From contig OZ253442.1 of assembly GCA_965261085.1 (NCBI GenBank), positions 1,696,001 through 1,760,000 on the forward strand: 64,000 nt of DNA, in the 5' to 3' direction. A program made the translations under genes and the position numbers. How positions within the stretch are numbered: position 1 is the first letter of the stretch; the number at the start of each line of letters is the position of its first letter. Source of the stretch: a bacterium. GTDB lineage: Bacteria; UBA8248. This document shows, one piece after another, positions 1-64,000 of the stretch. The notes below the pieces were generated by a model, which saw only the letters and a list, made by a program, of their open reading frames with translations, did no database searches and was not told where the DNA came from.

Positions 1-252
1 AGGGTAAAAATTCGAACTGACAGCCAGTACGTTTATCGTGCGGTACAGGAAAATGCGATGATAAGTTCAAATACCGCGCTATGGAGTTGCTACAAAATCT
101 TGAGTGCTGAAAGAAAAATCGATGTTGTCTGGATAAAGGGTCACGCAGGTGATCAGCACAATGAACGAGCAAATGAACTGGCTCGGCAGCAGGCCAGTAA
201 CATGCTCGACTCATCCAAGGCGGGGGGATGGGCGCGCGTGGAATCGCCCTGA
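1..252 (+). CDS. rnhA: Ribonuclease HI, 3' part (5' end outside window)
   Basis: Frame 1 reads RVKIRTDSQYV...VVWIKGHAG.QHNERANELA, matching the RNase HI motifs TDSQY and WVKGH..NERAD. Confidence 0.8.
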   Translation, partial: RVKIRTDSQYVYRAVQENAMISSNTALWSCYKILSAERKIDVVWIKGHAGDQHNERANELARQQASNMLDSSKAGGWARVESP

Positions 253-295
253 CGGGATTCAGGAGGAGAGGAGCGCGTCGTCCCGCCTTAAGAAA

Positions 296-1180
296 TCACT
301 TGCCCCACACGACGGCCCATGCGCCCAGGACGGAACACGCCCCGCCGATGATGACCTGCGCGCTTATGCGCTCTTGTTTTCTGAAAAAAAGCCAGGAGAA
401 GAGGATGACGATCAGGATCGAGAGCCGGTTGATGGGAACCACCTGAATAACCTCTCCGTCCTTGATCGCCCACCAGAAGAAAAATGCGGCCAGAAAATTG
501 CACACCGCGCCCAGGGACGTGATCGTGAGCGAATGGCGGGTGAAGGGGGCGCTTTTCATCTGGAGCGTCGGGAGGAAGAAAAAGCTCGAGACCAGCAGTG
601 TGAGCGACGTCATGTTCGAGATGCTCATTCCCAGACTGACCGATGGAATGTGGACGAAGCCGTATTTGCGCACGATGTGCGAGATGCTCGCAAAGGCGGC
701 CCCCACCACGGGGATGAGGTAATAAGTGAGCGGAACCCGTCTTTCGATGGCTTTCTTGTCGTATAGGAGCAGGACCCCGCCCGCCATGATGCCCAGCGTC
801 CCCAGCGTCACCAGGGGGGTGAGCGTCTCGCCCAATAGAATGACGGCCAGCCCTGTGGACCAGATGAGCCCCGTTTGCGTCAGTATGGGCGTGCGGGCCA
901 GGCCCAGAAGCTTGATGGATATCATCCCCATGTAGCGCCCGCCCAATCCGCCGACCACCCCCACGAGAACGAACCACAAGACCCCGTAGAGCGGCCAGTG
1001 GTCGAGCCCCTCGCCCATCGCATAGAGGCCCAGGGCGAAGAAGGTGGTGATGATCGTCGCGATTACCGTAGTCACGAGGGGGCTCAAGCTCATGAGCGCG
1101 CCCCGGTAGAGGGTTCTGGCGACGGAGATGAAAAACGCCGAGAGAAGCGCCATCAGGTTGGGATGCAGTGGCTCGAGCAA
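296..1180 (-). CDS. DMT/EamA family transporter
   Basis: 294 aa, about 10 hydrophobic segments, duplicated EamA halves (LLGETLT, FRKQERIS). Confidence 0.85.
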   Translation of the reverse strand: MLEPLHPNLMALLSAFFISVARTLYRGALMSLSPLVTTVIATIITTFFALGLYAMGEGLDHWPLYGVLWFVLVGVVGGLGGRYMGMISIKLLGLARTPILTQTGLIWSTGLAVILLGETLTPLVTLGTLGIMAGGVLLLYDKKAIERRVPLTYYLIPVVGAAFASISHIVRKYGFVHIPSVSLGMSISNMTSLTLLVSSFFFLPTLQMKSAPFTRHSLTITSLGAVCNFLAAFFFWWAIKDGEVIQVVPINRLSILIVILFSWLFFRKQERISAQVIIGGACSVLGAWAVVWGK

Positions 1181-1302
1181 ATGGAAAACCTGAGATAAGA
1201 GAAAAACCTATTATCCACCCGCGGAGGGGGCAGGGCAAGGGAGGGGTTCCGACCAATGCAAGAGGAATTGCGACCGAAGAGGGATGATTGCGATTGGACC
1301 GA

Positions 1303-1380
1303 CGTCATTCCGGCGCATGCCGGAATCCAGGCGGACGAGGAGTTCATCGGTTCTAGATTCCAGCATGCGCCGGAATGACG
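1303..1380. repeat. Palindromic intergenic element (CGTCATTCCGGCGCATGCCGGAATCCAG...TAGATTCCAGCATGCGCCGGAATGACG)
   Basis: Nested inverted repeats; related copies at 3475-3577 and 51629-51706. Confidence 0.8.
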
Positions 1381-1425
1381 GTGTTACAGGACAATCTCGA
1401 CCGATGACGTAGGAGCAGCGCCTTT

Positions 1426-1610
1426 GTAGGTCGGACATATATGTCCGCCACCCATATATGCGTCCCATGCTCTATCGTCTTCAAAAGAAGGGTCGCAACA
1501 TGTGCGACCTCTACGAGGTTCCTCCTGCCCGCCACGCGCGAACGGCTCCTACGCCCTAGTAGGGTCCGTTCGCGAATGGTGGGGCGACCCCGAAATGAGG
1601 CCGCCCCTAC
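1426..1610. repeat. Cluster of GTAG-type REP-like palindromes
   Basis: GTAGGTCGGACATATATGTCCGCC (1426-1449), reverse copies GGTCGCAACATGTGCGACCTCTAC and GGGGCGACC...GGCCGCCCCTAC; similar elements at 46776, 46858, 51557 and 51743. Confidence 0.7.
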
Positions 1611-1622
1611 CATGTATTCGTT

Positions 1623-3398
1623 CTACTTCTCAGGCACCACGGGCAGCATGATGTAAGACGCGTGGTCCGGTCCGCAGTGGAGTGTCACGTTTTTCCCAAA
1701 TATCTCCTCGGGCCTGTCCGTGGGGTCATCGTGTAAGAACGGCCCGCAGCCCCTGAACACGTTCTTCATGTTCGAGAGTTTGTGTGTCGTGGCGCAACTG
1801 TACTCATAATCCTTGCCGCGCACGCTGAGCGCCAGCCGGTAGCCGGGGGGCGCCACGATGCAGGTGGGCCAGACCTCGATGTCGAGATCATATATCTCAC
1901 CGGGGTTTAAGTATTGCTTCTCATCATGCGCCTGGTAGGGCTTCCACTCGGTGGACAACTCGGGCACGAGCTTTCTGTGCGAGGCCCGGAGCCAGCCCTG
2001 CGCGATGGGGGTGTTCGGGTCGAGCGTGCCCTGGAAGGTGATCTCCTTCATATCGGGCGTGAACAGGCGCAAGACGAGGAACAAGTCCGCGTCCTCGGTT
2101 TCCGAGGAAACGAAAAGCTTGGACGCGATGGGGCCCGTTATCTCCGTCTCCTTCTCAAAGGGCGGCAGCATGAAGGTCACGCCGTCGCTCAACCCCGCGT
2201 AGGTGATGGTTTGCTTGGCCTCGAGAGGTGCGGAACCCAGGTTCATGTGGGCCGGGTCCAGATAAAACTTCGTCCACTGCGTGCGTGCGAGGGGCCATTC
2301 GTTCTCGCCGCGCTCGACGAATTTTTCCCCCACGTGTCGCACCTTGAGCATGACGGGCGGTTTTTCCATCCAGCCTGTGTCTTCACCCTTCAAGTAATGG
2401 CCAAAAAACTGTTTCTGGAGCTTTTCCCCGTAGGGGGTGTAAAACTCCGTCCAGTGCTCGAAGCCGTGGACTTCCAGCCATTTCTCGGTAGAGGCCGCCC
2501 GCATGAAGCCCTCGTAGTTTCCCCTGGGGTGTAAGCCCTGTCCGCCCCAACTCGCCGCCGAGATGAAGGGTGTTTTTATCTTGTCCCAGTGGGCGGAGCG
2601 ATCTGTATACCACTCGCCATCCAGCGGGCGTTCGAGGATGTCACCCCCGTAGTCCGAGCGGTTTTTCTCCATCTCTTCTTCGCTCAAGGTCTCGGGGCCG
2701 CAGGCCAGACCGCCGTGGACGCGGCTTTTCGGGCCGTTCTCCCCCAGGCCGTACTGCACGCTTTTGACCTGCATGTCGTACCAGTTGGCGAGGAACGTCG
2801 TGAGGATGCCGCCCTGGTGGCTCATGTCGCGGTAGAAATCGGCCGATCCCTCCCAGACGCACATGGCGGCCAGATTTTTGGGTTGCAGTCCCGCCACATG
2901 CCATTGGTTGATGGCGTAATAGGAGATTCCCGTGAGGCCCACCTTGCCGTTGCACCAGGGCTGCTCGCCCGCCCAGTCGATGCAGATGGCGAAATCCTTG
3001 GTCTCGCGCGGGGAGAAGTGGTCGATATAGCCCGGCGAGCGGCCGGCGCCGCGCGAATCCACGCGCACGCAGATGTAGCCGTCCGGCACCCATTTCTCGG
3101 GGTCCACGACCTCCCAGCTCTGGTGGACGTTCGAGGAGCCTTCGATGGCGTCTGGATGCGCGCCGGCGAAAAGCTCCCACGCCGTCTCGTACCCGTCCTG
3201 CCATGCCAGGTCCTTCGCATAGGGGCCGTAGCTTAATATGACGGGGTATTTGCCGTCATCATCGGGACGGTAGACGTTCGCCCGCAGCACCAGGCCGTCT
3301 TCCATCCGGATGGGGACGTCCCATTCGATAAGAAAGCCGTCTCGTTTCTCGGTTCGGTATTGAGGGTCCGTGCTCAGGTCGATATCGCTCATGTTCAC
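1623..3398 (-). CDS. CocE/NonD family hydrolase (peptidase S15-like), copy 1
   Basis: VPIRMEDGLVLRANVYRP, RVDSRGAGRSPG, nucleophile motif GISYY, C-terminal PepX-like domain (GWLRASHR). Confidence 0.9.
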   Translation of the reverse strand: MNMSDIDLSTDPQYRTEKRDGFLIEWDVPIRMEDGLVLRANVYRPDDDGKYPVILSYGPYAKDLAWQDGYETAWELFAGAHPDAIEGSSNVHQSWEVVDPEKWVPDGYICVRVDSRGAGRSPGYIDHFSPRETKDFAICIDWAGEQPWCNGKVGLTGISYYAINQWHVAGLQPKNLAAMCVWEGSADFYRDMSHQGGILTTFLANWYDMQVKSVQYGLGENGPKSRVHGGLACGPETLSEEEMEKNRSDYGGDILERPLDGEWYTDRSAHWDKIKTPFISAASWGGQGLHPRGNYEGFMRAASTEKWLEVHGFEHWTEFYTPYGEKLQKQFFGHYLKGEDTGWMEKPPVMLKVRHVGEKFVERGENEWPLARTQWTKFYLDPAHMNLGSAPLEAKQTITYAGLSDGVTFMLPPFEKETEITGPIASKLFVSSETEDADLFLVLRLFTPDMKEITFQGTLDPNTPIAQGWLRASHRKLVPELSTEWKPYQAHDEKQYLNPGEIYDLDIEVWPTCIVAPPGYRLALSVRGKDYEYSCATTHKLSNMKNVFRGCGPFLHDDPTDRPEEIFGKNVTLHCGPDHASYIMLPVVPEK

Positions 3399-3474
3399 CT
3401 CATCGGTTCATTGTGGAAACAACGCGCCCCGAATGGGCTTTTTCATAACTCTGTCTTGGTATCCGCTTAAAGCT

Positions 3475-3577
3475 CGTCATTCCGTGATGATTTAACACGG
3501 AATCCAGAAACACCCCAAGCTAGGCGTCTCACCTTTGGAAACCTCCGGATTCCGCCTGAGAGCATGGCGGGATGACG
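3475..3577. repeat. Palindromic intergenic element, divergent copy
   Basis: CGTCATTCCGTG...CACGGAATCCAG...GGATTCCGCC...GGCGGGATGACG. Confidence 0.65.
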
Positions 3578-3605
3578 TATATTCAATATGCCATCGCCTC
3601 CGTTC

Positions 3606-5357
3606 TTATTTCTCGGGTATCACCGGCAGCATCACGTAGGCCGCGTGCTCTCCGCCGCAGTGTAAGGTGACGTTTTTCCCGAACACCGCGGCCGGCCTGT
3701 CCTTGGGGTCGGTGTGAATAAAACAACCGCAACCAGTGAACTCGTTTTTCATGTTGGAGAGGCCGCCGCCCACGCCGCCCGGATATTCATAGTCCTTTCC
3801 GCGCACCGTGAAGGCGACCCGGTAGCCCTCGGGAATCACGATGCAGGTCGGCCAAATCTCGATGTCGAGTTCATAGACCGCACCCGGCGTCAGGGGTTGT
3901 TCCTCATCGTGCGTGTGGTAGGGCCTGTAGGGCAGTGTTTTTTCAGGGTCGAGTTTCCTGTGCGAGGCTCTCAGCCAGCCCTGCGCGATGGGGGTGTGCG
4001 GGTCGAGTGCGCCCTGGAATACGACTTCTTCCATGTTGGGCGAGAAGACGCGCACGACGAGGAAGAGGTCCGCGTCCCTCGACTCTGAGGACACGAAGAG
4101 CTTGGCCGCTATGGGGCCGGTGACTTCCGTGTCTTCGGAGATGGGCGTCGTGGTGAAGGTGACGCCGTCGCTGAAGCCCGCGTAGGTGGTGGCCGCAGCA
4201 TCTGCGACGGGGGCGTCTTCGAGCGAGTGTGTATTCGCGTTTAAGTAGTATTTCGTCCACTGCGTCCGCGCGAGGGGCCATTCGCTCTCGTGTCGCTCGA
4301 CGAAGCGCTCGCCGGGGTGGCGCACCTGGAGCAGCACCCGGGGCTGCTCCGGCCAGCCGGTGTCCTCGCCCTTGAGATAGTGGCCAAAGAATTTCTTCTG
4401 CATGTTGACGCCGTAGTCGGTGTAAAACTCCGTCCAGTGTTCGATGCCGTGGACTTCGAGCCATTTCTCCTCACAGCCGGTTTCGAGAAAACCCTCGAAG
4501 TTCCCGCGCGGGTGCAAGCCCTGTCCGCCCCAGTTGGCCGAAGAGAGGAGGGGTACCTGGATTTTACTGAAATCGGGCATTCTCGACTGCCAGAATTCGT
4601 CGGTGTCCAGCTTGTGGGAAAAACAATCCTCGCCGAAATCGTTTCGGTTCGCGCCGAGTTCCTCCTCGGTGAGGGTCGGAGGGCCGGAAACCCAATCGCC
4701 CGTGAAGCGGCTCTTGAAGCCGCGCTTGCCGCGACCGTGCTGCACGCTGTAGACCTGCATCTCGGGCCAGTTGCGCGCGAAGCCGTTACAGAAGATGCCG
4801 CCGTGGTGAGCCATTTCCCGGTAATAATCGGCCGCCCCCTCCCAGACGCACATGGCGGTCAGGTGCGGCGGCTGGAGCTCGCCCACCTGCCACTGGTTCA
4901 TGCCGTAATAGGAGATGCCGTTCAGCCCGATCTTGCCCGTGCTCCAGGGCTGCACCGCCGCCCATTCGATGCACTGGTAGAAGTCTTGCGCCTCGCGCGC
5001 CGACCAGATGTCGATGACGCCTGGGGATCTGCCCGCGCCGCGCGAATCCACGCGAATGCAGACGTAGCCGTCGGGCACCCATTTTTCCGGGTCCACGACC
5101 TCCCAGTTCTGGTACTTGTTGGTGGAGCCTGCGGGCACGTCAGGGTGTTCCTCGACCATGCGCGTCCAGCAGGTCTCGTATAGGTCTTCAAAGTGCAGGT
5201 ATTTCCCGTACGGGCCGTACGTCATGATGACGGGGTATTTCCCGTCGTCCTGGGGGCGGTATACGTCGCACCGCAGAACGACGCCGTCTTCCATGGGGAT
5301 GGGCGCGTCCCAGTCGATGCGCATCCCGTCTCTGTCTTCGGTCTTGAAATCGCTCAT
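3606..5357 (-). CDS. CocE/NonD family hydrolase, copy 2
   Basis: Same motifs as 1623-3398 (GISYY, WEVVDPEKWVPDGY); clear tandem paralogue. Confidence 0.9.
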   Translation of the reverse strand: MSDFKTEDRDGMRIDWDAPIPMEDGVVLRCDVYRPQDDGKYPVIMTYGPYGKYLHFEDLYETCWTRMVEEHPDVPAGSTNKYQNWEVVDPEKWVPDGYVCIRVDSRGAGRSPGVIDIWSAREAQDFYQCIEWAAVQPWSTGKIGLNGISYYGMNQWQVGELQPPHLTAMCVWEGAADYYREMAHHGGIFCNGFARNWPEMQVYSVQHGRGKRGFKSRFTGDWVSGPPTLTEEELGANRNDFGEDCFSHKLDTDEFWQSRMPDFSKIQVPLLSSANWGGQGLHPRGNFEGFLETGCEEKWLEVHGIEHWTEFYTDYGVNMQKKFFGHYLKGEDTGWPEQPRVLLQVRHPGERFVERHESEWPLARTQWTKYYLNANTHSLEDAPVADAAATTYAGFSDGVTFTTTPISEDTEVTGPIAAKLFVSSESRDADLFLVVRVFSPNMEEVVFQGALDPHTPIAQGWLRASHRKLDPEKTLPYRPYHTHDEEQPLTPGAVYELDIEIWPTCIVIPEGYRVAFTVRGKDYEYPGGVGGGLSNMKNEFTGCGCFIHTDPKDRPAAVFGKNVTLHCGGEHAAYVMLPVIPEK

Positions 5358-5519
5358 TCTGTCTTTCTCCTTCGTTCGTCAAAGGTGTTTTAGAACAGGC
5401 GGCGCGAATGGCCGCCACGAAAAATTTGGTTGTCCTATCGGTGAACGCGGCGATTATAGCGGGCTTGCGCTTCGTGATCCAGATGGGCGGGCCAATCGCG
5501 ACTGATGAAGGAGCGATTG

Positions 5520-5660
5520 CTTGCGGATGAGGAAAGCATCCGTTCGCAAACCTCCTCGCTCGGAATTGACCCCCACCGGTTCGCTTGCGGGCTTGCGCCC
5601 TAAGCTCACCGACGGACTTTCCCCTCGGAAAGCCCGACCCTCAAGGGGGGAGTGGTATTC
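5520..5660. repeat. Intergenic palindromic element (ACCCCCACCGG...ACCCTCAAGGGGGGAGT type)
   Basis: Non-coding hairpin-rich segment resembling common GC-rich intergenic repeats; single copy in this window. Confidence 0.35.
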
Positions 5661-5707
5661 GTTATTGTTCATAGGTTTCGTAGGTTAGGTCGCGACCCGC
5701 GCTCCCC

Positions 5708-6739
5708 TCAATTCGTCCGGTAGGCCTGCGTGATGGCCTGGCTCGAGGTGTTCCAGCCCGGGATGACGAGACACGAGGGGCCGGGGATGCCCCCTGCGAC
5801 GATTAAGAGAATGTCTTCTGGCTCATGCACCATGGGGACGGGGAAATCATCGTCTTCGTGGTCCACCCAGGCCGGCCAGCGCGAGAGTTCGGGCCCCCGG
5901 TAGCGCCCGCCTTTTTTAAGCACCCCCACGGGCATTCTCGCCCGCTCGAAGAGTTCTCGTTTCACATCCGCTCGGCTCAGGCCCCCCCGCGCGAGAATGT
6001 CGGCGTGATCGGGGCCGACGACGATGACCCAGTTCGTCTGCGTGTAGGCCGTCGTGGCGCCCATCGCGCACATCGTGCTCGCCAGGGTGGTGAGGACGCC
6101 TTCGGGCTTTGCGCTCACGTCGTCCATGGCCATGCGCGGGGGTTCGGCGTTGCAGACCGTGAGGACGTCGGCATCCCGCCCGTAGCCGAAATCGCCCGGC
6201 AGCGGCTCCCAGGGGCTTTGCTCCTCGTTCTCACGGACGCAGTAGGTGAATTTCGAGGGGCTGCCGAAGGTGCTCATGTCCGAGACGCCCGGAAGCCCGC
6301 CCCCTAAATTCATCATGATGAGCCTTATCGCCCGGCCGATGGTGGCGTTCGCCCGAAAGCCGGGGCCGAAACAGCCGGAACCCCCGTGGACGCCGATCTC
6401 ACGGGCGTAGGGGCCGTTCAGTATCAACAAAGGCCCGCCGGTGAACATGGTGGCCTGAATGCCCACGAGGTTGAAGCGCTCGACCAGCATGGTCTCCATG
6501 GCTCCGAGCACCACGGGCAGATATTCGGGTTTGCAGCCCGCCATCACGGCGTGTAAGGCGACGCTTTCCACAGTCGCCGTGTTCAGCGAGGGGGGAACGT
6601 CTCCCAGCACCTCTGCCGGATCTCTGCTAGTGCCGCCCAGCATCCAGGCGAGGCGCTCGGGCGTGGGCGTCACCACGGGCAGCCCGTCCGACCAGGGCAT
6701 CTCGAAAAAATACTCAAAAGGGTCCGTCGTCTGGTTCAT
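5708..6739 (-). CDS. Uncharacterised protein of the WSDGLPVVPPT family (often associated with UGSC/thioredoxin-like proteins)
   Basis: WSDGLPVVTPT, AVMAGCKPEYLPVV, FGPGFRANATIGRA, EQSPW motifs. Confidence 0.7.
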   Translation of the reverse strand: MNQTTDPFEYFFEMPWSDGLPVVTPTPERLAWMLGGTSRDPAEVLGDVPPSLNTATVESVALHAVMAGCKPEYLPVVLGAMETMLVERFNLVGIQATMFTGGPLLILNGPYAREIGVHGGSGCFGPGFRANATIGRAIRLIMMNLGGGLPGVSDMSTFGSPSKFTYCVRENEEQSPWEPLPGDFGYGRDADVLTVCNAEPPRMAMDDVSAKPEGVLTTLASTMCAMGATTAYTQTNWVIVVGPDHADILARGGLSRADVKRELFERARMPVGVLKKGGRYRGPELSRWPAWVDHEDDDFPVPMVHEPEDILLIVAGGIPGPSCLVIPGWNTSSQAITQAYRTN

Positions 6740-6748
6740 CGCGTGTCC

Positions 6749-7642
6749 TTACAGGGTGAGATTGTAGAAATTTCTTGCGTTCTCGAACGACACTTTGCGG
6801 ATCGCCTCCTCCGATAAACCGGCGTTTCGCATGGCACGCAGCGTCTTGGGAACCGAGAGGATGTCGATGGGCCGGTAGCCCAGGTGGTCGGAGTTCAGCA
6901 TGATACGGTCCGGCCCGAATGTCTCCACCCACTCGATGACCTGGGCGGGCTGGAGCGGCCTGAGCGCGCTGCCGATGCTGATGGCGCACATGGCGCGCGT
7001 GTTCTTGTGGATGTATTCGACCGTCGTGGCGTCGGTGTGATCGACTGCGACTTGGGCTTCATCGAAACCGGCCTTGGCCAGCACCTCTAAATCTTTTTGC
7101 ATGTAATGAAGCCGGATTTGCTCGGGCGGCACGTCTTCCTGCACGGCGACTTTGCCCAGAAAATCCTTGCTCTTTTTAGGAGTCGGCGTATGCAGGATGA
7201 TGGGTTTATCGTGTTTTTTGGCTATCTCCGCCTGGGCTTCGAGGCAGGCGGCTTGTTCTTCCATCGGCCAGGTGAGGGAGAAATATTGCGTGGGGTCCAG
7301 GCCGATCTCCCCGAAGGCGACGACGCCGGGGTTTTCGAGTAAGCCGGGGAGTTCCGCCAACAATTTTTCCCAGTCGTTCACCCGCGTCATCGAGCTGATG
7401 CCGACCGCGCAGTGGATTTTGATGAAGTGCTGCGCCTCCAGAGCCCGGACCATCTCGATGGGGCCCTCCCAGAAGCGCATGATGTCGTCGTAGCCCGGCG
7501 CTTCGTCCCACACCTCGCGGTAGAGGTGGGGGTTGCCGCAGGAGAGCACCGCCGCGCGCATACCCGTCGTGCCGAGGAGTTCCCATTCGTCCCAGTTCAG
7601 GGCGTGCATGTGGTTGTGGCTGTCGATGTATTCGCCGAACAT
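6749..7642 (-). CDS. TatD-family metal-dependent hydrolase
   Basis: DSHNH, GEIGLD, ILHTP, VDH, MLNSD metal-binding motifs. Confidence 0.85.
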   Translation of the reverse strand: MFGEYIDSHNHMHALNWDEWELLGTTGMRAAVLSCGNPHLYREVWDEAPGYDDIMRFWEGPIEMVRALEAQHFIKIHCAVGISSMTRVNDWEKLLAELPGLLENPGVVAFGEIGLDPTQYFSLTWPMEEQAACLEAQAEIAKKHDKPIILHTPTPKKSKDFLGKVAVQEDVPPEQIRLHYMQKDLEVLAKAGFDEAQVAVDHTDATTVEYIHKNTRAMCAISIGSALRPLQPAQVIEWVETFGPDRIMLNSDHLGYRPIDILSVPKTLRAMRNAGLSEEAIRKVSFENARNFYNLTL

Positions 7643-7995
7643 CGGAACCTCTCAGCTCGTTGGACGCTTTGAGGGTCAACCTATCCGCATGAACCCCGGG
7701 GGTCAAGGGGAGGAGGGGAATAGGGAATATCAGGCGGGAGTGAAGCCCTACAATAACCAATGCCGGAGACGCGTGCTCCCGGCGATAGAATTGGACTCTA
7801 TATATCGCGGGGTGGGTTACGAGAAGATCGGCCCGCGTTCCGTCCGCCGTATCGCGGATGGTCTCGCTCGGCTGGCCTGTGGTAAAGTCATCTATAATTG
7901 TTACGTTCGCAACAATATCCGCCAGTGTCGACCCGTGCACGGTTTCCCGAAGATGAACTATTAACTACTACAGTTCGCCCCAGTATGCTAGGTTA

Positions 7996-8412
7996 CTATA
8001 TTGAAGAGTTACGAATTGCACTGACAATACTGTTTGTTTGCCATCCGACCATCTCGTCTGCAAGGTTTTGTACATCGACCGGGACGCGAATTTGGCCCCA
8101 TGGAACGATGCCAATGATTGGCTTTCGGTAGGCGCGGGCGGTATCGATTTCCTCCTGAATCCATTTCCGGTGATTCAAATACATCCCCGACACGACCAAA
8201 AAGCAGTTAACAGGCCGAATTTGTCTGTCGAGTGCCGTGCTAAGTTCCTTATCGGTCTTGGTTCCTAGTGGATCGTGCTCTGGTACGGAGTAGTTTCTCC
8301 AAGAAAAATTTGGGGCGGAACCAAGCAACTCCGCAAGGCGATAATATTCCGAGTTCTCGGTGCTGCGCCATACGTGACTCAAGAAAAGATCATATGTTTT
8401 GAGAATAGGCAT
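7996..8412 (-). CDS. TIR-domain protein (Thoeris ThsB / DUF1863-like)
   Basis: N-terminal YDLFLSHVW, NYSVP, LVVSGMY...WIQEEI with the catalytic-type Glu, KPIIGI.PWG. Confidence 0.85.
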   Translation of the reverse strand: MPILKTYDLFLSHVWRSTENSEYYRLAELLGSAPNFSWRNYSVPEHDPLGTKTDKELSTALDRQIRPVNCFLVVSGMYLNHRKWIQEEIDTARAYRKPIIGIVPWGQIRVPVDVQNLADEMVGWQTNSIVSAIRNSSI

Positions 8413-8429
8413 CGGATATCACTTTGCAG

Positions 8430-8978
8430 TTATGGATACAAAACTTGGCACACATAACTTGCCACAAAACCGAGGCCAAGAATACCGTATAAAAGCATGA
8501 ATATAATAGGAACAATCTTCTCGCTATTTGTAGAAGCCTTGTATATCTCCGGATTTATCCCTTCGCCTAGAGCATGCCACTCTGCGGCAAATAGCGCCAT
8601 CGGTAGATGCTTCTCAATAAGATGGATTATCTTAAATTTCCCTGTGTTGAGTTGGTTGTATGAGTGAATTAATGTGCGCCAAGCATGACAGATGAAGCAC
8701 CCGGCCACAGAAACAACTATGATGCCTACTGTAACCAGTTCTATTTTGATCGCGTTTTTCCCCATCAACCCAATAGCCAAGCCTAGTGCCGACATAGACA
8801 GAGTATTTATTGAAAAAAAGAAAGTATTCACTGTTTGGCGACGCGACACCAATTTCTCAGATGTTTCGACAAATATTTTATACTGTTCCAAGATAATTGA
8901 CAGCTGTCCACTTTCGTTATTTGGAACTCCTTGAGGAAATAGAGTCGATTCTAAGTCGAGTTCTCTAAGCTTAGTCAT
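8430..8978 (-). CDS. Small multi-pass membrane protein, candidate pore-forming effector
   Basis: LEQYKIFVETSEKLVSRRQTVNTFF helix, two TM segments, W...I.SY.QLN.GKF.II..IE motif, C-terminal TM; sits between two TIR genes. Confidence 0.7.
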   Translation of the reverse strand: MTKLRELDLESTLFPQGVPNNESGQLSIILEQYKIFVETSEKLVSRRQTVNTFFFSINTLSMSALGLAIGLMGKNAIKIELVTVGIIVVSVAGCFICHAWRTLIHSYNQLNTGKFKIIHLIEKHLPMALFAAEWHALGEGINPEIYKASTNSEKIVPIIFMLLYGILGLGFVASYVCQVLYP

Positions 8979-9481
8979 TTCACCAGTTCTCTCAATCTTA
9001 GCTGCGCTTCATATGACAGCAATTTAAAATCGTAAGATAGTGGCGCAATGGAATTTTCTCTTAATATCGGGGGAATCTGTACTGCACCGTCAACGATTCG
9101 TATTGGGACAACTGGCTTTGCAAGTTCAATCGCTTTGCTAATTTCCCAAGTGACAGCGGCACTTCTGTGAGTTTCTCCACCAATCAAACAGATAAAGAAG
9201 GTTGATTGTCCAATCTTTGTCTCGCAGTGGGATTTCCAATCTTGTTCGTAAATGTCTGTTACAGGGTGCCCCAACAGTCGAAGATGCGGATATTGATGAC
9301 TCACTTTTTTCCTAAACAAGGCAGCATACAACTTATCAGTTGTGGAAAAACTGACAAACGCGCTTGTATCCGAGTCATTTAGAAGACGACGCGAGAACAT
9401 TGACAATTTATCTTTACATGAAGTTACCTGCTGAACATTCAACATTAGCAATTCCCAAGCCGAGGTTGGTTCTTTGTCCAC
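8975..9481 (-). CDS. Second TIR-domain protein (true start probably internal, e.g. MFSRR)
   Basis: AFVSFS...ICLIGGETHRSAAVTWEISKAIELAKPVVPI matches the TIR core; stop overlaps the next start by 4 bp. Confidence 0.75.
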   Translation of the reverse strand: MDKEPTSAWELLMLNVQQVTSCKDKLSMFSRRLLNDSDTSAFVSFSTTDKLYAALFRKKVSHQYPHLRLLGHPVTDIYEQDWKSHCETKIGQSTFFICLIGGETHRSAAVTWEISKAIELAKPVVPIRIVDGAVQIPPILRENSIAPLSYDFKLLSYEAQLRLRELVK

Positions 9482-9610
9482 TAGGTAGCGTCAAACGTTG
9501 CACCCAACTTTTCGACCCGGTGAATCCAACGACCAGATACAACGTCGGACCATATGATGACAGCCCGGTCTCTTGATGGCCGCCACCTCTTTCGCCGTTA
9601 TGTTTTTCAT
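9450..9610 (-). pseudogene. Frameshifted, truncated tyrosine-integrase N-terminus (Arm-DNA-binding domain, P4-like)
   Basis: MKNITAKEVAAIKRPG in one frame continues as GPTLYLVVGFTGSKSWVQRLTLPSGQRTNLGLG in another; lies beside a tRNA 3' end. Confidence 0.75.
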
Positions 9611-9778
9611 GGAAAATTCTCCCCAAAAATTGATTTGCCACGCAAAATACCACTCCCAAAACCGGAATACAACGGAAGCAAACGGAGGCGTCAAGGTGCA
9701 GTGCGCAACAAAAAATCAATATTTCTCAATCATTTGTTGAGAATATTGGAATGGTGTGAAATTTAGTGGAAACATGAG

Positions 9779-9854
9779 TGGTGCGCGTGGCAGGAGTCGA
9801 ACCTGCGACTTCCTGCTCCGGAGGCAGGCGCTCTATCCTCTGAGCTACACGCGC
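9779..9854 (-). tRNA. tRNA-Arg(CCG)
   Basis: GCGCGTGTAGCTCAGAGGATAGAGCGCCTGCCT-CCG-GAGCAGGAAGTCGCAGGTTCGACTCCTGCCACGCGCACCA: full cloverleaf, 76 nt, encoded CCA. Confidence 0.97.
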
Positions 9855-9886
9855 ATATTCATCAAAGACTTAAAAAAACCTCACCC

Positions 9887-10126
9887 CTATATCTTGGAGT
9901 GCGTGCCGTCGCACATGGGCGCGTTGCCCGTCTGCTTGCAGCCGCAAAAGGCGCAGGTCTTGCCCGCCTGAACGTCGAGCACGATGGGGCGGAATTCCGA
10001 TCCCTTGTGCGAGCCGTCACAGAAAGGCTGCGATTTGCTCAGGCCGCATGCGCACCAGGCGACTTTTTCATCTTTTTCCGGTTTATAGATATAAGGCGAT
10101 TTCTGGGCCATGTGGGGGTCGGCCAT
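9887..10126 (-). CDS. CDGSH iron-sulfur domain protein (two motifs)
   Basis: WCACGLSKSQPFCDGSH and FCGCKQTGNAPMCDGTH; start at MADPH after a GGAG RBS. Confidence 0.92.
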   Translation of the reverse strand: MADPHMAQKSPYIYKPEKDEKVAWCACGLSKSQPFCDGSHKGSEFRPIVLDVQAGKTCAFCGCKQTGNAPMCDGTHSKI

Positions 10127-10284
10127 CGATACGTTCTCCTTTCGTGCAACGCGGTGGTCGGTATGGAATTCGTCCGGTATTCTAGTCCGAATCATCGCCC
10201 TTGAAAAGAAGGCTGCGCCGCAAGGCCGCCGGTTCGTGTGGCGCAGATGCGAAATGCCCTATTTGTAAGTGAAACGGAGCGCAT

Positions 10285-10923
10285 ATGCCCGCATCCTCGA
10301 CCGCGCGTCTTCTGCGCGTATTGGAGCAAACCTACCCCGCTGCGCGCTGCGCGCTTCACTACCAAAACCCGCTCGAACTGCTGGTGGCGACGATGCTCTC
10401 CGCCCAATGCACGGATGAGCGGGTGAACAAGGTCACCCCCGCTCTTTTCGCCCGCTACCCGGACGCCGCCTCTTTTGCGGAGGCGGAGCCCGCTGAACTC
10501 GAGGAATTGATTCACTCCTGTGGCTTTTATCGCCAGAAGGCGAAGTCCATACGCGCGTGCTGTCGCCGCCTCACCGAGGAATTCGGGGGTGAAGTACCCG
10601 ATGAGATGGATGATCTGGTGACCCTTCCGGGTGTGGGGCGCAAGACGGCCAACGTCGTTCTGAACGAGGCTTACGGGCGGCCCGCCATCGCCGTGGATAC
10701 GCACGTTCTGCGCACGGGGAACAGGCTGGGCTTGATATCGACGCGCGACCCGGTGAAGGCCGAGTTCCAACTCTTAGACGCCGTGCCGAAAAAATGGTGG
10801 GGTCGCGTCACCTTGTTGTTGATTCACCACGGGAGAAATTGCTGCTCGGCGAGAAAGCCCCGTTGCGCGGATTGTCCGATTCTGGAGGATTGTCCCCATG
10901 GCCGGGAGGTTGTCTCTCCTTGA
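10285..10923 (+). CDS. nth: Endonuclease III
   Basis: LSAQCTDERVN, HhH LPGVGRKTANVV, AVDTHV, C-terminal 4Fe-4S CX6CX2CX5C. Confidence 0.95.
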   Translation: MPASSTARLLRVLEQTYPAARCALHYQNPLELLVATMLSAQCTDERVNKVTPALFARYPDAASFAEAEPAELEELIHSCGFYRQKAKSIRACCRRLTEEFGGEVPDEMDDLVTLPGVGRKTANVVLNEAYGRPAIAVDTHVLRTGNRLGLISTRDPVKAEFQLLDAVPKKWWGRVTLLLIHHGRNCCSARKPRCADCPILEDCPHGREVVSP

Positions 10924-11032
10924 TGGTTTCGGTTTGTTCCCTATCGGGCTGGACAATTGAATTTCCGAGTCTTTATAATCAGGTATTGATCATTCGTCTT
11001 GTGAAGCCGAACCCGTAATCCGGAGGTTATCC

Positions 11033-12031
11033 ATGGCCAATGGCGCAGCCGTCGGTACCGACACGATTCTGGAACTAAGAGATCTGCACACCTATTTTCA
11101 TACGCCCGAGGGCACGGTGCGCGCCGTGGACGGCGTGAGCTACAGCTTAAAAGCGGGAGAGACGCTCGGGGTCGTGGGCGAGTCGGGGTGCGGCAAGACG
11201 GTGACGGCGCTTTCGGTGCTTCGCCTCATACCCGAGCCGCCGGGCGAGATATTCGGAGACGGCATCTTCTTCGAGGGCCTCGATCTGACGAAGCTCAACA
11301 CGAAGGAGTTGCGCAAGATTCGGGGTAATCACATCTCGATGATCTTCCAGGAGCCGATGACGAGCTTAAACCCGGTGTTCACCATCGGCTTCCAGATCGC
11401 CGAAGCCGTTATGCTCCACCAGGGGATGACGAAAAAAGACGCGATGGACAAGGCCGCCGAGATGCTCGACCTGGTCGGCATCCCCCTGCCGCGCCAAAGG
11501 GTCCGGGAATATCCCCACCAACTCTCGGGCGGCATGCGGCAGCGCGCGATGATCGCCATGGCGCTCTCGTGCAACCCGAAAATCCTCCTGGCCGATGAGC
11601 CGACCACGGCGCTCGACGTGACCATCCAGGCGCAGATTCTCGACCTCATGGTCAAATTGCAGGACGACCTGGGCACGGCGGTCATCCTCATCACGCACGA
11701 TTTGGGTCTCGTGGCCGAGACTTGCAAACGCGTCGTCGTGATGTACGCCGGCAAGGTGGTCGAGGAAGCGACGACGGAGGAAATTTTCGGAAACCCGCTC
11801 CATCCCTACACACGGGGGTTGCTCAACTCGATACCGAAGATCAACACCACCAACCCGGGCCAGCGTATTCGACTGGAGGAGATCAAGGGCATCGTGCCCA
11901 GCTTGAACCGCCTGCCGACGGGTTGCAGCTTCAATCCGAGGTGCCCCGAGGTGAAGGCGATGTGCCTGGAGCACGAACCCGAACTCAAAGAGGTAACTCC
12001 CGGGCACTTCGTCCGCTGTCTGCTCTATTAG
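11033..12031 (+). CDS. Oligopeptide/dipeptide ABC transporter ATP-binding protein (OppD/DppD-like)
   Basis: [39 protein letters not shown]-terminal Cys cluster. Confidence 0.95.
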
Positions 12032-12263
12032 CCGCGTTCCCCGCCACTGAGGCCATCCGAAATCATTTTCTCTCCTCCTCTTGGAGAAAATATAGATTTT
12101 GGGATATAGTCGCCTTTCTGTGGACTCGGTTGTTGGTCCAGATTGACCTGATTTTGAATCCGCACGCGCGTGGTCGATGGCGAGAATCCTGACGTATGGA
12201 CTCGATTCCGGATTCGCCTTTTAAGGCCGCAGCGACTGCAAAGGCAGGAAAGGAAACGCATAC

Positions 12264-13409
12264 ATGTCATTGATTCGCATCGCCATCGCCGGCGTCGGGA
12301 ACTGCGCGAGTTCCTTGCTACAGGGCATCGAGTATTACCGCCATGATCCCGAAGAGGAACTGGGCCTCATGCACCGGGATCTGGGCGGCTATGGGCCCGA
12401 AGACGTCGAGGTCGTGGCGGCTTTCGACATCGACGTCCGCAAGGTGGGGCAGCCGCTTCACGTAGCGGCCTTCGCCAAGCCCAACTGCACCAAAACGATC
12501 TGGGAGAACCTGCCCGACTACGGGGTGAACGTCCTGATGGGACCCATCCTCGACGGGGTGGCGTCCCACATGGCGGAATATGCTTCTGATCGCTCTTTTC
12601 TGCCCGCCGAGGCCGAACCCTGCGACGTGGCTGCGGAGCTTCGCGAGAGCGGCGCGGAAATCCTCCTGAACTTCATGCCCGTGGGTTCCGAGCAGGCGGC
12701 GCGCCACTACGCCGAAGCGTCGCTGGAAGCCGGTGTTTCCTTCATCAACTGCATGCCGGTGTTCATCGTCTCCGACCCCGAATGGGCGGGCCGATTCACC
12801 GAGGCGGGCATTCCCGTGGTGGGAGACGACGTGAAGGCCCAGCTCGGCGCCACCATACTCCACCGCACACTCGCCAGGCTGTGCGCGGACAGGGGCGTGA
12901 AGCTAAAGCGCACCTATCAGCTGAACACGGGCGGGAACACCGATTTTCTGAACATGCTGGAGCGCTCCCGTCTCAAATCGAAGAAAATCTCGAAAACGGA
13001 CGCCGTGCAGAGCCAGTTGCCCGAACCACTCGATTCGGACGACATCCACATCGGCCCCTCAGACTACGTGCCCTGGCAGAACGACAATAAGATATGTTTC
13101 CTGAGAATCGAGGCGGAAGGCTTCGGCGGCGTGCCGCTCGAAATCGAAGCGCGCCTCTCGGTCGAGGATTCCCCCAACTCGGGCGGCGTCGTCATCGACG
13201 TGATTCGCCTGGCGCGCATCGCGCGCGACAGGGGCGAGGCGGGGCCGCTCTACCCGGTGAGCGCCTATATGATGAAACACCCCCCGGTGCAGGTGCCCGA
13301 TTCCGTATCGCGCATCATGATCGACGAGTTCATCGCGGGCGATCTGCGTGCGAGCGATCAGGTCGAGTTCAACGGAAACGGTTTGCCTGCGCGCTACCAT
13401 CACAAATAG
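12264..13409 (+). CDS. ino1: Myo-inositol-1-phosphate synthase
   Basis: GVGNCASSL, GDDVKAQLGAT, YQLNTGGNTDFLNM, KKISKT, EDSPNSGG. Confidence 0.95.
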   Translation: MSLIRIAIAGVGNCASSLLQGIEYYRHDPEEELGLMHRDLGGYGPEDVEVVAAFDIDVRKVGQPLHVAAFAKPNCTKTIWENLPDYGVNVLMGPILDGVASHMAEYASDRSFLPAEAEPCDVAAELRESGAEILLNFMPVGSEQAARHYAEASLEAGVSFINCMPVFIVSDPEWAGRFTEAGIPVVGDDVKAQLGATILHRTLARLCADRGVKLKRTYQLNTGGNTDFLNMLERSRLKSKKISKTDAVQSQLPEPLDSDDIHIGPSDYVPWQNDNKICFLRIEAEGFGGVPLEIEARLSVEDSPNSGGVVIDVIRLARIARDRGEAGPLYPVSAYMMKHPPVQVPDSVSRIMIDEFIAGDLRASDQVEFNGNGLPARYHHK

Positions 13410-13431
13410 TTCCTCGCTTCAGAGAAAATTC

Positions 13432-13465
13432 AGCCCCCGGGTTTGACGCCCGGGGGTTTTTGTTT
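13432..13465 (+). terminator. Rho-independent terminator, possibly bidirectional
   Basis: GCCCCCGGG-loop-CCCGGGGGT followed by a T-tract, between convergent genes. Confidence 0.75.
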
Positions 13466-13475
13466 ACAAGGCGCA

Positions 13476-13886
13476 TCAATTCCCGCCGTAGGTCTCTCCC
13501 GCTCGCTCTGAAAGTTCTATTCGCACGTCCTCGGGCCCCCGGATGTAGGCCGTCGTTCTGCCCCCCATGCCCGAAGGAGAAGGGTCGCGGATGAAATCCG
13601 CCCCTGCTTCTTTCATCTGGGCGGCGAGGCCGTGAATGTCGTCCACGGCGAAGGAGAAGTGGTCGAGACCCATGACGGCCTCGGGATGGTTCTCGCCGAT
13701 GCTCTCCCCGGGCCGCACGCCCCTTAGGAAAAGCCTGGCTTCCCCGACGCGGACGACGGCGTTGGGCGCGCCATGAAAGTTTTCTTCCTGGTAGATGACT
13801 TCGCCGCCGAAGATGTCCTCGAAGAAGGCGACCATCTTTCCTGAATCCTTGCAGATAATGTGCACATGATCGAACGATAAGCCCAT
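13476..13886 (-). CDS. VOC/glyoxalase family protein
   Basis: FDHVHI, GLDHFSFAVDD, YIRGPEDVRIEL. Confidence 0.88.
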   Translation of the reverse strand: MGLSFDHVHIICKDSGKMVAFFEDIFGGEVIYQEENFHGAPNAVVRVGEARLFLRGVRPGESIGENHPEAVMGLDHFSFAVDDIHGLAAQMKEAGADFIRDPSPSGMGGRTTAYIRGPEDVRIELSERAGETYGGN

Positions 13887-14011
13887 GGATGACTCCTTTT
13901 ATATGACGGTTGGAACCCCTCGTTTTGATGAGGGCCAATGTCGCCCGTTCGGGGGCGTGTGGTCAATCGCTCTCATCGTGTAGAATGATGAACCTTAAAG
14001 AGGAGGTGCGC

Positions 14012-14914
14012 ATGGCCGGTATGCAGAAAGTGCCCACCAGTTGGAAAACGGGGCTTCAGCGCATGGCCCCGGGTGTTTACGCCTACATTCAGGCGGGCGG
14101 GCTGAACGTCTCGAACGCAGGCCTCGTCGTGGGAGATGATGAAGCTCTCGTCGTCGATGCGCTATACGTGCGGCCGATGACGCAGGCTTTTCAGGAGTCG
14201 ATCCGAAAGGCGACCCGAAAGCCTGTGCGCAAGATAGTCTGCACCCACCACCATGCGGATCACACACTGGGGCTCACCTGGTTTGATAAGGATATCCCCA
14301 TCATCGCGCACCGCTACATGCGCGAGCGGATGGTGGAAACGGGCCTCGACCTCGCGCATTACAGGGGCGTGAACCCCGAGCACGCGGGAGAACTGAAAAA
14401 TCTCAAACAGCGGTTTCCCACCATCGCCTATGAGGGGGGGATGACGCTGCGCCTGGGCAAGCGCGTCGTGGAACTCCACCACCTGGGCCATGCGCATTCC
14501 AAGGGCGACACCGTCGTCTATCTGCCGAAAGAACGCGTTCTCTTCACGGGAGATATCTGCTTTCACTTCGTCACGCCCGCCACGTTCGATGGCCACATAA
14601 GTGGGTGGATACGGATTGCCGAGAAGATACTGAAAACCTTCTCCATCGAGAGGGTCGTTCCGGGGCACGGGCCGCCGGGGGATAAGGGAGCGCTTCAGGA
14701 GACCTTGGGGTACTTGAGGCTCGTGCGCCGTGAGGCGAAAAAGCGTTTCGAGAAAGGGATGCCGCCTATGCGCGCCGCGCGCGAGATTCCCTTAGGGCGA
14801 TATGCGGACTGGATGAAGCCGGACCGCGTCGAGCAGGCCGTGATGAAGCTCTATAACGAATTCAAAGGCAGAGGCGAGCAAGGGATATCGCTTCACGACG
14901 CACGGGGCGGATGA
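14012..14914 (+). CDS. MBL-fold metallo-hydrolase (cyclase-like)
   Basis: SNAGL, THHHADH, AHSKGD, FTGD, VPGHG; start placed after AGGAGG. Confidence 0.9.
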   Translation: MAGMQKVPTSWKTGLQRMAPGVYAYIQAGGLNVSNAGLVVGDDEALVVDALYVRPMTQAFQESIRKATRKPVRKIVCTHHHADHTLGLTWFDKDIPIIAHRYMRERMVETGLDLAHYRGVNPEHAGELKNLKQRFPTIAYEGGMTLRLGKRVVELHHLGHAHSKGDTVVYLPKERVLFTGDICFHFVTPATFDGHISGWIRIAEKILKTFSIERVVPGHGPPGDKGALQETLGYLRLVRREAKKRFEKGMPPMRAAREIPLGRYADWMKPDRVEQAVMKLYNEFKGRGEQGISLHDARGG

Positions 14915-15309
14915 GTCTCCGGGCCGGGCCGCCTGAAAGCCGGGAGGGCGCGATGCCCGAAAATTACGACCAAAGACGAAGCCGCTGCATGCTCGATCAA
15001 TCCTCGAACACCCAGAACCCCATACACCTCATCTTGAGAAGCCCCTATGCGCTCAAAACGGGCTATGCGGATTCGCATGATGACGTGCGCGCCCTACTCG
15101 ACGCCTATAACACCCTGGCTACTCTGGATGAGCCCGCCGCCGATGCGCGCGAAGCCCTGGCCAAAGACGCAGATGCGCTCTCATCGCACTACGCCCGCGC
15201 GCACATGTCGGCCCTCTCTGAACACCTGGGTTTTCTCGCGGAACTCCTGCGCAGCGGCTACCCCATCCGGCCGGTGATGGATGCGACCAGGCTGGAGGAA
15301 ATTTCGTAG
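14911..15309 (+). CDS. Hypothetical protein
   Basis: ATGA overlap with the upstream gene, helical-looking sequence; no recognised motif. Confidence 0.4.
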   Translation: MSLRAGPPESREGAMPENYDQRRSRCMLDQSSNTQNPIHLILRSPYALKTGYADSHDDVRALLDAYNTLATLDEPAADAREALAKDADALSSHYARAHMSALSEHLGFLAELLRSGYPIRPVMDATRLEEIS

Positions 15310-15532
15310 AATCGAAAAAATTGCTGCTCGGTAGTTTTCAATTAAAGGTTGCAAGAAGTTTCAATTTTCGCTATCATTACGCCTGTCCTTGAAGTTTATA
15401 TTCTGCTACTATATTTTGTGTGCAGATTGCTAATTTCTACAAGATGCGGTAATTATATCTATCATTCAACTTAACGATGAGCTAATATATTTGCATGAAC
15501 GATGTGCCTCGATTCGTATGGCTCTCTAAACT

Positions 15533-16585
15533 ATGGATAATTCCAAAAATTTGATGACATTCCACAATTACCATGAAACCGAGAAGGGAAAAATGGTATT
15601 GGGGGACTCGGCTGAGTTCTTGTCTCTCTGCGAAGAAAATTCCGTCAATCTCATAATGACAAGCCCTCCTTTCGGCTTGGTTAGAAAAAAGGACTATGGA
15701 AACGTACATGCGGATGACTATATAGATTGGTTCAAACCTTTCGCGCAACATTTCAAGCGGGTTTTAAGGGATGATGGCAGTTTGGTAATTGATATCGGAG
15801 GTGCCTGGAATCAGGGACAGCCGACGAGGCATCTTTATCACTTCAAATTATTGATCATGCTTTGCGAAGAATACGGATTTCATTTAGCGCAAGATTTTTA
15901 CTGGTGGAATCCATCGAAGTTGCCGACACCGGCGGAGTGGGTGACTGTAAGAAGAATCAGGGTCAAGGATAGCATCAATACCGTTTGGTGGTTGTCGAAA
16001 ACTCCCTGGCCAAAAGCCAGTAATCGTAGAGTTCTCCAGCCATACAGCGACAGTATGAAAGAGCTTTTGGAAAAAGGATACAAACCAAAAGCTCGGCCAT
16101 CGGGTCATGATATTAGTGAGAAATTCAGGGTCAATAATGGGGCGGCAATTCCACCTAATTTGCTTGCTGTTCCTAATACGGAAAGCAATAGTTTTTATTT
16201 GAGATATTGCCAGTCAAAAGGGTTGAAACCCAATCCCGCTAGGTATCCGGCGCAAATACCCGAGTATTTCGTTCGTATGCTGACTGATAAAGACGATTTG
16301 GTTTTAGACCCGTTCGCCGGAAGTTGCGTCACCGGTGAAGTATGCGAGCGACTGGAGAGAAAGTGGATATGTATCGAACTTGTTGAGGAGTATCTGAAAG
16401 GCGCAATCGGGCGATTCGGAAGTTCTGCGGAAATGAGTATGAATGTCGGATATACAAAGGCCTCCTCGAATTATTATAGAATCCCCAAACTTGGCTCTTT
16501 CTGGAATGGCACGCCAAATGATGTGCTACCCTCCGATGGTGGAAGAAAAAGGCCGAACAAAAAAATACAAAAAGTAGATGGTTAG
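15533..16585 (+). CDS. N4-cytosine/N6-adenine DNA methyltransferase, beta class
   Basis: Motif IV TSPPF precedes motif I VLDPFAGS; AT-rich relative to flanks. Confidence 0.92.
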   Translation: MDNSKNLMTFHNYHETEKGKMVLGDSAEFLSLCEENSVNLIMTSPPFGLVRKKDYGNVHADDYIDWFKPFAQHFKRVLRDDGSLVIDIGGAWNQGQPTRHLYHFKLLIMLCEEYGFHLAQDFYWWNPSKLPTPAEWVTVRRIRVKDSINTVWWLSKTPWPKASNRRVLQPYSDSMKELLEKGYKPKARPSGHDISEKFRVNNGAAIPPNLLAVPNTESNSFYLRYCQSKGLKPNPARYPAQIPEYFVRMLTDKDDLVLDPFAGSCVTGEVCERLERKWICIELVEEYLKGAIGRFGSSAEMSMNVGYTKASSNYYRIPKLGSFWNGTPNDVLPSDGGRKRPNKKIQKVDG

Positions 16586-17576
16586 GCTAAGTAAAAAACA
16601 ATTACTGAAACACGTTGAGAATTCTTTTGCTGAAAGTGGATGGATTTTTTTCTATATATCAAGCACCGGCACTCACCCTGCACGATTCCATATCTATCGA
16701 AATGATCAGAGATTCATAGTTCGAGTTTACATCTGGAACCTTACACATGGTGGAGGCGTAGCCCGTCCCCCAGATGAATATAGAATTCAGATCACGGGGT
16801 TTGATCATTTTGAACCCGAACCGGAAGGCGTAACCTTGATTCTCGGTTGGTGGGATGACGCAGGTGTTTTTGCGGGATTTGATTATAAGCATCATTCAGG
16901 AATTTTGGGGTCTTCGCCGTCGATTCAAATTCAAGAATCAGCTTTGAGAACGGCGGCAATCAATGGATTCGCCCCGTACAATAAAGGCAGTGGGGAGCTG
17001 TCTATCGCTTTTCGACCGGATTTTATCGGAGCTTATGTCGAAAACATAGAGCACCTTCATGATTGCGGAAAAGCGAATTCCGATAGAGAAATTTTGATGA
17101 AAGTTGCGAATGAACCGGACTCTGTCGAAGACATCGAAATAGAAACGAGTGTTACCCAAAAGCGCCGGTATGCAATTACATCGACTCGTAGGGCCTTGAG
17201 AGATATTAATTTTCGGGATCGCGTTTTGACCGCTTATAAACATCGTTGCGCATTTTGTGGAATTCAACTCAAATTACTCGACAGTGCGCATATTTTACCT
17301 GCCAGGCATCCCGCAAGTAGTGATCTTACGTCGAATGGAATCGCATTGTGCGCTTTGCATCATAGGGCATACGATAGGTCTTTAATCACGTTTGATTCTA
17401 GTTTTCAAACAAAAACGAACAATGTAAAAATTCAAGAGTTTAAAGAGACTGGACATGATGGTGGGCTGACAAGTTTCTTAAAAGCAATGAGGCCAATTTT
17501 AATTTTACCACCCGATAGGCGGGATCATCCTCGCGAAGATTTCATTCAGAAAGCAAATCGAATAAGAGGGTGGTGA
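16578..17576 (+). CDS. HNH endonuclease with an N-terminal methylase-associated domain (putative restriction component)
   Basis: FRDRVLTAYKHRCAFCG...DSAHI...NGIALCALHHRAYD; overlaps the MTase stop by 8 bp. Confidence 0.85.
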   Translation: MVRLSKKQLLKHVENSFAESGWIFFYISSTGTHPARFHIYRNDQRFIVRVYIWNLTHGGGVARPPDEYRIQITGFDHFEPEPEGVTLILGWWDDAGVFAGFDYKHHSGILGSSPSIQIQESALRTAAINGFAPYNKGSGELSIAFRPDFIGAYVENIEHLHDCGKANSDREILMKVANEPDSVEDIEIETSVTQKRRYAITSTRRALRDINFRDRVLTAYKHRCAFCGIQLKLLDSAHILPARHPASSDLTSNGIALCALHHRAYDRSLITFDSSFQTKTNNVKIQEFKETGHDGGLTSFLKAMRPILILPPDRRDHPREDFIQKANRIRGW

Positions 17577-17606
17577 ATTTTGTTGCAAGAACTTTGAGAG
17601 CCACAC

Positions 17607-17640
17607 AAAAAACCCCCGGAACTCACGCCCCGGGGGTTTC
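17607..17640. terminator. Bidirectional terminator hairpin
   Basis: AAAAAACCCCCGG-loop-CCGGGGGTTT between convergent genes. Confidence 0.7.
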
Positions 17641-17714
17641 TTATGGCTCGGCTTTTCTTACTTCACTACATCCGTTGCCCGCGTTGAGAGGGCTTTATGT
17701 TTTCCTCGCCCCTA

Positions 17715-18914
17715 TCAATGCCCGTTGGCGGCGGCGCCGGCGGGGGCTTCCGTGAGGCCGCAGAAGAACTCGTAGTCGATGAGTTCGGTGATCGATGGGC
17801 TGTCTCCGCACACCGGGCAGGCCGGGTCGCGCCTGATCTTGAGCGTTCTGAACTGCGATTTGAGCGCGTCGTACATCAGCAGTTTGCCGATCAAGGGTTC
17901 GCCGAAGCCCACGATGAGCTTGGCCGTCTCCGTCGCCTGGATGGAGCCCATCGTGCCGCACAGCGCGCCCAGCACGCCCGCGTCCTGGCAGGAGGGCACC
18001 ATGCCGGGAGGCGGCGGTTCGGGATAGAGGCAGCGGTAGCAGGGGCCGCCCTCTCCGGGGTGGTAGACGGTGGCTTGGCCCTCGAACTTGAAGATCGAGG
18101 CGTCGACGATGGGTTTACCGAGAAAGACCGCCGCGTCGTTCACGAGGTAGCGGGTCGGGAAGTTGTCCGCCCCGTTCACGATGACGTCGTAGTCTTTCAG
18201 GAGGTCGAGCGCGTTGTTGCGGTTAATCATCTCCTCGTGCGAGATGATGTTCACGTCCGGGTTCAGCGCGGTGAGGGTGGCCCTTGCGCTTTCCACCTTG
18301 GAGGTGCCCACGCGATCGTTCGTGTGGACGATCTGGCGCTGTAAGTTGCTCATGTCCACCACGTCCAGGTCCACGATGCCGATGTTGCCCACGCCCATGG
18401 CGGTCAGATAAAGCCCGGTCGGAGAACCCAGCCCGCCCGCGCCTATCAGGACGACCTTGGCGTCCAGGAGTTTGGACTGGCCTTTTTCCCCGATTTGAGA
18501 GAGCAGGAAGTGGCGGCTGTAGCGGTTTAACTGCTCGGCGCTCATCTGCTTGTCCACCTGGACGGGGAAGGCCAGGTCTTTCCATTTTCCGTAGCCGCCC
18601 GCCATGGATTTCACGTTCTGATAGCCCATGGACTGGAGCACCTGGCCCGCGAGCAGCGAGCGCACCCCACCCGCGCAATAAGCGATGATGGGCGTCGTCC
18701 TGTCGGGAACGACTTGTTCGATTTTAAGTTCCAGGAATCCTCGGCTCACGTGCTCGGCGCCCGGCAGGTAGCCGCCCCTGAATTCATCGGGTTCACGCAC
18801 GTCGATGAGCGCCACATCGGCGCCTGAATCGATGGCGGATTTCACTTCTTCCACCGTGATCTCAGGAACATCGCCCCGCGCGGCCTCGAGCAGATCCCGT
18901 CCTGTTTTAGACAT
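17715..18914 (-). CDS. moeB: Molybdopterin-synthase adenylyltransferase MoeB-like protein with N-terminal rhodanese domain
   Basis: DVREPDE / YCAGGVRS rhodanese; RYSRH, GAGGLG, SNLQRQ, CYRC, SCQDAGVLG, CPVC; start at MSKTG after GGAG. Confidence 0.9.
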   Translation of the reverse strand: MSKTGRDLLEAARGDVPEITVEEVKSAIDSGADVALIDVREPDEFRGGYLPGAEHVSRGFLELKIEQVVPDRTTPIIAYCAGGVRSLLAGQVLQSMGYQNVKSMAGGYGKWKDLAFPVQVDKQMSAEQLNRYSRHFLLSQIGEKGQSKLLDAKVVLIGAGGLGSPTGLYLTAMGVGNIGIVDLDVVDMSNLQRQIVHTNDRVGTSKVESARATLTALNPDVNIISHEEMINRNNALDLLKDYDVIVNGADNFPTRYLVNDAAVFLGKPIVDASIFKFEGQATVYHPGEGGPCYRCLYPEPPPPGMVPSCQDAGVLGALCGTMGSIQATETAKLIVGFGEPLIGKLLMYDALKSQFRTLKIRRDPACPVCGDSPSITELIDYEFFCGLTEAPAGAAANGH

Positions 18915-19124
18915 TTCTTGATCTCCTTTGCTGCCAGCGTTCGCTGAAAAGGGATATGGGATAAAAGAATCATATCGCGTAAGTCGTTTGGGTGGAAGAG
19001 CGCGCAGCGCCCGCCCCATAATTCTATTAAATACTAAACTAAATTACTCAAGAATAGCAAGCCTTCCACGAGAACCCCAAAATCGAGCCATTATCCCGGA
19101 AAATGCTCTTTATCGCCATGCGGG

Positions 19125-20003
19125 TTAATTCATCCCTGCGCTTTTTTCAAAAAACTCTAAAATGGCGTTTTGGTCCGCGTTCCCGTGCCCCAAAGCGGCC
19201 GCGCCCATATAGACCTGCCGCGCCATGGTTCCCAGCGGAATCGGCGTCGCGAGGCCATCGGCCATCGCCGCGATGATGCGTAAATCCTTGAGCATCAGGT
19301 TCACCGTGAACGTGGGCGTATAGTCCTTGGCGATCATGGGCGAGGCCTTGTATTCGAGAATCTTAGGGATGACGCTCGCCTTCAGGAACTCGACCATCTG
19401 CTCGGGGTCCAGACCCCCCTTCGTCCCCATCGTCAGCGCCTCGGCGATGGCGGAGATGTGGACCGCGAAGATGTGGTTCGTCACCAGCTTCATCTGGAGG
19501 CCCGCTCCGTTCGGGCCGAAATAATGGATCGAGGCGCTGAAGGCTTCTAAAACATCGCGGTGGGCTTCGAGTGCGGCCTCATCGCCCCCCACCATGATGG
19601 CGAGGGTTCCCGCTCTTGCGTGGGGCACGCTCCCGCTCACGGGGGTGTCCAGAAACCGGACCCCGCGCTTTTTCGCCTCCCCGGCGAGTTCCTGGCTGCC
19701 CTCGACCGTCAAGGTCGACAGGTCGAAACAGACCGTGCCTTCAGAAGCGGTGGTGAGCGCGCCGGTCTCGCCCAGATAGGCTTCTTTCGCGTGCTCGACT
19801 TCCGGCACCGAACTACAAATGACCTCCGCGCCCGAGGCGGCTTCCGCCGCCGTCTCTAAAACAGTAAGACCCGCTGCGGCCGCCCGCTCGCGCGTGGCTG
19901 GAACGGGGTCGAACCCGCGAACGTCGAAACCCGCCTTCACCAGATTTTTCGACATGCCCGAACCCATGTTGCCGAGACCCAGAAAAGCAACCACTTTCGC
20001 CAT
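19125..20003 (-). CDS. NAD(P)-dependent beta-hydroxyacid dehydrogenase (3-hydroxyisobutyrate dehydrogenase family), copy A
   Basis: GLGNMG, DTPVSG, MVGG, catalytic MKLVTN, KDL. Confidence 0.9.
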   Translation of the reverse strand: MAKVVAFLGLGNMGSGMSKNLVKAGFDVRGFDPVPATRERAAAAGLTVLETAAEAASGAEVICSSVPEVEHAKEAYLGETGALTTASEGTVCFDLSTLTVEGSQELAGEAKKRGVRFLDTPVSGSVPHARAGTLAIMVGGDEAALEAHRDVLEAFSASIHYFGPNGAGLQMKLVTNHIFAVHISAIAEALTMGTKGGLDPEQMVEFLKASVIPKILEYKASPMIAKDYTPTFTVNLMLKDLRIIAAMADGLATPIPLGTMARQVYMGAAALGHGNADQNAILEFFEKSAGMN

Positions 20004-20146
20004 TTTGCGTCACTCCTGAAATTTTATCACTTCGCTGATCAACGCCCATTCTGCGAATCGATGGGCTGTATTGAGACAAGGGCCATACCCCTGAAATTCG
20101 CAGAGGCTTTTCCCGGCGCAGGTGTCCGCTCCGCCTCCCATGAAAT

Positions 20147-21052
20147 CTATTTTCTCTTTATTCTCATTCCTGCGGCGTTCAGGAAAACCTCGAAAACCGA
20201 GTTGCCGTCCGCTTGTTCGAATCCGAGCGCGATGGCGGAGGTGTGCTGCTGGCGCGCGGCGGCTCCCAGGGGAACGGGTGCGCCCAGATCGTTCGCCTCC
20301 TCGATGCTGAGCCCCAGATCCTTGAAGCTTAGTCCCAAGTTCCCGATGACGTTGGAATAATCGCGCGCGGCCATCTCCGTGCCCTTGTAGAACATCAGGT
20401 TCGGGATCACGCTTCCCTGTAAAAACTTCATCATTTTGGGAGCCCTCATCCCCGCCTTCACCCCGAACGCCAGTCCCTCGGCCATGCCGGCGTGCTGGAT
20501 GTGCAGAATGTGGTTCGCCACCAGTTTCATGATCAAGCCGTTTCCGGATTTTCCCATATACGTGACGGACTTGCTGAACGCATCGAGCACGTCTCGGTGT
20601 TCCTTGAGCGCGGCCTCGTCTCCGCCCACGATGGTGGAGACTCCCTTGCGCTCTAAATGCGGAACGCTTCCGCTCACGGGCGCATCCAGAAAGGCGATTC
20701 CCTTCTTTTTGGCTTCTGCCGCGATCTGCTTCGCCAGACCGACGCTGCTCGTTGAAAGCTCGAAACAGACAGCACCGCGGCGCATCGCCTTGAGCGCGCC
20801 GCCTGCGCCTAGGTAGACATCCTGCACGATGGCGGTTTTGGGAAGCGAACTGCACACAACGTCCGCGCCCTTGACGGTCGCCGCAACGGTTTTCGCGGTT
20901 TTCGCGCCGTTTTTCTTGGCCGCCGAGACGGCTTTGGGAAAAGGGTCGTAGCCGGTGACGTCGAAGCCCGCATCTACCAGGTGTTTCGCCATCAAACTAC
21001 CCATGCGGCCCAGGCCCAGGAACCCGATCTTTTTCTTTGCCTTTCGCGCCAT
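20147..21052 (-). CDS. Beta-hydroxyacid dehydrogenase, copy B
   Basis: GLGRMG, DAPVSG, MKLVAN. Confidence 0.9.
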   Translation of the reverse strand: MARKAKKKIGFLGLGRMGSLMAKHLVDAGFDVTGYDPFPKAVSAAKKNGAKTAKTVAATVKGADVVCSSLPKTAIVQDVYLGAGGALKAMRRGAVCFELSTSSVGLAKQIAAEAKKKGIAFLDAPVSGSVPHLERKGVSTIVGGDEAALKEHRDVLDAFSKSVTYMGKSGNGLIMKLVANHILHIQHAGMAEGLAFGVKAGMRAPKMMKFLQGSVIPNLMFYKGTEMAARDYSNVIGNLGLSFKDLGLSIEEANDLGAPVPLGAAARQQHTSAIALGFEQADGNSVFEVFLNAAGMRIKRK

Positions 21053-21182
21053 CTCTTCAGACTCCTGAAATCAAATGCGCCATCGCCCGCCGTCCGTGCT
21101 TGCGAACCGGCATGGGGCGCCTCTAAAAATCAGGCGTGGCGTCTTTCCACGCGAGCACATATTTCCGTTTGCCCCTATAAAT

Positions 21183-22088
21183 TTATTTTCTCTTCGGCCT
21201 CGTGCCCATGGCGTTCAGGAACGACTCGAAAACCGCGTTGAAATCCGCATCTTCGAGTCCGAGCGCCATGGCGGAGGTGTATTGCTGGCGCGCGGCGGCG
21301 CCCAGGGGAACAGGTACGCCCAAATCATTCGCCTCGTTGATGCTGAGCCCCAAATCCTTGTAACTGATGCCCAGGTTGGCGATGACGTCGGAATAATCGC
21401 GCGCCGCCATGGTCGTACCTTTGTAGTGGATGAGGAGGGGAATCACGCTTCCTTGTAAGAATTTCATCATTTTGGGAGCCGTCAGTCCCGCCTTCATCCC
21501 GAACGCGAGGCCTTCGGCCATACCGGAATGCTGGATGTTCAGAATGTGGTTCGTCACCAGTTTCATGATCAGGCCGTTTCCGGATTTCCCCATGTAGGTG
21601 ATGGACTTGCTGAAGGGGTCGAGCACGTCGCGGTGTTCTTTGAGCGCGGCCTGGTCTCCACCGACGATGGTGGATACCTCCTTGCGCTCCAGATGCGGGA
21701 TGCTTCCGCTCACGGGAGCATCCAGAAAGGCGATTCCCTTTTTCTCGGCTTGCGCGGCGATCTCCTTTGCGAGGGCGACGCTGCTCGTCGAAAGCTCAAA
21801 ACAGACGACGCCCCGCCGCGCCGTCTCGAGCACGCCCTTGGGACCCAGGTAGACGTTCCTCACGACGGCGGGGGTGGGGAGCGAACTGCATACAACGTCG
21901 GCGCCCTTCACGGCCGCTGCTACGGTTCTCGCGGTTTTGGCGCCATTTTCCTTAGCAGTAGCGACGGCTTCTGGGGAGGGATCGTAACCCGTGACATGAA
22001 GACCGGCGTCGACCTGGTGCTTCGTCATCAATCCGCCCATGCGGCCTAAGCCGAGGAATGCGATTTTTTTCGTTGCGTTGCGCGCCAT
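21183..22088 (-). CDS. Beta-hydroxyacid dehydrogenase, copy C (close paralogue of B)
   Basis: GLGRMG, DAPVSG, MKLVTN; same length as B with long identical stretches. Confidence 0.9.
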   Translation of the reverse strand: MARNATKKIAFLGLGRMGGLMTKHQVDAGLHVTGYDPSPEAVATAKENGAKTARTVAAAVKGADVVCSSLPTPAVVRNVYLGPKGVLETARRGVVCFELSTSSVALAKEIAAQAEKKGIAFLDAPVSGSIPHLERKEVSTIVGGDQAALKEHRDVLDPFSKSITYMGKSGNGLIMKLVTNHILNIQHSGMAEGLAFGMKAGLTAPKMMKFLQGSVIPLLIHYKGTTMAARDYSDVIANLGISYKDLGLSINEANDLGVPVPLGAAARQQYTSAMALGLEDADFNAVFESFLNAMGTRPKRK

Positions 22089-22097
22089 TTTTCTCTC

Positions 22098-22976
22098 CTA
22101 TCTATCGAGCCCGAGCAGTTTCAGGGGGTTTTCCACGAGTATTTTTTCACGAACGCTCTCATCCGGCGCCCAGTCGAACAGTTGATCCAGCAAATCACCA
22201 TCGTTGGGCATCGGTATCTTACAGACGGGATGCGGCCAGTCCGTACCCCAGATGACGCGCGCAGGCGCCGTTTCGATGAGGGCGCGAGCGATGGGGTCCA
22301 CGTCCGTGTAGGGTGTCTGAGGGAGGCTCGTGATGCGGTAGGCGCCTGTGATTTTCACCCACGTCTTGCCCTCTTTGAGCAAATCCATAAATTCCCGGAG
22401 CGGTCCCAACCCCTCGCTCGCCGGAACGTAGCCCATGTGGCCGAAAACACTGTGGACGGGCAGGGAGGAGAAGGTTTTTCTCAACTCGGGGAATTCATGC
22501 ACGTGAATGAGAAACTCCATGTGCCAGCCCATGCTCTCGATGCGATCGCCCATTGCCTGAACGTCTGAAAACGAAGCGAAGGGATTCCCGCCCTTGTCCG
22601 CGAGGTTGATGCGGATGCCGCGAACGCCCGCGTCGTGGAGGCTGGTAAGTTCTTCCTCGCTCACCTCCTTGTCCACGGAGGCTACGCCCATGAGTCTCCC
22701 ATCCGAGCGGGCCATGGCGTCGAGCATGGCGGTGTTGTCGACCCCGTAAACGCTGGGCTGGGTGAGGACGCCGCGCGCCACACCGAGCGTTCGGTGGAGG
22801 GATTCGTATGCCGCAAGCGTAGCGTCGGGAGGCGTGTAGCCCCGTCGGGGGGAATAGGTGTATTTGCTCTCGGGGCCGAAGATGTGCCCATGCGTGTCCC
22901 ACGAGTTAGGGGGGAGTTTGAAACGTGGCGCCCTGGGGCGGGGGTCTGGGGGCGGGCAGGGGAGCATATCCGGCAT
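22098..22976 (-). CDS. Amidohydrolase_2 family lactonase (LigI / 2-pyrone-4,6-dicarboxylate lactonase-like)
   Basis: DTHGHIFG, YTPP, QPSVYG.DN, RGIRIN, WGTDWPHP. Confidence 0.88.
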   Translation of the reverse strand: MPDMLPCPPPDPRPRAPRFKLPPNSWDTHGHIFGPESKYTYSPRRGYTPPDATLAAYESLHRTLGVARGVLTQPSVYGVDNTAMLDAMARSDGRLMGVASVDKEVSEEELTSLHDAGVRGIRINLADKGGNPFASFSDVQAMGDRIESMGWHMEFLIHVHEFPELRKTFSSLPVHSVFGHMGYVPASEGLGPLREFMDLLKEGKTWVKITGAYRITSLPQTPYTDVDPIARALIETAPARVIWGTDWPHPVCKIPMPNDGDLLDQLFDWAPDESVREKILVENPLKLLGLDR

Positions 22977-22988
22977 ACGCGTTTCCCT

Positions 22989-23288
22989 CTAGTGGAGGTC
23001 GCCCTCGCGGCCATAGAGCTTGTGACGAGGTCGTCCTGCCAGAATCTCCGCTTTTCCCCAGTCCGTGACGGCGCGAAACGCGTCGCTCCTGATGAAGGTC
23101 ATGAAGTCTTCCTGCGCCTTCCACTCCGAGAGGATGGTATAGGAATTCGGTTTTTTTACCTGTTGATACAAAAGGCTCTGCACGTGTCCGGCCTGTCCTT
23201 CCAGGGTGTCGGTCACGGTCTCGAATTTCTCTTCGAATTCTTTCTCCTTGCCCGGCAGCACATCGTAATACATGCCTACGGTGATCAT
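22989..23288 (-). CDS. Antibiotic biosynthesis monooxygenase (ABM) family protein
   Basis: 99 aa, YDVLPGKEKEFE...ILSEW...F..F..S.AF pattern. Confidence 0.8.
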   Translation of the reverse strand: MITVGMYYDVLPGKEKEFEEKFETVTDTLEGQAGHVQSLLYQQVKKPNSYTILSEWKAQEDFMTFIRSDAFRAVTDWGKAEILAGRPRHKLYGREGDLH

Positions 23289-23316
23289 GTTCCGCTCCTT
23301 GCCTGATGCTGTTGAA

Positions 23317-24186
23317 TCATCCTAGATAGTCACGCTCCCACGTCTGAATTTCCGAGATGCCCAGGGCGTCGTTGTATTCCTGAAAAGTGGCCATCATCTC
23401 GCGCGCCGAGCGCGTTGAATTCTCCTCTTTGAGGATGTGCAGTACGTCGTTCACCGCTTTTAGGTATGTGCAGCGCACGATGCCTGGGTAGATGATGACG
23501 CCGAAGCCGAGTTCTCCGAGTTCATCCACACTGAGGGCTGCCTCGCGCCTCGATTCATCGAGCGTGGTGACGTGGGGTGGGGGGACCTCCGCGCCGATTT
23601 TCCTGAGTTCTTCCTCCGTGCCTTCCACCTCGATGAACGTGAGGTCGGCCCCCGCCTCTTTATAGGCGACGGCCCGGCGGATAGCCTCGTCCAGCCCATG
23701 GTCGGAGGCTGCGTCCGTACGGGCGAGGATGAGGAAGTCCTTGCTCTGGCGGGTGTCCAGGGCCGCCTTGAGCTTACCGAGTTGTTCTTCCAGCGAAATG
23801 ACCGGGACCGAGCCGGGCAGGAAACCGCACCTTTTGGGAGTCACCTGATCCTCGATCTGGATGCACGCTACGCCCGCCGATTCGAGTTCGCGGACGGTGC
23901 GAATCATGTTCACGGCGTTGCCGTAGCCGGTGTCGGCGTCCGCGATGAGGGGAATCGAAGTGGCCTGGACAATGTTCCGGGAAACGTCGGCCACCTCGCG
24001 CAGCGTCATGAAGCCCACGTCCGGCTTGCCGAGGAGCGCCGCCGAGGCGCCGTTGCCCGTCAGATAGTTCACCTCGAACCCCGCCTGCTCCACCATGCGC
24101 GCACTGAAGGCGTCGATGCAGGCGGGAGCAAGCACGGGTCGTTTCTCTTCCAATAGCGCCCGGAGGCGCGCTCCGCGATGATCCAT
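23317..24186 (-). CDS. Isocitrate lyase / PEP mutase family enzyme
   Basis: DADTGYG, IEDQ..PKRCG, ARTDA, EAGAD. Confidence 0.9.
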   Translation of the reverse strand: MDHRGARLRALLEEKRPVLAPACIDAFSARMVEQAGFEVNYLTGNGASAALLGKPDVGFMTLREVADVSRNIVQATSIPLIADADTGYGNAVNMIRTVRELESAGVACIQIEDQVTPKRCGFLPGSVPVISLEEQLGKLKAALDTRQSKDFLILARTDAASDHGLDEAIRRAVAYKEAGADLTFIEVEGTEEELRKIGAEVPPPHVTTLDESRREAALSVDELGELGFGVIIYPGIVRCTYLKAVNDVLHILKEENSTRSAREMMATFQEYNDALGISEIQTWERDYLG

Positions 24187-24328
24187 GGTTTTATCCCTCA
24201 AATAGATGGATAACAGGTTATTCGGAAGTTCTCCCACCACCGGCCTCGTGTCAAGCGAGCCTTGTATTCCGCGCGACCCGGGGTTAGGTTAGATATTACC
24301 TCCACGACAAGAACAGGGTCCACGTTCC

Positions 24329-25102
24329 ATGCCGAAGAAGCGCTCTCCTCGAGTCGAGTGTGAAGAGATGGCGGTGCTCGCCCACGCCGTCCAGCGTTCG
24401 CTGGCAGAGGGTTGCATCGGTCTTAATCACTTGTCCACGCCCCTGGGACGCGCCAATTATCTGCGCAAAGCGGGCATCGTGAAAAACCTGAAGCCGGATG
24501 GCGGCAGGTTGCTGGATTGGGGATGCGGCTATGGGCAAATGTCTTATTTGCTTAGAAACCGGGGTTTCGAGGTCGTTTCGTACACCATCGAGTCGAGGGA
24601 GCCCTCTCCTTCGAATTTTTTTCTCCGCGAACAGACCCTCGATGTCGTTTATGGTGAAGACCCTGTTTGGCTTCCATTCGAGGATGAATCTTTCGACGTC
24701 GTTTTGTCCTGCGGCGTTTTGGAGCATGTGGAAGACGAGAGCGGTTCGCTCACAGAAATTCGGCGCATCTTGCGCCCCGGAGGGTTGTTCGTCGTGTTGA
24801 TGCTTCCCAACGAATGGAGCTATGTGGAGTTCATGACGAGAAACGTCTTCAAGGCGAGTGATCACGACCGGCTCTATTCTATCAAAAAGATGTGTCGCCT
24901 CCTTTCCCGGTTCGGGTTTCAGGCAATCAGGACATGGCATTCGAATACTCTGCCGAAGAATTTAACCCCTTTGCCGGAAGCGTTGAGGCAATTGCTGGGA
25001 GCGCATCCACGGATATGGCTGGGTGCGGAGGTCTGGCTATCCAGGATTCCTCCCGTTTCCTGGTTTAGCGGGGTCGTCGAAGGCGTTTTTGTCCGTGTGT
25101 AG
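24329..25102 (+). CDS. Class I SAM-dependent methyltransferase
   Basis: LLDWGCGYG, LPFEDESFD, VLEHV, RILRPGG. Confidence 0.88.
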   Translation: MPKKRSPRVECEEMAVLAHAVQRSLAEGCIGLNHLSTPLGRANYLRKAGIVKNLKPDGGRLLDWGCGYGQMSYLLRNRGFEVVSYTIESREPSPSNFFLREQTLDVVYGEDPVWLPFEDESFDVVLSCGVLEHVEDESGSLTEIRRILRPGGLFVVLMLPNEWSYVEFMTRNVFKASDHDRLYSIKKMCRLLSRFGFQAIRTWHSNTLPKNLTPLPEALRQLLGAHPRIWLGAEVWLSRIPPVSWFSGVVEGVFVRV

Positions 25103-25350
25103 CGAAAATATATTGAGAGGTGGAATCGACCGGCGAGACGTGCAAGTATTCGTAGGTAGCGGTTTTAATCGCCTGAAATGTGCCGCAAGCGCCTTGCGCT
25201 TTTTCAGAGATACCGCTTTACTGGAAGCCCTGCACTCATAGGACCCACCAAATTTCTGGAATGAGAGCAATCGAAAATTTCAAGATTTCCGGATGATGGT
25301 AGTTCAGCACCGCTATGCCGCGAGGCATGCGCCTTCAGCATGGGTGGGTC

Positions 25351-26469
25351 ATGATGCGTGTTTTAGTTATTTCCCGCTTTTGCGCGTCTCCGATTTATCG
25401 GGCGAAGTTCGCCGCGCTCGCCCGGCGACCCGGGTTGGAAGTTTCTCTGCTCGTGCCTGCGAAGTGGAGAGAAGGCGCTCGGGTGCTCACCTGCCGAGAA
25501 GGTGAAGAGGACGGCTACCGGATTTTCACCGGTCCCTTGATTTTCAGCGGCAAGGTAGGCGGGCATGTTTACCGCCGGGGACTCTGGAAGGCGCTCAGAG
25601 GAGTGCGGCCGGACATCATTCATCTGGAGGAGGAGTCCTACGGCTTCGCCGCGGCCCAGGTGTTGCTTTATCTAGCACTGATGCGAGCGCGCCCGAAGCT
25701 CATGATCAACAACTCGGAGAATTTCGACATTGTTCTCCCCTGGCGCGCCCGCAGAGTCGAAAAAATCGTTTTTCGCCGGGCGGACGCGCTGTTGGTCTTT
25801 GCCCGTACCGCCCGGGAAAGGTTGTTGCGCCTCGGCGCGCCGCCGGAAAAAGTGAGAACGCTGCCCCAATTCGGCCTGGACCCGGAACTTTTTCGCCCCC
25901 CTGAACCGGGTGTGCGTGGCGATGTTTTTTGCGTCGGGTATGTTGGGCGACTCGTCCACTCGAAAGGGGTGGACATCCTCTTGAGAGCGCTTGCCGGCTT
26001 TTCGGGGGAGTGGATAGCGCAGATCGTGGGGGATGGGGATGAGCGGGAAACGCTCGAGCGTCTGGCGCGATCCCTCGGGATAGAAGATCGGGTCGAATTC
26101 TTAGGGTGGGTCGACCACTTCGACGTGCCCGGGTATTTGCACAGGTGGCATGTTTTGGCGCTGCCATCGAGAACAACCACGCGCTGGAGAGAGCAGTTCG
26201 GCCGGGTGTTGATTGAGGCGATGGGCTGCGGCGTGGTTCCCGTGGGAGCGGCCACGGGCGAAATCCCGTACGTCATCGGCGAGGAGGGGTTCGTATTTCC
26301 CGAAGATGACGTAGAGGCTTTCCGGAAAATTCTCCAGAAACTGAACAACGAACCCCATGAGCGCAAACGGATAACGGAGGTGGGCCGAAAAAGAGTGCTG
26401 GAAGAATTTACCTGGGATGTGCTGGCCGAAAAAGCCCATCGTCTCTATGAAGACATCTTGAATGTGTGA
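25351..26469 (+). CDS. Glycosyltransferase family 4
   Basis: YVGRL...KG, EQFGRVLIEAMGCG. Confidence 0.9.
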   Translation: MMRVLVISRFCASPIYRAKFAALARRPGLEVSLLVPAKWREGARVLTCREGEEDGYRIFTGPLIFSGKVGGHVYRRGLWKALRGVRPDIIHLEEESYGFAAAQVLLYLALMRARPKLMINNSENFDIVLPWRARRVEKIVFRRADALLVFARTARERLLRLGAPPEKVRTLPQFGLDPELFRPPEPGVRGDVFCVGYVGRLVHSKGVDILLRALAGFSGEWIAQIVGDGDERETLERLARSLGIEDRVEFLGWVDHFDVPGYLHRWHVLALPSRTTTRWREQFGRVLIEAMGCGVVPVGAATGEIPYVIGEEGFVFPEDDVEAFRKILQKLNNEPHERKRITEVGRKRVLEEFTWDVLAEKAHRLYEDILNV

Positions 26470-26639
26470 GGTGAGGGCGCATGGACGAAGTGTGGAGGGC
26501 GGCATCGCTCATGACCCGCTTGGGTTCCGGGGGCGTTATATATTTCCTGGGATTATGTGGGGCGGAATTTCCGCCGAGGGGCGAAGCGCGATATATTCTT
26601 TATTGCCTGTGAGATTGAAATTCTTTTCGAGAGTGCAAG

Positions 26640-27947
26640 ATGGATAGGTTGGAAAATGTAGGGATGCGCGAATCATCCCACGATGCGGCGACTTTTTTCG
26701 ATGAGGCTCGCTTGCGCCTGCCTCCCAAATCCGCCGCGCCCTCGATGAGAGAGGTGCTCAGGCCGGAGCGGGGCCACAGGATTTCCGTTTTCGAGCGCAG
26801 CTACCACTATAAGAGGTTTCCGGTGAGGTGGGCGTTTCGCGCGCTCGACCTGATGGGTGAGACCTTTGTTCGCAAGACGAGGGAGCGACCACCGGCCATT
26901 CGCCGCGTTCTTTTGATGCGCCCCGACCATATCGGCGACGTCGTCTGCACGCTGCCTGCCATCCATGCGCTTCGCGAGAACCTGCCGGATGCACAAATCG
27001 ACCTTCTCATTAGCTCATCGGCGCGCTCTTTATTCAGGGATCCGGGCGAAGAATTGGACGGGGTGGATTTCCTCGTCTTCAATGCATCCTGGCGCGACAG
27101 GCCGAATCGCAAGAAGTTCGCTTTCCTCTCCATGAGTCGTCTGAGGCGTTTGCTCAGATTGAGAGCCGAGGAAATCGGAGGGCCCTACGATCTGGCGGTG
27201 GATTTTGCCGGCGATTTTCAATCGATCATCGCGGCCAGGCTCGCGGGTGCGCGCTATCTGGTCGGGCGGGGAATCAGGGGATTCGGCTTCGGACTGGACG
27301 TAGAGGCCGAGGAGTTCCCGAAACGCCACCAGGTGGAATTTAATTTAGGTATGCTCGAATATGCGGGGCTGGGTCCGTTCGAGACGAAAAACCCCGCGCT
27401 GAAGCTCTCTAAAGCAGAACTGGCCGAGGGGCGCGCCTGTGTATCCGCCCTGGTGGAGGGCGACTCGGACTTTTTGATCGGAATTCACCCGGGTGCCGGA
27501 GGAGAAGAGAGAATATGGAGCCCGAAACTTTACGGGGAGTTGATCAGGCGGGTTGTCTCCACTCTTCCCGCTCGGGTCCTGCTGCTGGGCGGGCCGGATG
27601 ATCGGCAAGTCGTCGATGCGATACTCAAATCCATGAAGGGCGTTCGCGTCCGGGGCACTATTGTGGACATGTGCGAGAAAGTTCAGCATCTCCGCTCGCT
27701 CATGGGGGTGATGAAGGCCTGCCGATTGTTCATCGGCAACGACTCGGGCCCCACCCATATCGCCGCGGCGCTTGGCGTTCCCGTGATTTGCATCTTTCAG
27801 GGACCGGCTGAACCAAGCGTTTGGGGGCCGCGTGGCCCGAATGTTGTGGTGTTGCGAAAGCGTCTCGCTTCCGCAAGCGGTACTCATACGGACAAAGAGA
27901 ATCAGGAACTCGAGCGCTTCTACGAGGCGGTGAAGAGATGCGTATAG
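26640..27947 (+). CDS. Glycosyltransferase family 9 (LPS heptosyltransferase-like)
   Basis: DHIGDVV, IHPGAG, IGNDSGPTHIAAALG. Confidence 0.9.
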   Translation: MDRLENVGMRESSHDAATFFDEARLRLPPKSAAPSMREVLRPERGHRISVFERSYHYKRFPVRWAFRALDLMGETFVRKTRERPPAIRRVLLMRPDHIGDVVCTLPAIHALRENLPDAQIDLLISSSARSLFRDPGEELDGVDFLVFNASWRDRPNRKKFAFLSMSRLRRLLRLRAEEIGGPYDLAVDFAGDFQSIIAARLAGARYLVGRGIRGFGFGLDVEAEEFPKRHQVEFNLGMLEYAGLGPFETKNPALKLSKAELAEGRACVSALVEGDSDFLIGIHPGAGGEERIWSPKLYGELIRRVVSTLPARVLLLGGPDDRQVVDAILKSMKGVRVRGTIVDMCEKVQHLRSLMGVMKACRLFIGNDSGPTHIAAALGVPVICIFQGPAEPSVWGPRGPNVVVLRKRLASASGTHTDKENQELERFYEAVKRCV

Positions 27948-29068
27948 GGATTGACGCCCGGATGCTCTCGAAGGGCGGCATCGGCGCCTATTTGAAAACT
28001 TTGCTCGCCGGGCTCAGCAGGCGCGACGACGATGTCGAATACGTAGTGTTCCTGCAAGAAAAGGATATGGATGGTTGCGCAGGTCTGGGTAGTAATTTCA
28101 GGCGGCTGGTTTGCGCGGCGGCGCCCTATTCGCTCGCCGAGCAGGTGACGCTGCCCCGGCTCCTGGGGCGCGAGCGGCTGGATTTGATACACCATCCGCA
28201 TTATTTCGCTCCTTTTTTCGGCCATACGCCCATGGTGGCGACGATTCATGATTTGATCCATCAGTTGTTTCCGGCGCTTTGCCCTTCGCCGCTGCATTGG
28301 CGCGCCTCCAAATGGATGATCGCAAGAACGGCGCAGCGGGCGCGTCTGATTCTCACTGTTTCCGAACACACGAAGAGAGATATCGCGGAGCAAGTGGGTG
28401 TCCCGGATGAAAAGATACGCGTGACGCACAACGCCCTGCCGCCTGGCTGGGAGGATGGGCGTGCTTCCAGGCCCGAAGCCCTGGAAAAACTCGGGGATGC
28501 GCCTTATTTCCTGTATGTGGGAAACCACAAACGCCATAAGAACCTGCATCTGTTGCTCGACGCCTTTGCGGATTTACTGAAGGAAGCGAGCGGAGTTCGT
28601 CTCGTCATGACGGGTGAACGGGAGAGTCTCGAGGATGTTTTGCGCTTTTTGAGGCTGGACGAGGAGGTGGTGTTTCTGGGGCAGATGCCTCAGGAGGCGC
28701 TGCCGGGCATCTATCGATCCGCGCTGGCGCTGGTGTTTCCCTCCCATTACGAGGGGTTCGGCTACCCTCCTCTGGAGGCCATGGCATGCGGCACGCCGCC
28801 GATTGTATCGGACGCAGCATCCCTGCCCGAAGTGGTCGGCGACGCCGGTCTGATCGTCGCGCGGGGGGATAAGGGCGCCTTGCGAAACGCGATGCTGCGC
28901 TTTCTCACGGAGCCGGGCCTGAGAGACGCCCTCGCTGAAAAGTCGAAAGAGCGGGCGCGCTTTTTTCACTGGGAAAAACTCGCCGCCGAAACGCACCGCG
29001 CCTACAGCGACGCCCTTTCGTGTTCGCCCGGGAGGATCCCCGCCTCGCCATCCGTCTCCAGGCCGTGA
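27938..29068 (+). CDS. Glycosyltransferase family 4 (WbaZ/MtfB-like)
   Basis: MRIGIDAR, TIHDL, HKN, EGFGYPPLEAMACG. Confidence 0.9.
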   Translation: MRIGIDARMLSKGGIGAYLKTLLAGLSRRDDDVEYVVFLQEKDMDGCAGLGSNFRRLVCAAAPYSLAEQVTLPRLLGRERLDLIHHPHYFAPFFGHTPMVATIHDLIHQLFPALCPSPLHWRASKWMIARTAQRARLILTVSEHTKRDIAEQVGVPDEKIRVTHNALPPGWEDGRASRPEALEKLGDAPYFLYVGNHKRHKNLHLLLDAFADLLKEASGVRLVMTGERESLEDVLRFLRLDEEVVFLGQMPQEALPGIYRSALALVFPSHYEGFGYPPLEAMACGTPPIVSDAASLPEVVGDAGLIVARGDKGALRNAMLRFLTEPGLRDALAEKSKERARFFHWEKLAAETHRAYSDALSCSPGRIPASPSVSRP

Positions 29069-29084
29069 GACCTCAGGAGCAGAC

Positions 29085-30281
29085 ATGCGGGTAGCGATCG
29101 TGCACGATTGGCTCACGAGCATGAGAGGCGGGGAGAAATGCCTCGAGGTGTTTTGTGAGATATACCCGGAGGCGGATATTTTCACGCTGTTTCATCTGCC
29201 GGGTTCGGTTTCTGAGGCCATCGAGCGCCACCGCATACATACCAGCCCCTTACAGTGGATTCCCGGCGCCAAGCGCTGCTATCGCCACATGCTTCCCCTC
29301 ATGCCGACGGCAGTGCGGATGTTCTCCCTCGAGGAATACGATTTCATCCTCTCCAGCTCGCATTGCGTCGCAAAAGGAGCGAAGGGAGGTTATGAAACAT
29401 ATCACCTCAGCTATTGCCATACGCCGATGCGCTACGCCTGGAGCGGGTATGAGGAGTATCTCGCGCGTTTAGGCGGCGCGGCCAAGTGGTTTTTCCCCCG
29501 CCTCGTCGAGTACCTGAGAAAGTGGGACAACGAAGCCAACAGGGGAGTGCATGATTTTATCGCCAACAGCTATACGGTGGCGGAGCGTATCCGTCGCTAT
29601 TACGGCAGAGAAGCAGCGGATGTGCTCTACCCTCCGGTGGATACGGAGTTCTACCAGTCCCGAAATGAGCGCGTATCGGATTATTACCTCATGGTCACGG
29701 CGTTCGCGCCTTACAAGCGCGTCGATGTGGCGGTCGAGGCGTTCGGGCGGCTCGGCCGCCCGCTCATGGTGGTGGGAGAGGGGCAGGATTTCGAGCGCAT
29801 CCGAGTGCTGGGAAAACCGAACGTGGAGTTCCTGGGCTGGCAGGACGATGAAACCATCCGCGAGCTTTACGCGCGGTGCCGCGCCTTCATCTTTCCGGGG
29901 GAGGAGGACTTCGGCATCACCCCGCTCGAGGCCCAGGCGTGCGGTCGTCCGGTTCTCGCCCTGGGCGCGGGTGGCGCGCTCGAAACCGTCGTGGGCGTGA
30001 ATACGCAGGAATATGAAGTTCCGCCGGGCTTCACCCCTTGGGCTGAGGCGGAAGATGACGAAGCGGAGCCTACGGGAATGTTTTTCTCTTGTTCAGAGCC
30101 GTCGCATATCGAAGAAGCCGTCCTGGCGTTCGAGAGGATGGAGCACATGTTTTCTCCTAAAGCCGCGCGCAAACAAGCAGAACGATTCGCTCGTGAGAAC
30201 TTCAAGAAAGCGGCGAGGGAGCGTTTCCGGCGGGGTTGGCTGAATCACCGCGATCGTCTGGAAAAATCGGATGAAATATAA
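29085..30281 (+). CDS. Glycosyltransferase family 4 (mannosyltransferase-like)
   Basis: VHDWL..MRGGE, YCHTPMRY, EDFGITPLEAQACG. Confidence 0.9.
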   Translation: MRVAIVHDWLTSMRGGEKCLEVFCEIYPEADIFTLFHLPGSVSEAIERHRIHTSPLQWIPGAKRCYRHMLPLMPTAVRMFSLEEYDFILSSSHCVAKGAKGGYETYHLSYCHTPMRYAWSGYEEYLARLGGAAKWFFPRLVEYLRKWDNEANRGVHDFIANSYTVAERIRRYYGREAADVLYPPVDTEFYQSRNERVSDYYLMVTAFAPYKRVDVAVEAFGRLGRPLMVVGEGQDFERIRVLGKPNVEFLGWQDDETIRELYARCRAFIFPGEEDFGITPLEAQACGRPVLALGAGGALETVVGVNTQEYEVPPGFTPWAEAEDDEAEPTGMFFSCSEPSHIEEAVLAFERMEHMFSPKAARKQAERFARENFKKAARERFRRGWLNHRDRLEKSDEI

Positions 30282-30312
30282 TGAGTAAGAGAGTAACACT
30301 GATAAGATAAGG

Positions 30313-31761
30313 TTGCTTGAAAGCGCCTTGCACGAGGAACTTTTGGCCGGACCCGACAAGGAATGTCATGTCGTGTTGCGCAAATACGGCCAATTGAACG
30401 CGCTTTTTCTCTTTGGTGGAGACGTCATCGCGCTGATTTCGGCCTGGTTCGTGGCGTATTGGCTGCGTTTCGTCGCGGAGATAGTTCCCGTTCCTTCCGG
30501 GTATCCCGATTTCAGCGTTTATCTCGTTTCGCTTTTCGTGATACTGCTCATTTGGCTCATCGCTTCGGGCATAACGCGTTTGTACCATTACCGTGCCGGC
30601 CTCAATCGCACTCAGGAGGTCATTCGGCTCACGAGCACGTTGGCCTGGACGGTTCTGTTGTTCGCCTTCTTCACGTTTTTCTATCGCAAACAAAGCTACA
30701 GCAGATTGTTGGTTGTTCTGTTCATGGGCCTGGGGCCTGTTTTTCTTTTCTCGGTTCGGCGTCTGGTCTGGTCCTTCATCAGACGCTTGAGGCGTCGAGG
30801 CGTAGACGTGCGGCGCATCCTCATCGCAGGAACAACGCCTATCGCTCGCCGGATCGCCGCTCATTTGGAGACGTATCGATATCTTGGCTTTCATGTCGTG
30901 GGACACCTCTGCGAGGGAGATGCCGCAGAAGACGCGCCTGTGCTCGGGAAATTGGGGGAAGTGCGCGAAGTCGTGACGCAAGAGAGAATCCATGAAGTCT
31001 ACGTGGCGCTTCCCCCGAATTCGCGCGCCGCGCAGGAGGAATTGCTGAACGTTCTGGCGGACTCGAGTGTCGATGTCCGCCTGGTGCCCGATATCGTCGA
31101 ACACATGCGGCTGAACGCCGGGATTGAGGAACTCGATGGTTTGCCGGTGATCCTTTTGTCGCAAACACCTCTTCTGGGCTGGAATCGGTGGGTGAAAGTG
31201 GTATTGGATTATTCTTTGGGAACCTTGGCGTTGCTCGTTTTCAGCCCGCTCATGGTGGTCATTGCGCTCGTCGTGAAGTGGACGAGCCGGGGACCCGTTC
31301 TGTATCGCCAGGAGAGAATGGGCCTGGACGGCGAGCGGTTTCGCATGTACAAGTTTCGCTCCATGAGGGTGGATGCGGAAGCGGAGTCGGGCGAGGTTTG
31401 GACGAGGGAAGACGATGAGCGGCGCACCCGGTTCGGCGCTTTCTTAAGAAAGACGAGTCTCGATGAGTTGCCGCAGTTGTTCAACGTGTTGCGCGGTGAA
31501 ATGAGCCTCGTGGGTCCGAGGCCTGAGCGTCCGGTTTTCGTGGAGAAATTCAGAGCCTCCGTTCCCGATTACATGCTGCGCCACAAAATGAAATCCGGAA
31601 TAACGGGCTGGGCGCAGGTGAATGGGTGGCGCGGAAACACGTCGATAGAAAAAAGAATCGAATTCGATTTACACTATATCGAGAACTGGTCCTTGGGCTT
31701 TGACATCAAGATTTTATGGCTCACCTTCTGGAAAGGACTACTAAACAAAAATGCGTATTAG
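30313..31761 (+). CDS. Undecaprenyl-phosphate sugar phosphotransferase (WcaJ-like; start may lie slightly downstream)
   Basis: N-terminal TM helices; KFRSM, SLDELPQ, SLVGPRPE, GITGWAQVNG. Confidence 0.92.
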   Translation: MLESALHEELLAGPDKECHVVLRKYGQLNALFLFGGDVIALISAWFVAYWLRFVAEIVPVPSGYPDFSVYLVSLFVILLIWLIASGITRLYHYRAGLNRTQEVIRLTSTLAWTVLLFAFFTFFYRKQSYSRLLVVLFMGLGPVFLFSVRRLVWSFIRRLRRRGVDVRRILIAGTTPIARRIAAHLETYRYLGFHVVGHLCEGDAAEDAPVLGKLGEVREVVTQERIHEVYVALPPNSRAAQEELLNVLADSSVDVRLVPDIVEHMRLNAGIEELDGLPVILLSQTPLLGWNRWVKVVLDYSLGTLALLVFSPLMVVIALVVKWTSRGPVLYRQERMGLDGERFRMYKFRSMRVDAEAESGEVWTREDDERRTRFGAFLRKTSLDELPQLFNVLRGEMSLVGPRPERPVFVEKFRASVPDYMLRHKMKSGITGWAQVNGWRGNTSIEKRIEFDLHYIENWSLGFDIKILWLTFWKGLLNKNAY

Positions 31762-31782
31762 ACGGCGTCATGGGTGGAGAGA

Positions 31783-34205
<2,423 letters not shown>

Positions 34206-34253
34206 TGCGCCCTCTCGTGCCGTTCATTCGGCATGGGGCTGGATAAGATAAAA

Positions 34254-35087
34254 ATGGCTGAGAAAAAGATAGTAAATATTGGGGATGTAGCAATCGGTGA
34301 GCCGGGGTCTATATGCGTCATCGCAGGGCCTTGTATGATCGAAAGTGAGGATTTGGCCGAGAAATGCGCCCAACAAATAAAACAAGCGACAGAGAAATGC
34401 GGTATCGGCGGAGTATTCAAGGCCTCGTATGATAAGGCGAACCGCAGCTCGGGGAAATCTCCGCGCGGGCCCGGCATCGATAAGGGGTTGAAAATCCTCG
34501 AGATGATAAGACGCGAGACCGGCCTTCCCGTGATGTCAGACGTTCATAGCCCTGAGGAGGCCGAACGCGCGGCACAGGTACTGGACGCCATTCAGATTCC
34601 CGCTTTTTTATGCCGCCAGACGGACCTCCTCCATGCGGCGGGAAGATCGGGGAAGCCCGTGAACGTCAAAAAAGGACAGTTCATGGCGCCCGAGGACATG
34701 AAATACGTCGTAGAAAAACTCGAGGAAGCGGGTTGTCGACAAATACTTCTAACCGAAAGAGGGACCAGTTTCGGCTACCACAACCTGGTTTCCGACATGC
34801 GTTCGCTCGTGAAGATGCGCGAATCGGGATATCCCGTGGTTTTCGATGCGACGCACAGCGTTCAGTCGCCGGGCGGACTCGGGGTAAGTTCAGGAGGGGA
34901 TAGAAGCATGGTTCCTCATCTTGCTCGTGCTGCAGCGGGCGTGGGCGTCGACGCTTTTTTTCTTGAATGTCATCCGAAGCCTGATGAAGCATTATCCGAT
35001 GGTCCTAATATGATGGATGTCGAGGATCTTCATTCTCTTCTCATCTCGTTGCAGGCGATAGATTCTGCGCGCCTCAGCACACAATAG
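34254..35087 (+). CDS. kdsA: KDO-8-phosphate synthase
   Basis: IAGPC.IE, KASYDKANRSS, IPAFLCRQTD, KKGQF, DATHSVQ. Confidence 0.97.
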   Translation: MAEKKIVNIGDVAIGEPGSICVIAGPCMIESEDLAEKCAQQIKQATEKCGIGGVFKASYDKANRSSGKSPRGPGIDKGLKILEMIRRETGLPVMSDVHSPEEAERAAQVLDAIQIPAFLCRQTDLLHAAGRSGKPVNVKKGQFMAPEDMKYVVEKLEEAGCRQILLTERGTSFGYHNLVSDMRSLVKMRESGYPVVFDATHSVQSPGGLGVSSGGDRSMVPHLARAAAGVGVDAFFLECHPKPDEALSDGPNMMDVEDLHSLLISLQAIDSARLSTQ

Positions 35088-35347
35088 AATATCAAGAAGT
35101 TTGTTCGTCATTACATTGCAGATTTCACTCGTTTTCTGTGTGTTCCGTCTCATGCCTCCCCCGGCCAATAGGCCCACTTTGTCTTTATCGGGTGGATGAG
35201 GCCAGGAAATTTCTGGGTTTCTTGTGATGGCGGACTTTGGGTTTGGCGTCAAATATAAATTGGCGCAACTTTTGAACATTTTGATAAGATATGATTCATA
35301 TGGAATGATTGAGAACTTGTGATTCACACTTTCGTGGGAAAAGTTCC

Positions 35348-37090
35348 ATGCCAAATCAGCGACTCTATTCCGGTCCTCAGTCGAATCTCTCTTTCATAGG
35401 CACGAGTGTGCGCCTGGAAGGCTCGCTGCTTTTTGCAGGTAAAATTTTCGTGGAAGGCGAGTTCGAAGGAGTAATCCATGGCGACGGACACCTTGAGGTT
35501 GCAGAATCAGGAAAGGTCGAGGGCGATATCCATACGAATGAGTTGGTGAATCACGGCCATACCAAAGGTTCTATATTGGTGGCTAATCGTGTTGAATTCA
35601 AAGCCGGATGCTCTCACGAAGGCAATGTAACGGCTCGCAAAATATATATGGATCCAGAAGCAAAGTTCGAAGGCAGATTGATAATGCCCGACGTCGCTCC
35701 GACGCCTGCGCCCAAACCGTGGATTTCGAAAAAACGCCTGCAAATTGCGGTGGGGTTGATGCTGTTTTTGGCTGTCGGCATTGCCTCCACGGCGATTTCT
35801 CGTGAGTCTCCGGATTACTTGCGCAATATCTGGAAGCGCCTCGACGCAATTTGGGAGGCGAGGGTTGGTGAATGGCTAGAGTCGCGCGAGCCGACAAATC
35901 CGAAGCTCAGGGTCGAAGAACAACAGAGAAGATATATTGCTGAGGCGGCTCAACACGAAAGCAAGGGAGAGTTCGATAAGGCTGTGACCAGTCTGAGAAA
36001 AGCGTTGAAGTTCAAGGGGAGTCGCCAGAATGTGGCCCGGTACCGCTTGGCGAAAATTCTGGCGCAACAGAATCATACCCGAAAGGCCATACGTGAAATA
36101 CAATTTTTACTCCAGCGTACTCCGGCGCACATCGAAGGGATGATCCTGCTTGGCGATTTGTATGTTCGGAGTGGGCAACTCTCAAAGGCGTTGGAAATAT
36201 ATAGAGAAGCTTATCTACGTGAACCCGAGGACATCGTTCTGAAAAGACGGCTTCAGATTGTTGAATCGCGTGTCAGGTCGGTTCGGCCCGAATTGCCCAA
36301 GCCTGTGAAAGAGATATTGGACCCGTCCCAAGTTTTAATCAATGCGGAGCGTTTCATATCCGGTAAGGAGCCAGCGAGGGCCGTGAACCTGCTTAGAGGC
36401 GCCATCGAAAAAACACCAGACAATGCGAGGTTCCATTTCTTGTTGGGCGCCGCTTTGGTTCAAATGAATCTGAGGGACGAAGCAATTCGAGCTTATGAAA
36501 AAGTTGTTTCTTTATCGCCCGACTGGCTGGATGGTTATATACGCCTTGGCGCTCTTTTGGAAGCTCAGGGTCGAGACAAAGATGCGATTGCACTATATGA
36601 AAAAGCAGGGGGATTGGACTCGAACGACATCGAGATGAAAATTCGCATTGCTAAACTTCATAATTCGAGGGGCCGGAAAGACACCGCTAATAAGATACTT
36701 TTGGATTTGTTGAAAAAGAACCCCCGCTCGTCTCGCGTTTTAGTGGAGCTTGGTGTTTTCCTTTGGGAAAACAGACAACCGAAAGAGTCGAAGATGGTGT
36801 TCATGCAGGTGCTCGAAATAGACAAAAATTCAGCGCCGGCGTTGAATCGTTTGGCGTGGTTTCATAGGAAGGATCAAGAAGGTTTGGAGCACGGCATCAA
36901 ACTTTCAAAACGCTCGCTCGAAATCCAGCCCGATACGCCGGCGTATCTCGATACCTTGGCGGAGTTGTATTATCGTAACGGAGAATCGGTAAAGGCGCTC
37001 CCGCTTATTCAAAGGGCGATTGAATTAGATCCTGGAAGTCGCTATTTTCGTCTACAATTGGAAAAATTCAAGAGAGCGAGTCGCAAATGA
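35348..37090 (+). CDS. Bactofilin-domain / single TM / TPR-repeat fusion protein
   Basis: N-terminal IG..V.LEG.L...G...VEG.FEG.I bactofilin repeat, TM (IAVGLMLFLAVGIA), then about 10 TPR-like repeats ending AYLDTLAELYY. Confidence 0.8.
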   Translation: MPNQRLYSGPQSNLSFIGTSVRLEGSLLFAGKIFVEGEFEGVIHGDGHLEVAESGKVEGDIHTNELVNHGHTKGSILVANRVEFKAGCSHEGNVTARKIYMDPEAKFEGRLIMPDVAPTPAPKPWISKKRLQIAVGLMLFLAVGIASTAISRESPDYLRNIWKRLDAIWEARVGEWLESREPTNPKLRVEEQQRRYIAEAAQHESKGEFDKAVTSLRKALKFKGSRQNVARYRLAKILAQQNHTRKAIREIQFLLQRTPAHIEGMILLGDLYVRSGQLSKALEIYREAYLREPEDIVLKRRLQIVESRVRSVRPELPKPVKEILDPSQVLINAERFISGKEPARAVNLLRGAIEKTPDNARFHFLLGAALVQMNLRDEAIRAYEKVVSLSPDWLDGYIRLGALLEAQGRDKDAIALYEKAGGLDSNDIEMKIRIAKLHNSRGRKDTANKILLDLLKKNPRSSRVLVELGVFLWENRQPKESKMVFMQVLEIDKNSAPALNRLAWFHRKDQEGLEHGIKLSKRSLEIQPDTPAYLDTLAELYYRNGESVKALPLIQRAIELDPGSRYFRLQLEKFKRASRK

Positions 37091-37279
37091 TTGCCGAAAA
37101 AGATCGGATGGATGTTTATACTCCCCACATTTTGATGGTTTTGAGCAACTGAGCACTTGTTCGCACATGAATAAAAGTGTTGTATGAGATGGTTGCAAAC
37201 TAATGATATGAAGGGATGATAAGGCGTGATTCATCCCGCCCTTTTAGTGGTCGCTACTCTTGGTTTGGAGGGCTGAGAA

Positions 37280-38113
37280 ATGGGTATTCTGACGATCTCG
37301 AGAGAGCTTGGAAGCGGTGGTGATGCTATTGGGAAGAAAGTCGCTGAAGAATTGGGATGGGCCCTTTTGGATAACGATGGATTTGCGGATGCCGCGCAAT
37401 CGTATGGTTATGTCCGAGACGAACTGGAGCAGGTGGATGAGAGGAAGCCCGGTTTGATAGACCGCTTTTTCCGGGACAGGCAACTCGTATATCTCGATAT
37501 CATGCGCGCCATTGTGTATGAGTCGGCCCTGAAAAATAATTTCGTCATCCTGGGACGTGGTTCTCACATACTCCTGGAGGGAATCGAAGGTGCTTTTCGG
37601 GCGCGCATCGTGGCGCCTAGGGATTATCGCCAACGAACATTGGTGAAGAACGAGGGGATTACCCCATCGATGGCGGAGCAGTTCATACGCCATAATGATG
37701 ATGAAAGGATGGCGTATACGCGGCATTTTTTCGATGTCCGATGGGGAGAGCCGAGTCACTTCGATATCATATTGAACACCGGGCTGTTCGATGAAGACAT
37801 GTCGACACGATTGCTGGTGAATATATTGGAAAGTGAAAAATTTTCACAATCTCAACCATCGGGATCTCAAAAACTCCAAAATCTGGCTTTTGCGCAAAAG
37901 ATTAAAGCGACAATCATGACGGATGAGCGAATTGATGCGAGTGGCATTGTCGTGGACTGTCTCGGACCAGGAGAGCTATTTTTACATGGGCGCGTCAATA
38001 GCGATGAAGAAAAAGAATTGGCTGAATCAATTTCCAGAGAATATGCTGGAGTTGTCGGGTTGAGCAGCGAACTGGTCGTGATGCCACCTATCGAAGGATG
38101 GTATCCGGTATGA
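37280..38113 (+). CDS. Cytidylate kinase-like family protein with C-terminal BON domain
   Basis: TISRELGSGG, VILGRG, D..R..Y; C-terminal L.G.V.S.EEK..AE...GV. Confidence 0.8.
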   Translation: MGILTISRELGSGGDAIGKKVAEELGWALLDNDGFADAAQSYGYVRDELEQVDERKPGLIDRFFRDRQLVYLDIMRAIVYESALKNNFVILGRGSHILLEGIEGAFRARIVAPRDYRQRTLVKNEGITPSMAEQFIRHNDDERMAYTRHFFDVRWGEPSHFDIILNTGLFDEDMSTRLLVNILESEKFSQSQPSGSQKLQNLAFAQKIKATIMTDERIDASGIVVDCLGPGELFLHGRVNSDEEKELAESISREYAGVVGLSSELVVMPPIEGWYPV

Positions 38114-38739
38114 GTGCGAGATGTGGTCGACACATTGAACCATTGATGGGCAAGTTTCCTAAATTGCAAATGATGTTTTTGGGCGGGCTTATGATGATGC
38201 TATCCGCTTGTAGCTTGGTGGTAACACAAGCCGACTACGATATGGATAAGGAAAAAACTAGAAAAGATTTTGTTGCGATCCGCGGCCAGCTTCTTGCGCA
38301 CACGCAAATCCTGGCGAATCATGGAAAGTCATTGAACGAATTTAAATTGCAGCTTCGTGACGCCGTCTCAAATGTGGAGAAGACGGTGAAGGAATTAAAA
38401 TCGAAGCCCACGCCGGTGATTGTTTCTCCAAAGTTGGAGCGCAAAAAAGAATCTGTTGGGAAGCTGGTCAAACAAAATCGAAAGTCCAAGGAGACCAGAT
38501 ATATTCGCCGCACATATCAGGGGTTGTTGCTGAGTTATGCGGGAGGCTATGACGAGCCGCGTGGCTCTCGTTATCCCTACAAACTCAAGCCCGGAACGCG
38601 CGTAGCCATTATTTCCGGCGACCGGCGTGGTTTCACCAGAGTGGAGGTGGAATCAGGCCGTTGGGAGGGGAAGAAAATGTGGGTGCGCACCCGCTGGCTT
38701 GCAGAGGAGGTTCCGAAGCGCATGGGAGGCAAAAGTTGA
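38098..38739 (+). CDS. Hypothetical lipoprotein (coiled coil plus SH3-like C-terminus); start likely internal
   Basis: LSAC lipobox after a hydrophobic stretch; C-terminal L.PGT.V.I....G...V.V..G...G...WV. Confidence 0.6.
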   Translation: MVSGMSARCGRHIEPLMGKFPKLQMMFLGGLMMMLSACSLVVTQADYDMDKEKTRKDFVAIRGQLLAHTQILANHGKSLNEFKLQLRDAVSNVEKTVKELKSKPTPVIVSPKLERKKESVGKLVKQNRKSKETRYIRRTYQGLLLSYAGGYDEPRGSRYPYKLKPGTRVAIISGDRRGFTRVEVESGRWEGKKMWVRTRWLAEEVPKRMGGKS

Positions 38740-38741
38740 TT

Positions 38742-39920
38742 CTATAGTTTTTTCAGTCCCTCGCTGAGATCGTCCCTTAAAACCTCAAAATCCTCGAGTC
38801 CCACTGAATATCGAATCAGACCTGCGGAAATGCCCCGATTCTCAGCGCCTTCTATCCCGATATCCGCATACGCCATCTTTACGTGATGTTCCACCTGGCT
38901 CTCTGTGCCGCCGAAGCCGGGAGCAAACACGGGAATTTGCAGAGCGTTCACCAACTCGTCGGCTTTTTCAGGCTCTCCATGCAGTTCAAAGCTGACCAGC
39001 CCGCCAAAAGCGGACATGTATTTAACGGCTCGCTCATGATCCGGGTGAGATTCGAGGCCGGGGTAGTGAACCCGGGAGACCTTGGGGTGAGCGGCGAGAA
39101 ATTCAGCCAATCGAAGGGCCGTGTCGCTGATGCTCCGGACACGCAATTCGAGCGTTTTCAATCCTCGCTCCACCAAAAACGCATCTTGCGGTCCGAGAAT
39201 GGAGCCCAGCAAAGCTTGTTGTTCACGTAACGCGTCTATTATGTTCAGGCGGCCTGAAACCGCACCCGCGATGACGTCGTTGTGCCCGCCGATATATTTC
39301 GTCGCGCTTTGAACGGCTAAATCGGCTCCATGCTCCAGCGGGCGAAACAAAGCGGGAGATGCGATGGTTGAGTCCACGATGAACCTGGCTTTTCTTTCGT
39401 GGGCCCATTCGGCCATTTTTTCGATATCGGGTATACGCAGCGTGGGGTTGGATGGAATTTCCGTGAACAACACCCGCACCGGCTCGTCAGAGAGGTCTTC
39501 CAGAGATTCCACCGAATTCTCCGCCAGGATTTCGACGCATACCCCGTACCGTGAAAGGAGGCCCTCTGCGACGTCTCTCGTATGCCTGTAGCATTCTTGC
39601 GGGATGACGATTCGCGCTTTTGGCGCCAGGAGCGAGAGAAATACAGAAGAGACGGCCGCCATGCCGCTAGCGTATAAGAGGGAAGCCTCCGCGCCTTCCA
39701 TGCGGGCGAGCCTGCGCTCGGCGGCTTCGTTCGTCGGGTTGCCGTAGCGTGAATAAAAAAACGCGTTTTTCTCGCCGCTATGAAAAGCTGCTAGATCATC
39801 CGAACTGTCAAACGTGAAAGTCGCGGTTTGGAAAATTGGCGGTGAGAGAGACTTCTTTGCCTGATTGCGCTCATCTCTCCTCATGTTTTTCGACAATGTA
39901 CTCATCTCCTGTTGTTGCAT
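38742..39920 (-). CDS. Cystathionine gamma-synthase family PLP enzyme
   Basis: YSRYGNPT, SGMAA, EIPSNP, SATKYIGGHND, RGLKTL, HYPGL, SVGLED. Confidence 0.9.
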   Translation of the reverse strand: MQQQEMSTLSKNMRRDERNQAKKSLSPPIFQTATFTFDSSDDLAAFHSGEKNAFFYSRYGNPTNEAAERRLARMEGAEASLLYASGMAAVSSVFLSLLAPKARIVIPQECYRHTRDVAEGLLSRYGVCVEILAENSVESLEDLSDEPVRVLFTEIPSNPTLRIPDIEKMAEWAHERKARFIVDSTIASPALFRPLEHGADLAVQSATKYIGGHNDVIAGAVSGRLNIIDALREQQALLGSILGPQDAFLVERGLKTLELRVRSISDTALRLAEFLAAHPKVSRVHYPGLESHPDHERAVKYMSAFGGLVSFELHGEPEKADELVNALQIPVFAPGFGGTESQVEHHVKMAYADIGIEGAENRGISAGLIRYSVGLEDFEVLRDDLSEGLKKL

Positions 39921-39953
39921 GGGTAGAGCGAGGAAACGAAAAGCAAATGGATG

Positions 39954-41297
39954 TTACGTGACGGACAATGCTCCAAGTTTTTTCTCGATGACATCTTGAA
40001 CCGCGTTGATATCCTCTGGAAGATCGATGGGAGTATTCGCGAATCGGCTATCAAGGCCCGGAATTTCTTTTTTGTGATAATTGACCTTGAATTCAGTAAA
40101 TTTTAGCCCGTGCGCCGTAGAGATGACTACGACCCGGTCTTTGGGGTTTATTTCTCCGCGCGCGATTATTTTTTCAAGGGCGGCCAATGCCACGCCGGTC
40201 TGGGGACAGTTGTACATTCCGGTTCTGTCCGCGCGAGCAGCAGCGTTGGCCAATTCCTCTTCGCTCGCCTGTTCAACGGAGCCCTCGAAAGCTTTCAAGG
40301 TTCTGATAGCCCTCTCGATGCTTACCGGATTACCGATTTGGATTGCCGTCGCCAGCGTTGGTTCGGCGGCTATGGGGTGAAATTCCCGGAAACCGGTCAT
40401 AAAACTTCTGTACAGGGGATTGGCTTTTTCCGTCTGAGCGCAAACGATGCGGGGCAACTTGTCTATCAGCCCCAAATCACGCATCTGCATGAAACCTTTG
40501 CCCAGCGCGCTCACGTTTCCCAGGTTTCCGCCAGGGATAATGATTAAATCGGGAACCTCCCAGTCAAACTGCTGAACGAGCTCTATGCTGATGGTTTTCT
40601 GGCCTTCGATTCGCAGTGAATTCATGCTGTTGGCAAGGTATATACCTTGTTCCTCGCACACCTGTTTCACGATGCGCATACAACCATCGAAATCCGTATC
40701 GATAGCGAGCACCATGGCGCCGTTCGCGATAGGCTGAATGAGCTGCGCCACCGATACTTTCTCTCGCGGTAGAAAAACGATGGCAGGGATATCGGCCGCT
40801 GCGGCGTACGCAGCCAGTGCGGCGGAAGTATCGCCTGTCGATGCGCAGGCGACGGCGTGAAGTTTTTTCCCATCGGCCATCATTTGCTGGGCGGCGGATA
40901 CGAGCACCGTCATGCCGAGATCCTTGAAAGAGCCCGTGTGGCTGTTCCCGCATTGTTTGATCCACAACTCGCCGATTCCGAGTTCCCGGCCCAGACGGTT
41001 GGCCCAGAAAAGGTTCGTCCCTCCCTCATAGAACGAAATGATGTTTTCATCATTTATCAACGGACAAACCCACTCTTTTTTCCCCCACACACCACTGCCG
41101 TACGGCCATATGTTGCGCTGGTAGCGGTCGTCGAACAAATGACGCCACTCGGACGCGCTCCGCATTCGCAGGGTTTCTAGATCGTGGGTGACTTCCAGAA
41201 GACTCTCGCATTCGCGGCACTGGTAGACGGAATCGAAAATGGAATAGGTTGCTTCGCATTCAGGATTTATACATTGGAACCAACAGTTGCAGTCCAT
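39954..41297 (-). CDS. thrC: Threonine synthase (plant-like subtype)
   Basis: TGSFKDLG (PLP lysine), [35 protein letters not shown]. Confidence 0.95.
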
Positions 41298-41429
41298 ATC
41301 ATCACCAAAAGTAAAAGGCGAAGCTTGGCCTCGCCCGATAGAGACAGTATTATTGCAAAGGCAACTCCAGGCGGCAAATCGGCATATTTATTTCGTGGCG
41401 TAAGGTTTCTGAATTCCATTCATGTGGAA

Positions 41430-42683
41430 TTATGTCGTAGCCACCTGGGTAATACGGACCTCTTTTTCGTTGATGAAAGTGACTATCACCGCCGCCTGTA
41501 GGCAAAGGTAAGCGGCCAGAGCGAATGCGAGGTTGTAGCTGCCAGTCACGTCATAGATGTATCCGCTCAACCAGGCGCTAAGACCCGAGCCGAGTTGGTG
41601 GCTGAACGTGATGAGCCCGAATAGAATGGCCACATTCTTGGATCCAAAGAAATCTCCCGTCAATGCCGAAGTGAGCGGGACGGTCGCTATCCATGAAAGG
41701 CCGATGATCATGGGTGTGGCCCAGACGGTAAAATCATTCTTGTAGAAGATGAACAGGACGAATCCGAGGCCCCTGAAGGCGTAAATCAGGCTCAAGGGGA
41801 TTTTTCTGCCTATTTTGTCCGATAGGGGGCCAACCGCCAGAACCCCAAGTGTGTTGAGGCCGCCTCCCAGGGCGAATGATGTGGCTGCAACGGTGGCGGA
41901 GAAACCCACGTCCGTCGCAAACGGCACCCAGTGGACGGAAACGACGGTCACGGTGAAACCGCAGGTGAAGAAACTCGTAAGCAAAAGCAGGAACGGCATC
42001 TTGTGAAGACACTGGACCCAGGGCAAATCGTATGGAACCACCATTTTGAAGTTGCCGCCGGAAGAGGTTGTGCCCGGGAGGGTATCCCCGGTTCCTGGAG
42101 AATTCTTGACGATGAAAATCGAAATGGGCATCAGAGTGAATATGAAAATGATGCCGATGGTGAGCGAAGTCGTTCTCCAGTCCAGAAAGCCCATCAGATA
42201 CGCGAAGAAAGGAAGCAGTAAGAGTTGTCCCATGCTCGACCCGGCGCTGACGATCGACATGCCCAAACCCCGTCTGTCCGGGAACCAGTTGGATACCAGC
42301 GGGGTAAAGGCGGTCACGCTGTTGCCGATTCCCCCTATTCCCAGCAGGATGCCGAAAAACAGATACACGCCCCACAGAGAGTCGACCTGGCTGATTCCCA
42401 GCATGGCGATGGTCGTCAACGCCGACCCCCAGATGATGATCGTTTTGGGGTCCCAGCGGCGCATCATGAGTCCGCCCAATGGCTGGGATGCTCCGTAGAG
42501 AATCAGGCAAAGAGAGAAGGGGAGTGACAATGCGGCGCGGCTGATCTTGAAATCTTCGATCATCGGCTTGAGGAAGAGCCCAAAGGAATTTCTGGTCGCC
42601 AGGCCCAAAAACATCATCGTGAAGCACCCGGCCAGGATGTACCAACCGTAATATATTTTTTTCGGGGAAGCGGTTTGGCTCAC
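41430..42683 (-). CDS. MFS transporter
   Basis: About 12 TM segments, YYGW, WFPDRRG, LSDKIGRK. Confidence 0.9.
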   Translation of the reverse strand: MSQTASPKKIYYGWYILAGCFTMMFLGLATRNSFGLFLKPMIEDFKISRAALSLPFSLCLILYGASQPLGGLMMRRWDPKTIIIWGSALTTIAMLGISQVDSLWGVYLFFGILLGIGGIGNSVTAFTPLVSNWFPDRRGLGMSIVSAGSSMGQLLLLPFFAYLMGFLDWRTTSLTIGIIFIFTLMPISIFIVKNSPGTGDTLPGTTSSGGNFKMVVPYDLPWVQCLHKMPFLLLLTSFFTCGFTVTVVSVHWVPFATDVGFSATVAATSFALGGGLNTLGVLAVGPLSDKIGRKIPLSLIYAFRGLGFVLFIFYKNDFTVWATPMIIGLSWIATVPLTSALTGDFFGSKNVAILFGLITFSHQLGSGLSAWLSGYIYDVTGSYNLAFALAAYLCLQAAVIVTFINEKEVRITQVATT

Positions 42684-42870
42684 AGATACCTCGATATTTT
42701 CAAGCGCGGATGGTCTCCAAATGTCCGTAATTTTCGCTTGACGCGCAGACTATAACATTAACGGAAGAAAGACACGCGCTCAGGACGCAGTTTCCCCGAA
42801 TGAACGGAGTGGTTCCTCATACATTTTAGAATATGATAGAGGTATTGGTGAATAACGAGGAGGGTTTCCA

Positions 42871-44208
42871 TTGAAAGCACCGAATTTTCTGGTTTCACAT
42901 CCCGGCCCCAAAACTCGCAAGGAACTTGAACGCCTCAGGCACACGGAGAGCCGCGCGGCCCTCAGCTTCGGGATGAGCCCCGAAACTGTCGTCGTGGAGC
43001 GTGCGCAAGGGGCGGTCATCGAGGACATTGACGGCAATTTGTTTTTGGATTTTGTCGCGGGTTTTGGTTCCCTGAATGCGGGCCATTGCCATCCCAAGGT
43101 TGTCTCGGCGATGCAAAAACAAGCGGAACAGGTTCACCAAGCCATGTCGCTGGGCTCGAGGGTGAGAAACGAATTTCTCGAGAAAGTTCTTTCCCTTCAT
43201 ACGGGCGCGACCCCGAAAAGTATGATTCTAGGCTCCTCGGGCAGCGAAGCGGCGGAAACCGCTCTCAAGATGGCCCGCCGGGCGACGGGGCGCGATGAGA
43301 TCGTCGGCTTTACGGGCGCGTTCCACGGCAGAACCTTGGGGGCCGTGGCCCTGATGGGTAGAAAGAACCAAAGAGAGGGACTGGGAACGCTTGTTCCGGG
43401 CATTCATCACGTTCCCTATCCCTATCCTTATCGAAACCCTTTCGGTGATGGAGCGGAAAAATGCGCGGAGGGGACGATTCGCTACATCAATGAATTTCTC
43501 GATAATCCGGTGAGCGGCTGGGGCGATGTTGCGGCCGTCATCATCGAGCCGGTTCAGGGAAACGGCGGCATGATTCCGGCCCCCATCGGGTTTTTGAAAG
43601 CGCTTCGAGAGGTATGCGACCGTCACGGGGTTTTGCTCATCATCGATGAGGTGATGAGCGGTTTTTGCCGTACGGGGAAGATGTTCGCCTACCAGTATGA
43701 AGATATAGAACCCGATCTGATCGTCATGGGAAAATCGATTTCAGGCGGGTTGCCTCTTGCTGCCTGCGTTGCGAAAAAAGAAATAGCCGACGCTTCGAAT
43801 CCCGGTACCGAGAGCAGTACCTATGCTGGAAATGTCATGGCGTGTGCCGCCGGCCTGGCTTCCATCGAGGTGTATGAGGAGGAAAACCTAGCCGATCGCT
43901 CCCTCGAGATGGGTTCTTATTTTCTGAGAAGGTTGGAGGAGCTATCGGAGCGCCATTCCATCGTTGGTGAAGTCCGTGGACGCGGGCTGATGGTAGCCGT
44001 TGAACTGGTTTCCGATCGCGCGACGCGCGAACCTTTGAGCGTCGCGAAAAAGGCGAGTGACATGGCCTTGAAAAAAGGTCTTCTCATCTATCCTGGAGGA
44101 CACCACGGGAATGTCCTGGCGTTTTTGCCTCCTCTGATTATCGACAAGGAGCAAGTGGATACGGCCGTGGGTATTGTGGATGAGGTATTGCTTGACATGG
44201 ATGTTTAA
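42871..44208 (+). CDS. Class III PLP aminotransferase (4-aminobutyrate aminotransferase-like)
   Basis: SGSEAAE, AFHGRT, EPVQG, DEVMSGFCRTG, MGKSISGG. Confidence 0.92.
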   Translation: MKAPNFLVSHPGPKTRKELERLRHTESRAALSFGMSPETVVVERAQGAVIEDIDGNLFLDFVAGFGSLNAGHCHPKVVSAMQKQAEQVHQAMSLGSRVRNEFLEKVLSLHTGATPKSMILGSSGSEAAETALKMARRATGRDEIVGFTGAFHGRTLGAVALMGRKNQREGLGTLVPGIHHVPYPYPYRNPFGDGAEKCAEGTIRYINEFLDNPVSGWGDVAAVIIEPVQGNGGMIPAPIGFLKALREVCDRHGVLLIIDEVMSGFCRTGKMFAYQYEDIEPDLIVMGKSISGGLPLAACVAKKEIADASNPGTESSTYAGNVMACAAGLASIEVYEEENLADRSLEMGSYFLRRLEELSERHSIVGEVRGRGLMVAVELVSDRATREPLSVAKKASDMALKKGLLIYPGGHHGNVLAFLPPLIIDKEQVDTAVGIVDEVLLDMDV

Positions 44209-44254
44209 GAAACCCGTTTGTGGCGGGAAATAAAATGTTCTCCTTTGTGTTAAG

Positions 44255-45619
44255 ATGGAGCAATTGGTCCTGGCGCTTTTGAGGTATGGCATGCGGAGGA
44301 AATGTCACAGAAAAGTCCATTTGGCATTTTTGCTCTTTCTGGTGGCGATGGGCGCGATGTTGACCCTCTACCATGCCACCGCCGCGCCAAAGACGCCTCC
44401 CGTCGTGGTGTTGGACGTTGCCGACGCCATCTCGCCGGGCACTTCTGAATACATCGCATTTGGTATCGAAGAAGCCATCCGAAGGCAGGCGCAACTCCTC
44501 GTCATCCGTCTTGATACCCCTGGTGGTCTGGTCACCAGTACGCGGGATATCGTGAAATCGATTTTCGGCTCGGGCGTGCCCGTGGCCGTATACGTCGCTC
44601 CGGGAGGGGCGCGGGCCGCGTCCGCAGGGACGTTCATCACGATGTCGGCCCACATCGCCGCGATGGCGCCGGGCACGAACATCGGCGCTGCCTCTCCTGT
44701 TTCGGGCGGTGGAAAGCAGATTCAGGGGGATATGCGAAAAAAGGCGATGAACGACGTAGCCGCTTTCGCGCGGGCGGTGGCCTCCCGCACCGGGCGCAAC
44801 ATCGAATGGGCGGAGAGCGCTGTCAGAGAGGCGATATCCGTGGATGAGGCGGAGGCCCTGAAGCAAAAAGTAATCGACCTGGTGGCTGCGGACGTCAAAT
44901 CCCTTCTCCTGGCGGTTCACGGCAAAAAAATAAAGCTGGCGAGTGGCGCCACCGTCACCCTGTCGACCAGGGGTGCTGCGCAAATCGTGCTCGAGCGAAG
45001 TTGGCGCCAAAAGGTGCTCACCCTTCTGAGCGACCCCAACATCGCCTATATCCTGATGCTTCTGGGGATGTACGGGCTGTTCTTCGAGCTTTCGAATCCT
45101 GGCTCCATACTTCCCGGCGTGGTGGGCGCCATCAGCCTTCTCCTGGCTCTCTACGCGCTCAAAGTCTTGCCGGTGAACTATGTGGGTCTTTTGTTGATGG
45201 GGCTCGCCATCATCATGTTTCTCCTGGAAATCAAGGTGGTGAGCTATGGGGGGCTCACTATTGGCGGAATTATTGCCATGACGCTCGGCTCGGTCATGCT
45301 CATCGATTCCCCGGACCCCTACCTGCAAATCAGCCTGAAGGTGATTCTGCCCGCGGTAGCCGGCACGGCCATGTTCTTCGTTTGGCTCGTGGGAATGGGC
45401 TTTCGCGCCCAGCGGGTGCGGCCGGTCTCGGGTTCGGAGGGAATGCTCGATCAATCCGGCATTGTGAGCGCCTCGCCCGGGGAAGGGTCGCCGGCCCAGG
45501 TTCGGGTGCACGGCGAAATATGGCAGGCGGATTCTCATGATCCCCTGGAAATCGGCGACAAAGTCCGCGTGGTGTCGGTGGATGGCCTCAGGCTCCACGT
45601 AGAGAAGGAGGGTGTGTAA
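44255..45619 (+). CDS. nfeD: NfeD-family membrane-bound ClpP-class protease (start may be internal)
   Basis: LDTPGG, ARAASAG, MAPGTNIGAA, TM bundle, C-terminal OB fold GEIWQA. Confidence 0.92.
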   Translation: MEQLVLALLRYGMRRKCHRKVHLAFLLFLVAMGAMLTLYHATAAPKTPPVVVLDVADAISPGTSEYIAFGIEEAIRRQAQLLVIRLDTPGGLVTSTRDIVKSIFGSGVPVAVYVAPGGARAASAGTFITMSAHIAAMAPGTNIGAASPVSGGGKQIQGDMRKKAMNDVAAFARAVASRTGRNIEWAESAVREAISVDEAEALKQKVIDLVAADVKSLLLAVHGKKIKLASGATVTLSTRGAAQIVLERSWRQKVLTLLSDPNIAYILMLLGMYGLFFELSNPGSILPGVVGAISLLLALYALKVLPVNYVGLLLMGLAIIMFLLEIKVVSYGGLTIGGIIAMTLGSVMLIDSPDPYLQISLKVILPAVAGTAMFFVWLVGMGFRAQRVRPVSGSEGMLDQSGIVSASPGEGSPAQVRVHGEIWQADSHDPLEIGDKVRVVSVDGLRLHVEKEGV

Positions 45620-46405
45620 ATGAATTGGAGCTTGATAATCGCTGCTATCATCATCTTGTTGTTCTTCGTGAGTTCCATCCGCGTGCTGAACGAATACGAG
45701 CGCGGGGTCATCTTCCGGCTGGGGCGTTTCCTTTCCACCAAGGGGCCCGGCCTCATCATCGTGTTTCCGGTAATCGACCGCATGGTTCGCGTCGGTTTGC
45801 GGCTGGTGACGATGGACGTGCCGCCACAGGATATCGTCACGAAAGACAACGTGTCGGTGAAGGTGAACGCCGTGGTCTACTTCCGCGTGCTGAACCCCGA
45901 GCGCGCGATCATCGAGGTGGAGGATTTCCTCTACGCCACGGGCCAGTTGAGCCAGACGACGCTCCGGAGCGTACTGGGCCAGATGGATTTGGACGATCTG
46001 CTTTCCGAACGCGAAAAAATCAACTCCCAGCTTCAGGAGCTTCTCGATCAAGCCACCGACCCATGGGGCATCAAGGTCACCAACGTGGAACTCAAGCACG
46101 TGGACCTTCCCCACGAGATGCAGCGCGCCATCGCCCGCCAGGCCGAGGCGGAGCGCGAGCGTCGAGCCAAGGTCATTCACGCGGAGGGCGAATACCAGGC
46201 GAGCGAGCGGCTGGCCCAGGCCGCCACCACCATCGCCACGGCCCCGGGCGCGCTTCAGCTCCGGTTTCTGCAAACCCTCGCCGAAATCGCCACCGAGAAC
46301 AACTCCACCATCATCTTCCCCTTGCCGATCGATCTGCTCAGGCCCTTCATAGAGGCGGGCACGGGCAACGCGCCCAAAGGAGAGATAGAAGGCGGCGACG
46401 CTTAA
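45620..46405 (+). CDS. Stomatin/slipin (SPFH) protein
   Basis: [39 protein letters not shown]. Confidence 0.95.
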
Positions 46406-46775
46406 GCGGGCAAATGCGGGTAAATGCGCGGCGCGAAATATTTTTTTTATTCGATAAATTTCGATAAAATGTCGATGCGTTGCTTGAGTATATCTTGGTA
46501 AATATCTGAAATAAATTGTAATATCGAGTTGATTTCCACCATGAACCTTTTCATCAATTTATCGATATTTATCGTATTTTTCAGGTATTCGAAATCCACG
46601 ATTCTCATCCTGATCCCATTGGAATTCATCGTCCTGGCATCTGCATCCATGTGAAACCACCTCCCTTTTCTCACGAGGGATTCTGGCGCATCCCCGGGAA
46701 ACGCGATAACGGCAAATGCGGGGAACTGCATGGTCCAACCCGATCGAGGAGGAAGGGTTGCCGTGGTTGTAATCC

Positions 46776-46882
46776 GTAGGGGCGAACTCCTCCTCGGGGT
46801 CGCCCCACAATTCGCGAATCGCCCCTGCTCACTTTGAGAATGATGGGAGATGGTTTCGTAGGGTCGAACATATATGTTCGCC
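46776..46882. repeat. Two GTAG-type REP-like palindromes
   Basis: GTAGGGGCGAAC...GTCGCCCC and GTAGGGTCGAACATATATGTTCGCC. Confidence 0.65.
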
Positions 46883-46988
46883 ATCTGCGCGTTCTCCCGC
46901 AACGAGAGGCGAACTGCGCCAAAACGAACAGGGCGGACACACGGGTCTTCCCCTGCGAATGCGATTTCCCAGCCGGGTCCGCTCGCCA

Positions 46989-47220
46989 GAAACGGCTGCA
47001 AAGGATTCGGTTACCCACCGAACTTGTCCGTATGAATCGGCTGCAAAGGATTTTGGTGGGCCACCGGGCTTGCCTGTATGAATCGGCTGCAAAGGATTTG
47101 GTTGCGTCACCGAGCCTGCCCATATGAATCGGCTGCAAAGGATTCGGTTGCATCGCCGGGCTTGCCCGTATGAAGCGGCTACGAGGGATTCGATTTCTTC
47201 ACCGAGCCTGCCCTTATGAA
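46989..47220. repeat. Degenerate tandem array, 5 units of 45-46 bp
   Basis: Core (TAT)GAATCGGCTGCAAAGGATT recurs at 46989, 47034, 47080, 47126 and 47172 with related intervening halves. Confidence 0.9.
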
Positions 47221-47222
47221 AT

Positions 47223-47714
47223 TTAGCGGTCTATCGGGTCGCGCGGGTCGAATTCGTTTCCCCACACGCCCCGGCTGTATCGCTTGGCGAGGTTTTCGGC
47301 TTCTATCAATTCCTTGCGGTAGCGCACGTTGGGGTGTTTCACGAGGGCGCGGCCCAGACCCCGGAGCACCATGAGCACGTTCACGTGGCCGCCTTCTTCC
47401 AGAAAAACGTTATAAAGCGTCTGCCCATAGGCGTCCACGGGTTTTTCGTCGATTTCGAGGCTCACCGTCCTGTTCTCGATGAGGCGCTTCAGGTACGCAT
47501 GGGCTTGGGCGGAGCCTGGCGCGCCGGGAGCGGGAGCGGCCACGCCGATGAGGGCGGAGCGCAGCCCGCCGCCTAGTTGAAAGCTCGCCCCGTCGTACAC
47601 CTTGGTGACGCGCGCTTTGAGGCGTCTTCGGGGCGTCTCACCTTGCGCGGGGAGGGAAGAACTCAAAATGACGGCGAGCGCGAGCGCGCACAGAAAGGAA
47701 ACCGTTTTTTTCAT
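47223..47714 (-). CDS. Secreted thermonuclease (SNase-fold) family protein
   Basis: Signal peptide; VYDGASF, LIGVAAP, DAYGQTL, GLG, AENLAK...RGVW; several catalytic positions look degenerate. Confidence 0.75.
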   Translation of the reverse strand: MKKTVSFLCALALAVILSSSLPAQGETPRRRLKARVTKVYDGASFQLGGGLRSALIGVAAPAPGAPGSAQAHAYLKRLIENRTVSLEIDEKPVDAYGQTLYNVFLEEGGHVNVLMVLRGLGRALVKHPNVRYRKELIEAENLAKRYSRGVWGNEFDPRDPIDR

Positions 47715-48037
47715 CCTCGCCTCATTCGGTTTTTATGGGGACAACCCCGAAATCTTTCGCGTTTTCTCAGGCTCATAAATCCCGCGCCATGAACCCCGCG
47801 CGGGTGTTTTTGATGGCGATAAGGAGAGGGAACAATCGAAGCCTTCCCGCCCCTTTCGGGGTTTGTTTATACCACAGAGGAAGCCGATGCGCTTTTGGGG
47901 AGACCGAGGGAGGAGAATTGCGTCCCCGAAGTGCCGGAATTGAGATGAGTTCGTGGACTTCAAAAGTGGCTTATCGTATCATAAACGTGCTTGGTTGTCT
48001 TGAGTCTGAATCTAGCCGACGCTACAGGAGAAACGAC

Positions 48038-48295
48038 GTGAAACAAGATGACGACACTAAGGACGGACGCTTTGAATTCAAAATCGATGGTGAACAACTG
48101 TATGCTCCGCACGAATCGATAACCGTTGCAGAACTTATCCAGATTGCTTTGGATGCAAAGGTTCTTGATCCAGTACAGGAGGGCTACACCCTTGAAGATG
48201 GCAAGGGAAATACCTTCGCCCCTGATGCTGTCATCGATCTTGACAAGACTAATGTGTTCTATGCAACAGAAAATGAACCAGGACCCGCTTCGTAG
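48038..48295 (+). CDS. Ubiquitin-like (multi-ubiquitin-type beta-grasp) protein
   Basis: GTG start after CAGGAG; FEFKIDGEQL...ITVAELI...YTL...D.VIDL....VFY pattern; ends EPGPAS; first gene of an E2/E1/JAB operon. Confidence 0.7.
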   Translation: MKQDDDTKDGRFEFKIDGEQLYAPHESITVAELIQIALDAKVLDPVQEGYTLEDGKGNTFAPDAVIDLDKTNVFYATENEPGPAS

Positions 48296-48324
48296 ATTCT
48301 TCCCCGCCTGGAAATGGATAGTGA

Positions 48325-48732
48325 TTGGTGGAACCTCTAACTGACTCCTTCCCGCCAAACCTTGTTCAGCTCCGTGACGCACTTTATGAAATAGACGTTG
48401 CGGACTTGGAGATATGCACGTGGCTTACGCGTCGCATGTTACGTGCGTGCGTTCCCGTTTATGTCGGCAAGTACGCCGGATCGATCAAACGGGTTGGGTG
48501 GAGCTTTCCCGACGACTCACAACCGTTTCCAGAATACGCTCCCCATTGGTTCCATGTAGCGGGAGAATACGACGATGGGAAAGAGGGTGCATGTGAGAAA
48601 GATCACGATGAAGATGGCAAATTGTGGCTTGCTTGGAGTCGTCCAATTGGCCCGTCCTGGATCGGCCCGTATCGGACTCCAAAGAAGCTCCTTCGGTCGA
48701 CTGTTACTCGATTTTGGAAGGCTTTGAAATGA
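48325..48732 (+). CDS. Prokaryotic E2/UBC-like protein
   Basis: FP...PFPEYAPHWFHV and WLAWSRP motifs typical of bacterial E2-fold proteins; ATGA overlap with the E1 gene. Confidence 0.65.
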   Translation: MVEPLTDSFPPNLVQLRDALYEIDVADLEICTWLTRRMLRACVPVYVGKYAGSIKRVGWSFPDDSQPFPEYAPHWFHVAGEYDDGKEGACEKDHDEDGKLWLAWSRPIGPSWIGPYRTPKKLLRSTVTRFWKALK

Positions 48733-50135
48733 CTACTTACTCAGTGGCTTGGCGTTCTGAAGTTGAAGCTATTGCCCGCCGTCACCTTCTGCAGCATCAC
48801 CATCTTGGCCGTCGCCAAGAGGATATTGCACTTGCTACATGGTATCCCGCGAGCGGTTCCAATCGCTATACTGCCATCATTGACGAAGTACTTTTGCCTA
48901 CAGAAGAAGAACGTATTCTCCAAGGCAACGTACAGATGACACGCGATTTTCTGCGTCGTTGCCGCCAGCGAGCGCTTTCGAAGGGTGCCGGTATGGCGGT
49001 AATGCACAATCATTTCGGTCCCGGTTGGCAGGAAATGAGTCCGGACGACGTTATTATGGAGCGTCGGAGTGTCTCCAATCCTGCCCGTGCGACCGGGCTA
49101 CCGGCTTTGGGCTTGACGCTCGGTACTGACGGAGCTTGGAGTGCTCGGTTCTGGATCCGAAAAAGATCGGATTTCGAGCGTCGGTGGTGCTCTTCAATCC
49201 GTATAATTTCTCCAAGCCGACTGTCGTTTCATGCCAATCCCCATGTTTTTCATTCTGACCTGAATGAATCGTCTTTGGAACGTTTTCGTCGATCTGTTGA
49301 GGCATGGGGTGTTGAGAGCCAAGCACTCCTAGGACAGTTGAAAGTTGGAATAGTCGGTCTCGGTAGCGTAGGCGCGCTAGCAGCCGAGGCGATGGGCCGA
49401 ATGGGTATACGACGGCTGGTCCTGATAGATATGGACTGTGTCGAGCCACATAATTTGGATCGCCTTGTTAATGCAGGTCGTTGGGATATTGGTCGATATA
49501 AAGTTCACGTGGCAGCAGAACATCTAGAACGTACGGCGTCTCATCCTTTTCATGAACTTATCGCTTTACCATTATCGCTTCGTGAGTCAAAAGCCTATCG
49601 ATCACTAGCTGATTGTGATGTTATCTTGGCCTGCGCAGATAAACCTATTGCACGTGATCTTGTAAACCATCTTGCTGTATGTCACTTGATCCCGGCAATT
49701 GAAGCTGGTGTTGCCCTTCGAAGCCGTGGTGGTCGCCTACATAAGGGTCATATCGTCTCTCAGGTGGTTACACCCGATAGCCGGTGTCTCAGATGCACAA
49801 AACAGTACACGACGGATCAACTCAGCCTGGAACTGGAAGGTCTACTAGAAGATCCGGAGTACATCCGCACCTTGCCGACTGACAAACGTCCCAATGCAGC
49901 CAACATTTTTCCAGCCAGTTTAGCGGCTGCATCGCAGCAAGTCGGTCTATTCACAAGAATGGTCCTTGGCCCGGAATGGTGGCCTCCGGTGTACCAACAG
50001 CGCCACCATTTAAGTGTTGCCTCACAACATATATCAATGGATGTTTGCAAGCCTTATTGCGACGTTCATGCACGCAACTGCCAAGGTAACCTCGGTGAGC
50101 CGAAGTGGCTTCTGCTATCAGGCGATTCTTCGTGA
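48729..50135 (+). CDS. JAB/MPN-peptidase-ThiF(E1) fusion protein
   Basis: N-terminal QEDIAL...MHNH...EMSPDD (E, HxH, SxxD); C-terminal GIVGLGSVG, DMDCVEPHNLDR, ACAD, CLRC, CKPYC. Confidence 0.88.
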   Translation: MTTYSVAWRSEVEAIARRHLLQHHHLGRRQEDIALATWYPASGSNRYTAIIDEVLLPTEEERILQGNVQMTRDFLRRCRQRALSKGAGMAVMHNHFGPGWQEMSPDDVIMERRSVSNPARATGLPALGLTLGTDGAWSARFWIRKRSDFERRWCSSIRIISPSRLSFHANPHVFHSDLNESSLERFRRSVEAWGVESQALLGQLKVGIVGLGSVGALAAEAMGRMGIRRLVLIDMDCVEPHNLDRLVNAGRWDIGRYKVHVAAEHLERTASHPFHELIALPLSLRESKAYRSLADCDVILACADKPIARDLVNHLAVCHLIPAIEAGVALRSRGGRLHKGHIVSQVVTPDSRCLRCTKQYTTDQLSLELEGLLEDPEYIRTLPTDKRPNAANIFPASLAAASQQVGLFTRMVLGPEWWPPVYQQRHHLSVASQHISMDVCKPYCDVHARNCQGNLGEPKWLLLSGDSS

Positions 50136-50138
50136 CTT

Positions 50139-51113
50139 ATGAGTGATTCCAAGGAATTAGAAGCGTTGCTACTGGAAGCGGACGGGATTGTCAATCGCGC
50201 CCATGAACTTCTTCATTCATGGCCTAACGCCAAAGCTGATCTAAAATCAGCCGAGGAGCTATCGTCATTACATCTAGCTCACTATACCTCTTTGGAAGCC
50301 ATTGTTTATATGCTTCAAACTTCAGATGGTGGCCTTCGACTCTCTCATACCTCAATAATGAACGATCCTGAGGAGGGGCGTGCCACTCTAGAAGGTCGTA
50401 TGATCTCGCATTTGCTGGAAAATGAATTCGGTGATGAGTCTTGGCTTTGGCAACGCTATGGTGCAGCTAATGTTTGCTGTTTTGTTGGTATCGTGCGTGA
50501 CGGTGAGCAAACTATCGACGCTGGTGACGACCTTCTCTTCTGGCGTCTTTATGGTAATGACTGTCGAGGCATTTCCATTACCCTCCCTCCTCACGTATCG
50601 AGGCGACTTGTTGATTCTTCTACTGTCGATTGCGTTATATATACCGACGATCCATCACTCGAAATTGATCTGTCGTTATTTTCATCTCTACTAAGGGACC
50701 TTGATTCTCTCCGCTGTCGTGCCCGCAATGCAGGACTTTGGTCTAAGATTTGTCCAGATGTTCTTGCCGCTTGTGATCCGCTCTTAAAGCAACGTTTTCT
50801 GCGCAAACGTTCCCATTATGCAATAGAACGCGAATATCGTGTCGTCGCGTTTCAATCAGAAGATGACGCTGAGGATGTTCTCTACTCCGGTGGTGGTCGG
50901 CATGTGCAACACGGGCTAATTCGAAATTACATACAAATTCCTGAACTGAGTTGTGAAGATATCCTCACTACAAATAGCCAAATTACGATTGGTTCCAATG
51001 TCCTCGAATCTTCAACTACGAAAGACATACTTTACAATTTGCTCGAATCTCGTGGGATAGTCCGTGGTGTAGTTTCCGTTCGTATTTCGGAAATTCCTTA
51101 TCGACCGCGCTGA
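50139..51113 (+). CDS. DUF2971-like protein
   Basis: HYTSLEA, MNDPEEG, FWRLYG...G, K..HY..EREYRV; starts 3 bp after the E1 stop. Confidence 0.7.
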   Translation: MSDSKELEALLLEADGIVNRAHELLHSWPNAKADLKSAEELSSLHLAHYTSLEAIVYMLQTSDGGLRLSHTSIMNDPEEGRATLEGRMISHLLENEFGDESWLWQRYGAANVCCFVGIVRDGEQTIDAGDDLLFWRLYGNDCRGISITLPPHVSRRLVDSSTVDCVIYTDDPSLEIDLSLFSSLLRDLDSLRCRARNAGLWSKICPDVLAACDPLLKQRFLRKRSHYAIEREYRVVAFQSEDDAEDVLYSGGGRHVQHGLIRNYIQIPELSCEDILTTNSQITIGSNVLESSTTKDILYNLLESRGIVRGVVSVRISEIPYRPR

Positions 51114-51121
51114 AATCCAGC

Positions 51122-51271
51122 CACGACGTGCCCGAGGCGGTGATTCGCAAGAGGTTCGACGCCGGGTGGCGCAACTTCGAGCAAGTCTACCAGGACTTGG
51201 TCGATGGGTGGATTTTGTACGATAATTCGGGCGATGAGCCGAAATTGCTGGTAGAGGAGTCGAGTGAATGA
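51122..51271 (+). pseudogene. C-terminal remnant of a zeta-toxin-like / predicted ABC-type ATPase
   Basis: Reads HDVPEAVIRKRFDAGWRNFEQVYQDLVDGWILYDNSGDEPKLL with no start or P-loop; not in the ORF track. Confidence 0.7.
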
Positions 51272-51495
51272 ATTCACGGAAACAAAACCTGACGCTAAAG
51301 CCTCGCGACCCGGACTTCGTAGGTTCTGATGTCGCGATGCTGAGGGCCGCCAAACGTGCGCGGCAACGAGCGAAAGAAACAGCCGAAATCGCCGCGGCGA
51401 CCAAAGGAAGCGGCGAGAGCGGACGAGGCGTCCGAGGGTTTAGAGCGCAAACCGGGCGAGATACAGGGGATGAACACCAACCGCGACCCACGTGA
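51268..51495 (+). CDS. Small hypothetical partner of the zeta-toxin-like ATPase
   Basis: ATGA overlap with the remnant; DPDFVGSDVAMLRAAKRAR helix resembles the usual downstream partner. Confidence 0.5.
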   Translation: MNSRKQNLTLKPRDPDFVGSDVAMLRAAKRARQRAKETAEIAAATKGSGESGRGVRGFRAQTGRDTGDEHQPRPT

Positions 51496-51556
51496 GCGAG
51501 GCTCCCGCAAGGCGGAGTGAGAATCCATCACGACCGAGGAAGGTCATTGTGTCTTA

Positions 51557-51768
51557 GTAGGGGCGGACCTATGTGTCCGCCCTGGTATTGATAACGGGCG
51601 TATGCGTCAGACCCTGCTTCTCAATCGCCGTCATTCTTGCGAATGCCGGAATCCAGAACTGATGCGTTTCTCGTCTGCCTAGATTCCGGCATGCGCCGGA
51701 ATGACGAGGTGGTGAATTTCGATGGTGTGGGTGTGATGCTTTGTAGGGACAGGTCGAGACCTGTCCCC
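51557..51768. repeat. Cluster of REP-like palindromes including a CGTCATTC...GAATGACG element (51629-51706)
   Basis: GTAGGGGCGGACCTATGTGTCCGCCC, GTAGGGACAGGTCGAGACCTGTCCCC and a near-copy of 1303-1380. Confidence 0.75.
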
Positions 51769-51981
51769 ACCCCTTCTTGAGGCCCGCCCCTACGGGAAAA
51801 TCTAACCAAGAGTGGCTACGTGGGATTCGATTGCTCCACCTGCTCCGCCCCTATGAAAGCCTTTCATTGCGACTCACCCCCCCTTGCCCCTACAATGTCA
51901 AACCCGACTGAGAAAGGAGGGTCTGCGCGTTCATATCGCGGCGGTTTTATTTTTCTAGGCACAGGGCGGGTTCGACAAATC

Positions 51982-52971
51982 ATGGCCAATATATCGATAC
52001 TGAAAGAGGGCGAGCGGTTCGATTCTTTTTTCAAGATCAAGGAATACGAGGCGCGCCAGAGCCGTGCGGGCAGGGAGTATCTCGATCTGACCCTGGAGGA
52101 CGCGACGGGCGAGGTTCCCGCCAAGGTCTGGGAGCCTGCGACCCAGGTGCAGGGGGCGATTCAGGCGGGCGATTTCATCAAGGTGCGGGCCGCAGCCGAG
52201 AACTACCAGGGCCGCTTGCAACTCAGGGTGGAGCGTGTCCGCCGGGTGAACGAGCAGGATTACGAGAGCGGCTTCAAGCACGAGGACTACGTGCAGCGCA
52301 CGCCTTACGATATCGACGTGATGTGGGAAGAGGCGAAACGCATCGCAGGCGGCTGCCACCCGCTCGTGGCCGCGTATCTCACGGCGATACTGAATGGGTA
52401 TGAAGAGAAATTCCGCGAATGGCCCGCCGCCCAGCGCATTCACCATCCTTATCTCGGCGGACTGCTCGAGCACACCTTATCAGTCACGAAAACGTGCCTA
52501 TATCTCGCGGATAAATACGACGTCTCAAAAGACCTCCTCGTCGCGGGCGCGCTCTTGCACGACATCGGAAAACTCGAGGAACTCTCCACCGAGGGCGCGA
52601 CGCACTACACCGCCGCCGGCCGCCTCCTCGGCCACATCGTGCTGGGGCGCGACATCGCCCGCGAATGGGCGCGGCGCGAGGGTGTTTTCCCAGAAGGAGA
52701 GTCGTTGCCCGAGGATTTTCTGCTGCATTTAGAGCACCTCATCCTCTCGCATCAGGGACAGCCCGACTGGGGCACCGTGAAAGTTCCCATGTCGGCGGAG
52801 GCGCTCCTGCTCCACTACGCGGACGACATCGACGCCAAGTTCAACCTGCTGAAGCGCGCGGTGGAGCAAGACGCCGGGGATGAGGATTTCACGGCCAGAA
52901 ACCACATCATGGCGCGCGCCTTCTACAAGGGTGGCCCGCCGCTCCCGCCGGAGAATCCGGCCGATGTATGA
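51982..52971 (+). CDS. yhaM: 3'-5' exoribonuclease YhaM-like (OB fold plus HD domain)
   Basis: YLDLTLEDATG, PAA..IHH...GGLLEH, LLHDIGK, ILSHQG, LHYADDIDAK. Confidence 0.85.
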   Translation: MANISILKEGERFDSFFKIKEYEARQSRAGREYLDLTLEDATGEVPAKVWEPATQVQGAIQAGDFIKVRAAAENYQGRLQLRVERVRRVNEQDYESGFKHEDYVQRTPYDIDVMWEEAKRIAGGCHPLVAAYLTAILNGYEEKFREWPAAQRIHHPYLGGLLEHTLSVTKTCLYLADKYDVSKDLLVAGALLHDIGKLEELSTEGATHYTAAGRLLGHIVLGRDIAREWARREGVFPEGESLPEDFLLHLEHLILSHQGQPDWGTVKVPMSAEALLLHYADDIDAKFNLLKRAVEQDAGDEDFTARNHIMARAFYKGGPPLPPENPADV

Positions 52972-53045
52972 GTTTGAAATGAATCTCGTCTCCTGCATAC
53001 ACCCCAACGCGGCTCGCCCCGGGCCACTGCTGGAGATTCCAGAAA

Positions 53046-53939
53046 ATGTCTAACCATATGAAAGAGATTATGAACGAGAAGACGGGGCGCATCGTCATGC
53101 TGGCGGTGGACCACGGCTATTTCCAGGGGCCGACCTCGGGTCTCGAAGAACCGGGGAAGACCATCGAACCTCTCTTGGCCTATTGCGACGCGGTGAGTCC
53201 CACGAAGGGCGTTTTCCTGCGCTGTATGCCGCCCGAGAGCAAGACGCCCGTCATCTTAAGGGCTACGGGCGGAAACGCCATCGTCTATTCAGACCCCGTG
53301 GAACTGGAGCGCGAGTTGAGCATCCGGGGAGCGGGCCTTGCGGATGAGGCGGCGCGCGAGGCGCTTCGAGAGCGAATCGCCGATGAAATCTTGAACCGCG
53401 AGTTATCGAACGAGTCCATCACCGTCTCGGCGGCGGAGGCGGCGCGACTGGGCGTGGCGGGCGTTTCGGTGTCCATCTACGTGGGCGCGCGCTACCAGAA
53501 AGAATCCATCCTGAACCTCGCGCGAATGAGCGATGAGGGGCGCAAGAATGGCTTGATCGTTTTGGGCATCACTGCGGTGGGCAAGGAGATGACGCGCGAC
53601 GCGCGCTATCTCGGGCTGGCGACGCGCATCGCGGCCGAGCACGGAGCGGACGTCGTGAAGACGTATTACTGCGAGGGGTTTGAGCGGGTGGTGCGCGGTT
53701 GTTTCGCGCCCATCGTCATCGCGGGCGGCAAGAAGGCGCCCGAGCGCGAGGCGCTCGCGTTTTGCCGCCGGGCCATCGATGAGGGAGCGGTGGGCGTGGA
53801 TATGGGCCGGAACATCTTCCAGAGCGCGCATCCGGTCGCGATGATTCAGGCGGTGCGCGCCGTCGTGCATGATAATGTAAGCCCCGACGCCGCCTATGAG
53901 ATGTTCGAGGATCTGAGCGCGGTGCCCCTCACGGATTGA
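53046..53939 (+). CDS. lsrF: LsrF-like class I aldolase/thiolase
   Basis: MLAVDHGYFQGPT, ELSNE, RIAAEHGADVVKTYY, IAGGKK, GVDMGRNIFQ. Confidence 0.85.
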   Translation: MSNHMKEIMNEKTGRIVMLAVDHGYFQGPTSGLEEPGKTIEPLLAYCDAVSPTKGVFLRCMPPESKTPVILRATGGNAIVYSDPVELERELSIRGAGLADEAAREALRERIADEILNRELSNESITVSAAEAARLGVAGVSVSIYVGARYQKESILNLARMSDEGRKNGLIVLGITAVGKEMTRDARYLGLATRIAAEHGADVVKTYYCEGFERVVRGCFAPIVIAGGKKAPEREALAFCRRAIDEGAVGVDMGRNIFQSAHPVAMIQAVRAVVHDNVSPDAAYEMFEDLSAVPLTD

Positions 53940-53963
53940 AATCGGACGCATAGCCCAGGAAGT

Positions 53964-54998
53964 ATGAAAATGCCTGATACCATGCAAGCGGCGGTTTATT
54001 ACCGAAACGACGACGTGCGGGTCGAGGAGATGGCCACGCCCCGCGCCGGAGCGGGCGAGCTTCTTATCGAGACGCGCGCGAGCGGCATCTGCGGCAGTGA
54101 CGTCATGGAGTGGTACCGGGTCAAAAACGCGCCGCGCGTTCTGGGCCACGAGGTGACGGGCGTCGTCGCGGAAGCGGGCGAGGGGGTGGAGCGTTTTAGT
54201 GTGGGTGATCGCGTCTGCGTGACCCATCACGTGCCGTGCAACCGCTGCGCGCATTGTCTGCGCGGAGACCACACGGCCTGCGCGACGCTCAAGAGCACGA
54301 ATTTCGACCCGGGCGGTTTCGCCGAATTCATCCGGGCGCCCGCCATCAACGTGGAGCGGGGGACGTTCCATCTGCCCGATGAGGTGTCCGATGACGCGGG
54401 CGTGTTCGTCGAACCCTTGGGCTGCGTCCTGCGCGGTTGGAAGCGTTTTCGGTTGACGCCGGGCCTGAGCGTCCTCGTGGTGGGAAGCGGCATGTCGGGT
54501 CTGCTGCACGTTCAGGCGGCGCGCCTCCTGGGAGCGGGCCCCGTTTTCGCGACGGACGTTCATCCTTATCGCTTAGACGCCGCCGAGCGGTTTGGCGCGC
54601 GCGCGCTGCCCCCGTGTGCGGATATGGCCGAGGCCCTACGGGAGGCGAACGGCGGCCGGCTGTCGGACCGCGTCGTCTTGTGCGCGGGCGCGCCCGAGGC
54701 GCTTGAGACGGCACTCGCGTGCGTGGCGTCTTGCGGCGTCTTGCAGCTTTTCGCCCCCACGCCGCCGGGTTACCGTCCCGAGATGGATTTGAACCGAATC
54801 TGGAGTGAGCAAATCGCCATCACCACCACCTACGGCGCGGCCCCGCTCGACCTGGAAGAAGCGCTCGCGCTCATTCGCGCCGGACGCCTGGACGTCGAGG
54901 AGATGATTACCCACAGGCTCCCGCTCGCGCAGGCGCAGGAGGGCTTCCGCCTCGTCGCCCAAGCTGGTGAATCGCTGAAGGTGGTGCTCAGGCCGTAG
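53964..54998 (+). CDS. Zn-dependent medium-chain alcohol/polyol dehydrogenase
   Basis: GICGSD, GHE, CNRCAHC...C, EPL, GSGMSG. Confidence 0.92.
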   Translation: MKMPDTMQAAVYYRNDDVRVEEMATPRAGAGELLIETRASGICGSDVMEWYRVKNAPRVLGHEVTGVVAEAGEGVERFSVGDRVCVTHHVPCNRCAHCLRGDHTACATLKSTNFDPGGFAEFIRAPAINVERGTFHLPDEVSDDAGVFVEPLGCVLRGWKRFRLTPGLSVLVVGSGMSGLLHVQAARLLGAGPVFATDVHPYRLDAAERFGARALPPCADMAEALREANGGRLSDRVVLCAGAPEALETALACVASCGVLQLFAPTPPGYRPEMDLNRIWSEQIAITTTYGAAPLDLEEALALIRAGRLDVEEMITHRLPLAQAQEGFRLVAQAGESLKVVLRP

Positions 54999-55017
54999 AG
55001 GCGCGTAAAGTCGAATC

Positions 55018-55046
55018 TTGCAGGAGGGGGCGAAAGAGGGTAGTGT
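55018..55046 (+). promoter_or_regulatory. Putative sigma70 promoter of module 1
   Basis: TTGCAG-N17-TAGTGT, conserved upstream of all three small genes. Confidence 0.6.
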
Positions 55047-55128
55047 TTTATACGAGATTGCGAGCCATGGGACGCGAGGCCATGGAGTTTCGTAGTGTGA
55101 AAATAAAGGACCCGTAAGGGGAAACGGG

Positions 55129-55344
55129 ATGACGGGTTTTGAAACGGCGACACTCGGGTTCTACACCATGCAGTCCATGATCGGGCTCGCGCAGTGCGGG
55201 CTCATCTGGATGGGCCTTAGGCAAATGGGCCGCTCTTCGGAATTGCGTGAAAGAGAAGGAGCGAGACGGCATGATGAGGTCATGAAAAATCACTCTGAAT
55301 CCATGACCGCGCTTAAGACGCTCATCGAGCGGACAGCGAAGTAA
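55129..55344 (+). CDS. Small membrane-anchored peptide, copy 1 (71 aa, one heptad)
   Basis: Three paralogues with mostly synonymous differences and in-frame indels; SD upstream; N-terminal hydrophobic helix. Confidence 0.8.
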   Translation: MTGFETATLGFYTMQSMIGLAQCGLIWMGLRQMGRSSELREREGARRHDEVMKNHSESMTALKTLIERTAK

Positions 55345-55366
55345 CACCCGCTTCCTACCACATTTC

Positions 55367-55398
55367 CCGCCTCCGTCCTCCAGGACGGGGGCTTTTTT
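55367..55398 (+). terminator. Rho-independent terminator of module 1
   Basis: GCCTCCGTCC-TCCA-GGACGGGGGC-TTTTTT. Confidence 0.8.
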
Positions 55399-55465
55399 CG
55401 TCGATCCTTTGCCACTCGTCCACGGGGTGGTAGGTCAGTTCGTTTTCGGGCGGGAGGCCCGAATC

Positions 55466-55494
55466 TTGCGGGAGGGGGCGAAAGAGGGTAGTAT
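55466..55494 (+). promoter_or_regulatory. Putative sigma70 promoter of module 2
   Basis: TTGCGG-N17-TAGTAT. Confidence 0.6.
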
Positions 55495-55584
55495 TTTGCC
55501 TGAGATTTCGAGCAACGCAGGGTGAGATGCCCTGGGTTCACGAGGTTTTCAATGTAACGACGGGGGACCCGTAAGGAGGAAGGA

Positions 55585-55821
55585 ATGACGGGTTTTGAAA
55601 CGGCGACACTCGGGTTCTACACCATGCAATCCATGATCGGGCTTGCGCAGTGCGGCCTCATCTGGATGGGCCTTAGGCAGATGAGCCGCTCCTCGGAATT
55701 GCGCGAAAGAGAAGGAGCCAGGCGGCATGAGGAGGTCATGAAAAATCATACCGAGACCATGAAAAATCACGAGGAGTCCATGACCTCCCTCAAGACGCTT
55801 ATCGAGCGGACAGCGAAGTAA
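55585..55821 (+). CDS. Small membrane-anchored peptide, copy 2 (78 aa, two heptads)
   Basis: Paralogue of copy 1; AAGGAGG SD. Confidence 0.8.
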   Translation: MTGFETATLGFYTMQSMIGLAQCGLIWMGLRQMSRSSELREREGARRHEEVMKNHTETMKNHEESMTSLKTLIERTAK

Positions 55822-55843
55822 CTCTCGCTTTCCGGCAGCCATA

Positions 55844-55876
55844 CCGCCTCCGTCCTTCGGGACGGGGGCTTTTTTC
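55844..55876 (+). terminator. Rho-independent terminator of module 2
   Basis: GCCTCCGTCC-TTCG-GGACGGGGGC-TTTTTT. Confidence 0.8.
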
Positions 55877-55942
55877 GTCGATCCTTTGCTACTCGTCCAC
55901 GGGATGGCGAGTCGGTTCGTTGTCAAACGCCATGCCCGAATC

Positions 55943-55971
55943 TTGCAGGAGGGGGCGAAAGAGGGTAGTGT
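55943..55971 (+). promoter_or_regulatory. Putative sigma70 promoter of module 3
   Basis: TTGCAG-N17-TAGTGT. Confidence 0.6.
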
Positions 55972-56053
55972 TTTATTCGAGATTGCGAGCCATGGGACGC
56001 GAGGCCATGGAGTTTCGTAGTGTGAAAATAAAGGACCCGCAAGGGGAAACGGG

Positions 56054-56332
56054 ATGACGGGTTTTGAAACGGCGACACTCGGGTTCTACACCATGCAGTC
56101 CATGATCGGGCTCGCGCAGTGCCTGCTCATCTGGATGGGCTTGAAGCAAATGGGCCGCTCCTCGGAATTGCGCGAAAGAGAAGGAGCCAGACGGCATGAT
56201 GAGGTCATTAAAAATCACGCCGAGACCATGAACAATCACGCGGAGTCCATGAACAATCACGCGGAGACCATGAAAAATCATGAGGAGTCCATGACCGCTC
56301 TCAAGACTTTAATCGAGCGGACGGCGAAGTAA
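56054..56332 (+). CDS. Small membrane-anchored peptide, copy 3 (92 aa, four heptads)
   Basis: Paralogue with IKNHAET-MNNHAES-MNNHAET-MKNHEES. Confidence 0.8.
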   Translation: MTGFETATLGFYTMQSMIGLAQCLLIWMGLKQMGRSSELREREGARRHDEVIKNHAETMNNHAESMNNHAETMKNHEESMTALKTLIERTAK

Positions 56333-56354
56333 CTCTCGCTTTCCGGCAGCCATA

Positions 56355-56388
56355 CCGCCTCCGTCCTTCGGGACGGGGGTTTTCTTTT
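56355..56388 (+). terminator. Rho-independent terminator of module 3
   Basis: GCCTCCGTCC-TTCG-GGACGGGGGT-TTTCTTTT. Confidence 0.8.
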
Positions 56389-56404
56389 GCTCTACAGATT
56401 GGTG

Positions 56405-58909
56405 TTACTCATCCACGGGGTGGTAGGTCAGTTCGTTTTCGGGCGGGGGGTCCTCGTCGCCCTCGGTTGCTTCATTCTCGTAAAGGGAATCGGGCGGGGC
56501 TTCTTCGGTGAATTGCGCCTCGTCCGCCTCGGTGTCCTGTATCTCCTCGGCCTCAGGCGAGGGAGGGGAAGCCTCCTTGAGGAGCGGGGCGAGTTTCGCC
56601 TCGCGGCGGATTCTTTCGGGCAGGCCGCTCCACCTTCTTCTCACGCGCGCGTTTCCTATCGCCATGGCGAGCGCTTTTTTCGCCCCGACGAGCACCACCA
56701 GCCGCCTCGCCCGCGTGAGGGCGGTGTAGACGAGGTTTCTCTGCAGCATCGGGTAGTGCTGGGTGTGGAGCGGGATGACGACGGCGGGGTATTCGCTTCC
56801 CTGGCTCTTGTGCACGGTGATGGCGTAGGCGTGCATCACCTCATCGAGCGCGCCGCGCGTGTATTCGACGACGTTCGAATCGAAGGCCACGCGAATGCTT
56901 CCCTCCTCGGGCGCTACGCTTTTGACGACGCCGATGTCGCCGTTGAACACGTCTTTTTCGTAGTTGTTCCTCACCTGGATGAGCTTGTCGCCCGTGCGGA
57001 ATGTGCGGCCCCCGCTCTGGAGCGCCGGGGCGTTTCCTGCGGGGTTGAGCGCTTCCTGTAAGCGCGCGTTCAAGCTCTGCACGCCGAGCACGCCGCGCTG
57101 CATGGGGGAGATGACCTGAAGATCGGCGATGGCGTCGATCCCGAACCGCTCGGGAATGCGCTCGCGGCACAGTTCGATGATGAGGTCCGCGCAGCGCTCC
57201 GCCTCGCTCTCCTCGATGAAATAGTAATCGAACGGTGCGTCTTCTTTTTCCCCTTTGCCGTTTCTGGGCATCTCGCCGCGGTTCACGCGGTGGGCGTTTT
57301 CGACGATCAGACTCTCCTGCGCCTGGCGGAAGACTTCGGTGAGCCGCACCACGGGGAGGGTTTCGGAGGTGATGGCGTCGCTCAGGACGTTGCCGGGCCC
57401 CACGGAGGGGAGTTGATCCACGTCGCCCACCAGGACGAGCGTCGCCGCGTCCGGCACCGCGCGCAGCAGATGGGCCGTCAGGTGCACGTCGAGCATCGAG
57501 GCCTCATCGATGATCACGATGTCCCCTGCGAGCGGGTTTTCCGCGTCGCGGGTAAAGCCGCCCGAGTGCCAGCTATACGCCAGCAATCTGTGGATGGTGG
57601 CCGCCTCGTGGCCGGTGACTTCCGAGAGGCGCTTGGCCGCCCGGCCCGTGGGCGCGCCCAGGATGACCTGGAGGCCGAGTTTCGTATAGAGGTTGGTGAC
57701 GGCGCTTACGATGGTCGTCTTGCCGGTGCCGGGGCCTCCCGTGACGATGAGCACTTTTTGCGTGAGCGCGCCCTCTATCGCCGCGCCCTGATTGCCGGTC
57801 GCCTTTCCGCCTTCGAGCGCGCGCCGGGCGAGGTGTCCGAGGCGCTCTTTGGTCGTGTTTCCGGGCGCTCCCTGCCCCCGCATGGCGGCTTCGAGGCGCG
57901 CCTCGTCACGCGGCGTGCAAATGAGCGCGGCGAGGCGGCGGGCGACCTCGCATTCCGCGGCGTACAGCGGTCGCGCGTAGACGCGCTTGCCCTCGGCCGA
58001 GGCCAGGTTCTCGGTCATGTTCGCCGATTCGATCACCAGGGCGCCGCCCTGGCCCAGGCTCTCGAGGACGGGGGTCAAGGCGTCGGCTTCCGTCTCGAGC
58101 ATTTCAGCGGCTGTCTCGACCAGATCCCCATAGGGCGAAAAGCAGTGGCCCTCGCGCTCGGCGAGTTGGTTCAGGACATAGACGGCTCCCGCCGCCAGGC
58201 GTTCGGGCGAGTCCGCGGGGATGCCCAGATTCTGGGCGATGCGGTCCGCGCTCTTGAAGCCCACGCCGTGAATCTCCGCCGCCAGGCGGTAGGGGTCTTC
58301 GCGGAGAATCCGTATGGAGGCTTCACCGTAGGTTCGGAGAATTTTCTCGGACAGATGAAGCGAGATGTCGTATTGACGCAGGAAGAGCATGATCTCCTTG
58401 ACCTCGCTCTGGCTCTTCCAGCTCTCGACGATCGCCTCGAGTTTCTTCGCGCCCAGTCCGTTGATTTCCGTGAGGCGCTCGGGTTGGTTGTCCAGAATGT
58501 CGAGGGATTTCTCGCCGAAGCGCGCCACGATTCTCCTGGCCAGCGCCGGGCCGATGTTCTTCACGATGCCCGAAGCCAGGTATTTTTCGATTCCCTCGAT
58601 CGTCGTGGGCTCCAGAGGGCGGGCGAGTTCGGCGTGGAACTGGCGGCCGAACCTGGGGTGATCCTTCCAGGCGCCCTCGAACCGGACGCGCTCGCCCTCG
58701 CGTATGGAAGAGAGATAACCCACCACGGCCACGCGCGGAAAATCCTCGTTGTCCGGCTGGACGAGCAAGACGGTGTAGCCGGTGTCCTCCGCGCGGAAGC
58801 GAATCCGCTCCACCGCGCCGGTCAGCTCGGTAGCGTCTTCGGGGAAAAGGCCCGCCTGGGGAGGAGGGGTCCCTCTTCTGGGGCGATGCGTTCTGGGTTT
58901 TCGCGTCAT
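56405..58909 (-). CDS. recD2: RecD2 ATP-dependent helicase
   Basis: HhH repeats (GIVKNIGP, GVGFKSAD), GGPGTGKT, APTGRAA, DEASM, GDVDQL, TVHKSQGSE, YTALTRA; acidic tail. Confidence 0.95.
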   Translation of the reverse strand: MTRKPRTHRPRRGTPPPQAGLFPEDATELTGAVERIRFRAEDTGYTVLLVQPDNEDFPRVAVVGYLSSIREGERVRFEGAWKDHPRFGRQFHAELARPLEPTTIEGIEKYLASGIVKNIGPALARRIVARFGEKSLDILDNQPERLTEINGLGAKKLEAIVESWKSQSEVKEIMLFLRQYDISLHLSEKILRTYGEASIRILREDPYRLAAEIHGVGFKSADRIAQNLGIPADSPERLAAGAVYVLNQLAEREGHCFSPYGDLVETAAEMLETEADALTPVLESLGQGGALVIESANMTENLASAEGKRVYARPLYAAECEVARRLAALICTPRDEARLEAAMRGQGAPGNTTKERLGHLARRALEGGKATGNQGAAIEGALTQKVLIVTGGPGTGKTTIVSAVTNLYTKLGLQVILGAPTGRAAKRLSEVTGHEAATIHRLLAYSWHSGGFTRDAENPLAGDIVIIDEASMLDVHLTAHLLRAVPDAATLVLVGDVDQLPSVGPGNVLSDAITSETLPVVRLTEVFRQAQESLIVENAHRVNRGEMPRNGKGEKEDAPFDYYFIEESEAERCADLIIELCRERIPERFGIDAIADLQVISPMQRGVLGVQSLNARLQEALNPAGNAPALQSGGRTFRTGDKLIQVRNNYEKDVFNGDIGVVKSVAPEEGSIRVAFDSNVVEYTRGALDEVMHAYAITVHKSQGSEYPAVVIPLHTQHYPMLQRNLVYTALTRARRLVVLVGAKKALAMAIGNARVRRRWSGLPERIRREAKLAPLLKEASPPSPEAEEIQDTEADEAQFTEEAPPDSLYENEATEGDEDPPPENELTYHPVDE

Positions 58910-58988
58910 GAATCGATCCTGGTCGCAGCCGGGCGGGCGGGGCGATGTGTCACCGGGTGCGCATGGCCGGGGTCGTGCGAGAGTCAGG

Positions 58989-59792
58989 TTAGCCCTCGCT
59001 CCTCCCGGCTTTTTTCGCTTCACTCCAAAGCGCTTCCAATTCTTCGAGAGACACGTCCTCGGGCGAGAGTCCCCGGGCGCGCAACGCTTGTTCCATATAA
59101 TGAAAACGCGCGGTGAAACGGCCGATGCAGGCGCGGGCCGCCCCCTCGGCGTTCACCCCGATCTTTCGGGAAAGGTTCACGGCGGCGAAGAGAAAATCAC
59201 CCATCTCCTCCTCCAGCGCCTCGCGGTCTCCGCTACGCATCGCCTCTTTGAGTTCCGTCCATTCTTCTTCCACCTTGTCCGCCGCTCCGGCCGCATCCGG
59301 CCAGTCGAAGCCCACGCGCGAGGCCTTTCCCTGAAGCCTTTGGGCGCGCTGGAGGGCAGGCATGGCGGCGGGCACGCCGTCGAGAATGGATGCGGAGTTG
59401 TTCTCGTCCTCCGCGCGGGCCTTTCTCTTGTTGATCTCCCAGTTTCTGAGCACCTCGCCGCTGGTTTCGGCGAGAGCGTCCTCGAACACGTGGGGATGGC
59501 GGTCGATCATCTTTTGGGCGAGGGCGCGGGCGGTCTCCTGGGCGTCGAAGTGTCCGTTCTCCTCCGCGAGTCGGCAGTGGAATAGCACCTGAAGCAGGAG
59601 GTCGCCCAACTCTTCTTTGAGCATCGCGGGGTCGCCCGCCTCGATGGCCTCCATCACCTCGTAGGCCTCCTCGATGAGGTAGGGCTTGAGACTCTGGTGG
59701 TTCTGCTCCTTGTCCCAGGGGCAGCCGTCCGGCGCTCTGAGGCGGGCCATGACCTCCACCGCGCGCTCGAAACCGCTTTTATTCTCGCTCAA
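58989..59792 (-). CDS. mazG: Nucleoside triphosphate pyrophosphohydrolase MazG
   Basis: LRAPDGCPWD.EQ, EEAYE, EELGDLL, RHPHVF, GFDW. Confidence 0.95.
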   Translation of the reverse strand: MSENKSGFERAVEVMARLRAPDGCPWDKEQNHQSLKPYLIEEAYEVMEAIEAGDPAMLKEELGDLLLQVLFHCRLAEENGHFDAQETARALAQKMIDRHPHVFEDALAETSGEVLRNWEINKRKARAEDENNSASILDGVPAAMPALQRAQRLQGKASRVGFDWPDAAGAADKVEEEWTELKEAMRSGDREALEEEMGDFLFAAVNLSRKIGVNAEGAARACIGRFTARFHYMEQALRARGLSPEDVSLEELEALWSEAKKAGRSEG

Positions 59793-60033
59793 GGCTTGGT
59801 GGCCTCATGATTGGGGAATTCCGACGCCCGCAGTATACGCGCAACCGCCGAAAACAAGCAATAAGGCTCTGGTGGGCAATATCGCATGATATGGGAGAAT
59901 CACAAGCCCCCGAGCGCAATATGTCGTGATGGGAGATGGGGCGCGGGGGGGAGTGGAGGAGTGATTCTGGAAACCACGTATGGGGAAGTAACGCGGGCGG
60001 ACATACAGGTCCAACTCTACATAAGGGAATACT

Positions 60034-61203
60034 CTACCAGCGCACGGAACCGAACAGGCCGATGCCGTGCGAGGCGTCGCCTCCCACGCGTTCGCGGCGG
60101 TCTCCTTCGAGCCTCAGGCTCACGCGATCGCCGACCCGCAGGCGTCCGCCCAGGCGGTAGGTCTGGCTTCCCCTGTCTGAGAGCGCAAGGCCGGCGTAGG
60201 GCTTGATGAGTGCGCCGCCGGGCGCGTCCATCCCGTAGCCCACTTCGGCTTCATAACGTGCGCCTTCACTCTGTACGCTCGAGGCCAGACTCGCCGTGGA
60301 GGCTTGCGACCAGAGACGCTCCGCCCCGCTCGCGGCGTCACCCCACGAGGAACCCACCCGCACCGAGAGGCCTCGTTTCCGGGTGCCCCAGGTGAAGTGA
60401 GCCGAACCCGACACGCCCATCTCGCTGAACCTGCTCTCCTCGTGCAGCAGCAAACCGCGCGCGTTCACGTCTATCACCATGTCCAGCGAGGGGTCGAAGA
60501 AACGGAAGCCGCCGCCCAGCTCGATGCCTCCTCCTTCTTCCGCGTCGCCTTTGTCGTAGCGTACGCCCATCACCAGCGAGGGCGTGATCGATGCGCCGTG
60601 TCCGAGCTTGTACTCTCGCGAACCCTCGAGAAGCAGCCGAAAGCGGTTCGTGTTCGTATCCACCGGGAGCAGTTTGTCGCGCACCTCATCCGCCTCTATC
60701 TCGACCACCATGACGTCGCCCTTCACCGCGAGGTCGTAGCCAATCTGGCGCGCCAACGGCAAGAGGGAACTACGGAAACCGAACGCCCCCATCCGCATCG
60801 AGATGTCGGTTTCGATCTTCTCGATACCTTCTTCTTTCTGCGCATACTCACCGTTCCCGAAACCGAACATGCCCCAGATAGTGAGGCGCTCGCTCACCGT
60901 GTAGCGGATGTAGGGATAAGCGCCCGTGAGCCTGGCCTCCACGTCGTTGCGCCGCCCGTCGATCGAGAAGTATCCCTCGCCCAGGGTGTGTGAGAGCGCG
61001 ACGCCCACCATGGTGCGGCCCCATTCGAAATCGCTCCCAATAGTGCCCGTGGTCACGTCGCCGTCGAAGGTGGAACTGTTCTCATCCCCAAAGAAGCTCG
61101 TCCGCGAGCCCCGGCCCCAGGCCGTCCAACTCGCGCCCAGGCCGTTTTCTGCGTTCTGCGCCGAGGCGAGATGGAACGAACTCGCCAGAAGAAGGTCGCT
61201 CAT
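60034..61203 (-). CDS. Autotransporter-like beta-barrel portion (probably the 3' part of one frameshifted gene)
   Basis: LLLASSFHL, WTAWGRG, GVALSH..GEG, YPY, GVRYD.GDAE.G.G.E.GGG, PYAG, C-terminal VRW. Confidence 0.8.
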   Translation of the reverse strand: MSDLLLASSFHLASAQNAENGLGASWTAWGRGSRTSFFGDENSSTFDGDVTTGTIGSDFEWGRTMVGVALSHTLGEGYFSIDGRRNDVEARLTGAYPYIRYTVSERLTIWGMFGFGNGEYAQKEEGIEKIETDISMRMGAFGFRSSLLPLARQIGYDLAVKGDVMVVEIEADEVRDKLLPVDTNTNRFRLLLEGSREYKLGHGASITPSLVMGVRYDKGDAEEGGGIELGGGFRFFDPSLDMVIDVNARGLLLHEESRFSEMGVSGSAHFTWGTRKRGLSVRVGSSWGDAASGAERLWSQASTASLASSVQSEGARYEAEVGYGMDAPGGALIKPYAGLALSDRGSQTYRLGGRLRVGDRVSLRLEGDRRERVGGDASHGIGLFGSVRW

Positions 61204-63116
61204 GGATATCTCGCGGTATTCCGCCGCGGAACCATCTCCGTAAGGCCGCCTAAGCCCAGGGTGCGGCTAGCGAGGCGGGAAGCGGAAGCGAAATCCGGGT
61301 CGTCCTGAGCGAGCGGAAGCGGAGAATCATCATCAAAGAAGTTCACGTCCTGTCCGGCGAGGGTCACCTTCGACTCCCGCCTCATGGAAGGCGATTTGAG
61401 GCGATTCTCGATCATCTCCACCGCCTGGCTCGCCACCGTGCGCCCGAAGCGCGTAAGCCAGTCGTTCGTCCCCTGGGCTCTGTTATCATCGACCTTCGGA
61501 GTGGAGTTGTTTAACTTCAAATTGTTGATGGGTCCGGCGGGAATTTCGGTCAAGTCGACGATGCGAGGGCTGCCGGGTGTGTAGCTGAGCGTTACTTCCT
61601 CCCCCGGCGCCACCGCCGATTCCAGTGTCAGCGTCACCTTCTTGCCTTTGACCTCGACCTTGGAGACCGTCCGATTCGCGCCATCCACCATCACCGTGAA
61701 AGAGCCCGTCGTCGGAACGGAAGCCTCATCCAGTGGCTCGTCGTAAGTCAAAGTTATCTGATCGTCCTGCAAACTCGTGTCCACCAGCACCGGCGCTTTT
61801 CCGATGTTCTCGACCGGCATGTTCGTGAAAGACGGGGCGTCGACCCCGGTTATGTGTTTGATCGGTTTTTTCCCGGTTGAATAGGAGAGCGTCACTTCCT
61901 CGCCGGGCATCGCCGGAGTTTCCAGAATCATCGTCACGCGCGAGCCGCTCACGTTGACCGATTCGACGTCACCCGTGCTCACCGTGAAATCACCGGGGGC
62001 AGGCACGGAACCCCTGTCCAGAAGCTCGTTGTAGGTGAGCACCAGCTTGTTTCCGTCTACGGTCGCGCTAATCGGCGTCGGGGGATCGGGTTGAGCGGGA
62101 GATTTCGTAACCCCGCCGCCGCCGCCACCGCCGCCACCGCCGCCACCGCCACCGGGATTGTTGTTGCCCGGGTTGGTGTTGGTGCCGGGGTTGGTGTCGG
62201 GGTTGTTGGTGGTGTCGGGGGTGGTGTCGGGGGTGGTGTCGGGGGTGGTGTCGGGGTTGGTGTTGGTGTCGGGGTTGGTGTTGGTGTCGGGGTTGGTGTT
62301 GGTGTCGGGGTTGGTGTTGGTGTCGGGGTTGGTGTTGGTGTCGGGGTTGGTGTTGGTGTCGGGGTTGGTGTTGGTGTCGGGGTTGGTGTTGGTGTTGGTG
62401 TCGGGGTTGGTGTTGGTGTCGGGGTTGGTGTTGGTGTCGGGGTTGGTGTTGGTGTCGGGGTTGGTGTTGGTGTCGGGGTTGGTGTTGGTGTCGGGGTTGG
62501 TGTTGGTGTCGGGGTTGGTGTTGGTGTCGGGGTTGGTGTTGGTGTCGGGATTGTTGTTGGTGTCGGGATTGTTGATAGAGTCGCTTACCGTTATCACGCC
62601 CACATTGTGTATCGGGCAATCTTTATCGGTATTGTTCTCCCACACCTCGTGCATGAATGTTATCGGCGTATTAATATCAAAATTCATTTCCGCCCTAATC
62701 GTGACCGTTCGCCATTGAGTCGGCTGATTTAGGTCCGAGTTGTCCGGGTCGAACTCCCAGCCGACCGACGGCACCCAGGTGATCATTGCGTCTTCGCGGT
62801 CGACGTTTGGCGGGTAGATTCCGTCTGACACCACCATGTTATTGACGTGTATCCTGACCCACCAGCCGTCAGTTATCGGCTGCTTCGTCAGTCTCAAGCG
62901 GTAGGTGAGGGTCCCTCTAACTCCGCTGTTCAACGTGTTCGTCAACACCTCCACTTCCACGGTTCCAGTGCTCGGGTCTTGGTTCACCCAAGTCGTACGT
63001 GGGGGTGATTGCGCCAGGGAGTTCGCGCCGTAGAATCCGTAGGCGGCGAGCAGGAACGAGAGCGTGAATGCGACGACAGTGCGGAAGCGCCTGCCCCGAT
63101 TCGAGCGGACGCTCAT
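61200..63116 (-). CDS. Secreted passenger region with (PDTNTN)n repeat, poly-Gly linker and two SwmB-like domains
   Basis: Signal peptide at MSVRS; [19 protein letters not shown]...F.V repeated twice; [10 protein letters not shown] motif that normally precedes this barrel type. Confidence 0.75.
62112..62575 (-). repeat. Coding tandem repeat: about 18 copies of an 18-bp unit (PDTNTN), short 12-bp units (PDTT) and a Gly14 run
   Basis: GTTGGTGTTGGTGTCGGG repeated on the + strand. Confidence 0.95.
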
Positions 63117-63546
63117 GAGGCGAAGGCGGGGGACCGCTCCGCTCGTGATTCTCACCATCTGGTTTTTTGGCTTTCGCACTTTTTCAGTCCGTTTGCCCGG
63201 TTCACTCCCTCGTTGCGGTTTCACGGCGACAAGCCGATCCGCCGTGGGGAGTAGAACCACGATTGCCGGGCGGGCAGTTCGGTGCGTTGGTGCAACGGCC
63301 GGGTGCTCGGTGGTGCAGATATATACAGGACGGGCGAATGTACTACCTTGGGGGCAGTAAATGTCGCATAAATGCGCGTTGTATGCAACCCCTATAATGC
63401 GCGTTACTCCCCAAAACATCGTTGTGGGTAGATATCCCATTATATGGCGTAATCAGGTTCTCGAAGACACAAAATGTTGTGGTTTACGCTTGACATCTCT
63501 GTCGAAATGAGAGAAATTGCCTTGTGAGGAGCCACGAGGAATCCCC

Positions 63547-64000
63547 ATGAGCAAAGAATCTCGCATACGCATACTGTCGGAATCGCTTGCGAACCAGATC
63601 GCCGCGGGCGAGGTGGTGCAGCGCCCAGCCTCCCTCCTCAAGGAATTGGTGGAGAACAGCATCGACGCGGGCGCCGCGCGGGTGGAAATCGATTTGGAAT
63701 CTGGCGGCGCCGCGCGCGTGCAGGTGGTCGACGACGGACACGGCATGAGCGAAGACGACGCGCTGTTGTGCCTCGAGCGCCACGCGACGAGCAAGATAGC
63801 CACGGATTGGGACCTGGGCCGCGTCGCCACCCTGGGCTTCCGGGGAGAGGCGCTGCCGAGCATCGCCGCGGTCTCCAAGATGACCATCACCACCAGAAGA
63901 CCTGGGGACGCCCTGGGCACGGAAGTGCGCGTGGAGGGCGGCAAGCTCCTGCGCGTCACCGAGATGGGCGCCGCTCCCGGCACCAGGGTCGAGGCGCGCT
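63547..64000 (+). CDS. mutL: DNA mismatch repair protein MutL, 5' part (runs off the window)
   Basis: MSKESRIRILSESLANQIAAGEVVQRPASLLKELVENSIDAGA...DDGHGM...RHATSK...TLGFRGEAL; absent from the ORF track because there is no stop in the window. Confidence 0.97.
   Translation, partial: MSKESRIRILSESLANQIAAGEVVQRPASLLKELVENSIDAGAARVEIDLESGGAARVQVVDDGHGMSEDDALLCLERHATSKIATDWDLGRVATLGFRGEALPSIAAVSKMTITTRRPGDALGTEVRVEGGKLLRVTEMGAAPGTRVEAR

What the first reader, a model, noticed from the sequence alone, without database searches (positions are those of the whole stretch)
48038..51113. Complete bacterial ubiquitin-like conjugation operon (Ubl, E2-like, JAB-E1 fusion) with an attached DUF2971-like gene
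Seen: four tightly packed same-strand genes (30-bp gap, ATGA overlap, 3-bp gap) in an AT-richer islet. They encode an 85-aa beta-grasp-like protein, a protein with E2-like FP..PP-type and WSR motifs, a JAB peptidase (E, HxH, SxxD) fused to a ThiF/E1 domain, and a DUF2971-like protein. Established: Ubl/E1/E2/JAB sets form bacterial ubiquitination-like operons (Bil and Bub types), some of them antiphage. Inference: this is a Bub-like system with a dedicated fourth component, a combination I do not recognise as characterised.
Basis: partly seen in the sequence, partly recalled or inferred. Interest (0 to 1): 0.85.

Follow-up and report, generated by a model that had tools for sequence, protein, structure and literature searches.

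The report
Ubiquitin-like tagging kit with ADP-ribosyltransferase
These four genes, inserted as one block, encode a bacterial ubiquitin-like protein-tagging kit from an uncatalogued branch of the cysteine-free "Bub" systems plus a predicted ADP-ribosylating enzyme that has been inherited with one lineage of that kit, so it is likely an antiphage module whose killing or blocking part is, for once, sitting next to the tagging genes.

Summary
Observation confirmed: four tightly packed + strand genes (48038-51113, 46-52% GC against 58.7% for the genome) inserted as a 3.2-kb block that replaced most of a zeta-toxin-like gene. They encode a beta-grasp Ubl, a BubB-fold E2, a BubCD-like JAB-E1 with the Bub catalytic tyrosine, and a DUF2971-family protein with a predicted DarT-like ADP-ribosyltransferase (ART) fold and intact H-Y..ExE motifs. 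It is Bub-lineage but not a member of published type I or II Bub: no BubE; the Ubl ends in Ser/Ala, never Gly (77 of 78 loci); the E2 keeps its Ser but not the S-x-H/Asp set. This BubE-less branch is widespread and was noted before in this scan. What is new is the ART: 19 of 21 E1s in one clade carry it or a remnant, 0 of 68 outside; it is co-transcribed in one subclade and tail-to-tail overlapping in the other; and the linked ARTs group apart from 19 background DUF2971 proteins. Co-inheritance is shown; functional coupling is inferred. Most likely a stress/antiphage module in which an Aristaios-like ART is the effector and oxyester-type Ubl tagging regulates or assists it.

The parts
48038..48295 (+). 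Ubl (BubA-like, one beta-grasp domain), 85 aa; ends ...EPGPAS-stop, so the gene itself encodes a C-terminal Ser
   Evidence: family profile A4 matches solved bacterial Ubls 8u38 (E 6.5e-4), 9d5b, 9cd2 (E 0.0046); relatives hit Pfam Multi_ubiq; no structure model was made of it
48325..48732 (+). E2 (BubB / Prok-E2_E-like UBC fold), 135 aa; predicted catalytic Ser105 (codon 48637-48639) and conserved His77 (48553-48555)
   Evidence: model pLDDT 94.8; best structural match Citrobacter BubB 9eav_D, Z 8.1, rmsd 4.2, 122 aligned, followed by UBC/UEV folds; S105 67 of 67, H77 64 of 67
48729..50135 (+). JAB peptidase-E1 fusion (BubCD-like), 468 aa; JAB E31/H93/H95/D107; adenylation D234/R245/K258; crossover-loop Tyr378 (codon 49860-49862); Zn-site cysteines C353/C356/C440/C444
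   Evidence: profile A2 best PDB match Citrobacter BubCD, E 2.9e-29 across both domains, next family 6.7e-17; Y378, H93, H95, D107, R245 89 of 89, E31 86 of 89
50139..51113 (+). DUF2971-family predicted ADP-ribosyltransferase, 324 aa; H48-Y49-T50, C113-x-F115 strand, E230-x-E232
   Evidence: model pLDDT 89.3; top structural rows DarT 7omv Z 8.4 (rmsd 3.7, 146 aligned), Tpt1 7yw4 Z 8.3, DarT 7yk3 Z 8.1; motif conservation; weak PADLOC PDC-S31 match in 52 of 72 family members
47903..51121 (.). Extent of the inserted low-GC block (left edge approximate)
   Evidence: identity to same-genus genomes G031/G033 stops near 47895-47902 and resumes at 51122
51122..51271 (+). Last 49 codons of a zeta-toxin/AAA_33-like ATPase gene whose 5' part was replaced by the block (host site, not part of the system)
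   Evidence: the intact 183-aa gene in G033 hits Zeta_toxin E 4.4e-10

Best explanation
This is a mobile four-gene module in which a cysteine-free, Bub-type ubiquitin-like tagging kit has been co-inherited with a predicted ADP-ribosyltransferase that likely acts as its antiphage or stress effector. Steps: (1) the Ubl is made with its reactive end ready, Ser85 (sequence shown; that Ser is the reactive end is inferred from relatives, where short tails and fused E2s begin right after the same P-x-x-V/A-S/A motif). (2) The E1 would adenylate that end with ATP and pass it to Tyr378 as an oxyester (residues shown; chemistry inferred from BubCD Y370). (3) The Ubl would move to E2 Ser105, with His77 as the likely helper base in place of type I's His/Asp (inferred), and on to a lysine of a target. 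(4) With no BubE and nothing to trim here, the intact JAB domain likely removes the tags (inferred). (5) The DUF2971 protein would use NAD+ to ADP-ribosylate nucleic acid or protein and halt infection, as proposed for Aristaios; tagging and untagging likely prime or restrain it, the logic of Cap2/Cap3 in type II CBASS (inferred; the least certain step).
For: Bub lineage. Catalytic residues kept across 89 E1 and 67 E2 rows. Ubl ends: of 90 non-redundant loci 78 had a detectable Ubl; 77 end the motif in Ser or Ala (73 by pattern: 54 at the stop, 12 with tails, 7 fused to E2; 4 more read by eye), none in Gly; the exception L083 looks frameshifted. A Ser end has a precedent: E. coli type II BubA ends in Ser (Table S2) and formed ATP-dependent conjugates. 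ART link: one E1 clade of 21 (SH-aLRT 94) holds all 19 ART-linked loci; 0 of 68 outside. Linked ARTs of both orientations fall in one clade (99) that excludes 19 background DUF2971 proteins. E1 and ART distances correlate over 17 pairs (rho 0.85, 0 of 5000 permutations; 0.54, 28 of 5000 within the 12 convergent pairs). In five whole-genome searches (51+301+201+137+201 genomes) the ART profile found 18 genes; 15 abut the E1; leaving out the 6 seed genomes, 9 of 12 do, and the 3 that do not are the weakest hits. Linkage survived an inversion: co-directional with a 3-nt gap in 6 of 6, tail-to-tail in 13 (35-nt overlap in 7). The four genes arrived as one block. Defence context: type I and III restriction-modification, Abi_C, Mrr and HTH-IrrE genes flank relatives. 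Aristaios, a DUF2971 protein, is a tested Abi-like system.
Against: Most of the branch works or persists without the ART (52 loci with room and no ART outside the clade, plus L111 inside it, which has an SDH/ClpP-like protease in that slot). The ART is truncated in L003 and L012 and has short open frames in G002 (208 aa) and G136 (233 aa). In most linked loci it is on the opposite strand and so separately transcribed; overlapping 3' ends alone can keep genes together. Aristaios works as a single gene. Seven members of the ART clade (P0273-P0279) have unknown neighbours. Kin share neighbours, so clade counts are not independent events. The ART fold match is moderate (Z about 8; Foldseek no hit at E 0.001). 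No Bub operon protected E. coli from phage in the source paper.
Confidence: 0.5

Rival explanations
1. Two independent defence systems travelling together: a three-gene BubE-less Bub-type operon and a stand-alone Aristaios-like ART, captured once and kept by physical overlap and shared benefit, with no biochemical contact.
For: Triad is complete without the ART in most loci; convergent orientation with overlapping ends in 13 loci; Aristaios is a single-gene system; the downstream slot holds varied defence-type genes elsewhere (DarT, HNH, AAA ATPases, Schlafen, patatin); ART decays in several loci.
Against: The pair stayed together through an inversion and across four phylum-level lineages while neighbours changed completely; this ART subfamily was almost never found alone, whereas generic DUF2971 was found at 26 places in 25 of 301 genomes, only 2 of them beside the E1.
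Confidence: 0.35
2. The ART is a regulator, not the effector: it ADP-ribosylates the Ubl, E2 Ser or E1 Tyr and so switches tagging off, taking the place of the missing BubE.
For: It sits where bubE sits in published operons; ARTs that modify ubiquitin exist in pathogens (recalled, not tested here).
Against: Most BubE-less loci have no ART; the structural neighbours are nucleic-acid ARTs, DarT and Tpt1; an intact JAB could supply the off-switch.
Confidence: 0.1
3. A ThiF/ThiS-type sulfur-carrier or cofactor pathway, with no protein conjugation.
For: The E1 keeps ThiF/MoeB-type zinc cysteines and hits ThiF and MoeB models weakly.
Against: All NCBIfam ThiF/MoeB scores are far under cut-off; no Gly-Gly end; an E2 is present at every locus with room; no rhodanese, desulfurase or cofactor genes among 104 downstream ORFs; patchy, mobile distribution (3 of 51 genomes in the phylum).
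Confidence: 0.03

Closest known systems
Type I Bub operon (6E.1/DUF6527): Citrobacter BubAB, BubCD, BubE (10.1101/2024.11.21.623953 = PMC11601596; PDB 9EA4, 9EAV)
   Same: Gene order Ubl-E2-JAB/E1; JAB-E1 fusion; crossover-loop tyrosine in place of cysteine; serine E2 of the BubB fold; separate Ubl and E2 genes also occur in its Table S1.
   Different: No BubE; Ubl ends in Ser/Ala, not Gly; E2 has S-R-P, not S-x-H with Asp, and a different conserved His; E1 keeps four zinc cysteines; a co-inherited ART in one clade. The published catalogue lists only DUF6527-containing operons (Table S1 header), so this branch is outside it by construction.
Type II Bub operon (6E.2): E. coli ZDHYS365 BubA, BubBD, BubE (same paper)
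   Same: Ubl with a C-terminal serine (Table S2); Tyr and Ser oxyester residues; the residue two after the E2 serine was dispensable there (K108, Fig. S5h legend).
   Different: E2 is not fused to E1; a JAB is present; no BubE; different Ubl end motif.
Aristaios / DUF2971 (PF11185) predicted ADP-ribosyltransferases (PMC11381338, PMC12522546, PMC13064643); structural kin DarT
   Same: Family, size (324 against 316 aa), predicted ART fold, Tyr and ExE motifs.
   Different: Aristaios is a single-gene system; no link of DUF2971 to ubiquitin-like genes appears in the passages read; no DarG-type antitoxin in the block. I did not compare this sequence with Aristaios itself.
Type II CBASS Cap2/Cap3 (10.1101/2022.03.31.486616) and Bil operons
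   Same: E1/E2/JAB machinery in defence loci; in CBASS it primes and disarms an immune enzyme.
   Different: Those use cysteine thioesters; CBASS has no Ubl and conjugates the enzyme's own C-terminus; Bil has separate JAB and a large IAD-AAD-CYS E1.

Membership tests
Type I Bub | JAB peptidase fused to a homodimeric-type E1 (BubCD) | tested here: met
Type I Bub | Invariant crossover-loop tyrosine instead of cysteine | tested here: met
   Y378 in 89 of 89; matched to Citrobacter Y370 by eye against Table S2; the automatic alignment with the genome's own BubCD dropped this loop
Type I Bub | UBC-fold E2 with invariant serine (BubB) | tested here: met
Type I Bub | His two residues after the serine, plus upstream Asp | tested here: not met
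   position 107 is P, N, A, R or T in 67 of 67, never H; no Asp at the matching place
Type I Bub | Ubl ending in glycine after JAB cleavage | tested here: not met
   Ser or Ala in 77 of 78 detected Ubls; the Gly four residues from the end in the window's subclade aligns with Thr/Met/Lys elsewhere
Type I and II Bub | BubE (DUF6527) in the operon | tested here: not met
   PF20137 hits only two other places in G000; 0 of 104 downstream ORFs; a home-made BubE profile found none in the branch's loci but found the held-out control L090; G032 and G002 carry the operon and no BubE anywhere
Type II Bub | E2-E1 fusion, typically no JAB | tested here: not met
Bub (works like) | ATP-dependent Ubl conjugation through Tyr and Ser oxyesters | not testable with these tools
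   needs bench work
Bil type I/II | Separate JAB gene, IAD-AAD-CYS E1, cysteine E2 | tested here: not met
   JAB fused to a single adenylation domain; only a weak BilD hit, E 1.5e-4; E2 active-site position is Ser
DUF2971 / Aristaios | PF11185 match over cut-off | tested here: inconclusive
   window protein 16.7 bits against 22; 54%-identical L001 protein 29 bits
DUF2971 / Aristaios | ART fold with His/Tyr motif and ExE | tested here: met
   moderate Z scores
DUF2971 / Aristaios | ADP-ribosylation activity and abortive-infection phenotype | not testable with these tools
   needs bench work
DarTG | Cognate DarG macrodomain or NADAR antitoxin gene | tested here: not met
   the block holds only the four genes; its flanks are an SNase gene and a zeta-toxin remnant

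The most novel reading that the evidence does not exclude
A third type of Bub system: a serine-ended Ubl, a Tyr/Ser-His oxyester relay and a JAB acting as the eraser directly switch a DarT-like ADP-ribosyltransferase, giving a bacterial immune circuit in which ubiquitin-like tagging controls ADP-ribosylation, with the ART as the first identifiable native target or effector of any Bub pathway.
Probability: 0.3. Interest if true: 0.85.

Novelty: new variant of a known kind. Interest (0 to 1): 0.6.

Why it matters
The Bub paper left the targets and the biological role of these pathways open and found no operon that protects against phage. A compact four-gene version that carries its own candidate effector makes that question directly testable: one can ask whether the ART is tagged, and whether defence needs both halves. 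It also extends the chemistry: a glycine-free Ubl end handled by a JAB-E1, a rearranged E2 active site, and no BubE. If the coupling is real it would be a prokaryotic case of ubiquitin-like and ADP-ribose signalling wired together, a pairing well known in animal immunity (recalled).

Tried and rejected
Complex prediction of JAB-E1, E2, Ubl and ART with the ART as partner gave no answer (score 0.00, controls not folded, job unlike the calibration): no evidence either way. Foldseek gave no match at E 0.001 for the E2 or the ART model; BubB was rank 35 for the E2. Sequence search of the PDB with the E2 or its profile found nothing. No relatives in viral contigs for ART or E1; one distant E1 on a plasmid, not followed up; none for P0279. 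No RNA holder listed. Promoter and terminator scans were at chance level (4 against 4.7; 5 against 4.3). Read-through into an E1-ART fusion: the ART is in frame one codon after the E1 stop in 6 of 6, but the stop is TGA in 4 and TAG in 2, and no fused-length protein is among the 120 listed of 945 E1 homologues; rejected. ART as a CD-NTase-like E1 substrate through its own C-terminus: the ends are not conserved Gly/Ala/Ser; rejected. Cleavage after the Gly in PGPAS: Gly not conserved; rejected. The outgroup in the E1 tree sat on a very long branch, so the tree is not used for a root or for placing the branch among Bub types; both trees are quick trees without bootstrap. The neighbourhoods of P0273-P0279 could not be found. 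Literature searches; none listed a paper on BubE-less operons or on DUF2971 with ubiquitin-like genes; subscription journals, including any journal version of the Bub paper, and bioRxiv supplements were not seen.
Full report
Observation. The four ORFs are real and tightly packed: 48038-48295, 48325-48732, 48729-50135 and 50139-51113, with a 29-nt gap, an ATGA overlap and a 3-nt gap. Their GC is 0.46-0.52 against 0.587 for the genome. Same-genus genomes match the window up to about 47,900 and again from 51,122; G033 has an intact 183-aa zeta-toxin/AAA_33 gene there, of which the window keeps only the last 49 codons. So the four genes came in as one 3.2-kb block. The operon is patchy: 3 of 51 genomes in the phylum, the window's included; 14 of 301 in a sampled class around G055; five relatives at 79-81% E1 identity lie in records labelled Rhodothermota, Acidobacteriota and Binatota.

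Gene 3 is a BubCD-like JAB-E1. A profile of 73 homologues matches Citrobacter BubCD best among solved structures (E 2.9e-29, across both domains). In 89 non-redundant copies H93, H95, S104, D107, D234, R245, K258, C353, C356 and Y378 are invariant and E31 is kept in 86. Read against Table S2 of the Bub paper, Y378 falls on the catalytic Y370 (by eye).

Gene 2 is a BubB-like E2. The model (pLDDT 94.8) matches BubB best of 48,161 chains (Z 8.1, rmsd 4.2, 122 aligned), followed by UBC/UEV folds; relatives hit Prok-E2_E, two of them over cut-off. Ser105 is invariant (67 of 67), but the type I His two residues on is never present; His77 is kept in 64 of 67. That His77 serves the serine is inferred; I could not measure distances in the model.

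Gene 1 is a beta-grasp Ubl by profile (8u38 E 6.5e-4; 9cd2 E 0.0046; Multi_ubiq in relatives); it was not modelled. Of 90 non-redundant loci, 78 had a detectable Ubl and 77 end a P-x-x-V/A-S/A-type motif in Ser or Ala; in 7 the E2 is fused right after it, and 12 (13 with L111, read by eye) have short unconserved tails. This points to cleavage after Ser/Ala and to Ser85 as the ready-made reactive end here. A Ser end is not unprecedented: the E. coli type II BubA ends in Ser and conjugates, as does the type II Ubl elsewhere in this genome by sequence; the paper's text does not contain 'C-terminal serine'.

BubE is missing. The paper states that all Bub operons encode it and its catalogue was built from DUF6527-containing operons. 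PF20137 hits two other operons in this genome, 660-700 kb away, none of 104 ORFs chosen downstream of the branch's E1s, and a home-made profile finds none in the branch's loci while recovering a held-out control. Earlier notes of this scan describe BubE-less branches several times; my data agree, and those notes are not counted as support.

Gene 4 is a DUF2971-family predicted ART. The model (pLDDT 89.3) matches DarT (Z 8.4 and 8.1) and Tpt1 (Z 8.3), moderate scores with helical-bundle rows close behind. H48-Y49-T50 and E230-x-E232-x-R234 are kept in both linked groups. PMC12522546 (passages) classes DUF2971 as an ART family similar to AbiGi and DarT with a conserved Tyr and ExE; PMC11381338 (passages) shows the DUF2971 protein Aristaios is a single-gene antiphage system; PMC13064643 (passages) says it interferes with phage transcription.

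Is gene 4 tied to the triad? In an E1 tree of 89 loci, all 19 with the ART or a remnant lie in one clade of 21 (SH-aLRT 94); of the other two, L011 has no downstream DNA and L111 has an SDH/ClpP-like protease in the slot; 0 of 68 outside have it, 52 of them with at least 1 kb to look in. Six loci have it co-directional, one codon after the E1 stop; 13 have it tail-to-tail, 7 with the same 35-nt overlap. The two groups of ARTs are only 24-29% identical yet form a clade (99) with seven proteins of unknown context, apart from 19 background DUF2971 proteins. E1 and ART distances track each other, which shows co-inheritance, not interaction. Searching whole genomes from the ART side gave 18 genes, 15 beside the E1; without the six seed genomes 9 of 12, the three exceptions being the weakest hits. 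As a control, generic PF11185 hit 26 places in 25 of the 301 genomes, only 2 beside the E1. Against a strict need: most of the branch lacks the ART, four copies are truncated or short, and most are on the opposite strand.

Context. Relatives sit beside type I/III restriction-modification genes, Abi_C, Mrr, nucleotidyltransferase pairs and HTH-IrrE regulators (29 chosen ORFs), like published Bub operons, for which no phage protection had been obtained.

Mechanism. Shown: the parts, their catalytic residues, the absence of BubE, the Ser/Ala Ubl end, block insertion and clade-level co-inheritance. Inferred from Bub: adenylation, Tyr378 and Ser105 oxyesters, lysine conjugation. Inferred further: JAB as eraser (the window's Ubl needs no trimming, yet its JAB is intact; note that Citrobacter JAB did not suppress conjugates) and the ART as an effector under the triad's control (0.5), against independent co-travel (0.35), ART as regulator of tagging (0.1) and sulfur transfer (0.03).

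What was read. 10.1101/2024.11.21.623953: parts 1-5 of 6, passages of the PMC copy, supplement PDF part 1 of 2 and Table S1 part 1 of 7. 10.1101/2024.11.21.623966: part 1 of 5 and passages. 10.1101/2022.03.31.486616: passages. Other papers: search listings only.

Verdict. It works like a Bub system but fails membership of types I and II on tested features: a new variant of a known kind. The BubE-less triad is a recurring, uncatalogued branch; the co-inherited ART is the distinctive and testable part. Interest 0.6.

Noticed in passing
G000:C1:2405473-2407953 (-) and C1:2449690-2451591 (+), outside the window: The genome has two more Bub operons, both with BubE: a type I-like one (separate Ubl with Gly plus tail, BubB with WSRH, BubCD, BubE, then a 337-aa ClpP/SDH-like gene by eye) and a type II one (Ser-ended Ubl, BubBD, BubE) with an IrrE-like gene upstream by eye. 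Three Bub-type systems in one genome.
   Followed up: partly
L164:4483-5424 (G293): The one ART-less member of the linked clade has a convergent SDH/ClpP-like serine protease (PF01972, E 3e-12) in the ART's place and an HTH gene pair upstream; the slot may hold swappable effectors.
   Followed up: partly
L041:6669-7322: A DarT gene (PF14487, E 6.5e-60) starts about 250 nt after the E1 of a BubE-less operon outside the ART clade: a second, unrelated ART neighbour.
   Followed up: no
window 46989-47221 and 51811-51858: Five head-to-tail copies of a 45-46-nt repeat next to the SNase gene and one more copy beyond the block; similar sequence recurs around the genome, like a REP-type element.
   Followed up: no
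window 55129-56332 (+): Three tandem paralogous small genes (71, 78, 92 aa) with the same N-terminus and a growing number of 7-residue internal repeats; the first has no Pfam match.
   Followed up: no
window 51122-51495: Zeta-toxin-like gene remnant followed by an intact 75-aa partner-like gene; the site between the SNase gene and this pair varies among same-genus genomes and looks like an insertion hotspot.
   Followed up: partly
L083:86-785; L003:4694-7626; L118: Broken copies: L083 looks like a frameshifted Ubl-E2 fusion; L003 has lost its Ubl to a transposase-like insertion, has a stop in the E2 and a truncated ART; L118 has a stop in the JAB part of the E1.
   Followed up: no

Follow-up and report, generated by a model that had tools for sequence, protein, structure and literature searches.

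What do the three tandem segments between two convergent housekeeping genes encode, and what would their products do in the cell? Positions 55011-56450 of the window (the whole stretch of 64,000 nucleotides that was analysed, from contig OZ253442.1) were originally predicted to hold three self-contained cassettes for a small membrane peptide of no recognised family, with a layout resembling type I toxin arrays or a dosage-amplified family.

Layout of the array and its expression signals

The region consists of three tandem units of ~456-511 bp. Each unit carries a TTGCNG-N17-TAGTRT box, a leader, one open reading frame (ORF) and a strong intrinsic terminator:

53964-54998, + strand: upstream flank, Zn-dependent alcohol-dehydrogenase-like (ADH) protein, 344 aa (Pfam ADH_N, ADH_zinc_N)
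55018-55046, + strand: unit 1 promoter-like box TTGCAG-N17-TAGTGT (sequence reading; conserved across copies)
55053-55128, + strand: unit 1 leader, type I, with hairpin CCAUGG-N9-CCAUGG at 55065-55085 and Shine-Dalgarno sequence (SD) AAGGGG (leader alignment, folding)
55129-55344, + strand: copy 1 ORF, 71 aa, with two core His positions (H48 and H55)
55369-55398, + strand: unit 1 intrinsic terminator, 10-bp stem with 8 G-C pairs and a T run
55414-55460: relic of the RecD2 gene 3' end, co-duplicated with the unit (repeat family D4, 94% identity to 56407-56453)
55466-55494, + strand: unit 2 promoter-like box TTGCGG-N17-TAGTAT (sequence reading)
55501-55584, + strand: unit 2 leader, type II, with hairpin CAGGG-N7-CCCUG at 55518-55534 in place of the CCAUGG hairpin
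55585-55821, + strand: copy 2 ORF, 78 aa, with 21-nt coding repeats at 55729-55783 (2.6 copies)
55846-55875, + strand: unit 2 intrinsic terminator
55891-55937: second relic of the RecD2 gene 3' end (repeat family D4, 74% identity)
55943-55971, + strand: unit 3 promoter-like box TTGCAG-N17-TAGTGT (sequence reading)
55978-56053, + strand: unit 3 leader, type I, with hairpin at 55990-56010 (leader alignment, folding)
56054-56332, + strand: copy 3 ORF, 92 aa, with 21-nt coding repeats at 56206-56294 (4.2 copies)
56357-56386, + strand: unit 3 intrinsic terminator
56405-59023, - strand: downstream convergent flank, RecD2-type helicase, 872 aa (Pfam HHH_RecD2, AAA_30, SH3_13, OB_YrrC, UvrD_C_2)

Direct-repeat family D1 (three copies, 295 nt) recurs with start-to-start spacings of 456 and 469 nt and family D2 with spacings of 477 and 511 nt, and TRF reports a period of 477 on the array (2.1 copies, 82% matches, score 1321). 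Together with the three ORFs, boxes and terminators, these repeats confirm the tandem self-contained units, and the ORF sequences quoted earlier are those found here (71, 78 and 92 aa). As read from the sequence, the array is established as three independently transcribed, protein-coding mini-genes.

The predicted box, TTGC(A/G)G-N17-TAGT(G/A)T, is present in all three units, and the same box, always with a 17-nt spacer, lies upstream of 44/44 copies, a set which covers 17 genomes. A consensus sigma-70 scan did not call the box of the window units because its hexamers each agree with the consensus at just 3-4 of 6 positions. In the 44 copies the -10 box is 78-91 nt from the start codon, therefore the leader is about 70-85 nt long. 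Type I leaders (34 aligned) retain the CCAUGG hairpin with one-sided changes only, and type II leaders (10 aligned) contain the CAGGG-N7-CCCUG hairpin. Leader fold z-scores are -2.76, -1.09 and -1.94 for units 1, 2 and 3, and in units 1 and 3 both the SD and the AUG fall within the predicted hairpin. In the window, terminators whose 10-bp G+C stems are accompanied by T runs were called at 55369-55392, 55846-55869 and 56357-56380, and 10 terminator-like sites were counted in the region, compared with 2.1 +/- 1.5 in shuffles. That every unit has its own terminator holds in the window and, across all copies, for 41/44 by pattern and two more by eye (L010_1 and L022_1), while L011_1 is without one. 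An Rfam search of the locus gave no match above threshold. The shared box and leader hairpin would put every copy under one common regulator, and they point to one that is so far undescribed.

Selection, origin and length variation

Over 59 aligned core codons, each pair of window copies differs by 9-11 synonymous and 2-7 non-synonymous changes (dN/dS 0.05-0.18). This agrees with the claim that differences are mostly synonymous and reflect purifying selection, as do homologues from different genomes, whose median dN/dS is 0.17 for subtype A and 0.08 for subtype B. The coding core of the window copies has a dS of 0.26-0.33, and therefore no overlapping RNA appears to constrain its synonymous sites. 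Decaying duplicates or mis-called ORFs, which would make the array non-functional, are a disfavoured and barely credible explanation: reading frames are intact in 44/44 copies, dN/dS lies well under 1, and conservation among copies extends to the start region, SD, promoter box and terminator.

The same setting recurs in all 16 related Nitrospinota MAG loci that were fetched. Each has the ADH gene upstream (16/16), the RecD2 gene downstream (16/16; in L020 only the gene end, at the locus edge) and 1-5 copies in the gap. The array evidently arose in place through unequal recombination, because every unit bears a relic of the adjacent RecD2 gene end. A search of plasmids, phages and viral contigs for relatives gave no match, and the family is not mobile or phage-borne. 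Integron cassettes are promoterless ORFs with attC sites between them and an adjoining intI integrase. They were ruled out here: each unit is a homologous duplicate equipped with a promoter box and a classical terminator of its own, and no integrase is found among the flanks.

The 44 copies are 64-100 aa long; their differences lie chiefly in how many 7- or 11-residue units they contain, and every length step preserves the helical register. They fall into two deep clades (A and B, support 100/100), which occur together in 10/17 genomes. Near-identical cores can have unequal lengths, as in L021, where type B copies of 86, 68 and 93 aa sit on end branches of <=0.005. Same-type pairs share a length in 1/25 cases within arrays versus 78/438 between genomes. 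A value as low as 1/25 was reached in 767 of 20000 length shuffles (about 4%), with genomes that are related and thus non-independent; the excess of unequal lengths within arrays is modest. Slippage of the 21-nt repeats could yield unequal lengths neutrally.

This last point belongs to a rival explanation that we consider unlikely but not negligible, plain dosage amplification, in which unequal crossing-over would add copies and lengths would be neutral by-products of slippage. Copy number ranges from 1 to 5 among species with flanking proteins 86-98% identical, and copies from one genome often group together on the tree; L010 copies 2 and 3, identical over 192 tree columns, encode identical 82-aa proteins. 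Two contig joints that skip one unit are a further, weak observation. Set against it are the well-supported A and B clades lying side by side, the lengths shared less often than chance by same-type copies in one array, and the register kept at every step. The dosage-amplified family first proposed thus fits only in part, given the systematic length differences and the two subtypes found together in many arrays.

An unnamed family and its predicted helix

The three window copies align full-length with 26 relatives, which places them in one family. As hallmarks it has an N-terminal MT(E/G/T)(F/Y)(E/Q), a single hydrophobic helix in which a Gln(-Cys) is conserved, H-x-E-x-M units of 7 or 11 residues in varying number, and a conserved AL..LIERT tail, which reads ...ALKTLIERTAK in the array. 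The H-x-E-x-M motif occurs in 138/145 representatives, and 356/662 His residues lie in that context. A profile built from the 26-relative alignment retrieved 651 cluster representatives at E<=1e-3 and 233 at E<=1e-10. Searches with the window copies gave no Pfam match at E<=10 (toxin and holin families included), no family match in NCBIfam or PDB, and nothing in PHROG/PADLOC except one E=0.015 match whose function is not annotated. The statement that no family could be recognised was correct because no curated family exists. Small proteins are largely absent from annotation, and here at least 651 sequence clusters are without a name, domain or structure.

The family was found in 22/22 genomes of one uncultured Nitrospinota genus, that is, in every one examined, versus 0/19 from sister genera, with scattered matches outside the genus in Defluviicoccus and gammaproteobacterial MAGs. 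Genomes of the genus hold 1-32 matches. This genome has 18, and its 17 paralogues stand alone between unrelated housekeeping genes; the neighbours of 10 paralogues examined had no common theme.

Each protein is predicted to form an unbroken helix, in which a short N-tail leads into a weakly hydrophobic anchor containing Gln and then into a charged C-terminal stalk. In the AlphaFold2 model of copy 3, residues 4-91 make up one helix (mean pLDDT 77.4, ~90 over the repeats), and the charged stalk spans 34-66 residues among the 44 copies. In copy 3 the repeats make five heptads in which I/M occupies position a (I52, M59, M66, M73, M80 and I87) and His occupies position d (H48, H55, H62, H69 and H76, followed by L83), as assigned from sequence. 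The original term, membrane peptide, fits in part: a hydrophobic segment is present, but it is weak in the window copies (best 19-mer Kyte-Doolittle 1.03 versus a family median of 1.9), and charged helix makes up the greater part of the protein. Membrane insertion is therefore predicted from homologous paralogues of higher hydrophobicity. In 142/146 proteins the C-flank carries more K+R than the N-flank does, and an N-out/C-in topology is predicted by the positive-inside rule. No signal peptide or n-region was found in the sequence.

Candidate functions and known systems

Our preferred reading, held with low confidence and at somewhat less than an even chance, is that the proteins are self-associating, membrane-tethered stalks of graded lengths, whose His/Met core would make assembly metal- or pH-dependent. 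Each would insert N-out/C-in as one long helix. Self-association of the chains would be driven by the anchor, through its Gln, together with a coiled coil in the cytoplasm (Met at a, His at d), and the conserved tail would stand about 5-10 nm off the membrane, the array providing a graded set of stalk lengths. Stacked His/Met layers would tie assembly or partner binding to a metal ion (Cu/Zn type) or to pH. Against this, copper sites built of His and Met usually belong to the periplasm, and the positive-inside rule places this domain in the cytoplasm. On this model the proteins would act as scaffolds, tethers or sensors at the inner membrane face rather than as toxins. If the stalk-length or metal/pH idea is true, it would be a new bacterial way to organise that face. 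Alternating Met/His core layers are rare in natural coiled coils; their chemistry is readily tested in vitro, and the array, as a natural length series of one protein, offers an experimental handle. PspB-type bitopic stress proteins (~70 aa) have an N-terminal membrane helix and a cytoplasmic helical or zipper domain, and act by protein-protein contact. The overall build of the array proteins is similar, but they have no Pfam match at E<=10 and no psp-type operon, and form a multi-copy array with variable repeats.

A broader version, which we regard as quite improbable, would make the anchored coiled-coil stalks 'molecular rulers' that grow in 7- or 11-residue quanta through coding-repeat slippage and display their tails in graded, metal- or pH-gated fashion. 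They would form a family invented for a particular habitat, which would have multiplied greatly in a single symbiont-like Nitrospinota genus and passed to and from unrelated Alpha- and Gammaproteobacteria.

In a competing reading the units would be type I toxin- or holin-like: a Gln/Ser/Gly-lined helix would form a permeabilising bundle, the long structured leader and a putative RNA would block translation, and the units would have multiplied by being addictive or selfish. Tandem repetition was a search criterion for type I toxins (Fozo et al. 2010; PMC2887945), and the array shares the layout given there for ldr-rdl, ibs-sib and zorO-orzO. Small hydrophobic-helix ORFs recur side by side within a single intergenic region, their similarity reaching past the ORF, and every unit comes with a promoter, long 5' leader and terminator of its own (PMC2887945). 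The stand-alone paralogues among unrelated housekeeping genes and the SD and AUG held in a hairpin in units 1 and 3 also favour it. However, type I toxins are described in the same source as <70 aa, with a transmembrane region and a C-terminus that is small and either polar or aromatic (PMC2887945), whereas 36/44 copies here are 71-100 aa and only 8/44 are shorter than 70, with a long charged stalk under purifying selection. No antitoxin RNA is detectable from sequence: a search of the window and related loci found no conserved antisense promoter or terminator, minus-strand terminator-like hairpins occur only in window units 1 and 3 among the loci compared, and the core dS shows synonymous sites unconstrained by an overlapping RNA. 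A 651-cluster family with up to 32 matches per genome across a genus, and the lack of any toxin-family match, also differ from type I loci. The toxin-array likeness thus lies in the layout alone; the proteins are overly long and hydrophilic and match no toxin family, and no conserved antisense element was seen in the loci compared.

As for holins, the protein language-model neighbours are small phage proteins, including one cluster with 64% Holin_BhlA members, at a score of 0.88, below the 0.9 mark. In BhlA/XhlA proteins (~70-90 aa) a hydrophobic helix at the N-terminus leads into a charged coiled coil, a general architecture similar to that of the array proteins. Unlike holins, the latter have no PF10960 or PF10779 match, no phage, plasmid or viral relatives, and a chromosomal ADH/RecD2 context. 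We judge the toxin- or holin-like reading doubtful overall; if true, type I-like systems would come to include much longer proteins and a new phylum.

An unlikely alternative that deserves some weight is a membrane-tethered metal 'sponge' in which each M-x-x-H/H-x-x-x-M unit along a lone helix would bind one soft ion (Cu+ or Ag+ type) and more repeats or copies would mean more capacity. The stalk contains an MX2H motif (M-K-N-H), His and Met share one helix face, and H-x-E-x-M is a family hallmark. In SilE, short MX2H and HXXM motifs bind Ag+ and adopt helical folds (PMC10080550), and the array proteins resemble SilE/PcoE in repeated His/Met pairs one helical turn apart. SilE is described as a periplasmic, intrinsically disordered part of the sil efflux system (PMC5008109, PMC10407283), whereas the array proteins are predicted to be anchored and cytoplasmic, with HX3M in strict heptads rather than HXXM. 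Membership of SilE/PcoE was rejected given the C-in prediction, the missing signal peptide and the absence of metal-resistance genes nearby (cop, cus, sil and pco were sought beside the array and the 10 examined paralogues). Moreover, a mere buffer would have no need of the anchor and the LIERT tail, both of which are strongly conserved.

For the self-associating stalk, one precedent is SilE, whose His/Met pairs on one helix face bind Ag+ (PMC10080550), and another is the C-terminal coiled coil of KCa3.1, a parallel helical bundle where a core-position His of each chain binds copper on the axis (PMC6023178). KCa3.1 and the array proteins would both place a core-heptad His, repeated per chain, in the cytoplasmic coiled coil of a membrane protein, as predicted here. 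KCa3.1 is a non-homologous eukaryotic channel with one His layer, whereas the array proteins would stack up to five, alternating with Met.

Layout and conservation of the array

Three head-to-tail units fill positions 55011-56450, as found by a repeat search. Spacings of 456-511 nt, with a box, an ORF and a terminator in every unit, agree with the self-contained tandem cassettes of roughly 450-510 bp described in the original prediction, and the ORF sequences quoted there were recovered at all three copies. The repeat search of the window returned a 295-nt block in three copies (start-to-start spacing 456 and 469 nt) and a 150-nt block also in three copies (spacing 477 and 511 nt). On the array, TRF gave a period of 477 with 82% matches and a score of 1321. 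The elements of the units are listed below.

Elements of the three units (window positions)
55018-55046, 55466-55494, 55943-55971, + strand: box TTGC(A/G)G-N17-TAGT(G/A)T, by sequence reading
55129-55344, + strand: ORF of copy 1, 71 aa, by sequence reading
55585-55821, + strand: ORF of copy 2, 78 aa, by sequence reading
56054-56332, + strand: ORF of copy 3, 92 aa, by sequence reading
55369-55392, 55846-55869, 56357-56380, after each ORF: terminators, a 10-bp G+C-rich hairpin followed by a T run

In the array region 10 terminator-like sites were observed, compared with 2.1 +/- 1.5 in shuffles. On the + strand, the upstream side of the array carries a DeoC-type aldolase gene and a Zn-dependent alcohol-dehydrogenase-like gene (ADH), and the downstream side, on the - strand, carries a convergent RecD2 helicase gene and then MazG. 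Every unit ends in 47 nt copied from the 3' terminus of the convergent RecD2 gene (repeat family D4), so the array has grown in place by unequal recombination. Integron cassettes were considered and dropped, since the units are homologous duplicates with their own promoter boxes and terminators, and the ADH and RecD2 flanks come without an integrase.

A pattern scan of species-representative genomes yielded 16 related loci, five of them from records named Nitrospinota or Nitrospinaceae. In every one of the 16, ADH precedes and RecD2 follows the array, and the flanking proteins are 86-98% identical; in one (L020) RecD2 is represented by its end only, at the locus edge. These loci add 41 copies, found in arrays of 1-5 with a spacing of ~450-530 bp. 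Over the resulting 44 copies from 17 genomes the predicted box is kept throughout, its spacer being exactly 17 nt long in 44/44. The terminator pattern was matched in 41/44; of the remaining copies, L010_1 and L022_1 have hairpins recognized by eye and L011_1 lacks one. The genes of this conserved array are each promoted and terminated on their own, and the array is rapidly remodelled.

Differences between copies had been described as mostly synonymous and indicative of purifying selection, and this was upheld: over 59 aligned core codons the window copies show 9-11 synonymous against 2-7 non-synonymous differences (dN/dS 0.05-0.18). Between genomes, the median dN/dS of orthologues is 0.17 for protein type A (243 pairs) and 0.08 for type B (192 pairs), and the reading frames are intact in all 44 copies. 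Beside these values, the view that the array is DNA without function is hardly credible. Neutral dosage amplification, by which units would multiply without further consequence, is held to be improbable.

Short-read contigs from four public DNA runs break within the array. Two contig joints, 55107/55565 and 55743/56234, each leap about one unit: 457 nt in runs X3 and X5, and 490 nt in X3 only. As these joints were detected at 90% likeness, one of them with just a 23-nt side, they give at best a slight indication of copy-number variants in related populations, and may instead be assembly artefacts of the repeat. Elsewhere in the window, an autotransporter beta-domain protein (389 aa) adjoins a 746-aa protein with SWM_repeat domains at 60034-63440 (- strand), which looks like a surface-protein pair with no relation to the array. 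At 48624-52971 lie genes for a 503-aa member of the ThiF family, whose N-terminal extension is long, and for a protein that combines an OB-fold with an HD domain, together with a 324-aa ORF without a Pfam match.

Promoter box and leader

The -10 end of the box lies 78-91 nt upstream of the start codon in the 44 copies. A consensus sigma-70 scan did not call the box in any unit, because each hexamer agrees at only 3-4 of 6 positions. A sigma-54 reading of the TTGC box was dropped, as by eye GG at -24 occurs only in unit 2. In a regulon search, neither the box nor the leader motifs occurred elsewhere in the window's genome.

The leaders take two forms: 34 contain a CCAUGG-N9-CCRUGG hairpin (type I), and 10, including that of window unit 2, contain a CAGGG-N7-CCCUG hairpin (type II). 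The leader is clearly under constraint. What points to a putative hairpin is conservation, one-sided changes and the swap for a different hairpin in type II; compensatory double changes numbered zero in 8 pairs of the 34 type I leaders and in 21 pairs of the 10 type II leaders. The fold z-scores of the window leaders are -2.8, -1.1 and -1.9 for units 1, 2 and 3, and Rfam gave four matches on the locus, all far under gathering scores (E >= 1.1).

The AUG inside the type I hairpin starts a short upstream ORF, located at 55067-55117 in unit 1 (16 codons) and at 55992-56057 in unit 3 (21 codons), where it runs over the main AUG. In many relatives it instead encodes MEREAVEFAG. Since one-base indels break the frame in 4/34 type I leaders, the upstream ORF probably encodes no conserved peptide.

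A further short element was seen by eye in the leaders of 10/17 family genes of the window's genome, including the window copies, 15-50 nt 5' of the start codon:

Element GGA(C/T)CCG
55109-55115, 55565-55571, 56034-56040: the three window leaders
Paralogue loci L027, L029, L030, L032, L034: paralogue leaders

The proteins behind these leaders are only ~30-40% identical, and the remaining leader sequence differs. Folding the leaders of 12 paralogues gave no significant accompanying fold. The element might be bound by a shared RNA-binding regulator or act as a standby site for ribosomes.

Length steps and protein architecture

The 44 copies span 64-100 residues, and every difference is an insertion of 7 or 11 residues; at the DNA level the length insertions are 21-nt tandem repeats. 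The proteins diversify by length steps that preserve register. In a maximum-likelihood tree of the conserved parts two clades were resolved with 100/100 support, namely type A (23 rows) and type B (21 rows), whose anchor is four residues longer; both occur together in 10/17 genomes. Within the clades same-genome copies often group, while near-identical copies vary in length, as in the type B trio of related locus L021 (86, 68 and 93 aa), where no end branch exceeds 0.005. Equal-length pairs of the same type make up 1/25 within arrays versus 78/438 between genomes, and 767 of 20000 label shuffles gave a count as low as that observed. As the genomes are related, this excess of unequal lengths is no more than suggestive.

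The protein begins with MTGFETA, followed by a 22-residue segment (LGFYTMQSMIGLAQC(G/L)LIWMGL) that contains two Gln and a number of Gly. Next come a juxtamembrane stretch of basic character, heptads of M-(K/N)-N-H-x-E-(S/T), and finally MTALKTLIERTAK. The hydrophobic segment is weak in the window copies (best 19-mer Kyte-Doolittle value 1.03 versus a family median of 1.9). K and R are commoner after than before it in 142/146 family members (means 3.4 versus 0.46), which predicts an N-out/C-in topology. AlphaFold2, given 29 aligned relatives, modelled the 92-aa copy as a single unbroken helix over residues 4-91, with a mean pLDDT of 77 and ~90 over the repeats. The small protein is helical, and probably anchored. 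In this copy heptad position a is occupied by I52, M59, M66, M73, M80 and I87, and position d, three residues on, by H48, H55, H62, H69, H76 and L83. The predicted coiled-coil core would therefore consist of alternating Met and His layers, with 2, 3 and 5 core His positions in the 71-, 78- and 92-aa copies. A homo-oligomer prediction with three copies, run on alignment A1, scored 0.31 where the mark is 0.42, and counts neither way on binding.

Taken together, these features may tentatively be read as a self-associating membrane stalk of graded length with a metal- or pH-dependent His/Met core. The chains would be held together by the anchor with its Gln residues and by the coiled coil with its Met/His core, the conserved tail would stand off from the membrane's inner face by graded distances, and metal or pH would control assembly or tail display by way of the His/Met layers. 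Work on KCa3.1 describes copper binding by a His at a core position of a parallel four-helix bundle (PMC6023178), and a study of SilE describes His/Met pairs one turn apart that bind Ag+ (PMC10080550). The latter has a counterpart in another account, in which each helix would act singly as a metal buffer; the array proteins are not members of SilE/PcoE, and a buffer of this kind is unlikely.

A wider family of small proteins

The original prediction recognized no family for the peptide, and the window copies gave nothing significant in Pfam, NCBIfam, PHROGs, PADLOC or PDB sequences. Matches of longer paralogues to the protein libraries were for the most part coiled-coil noise below threshold; one DprA_WH match scored barely above its cut-off, with no single stretch passing alone. 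ESM Atlas neighbours scored 0.88, under the 0.9 mark, and are leads only. A full-text keyword search of the literature found no paper on the family, which does not establish its absence from print. The suggested likeness to tandem type I toxin arrays stands for the layout, a criterion by which such loci have themselves been sought according to one report (PMC2887945), but not for the proteins, which differ in size and composition and have no homology to toxins. They do not belong to the BhlA/XhlA holins either, and a toxin-like or holin-like membrane-active peptide is distinctly unlikely. The gene family is real and unusual, and is best classed as new and unnamed, its members being small, probably anchored coiled-coil proteins in a new kind of length-diversified array.

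A first homologue search returned 67 proteins, of which the three named were all hypothetical proteins from Nitrospinae MAGs. In the window's genome there are 17 members: 14 diverged paralogues and the three array copies. Family distribution and copy number, for which homology searching had been proposed, were then addressed with a 29-member profile, which matched 651 of 1.84 billion cluster representatives at E<=1e-3, and 233 when the threshold was E<=1e-10. H-x-E-x-M occurs at least once in 138/145 of the newly returned representatives that were examined and holds 356/662 of their His, and the L(I/V/L)xR(T/P/N) tail is found in 104/145. Among 51 genomes of the phylum, the family was present, at 1-32 matches per genome, in 22/22 of the window's genus (that of the window itself not counted), in 0/19 from eight sister genera of the same taxonomic family, and in 1/2 of one genus from another taxonomic family. 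With a distant member as seed, a further search returned 71 proteins, five of them named, all hypothetical, from MAGs of Defluviicoccus sp. (2), Gammaproteobacteria bacterium (2) and Nitrospinae bacterium (1), which suggests that the family is spread patchily across phyla. Searches of plasmids, phages and viral contigs gave no relatives. It is quite improbable that the array represents a 'ruler' set that is gated by metal or pH and has spread among unrelated symbiont-like bacteria.

The paralogues stand alone among unrelated housekeeping genes, most with a recognizable TTGAC-type promoter, and their surroundings gave no functional theme, ten neighbours being unrelated housekeeping enzymes. At paralogue locus L032 two 81-aa paralogues that differ in one residue lie at a distance of 4.6 kb (G000:C1:2085397-2085684 and 2089998-2090285, in the window's own genome). 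Their leaders are identical over the final ~75 nt, and the flanks downstream of them mismatch at 2/90 positions, a pattern that suggests a recent segmental duplication. Tandem pairs and triplets with a spacing of ~490-580 nt were also seen in other subfamilies, at G000:C1:3493674-3494619 (L033) and in other genomes, e.g., G032:C1:624529-625763; arraying is therefore a trait of the family and not special to the window locus.
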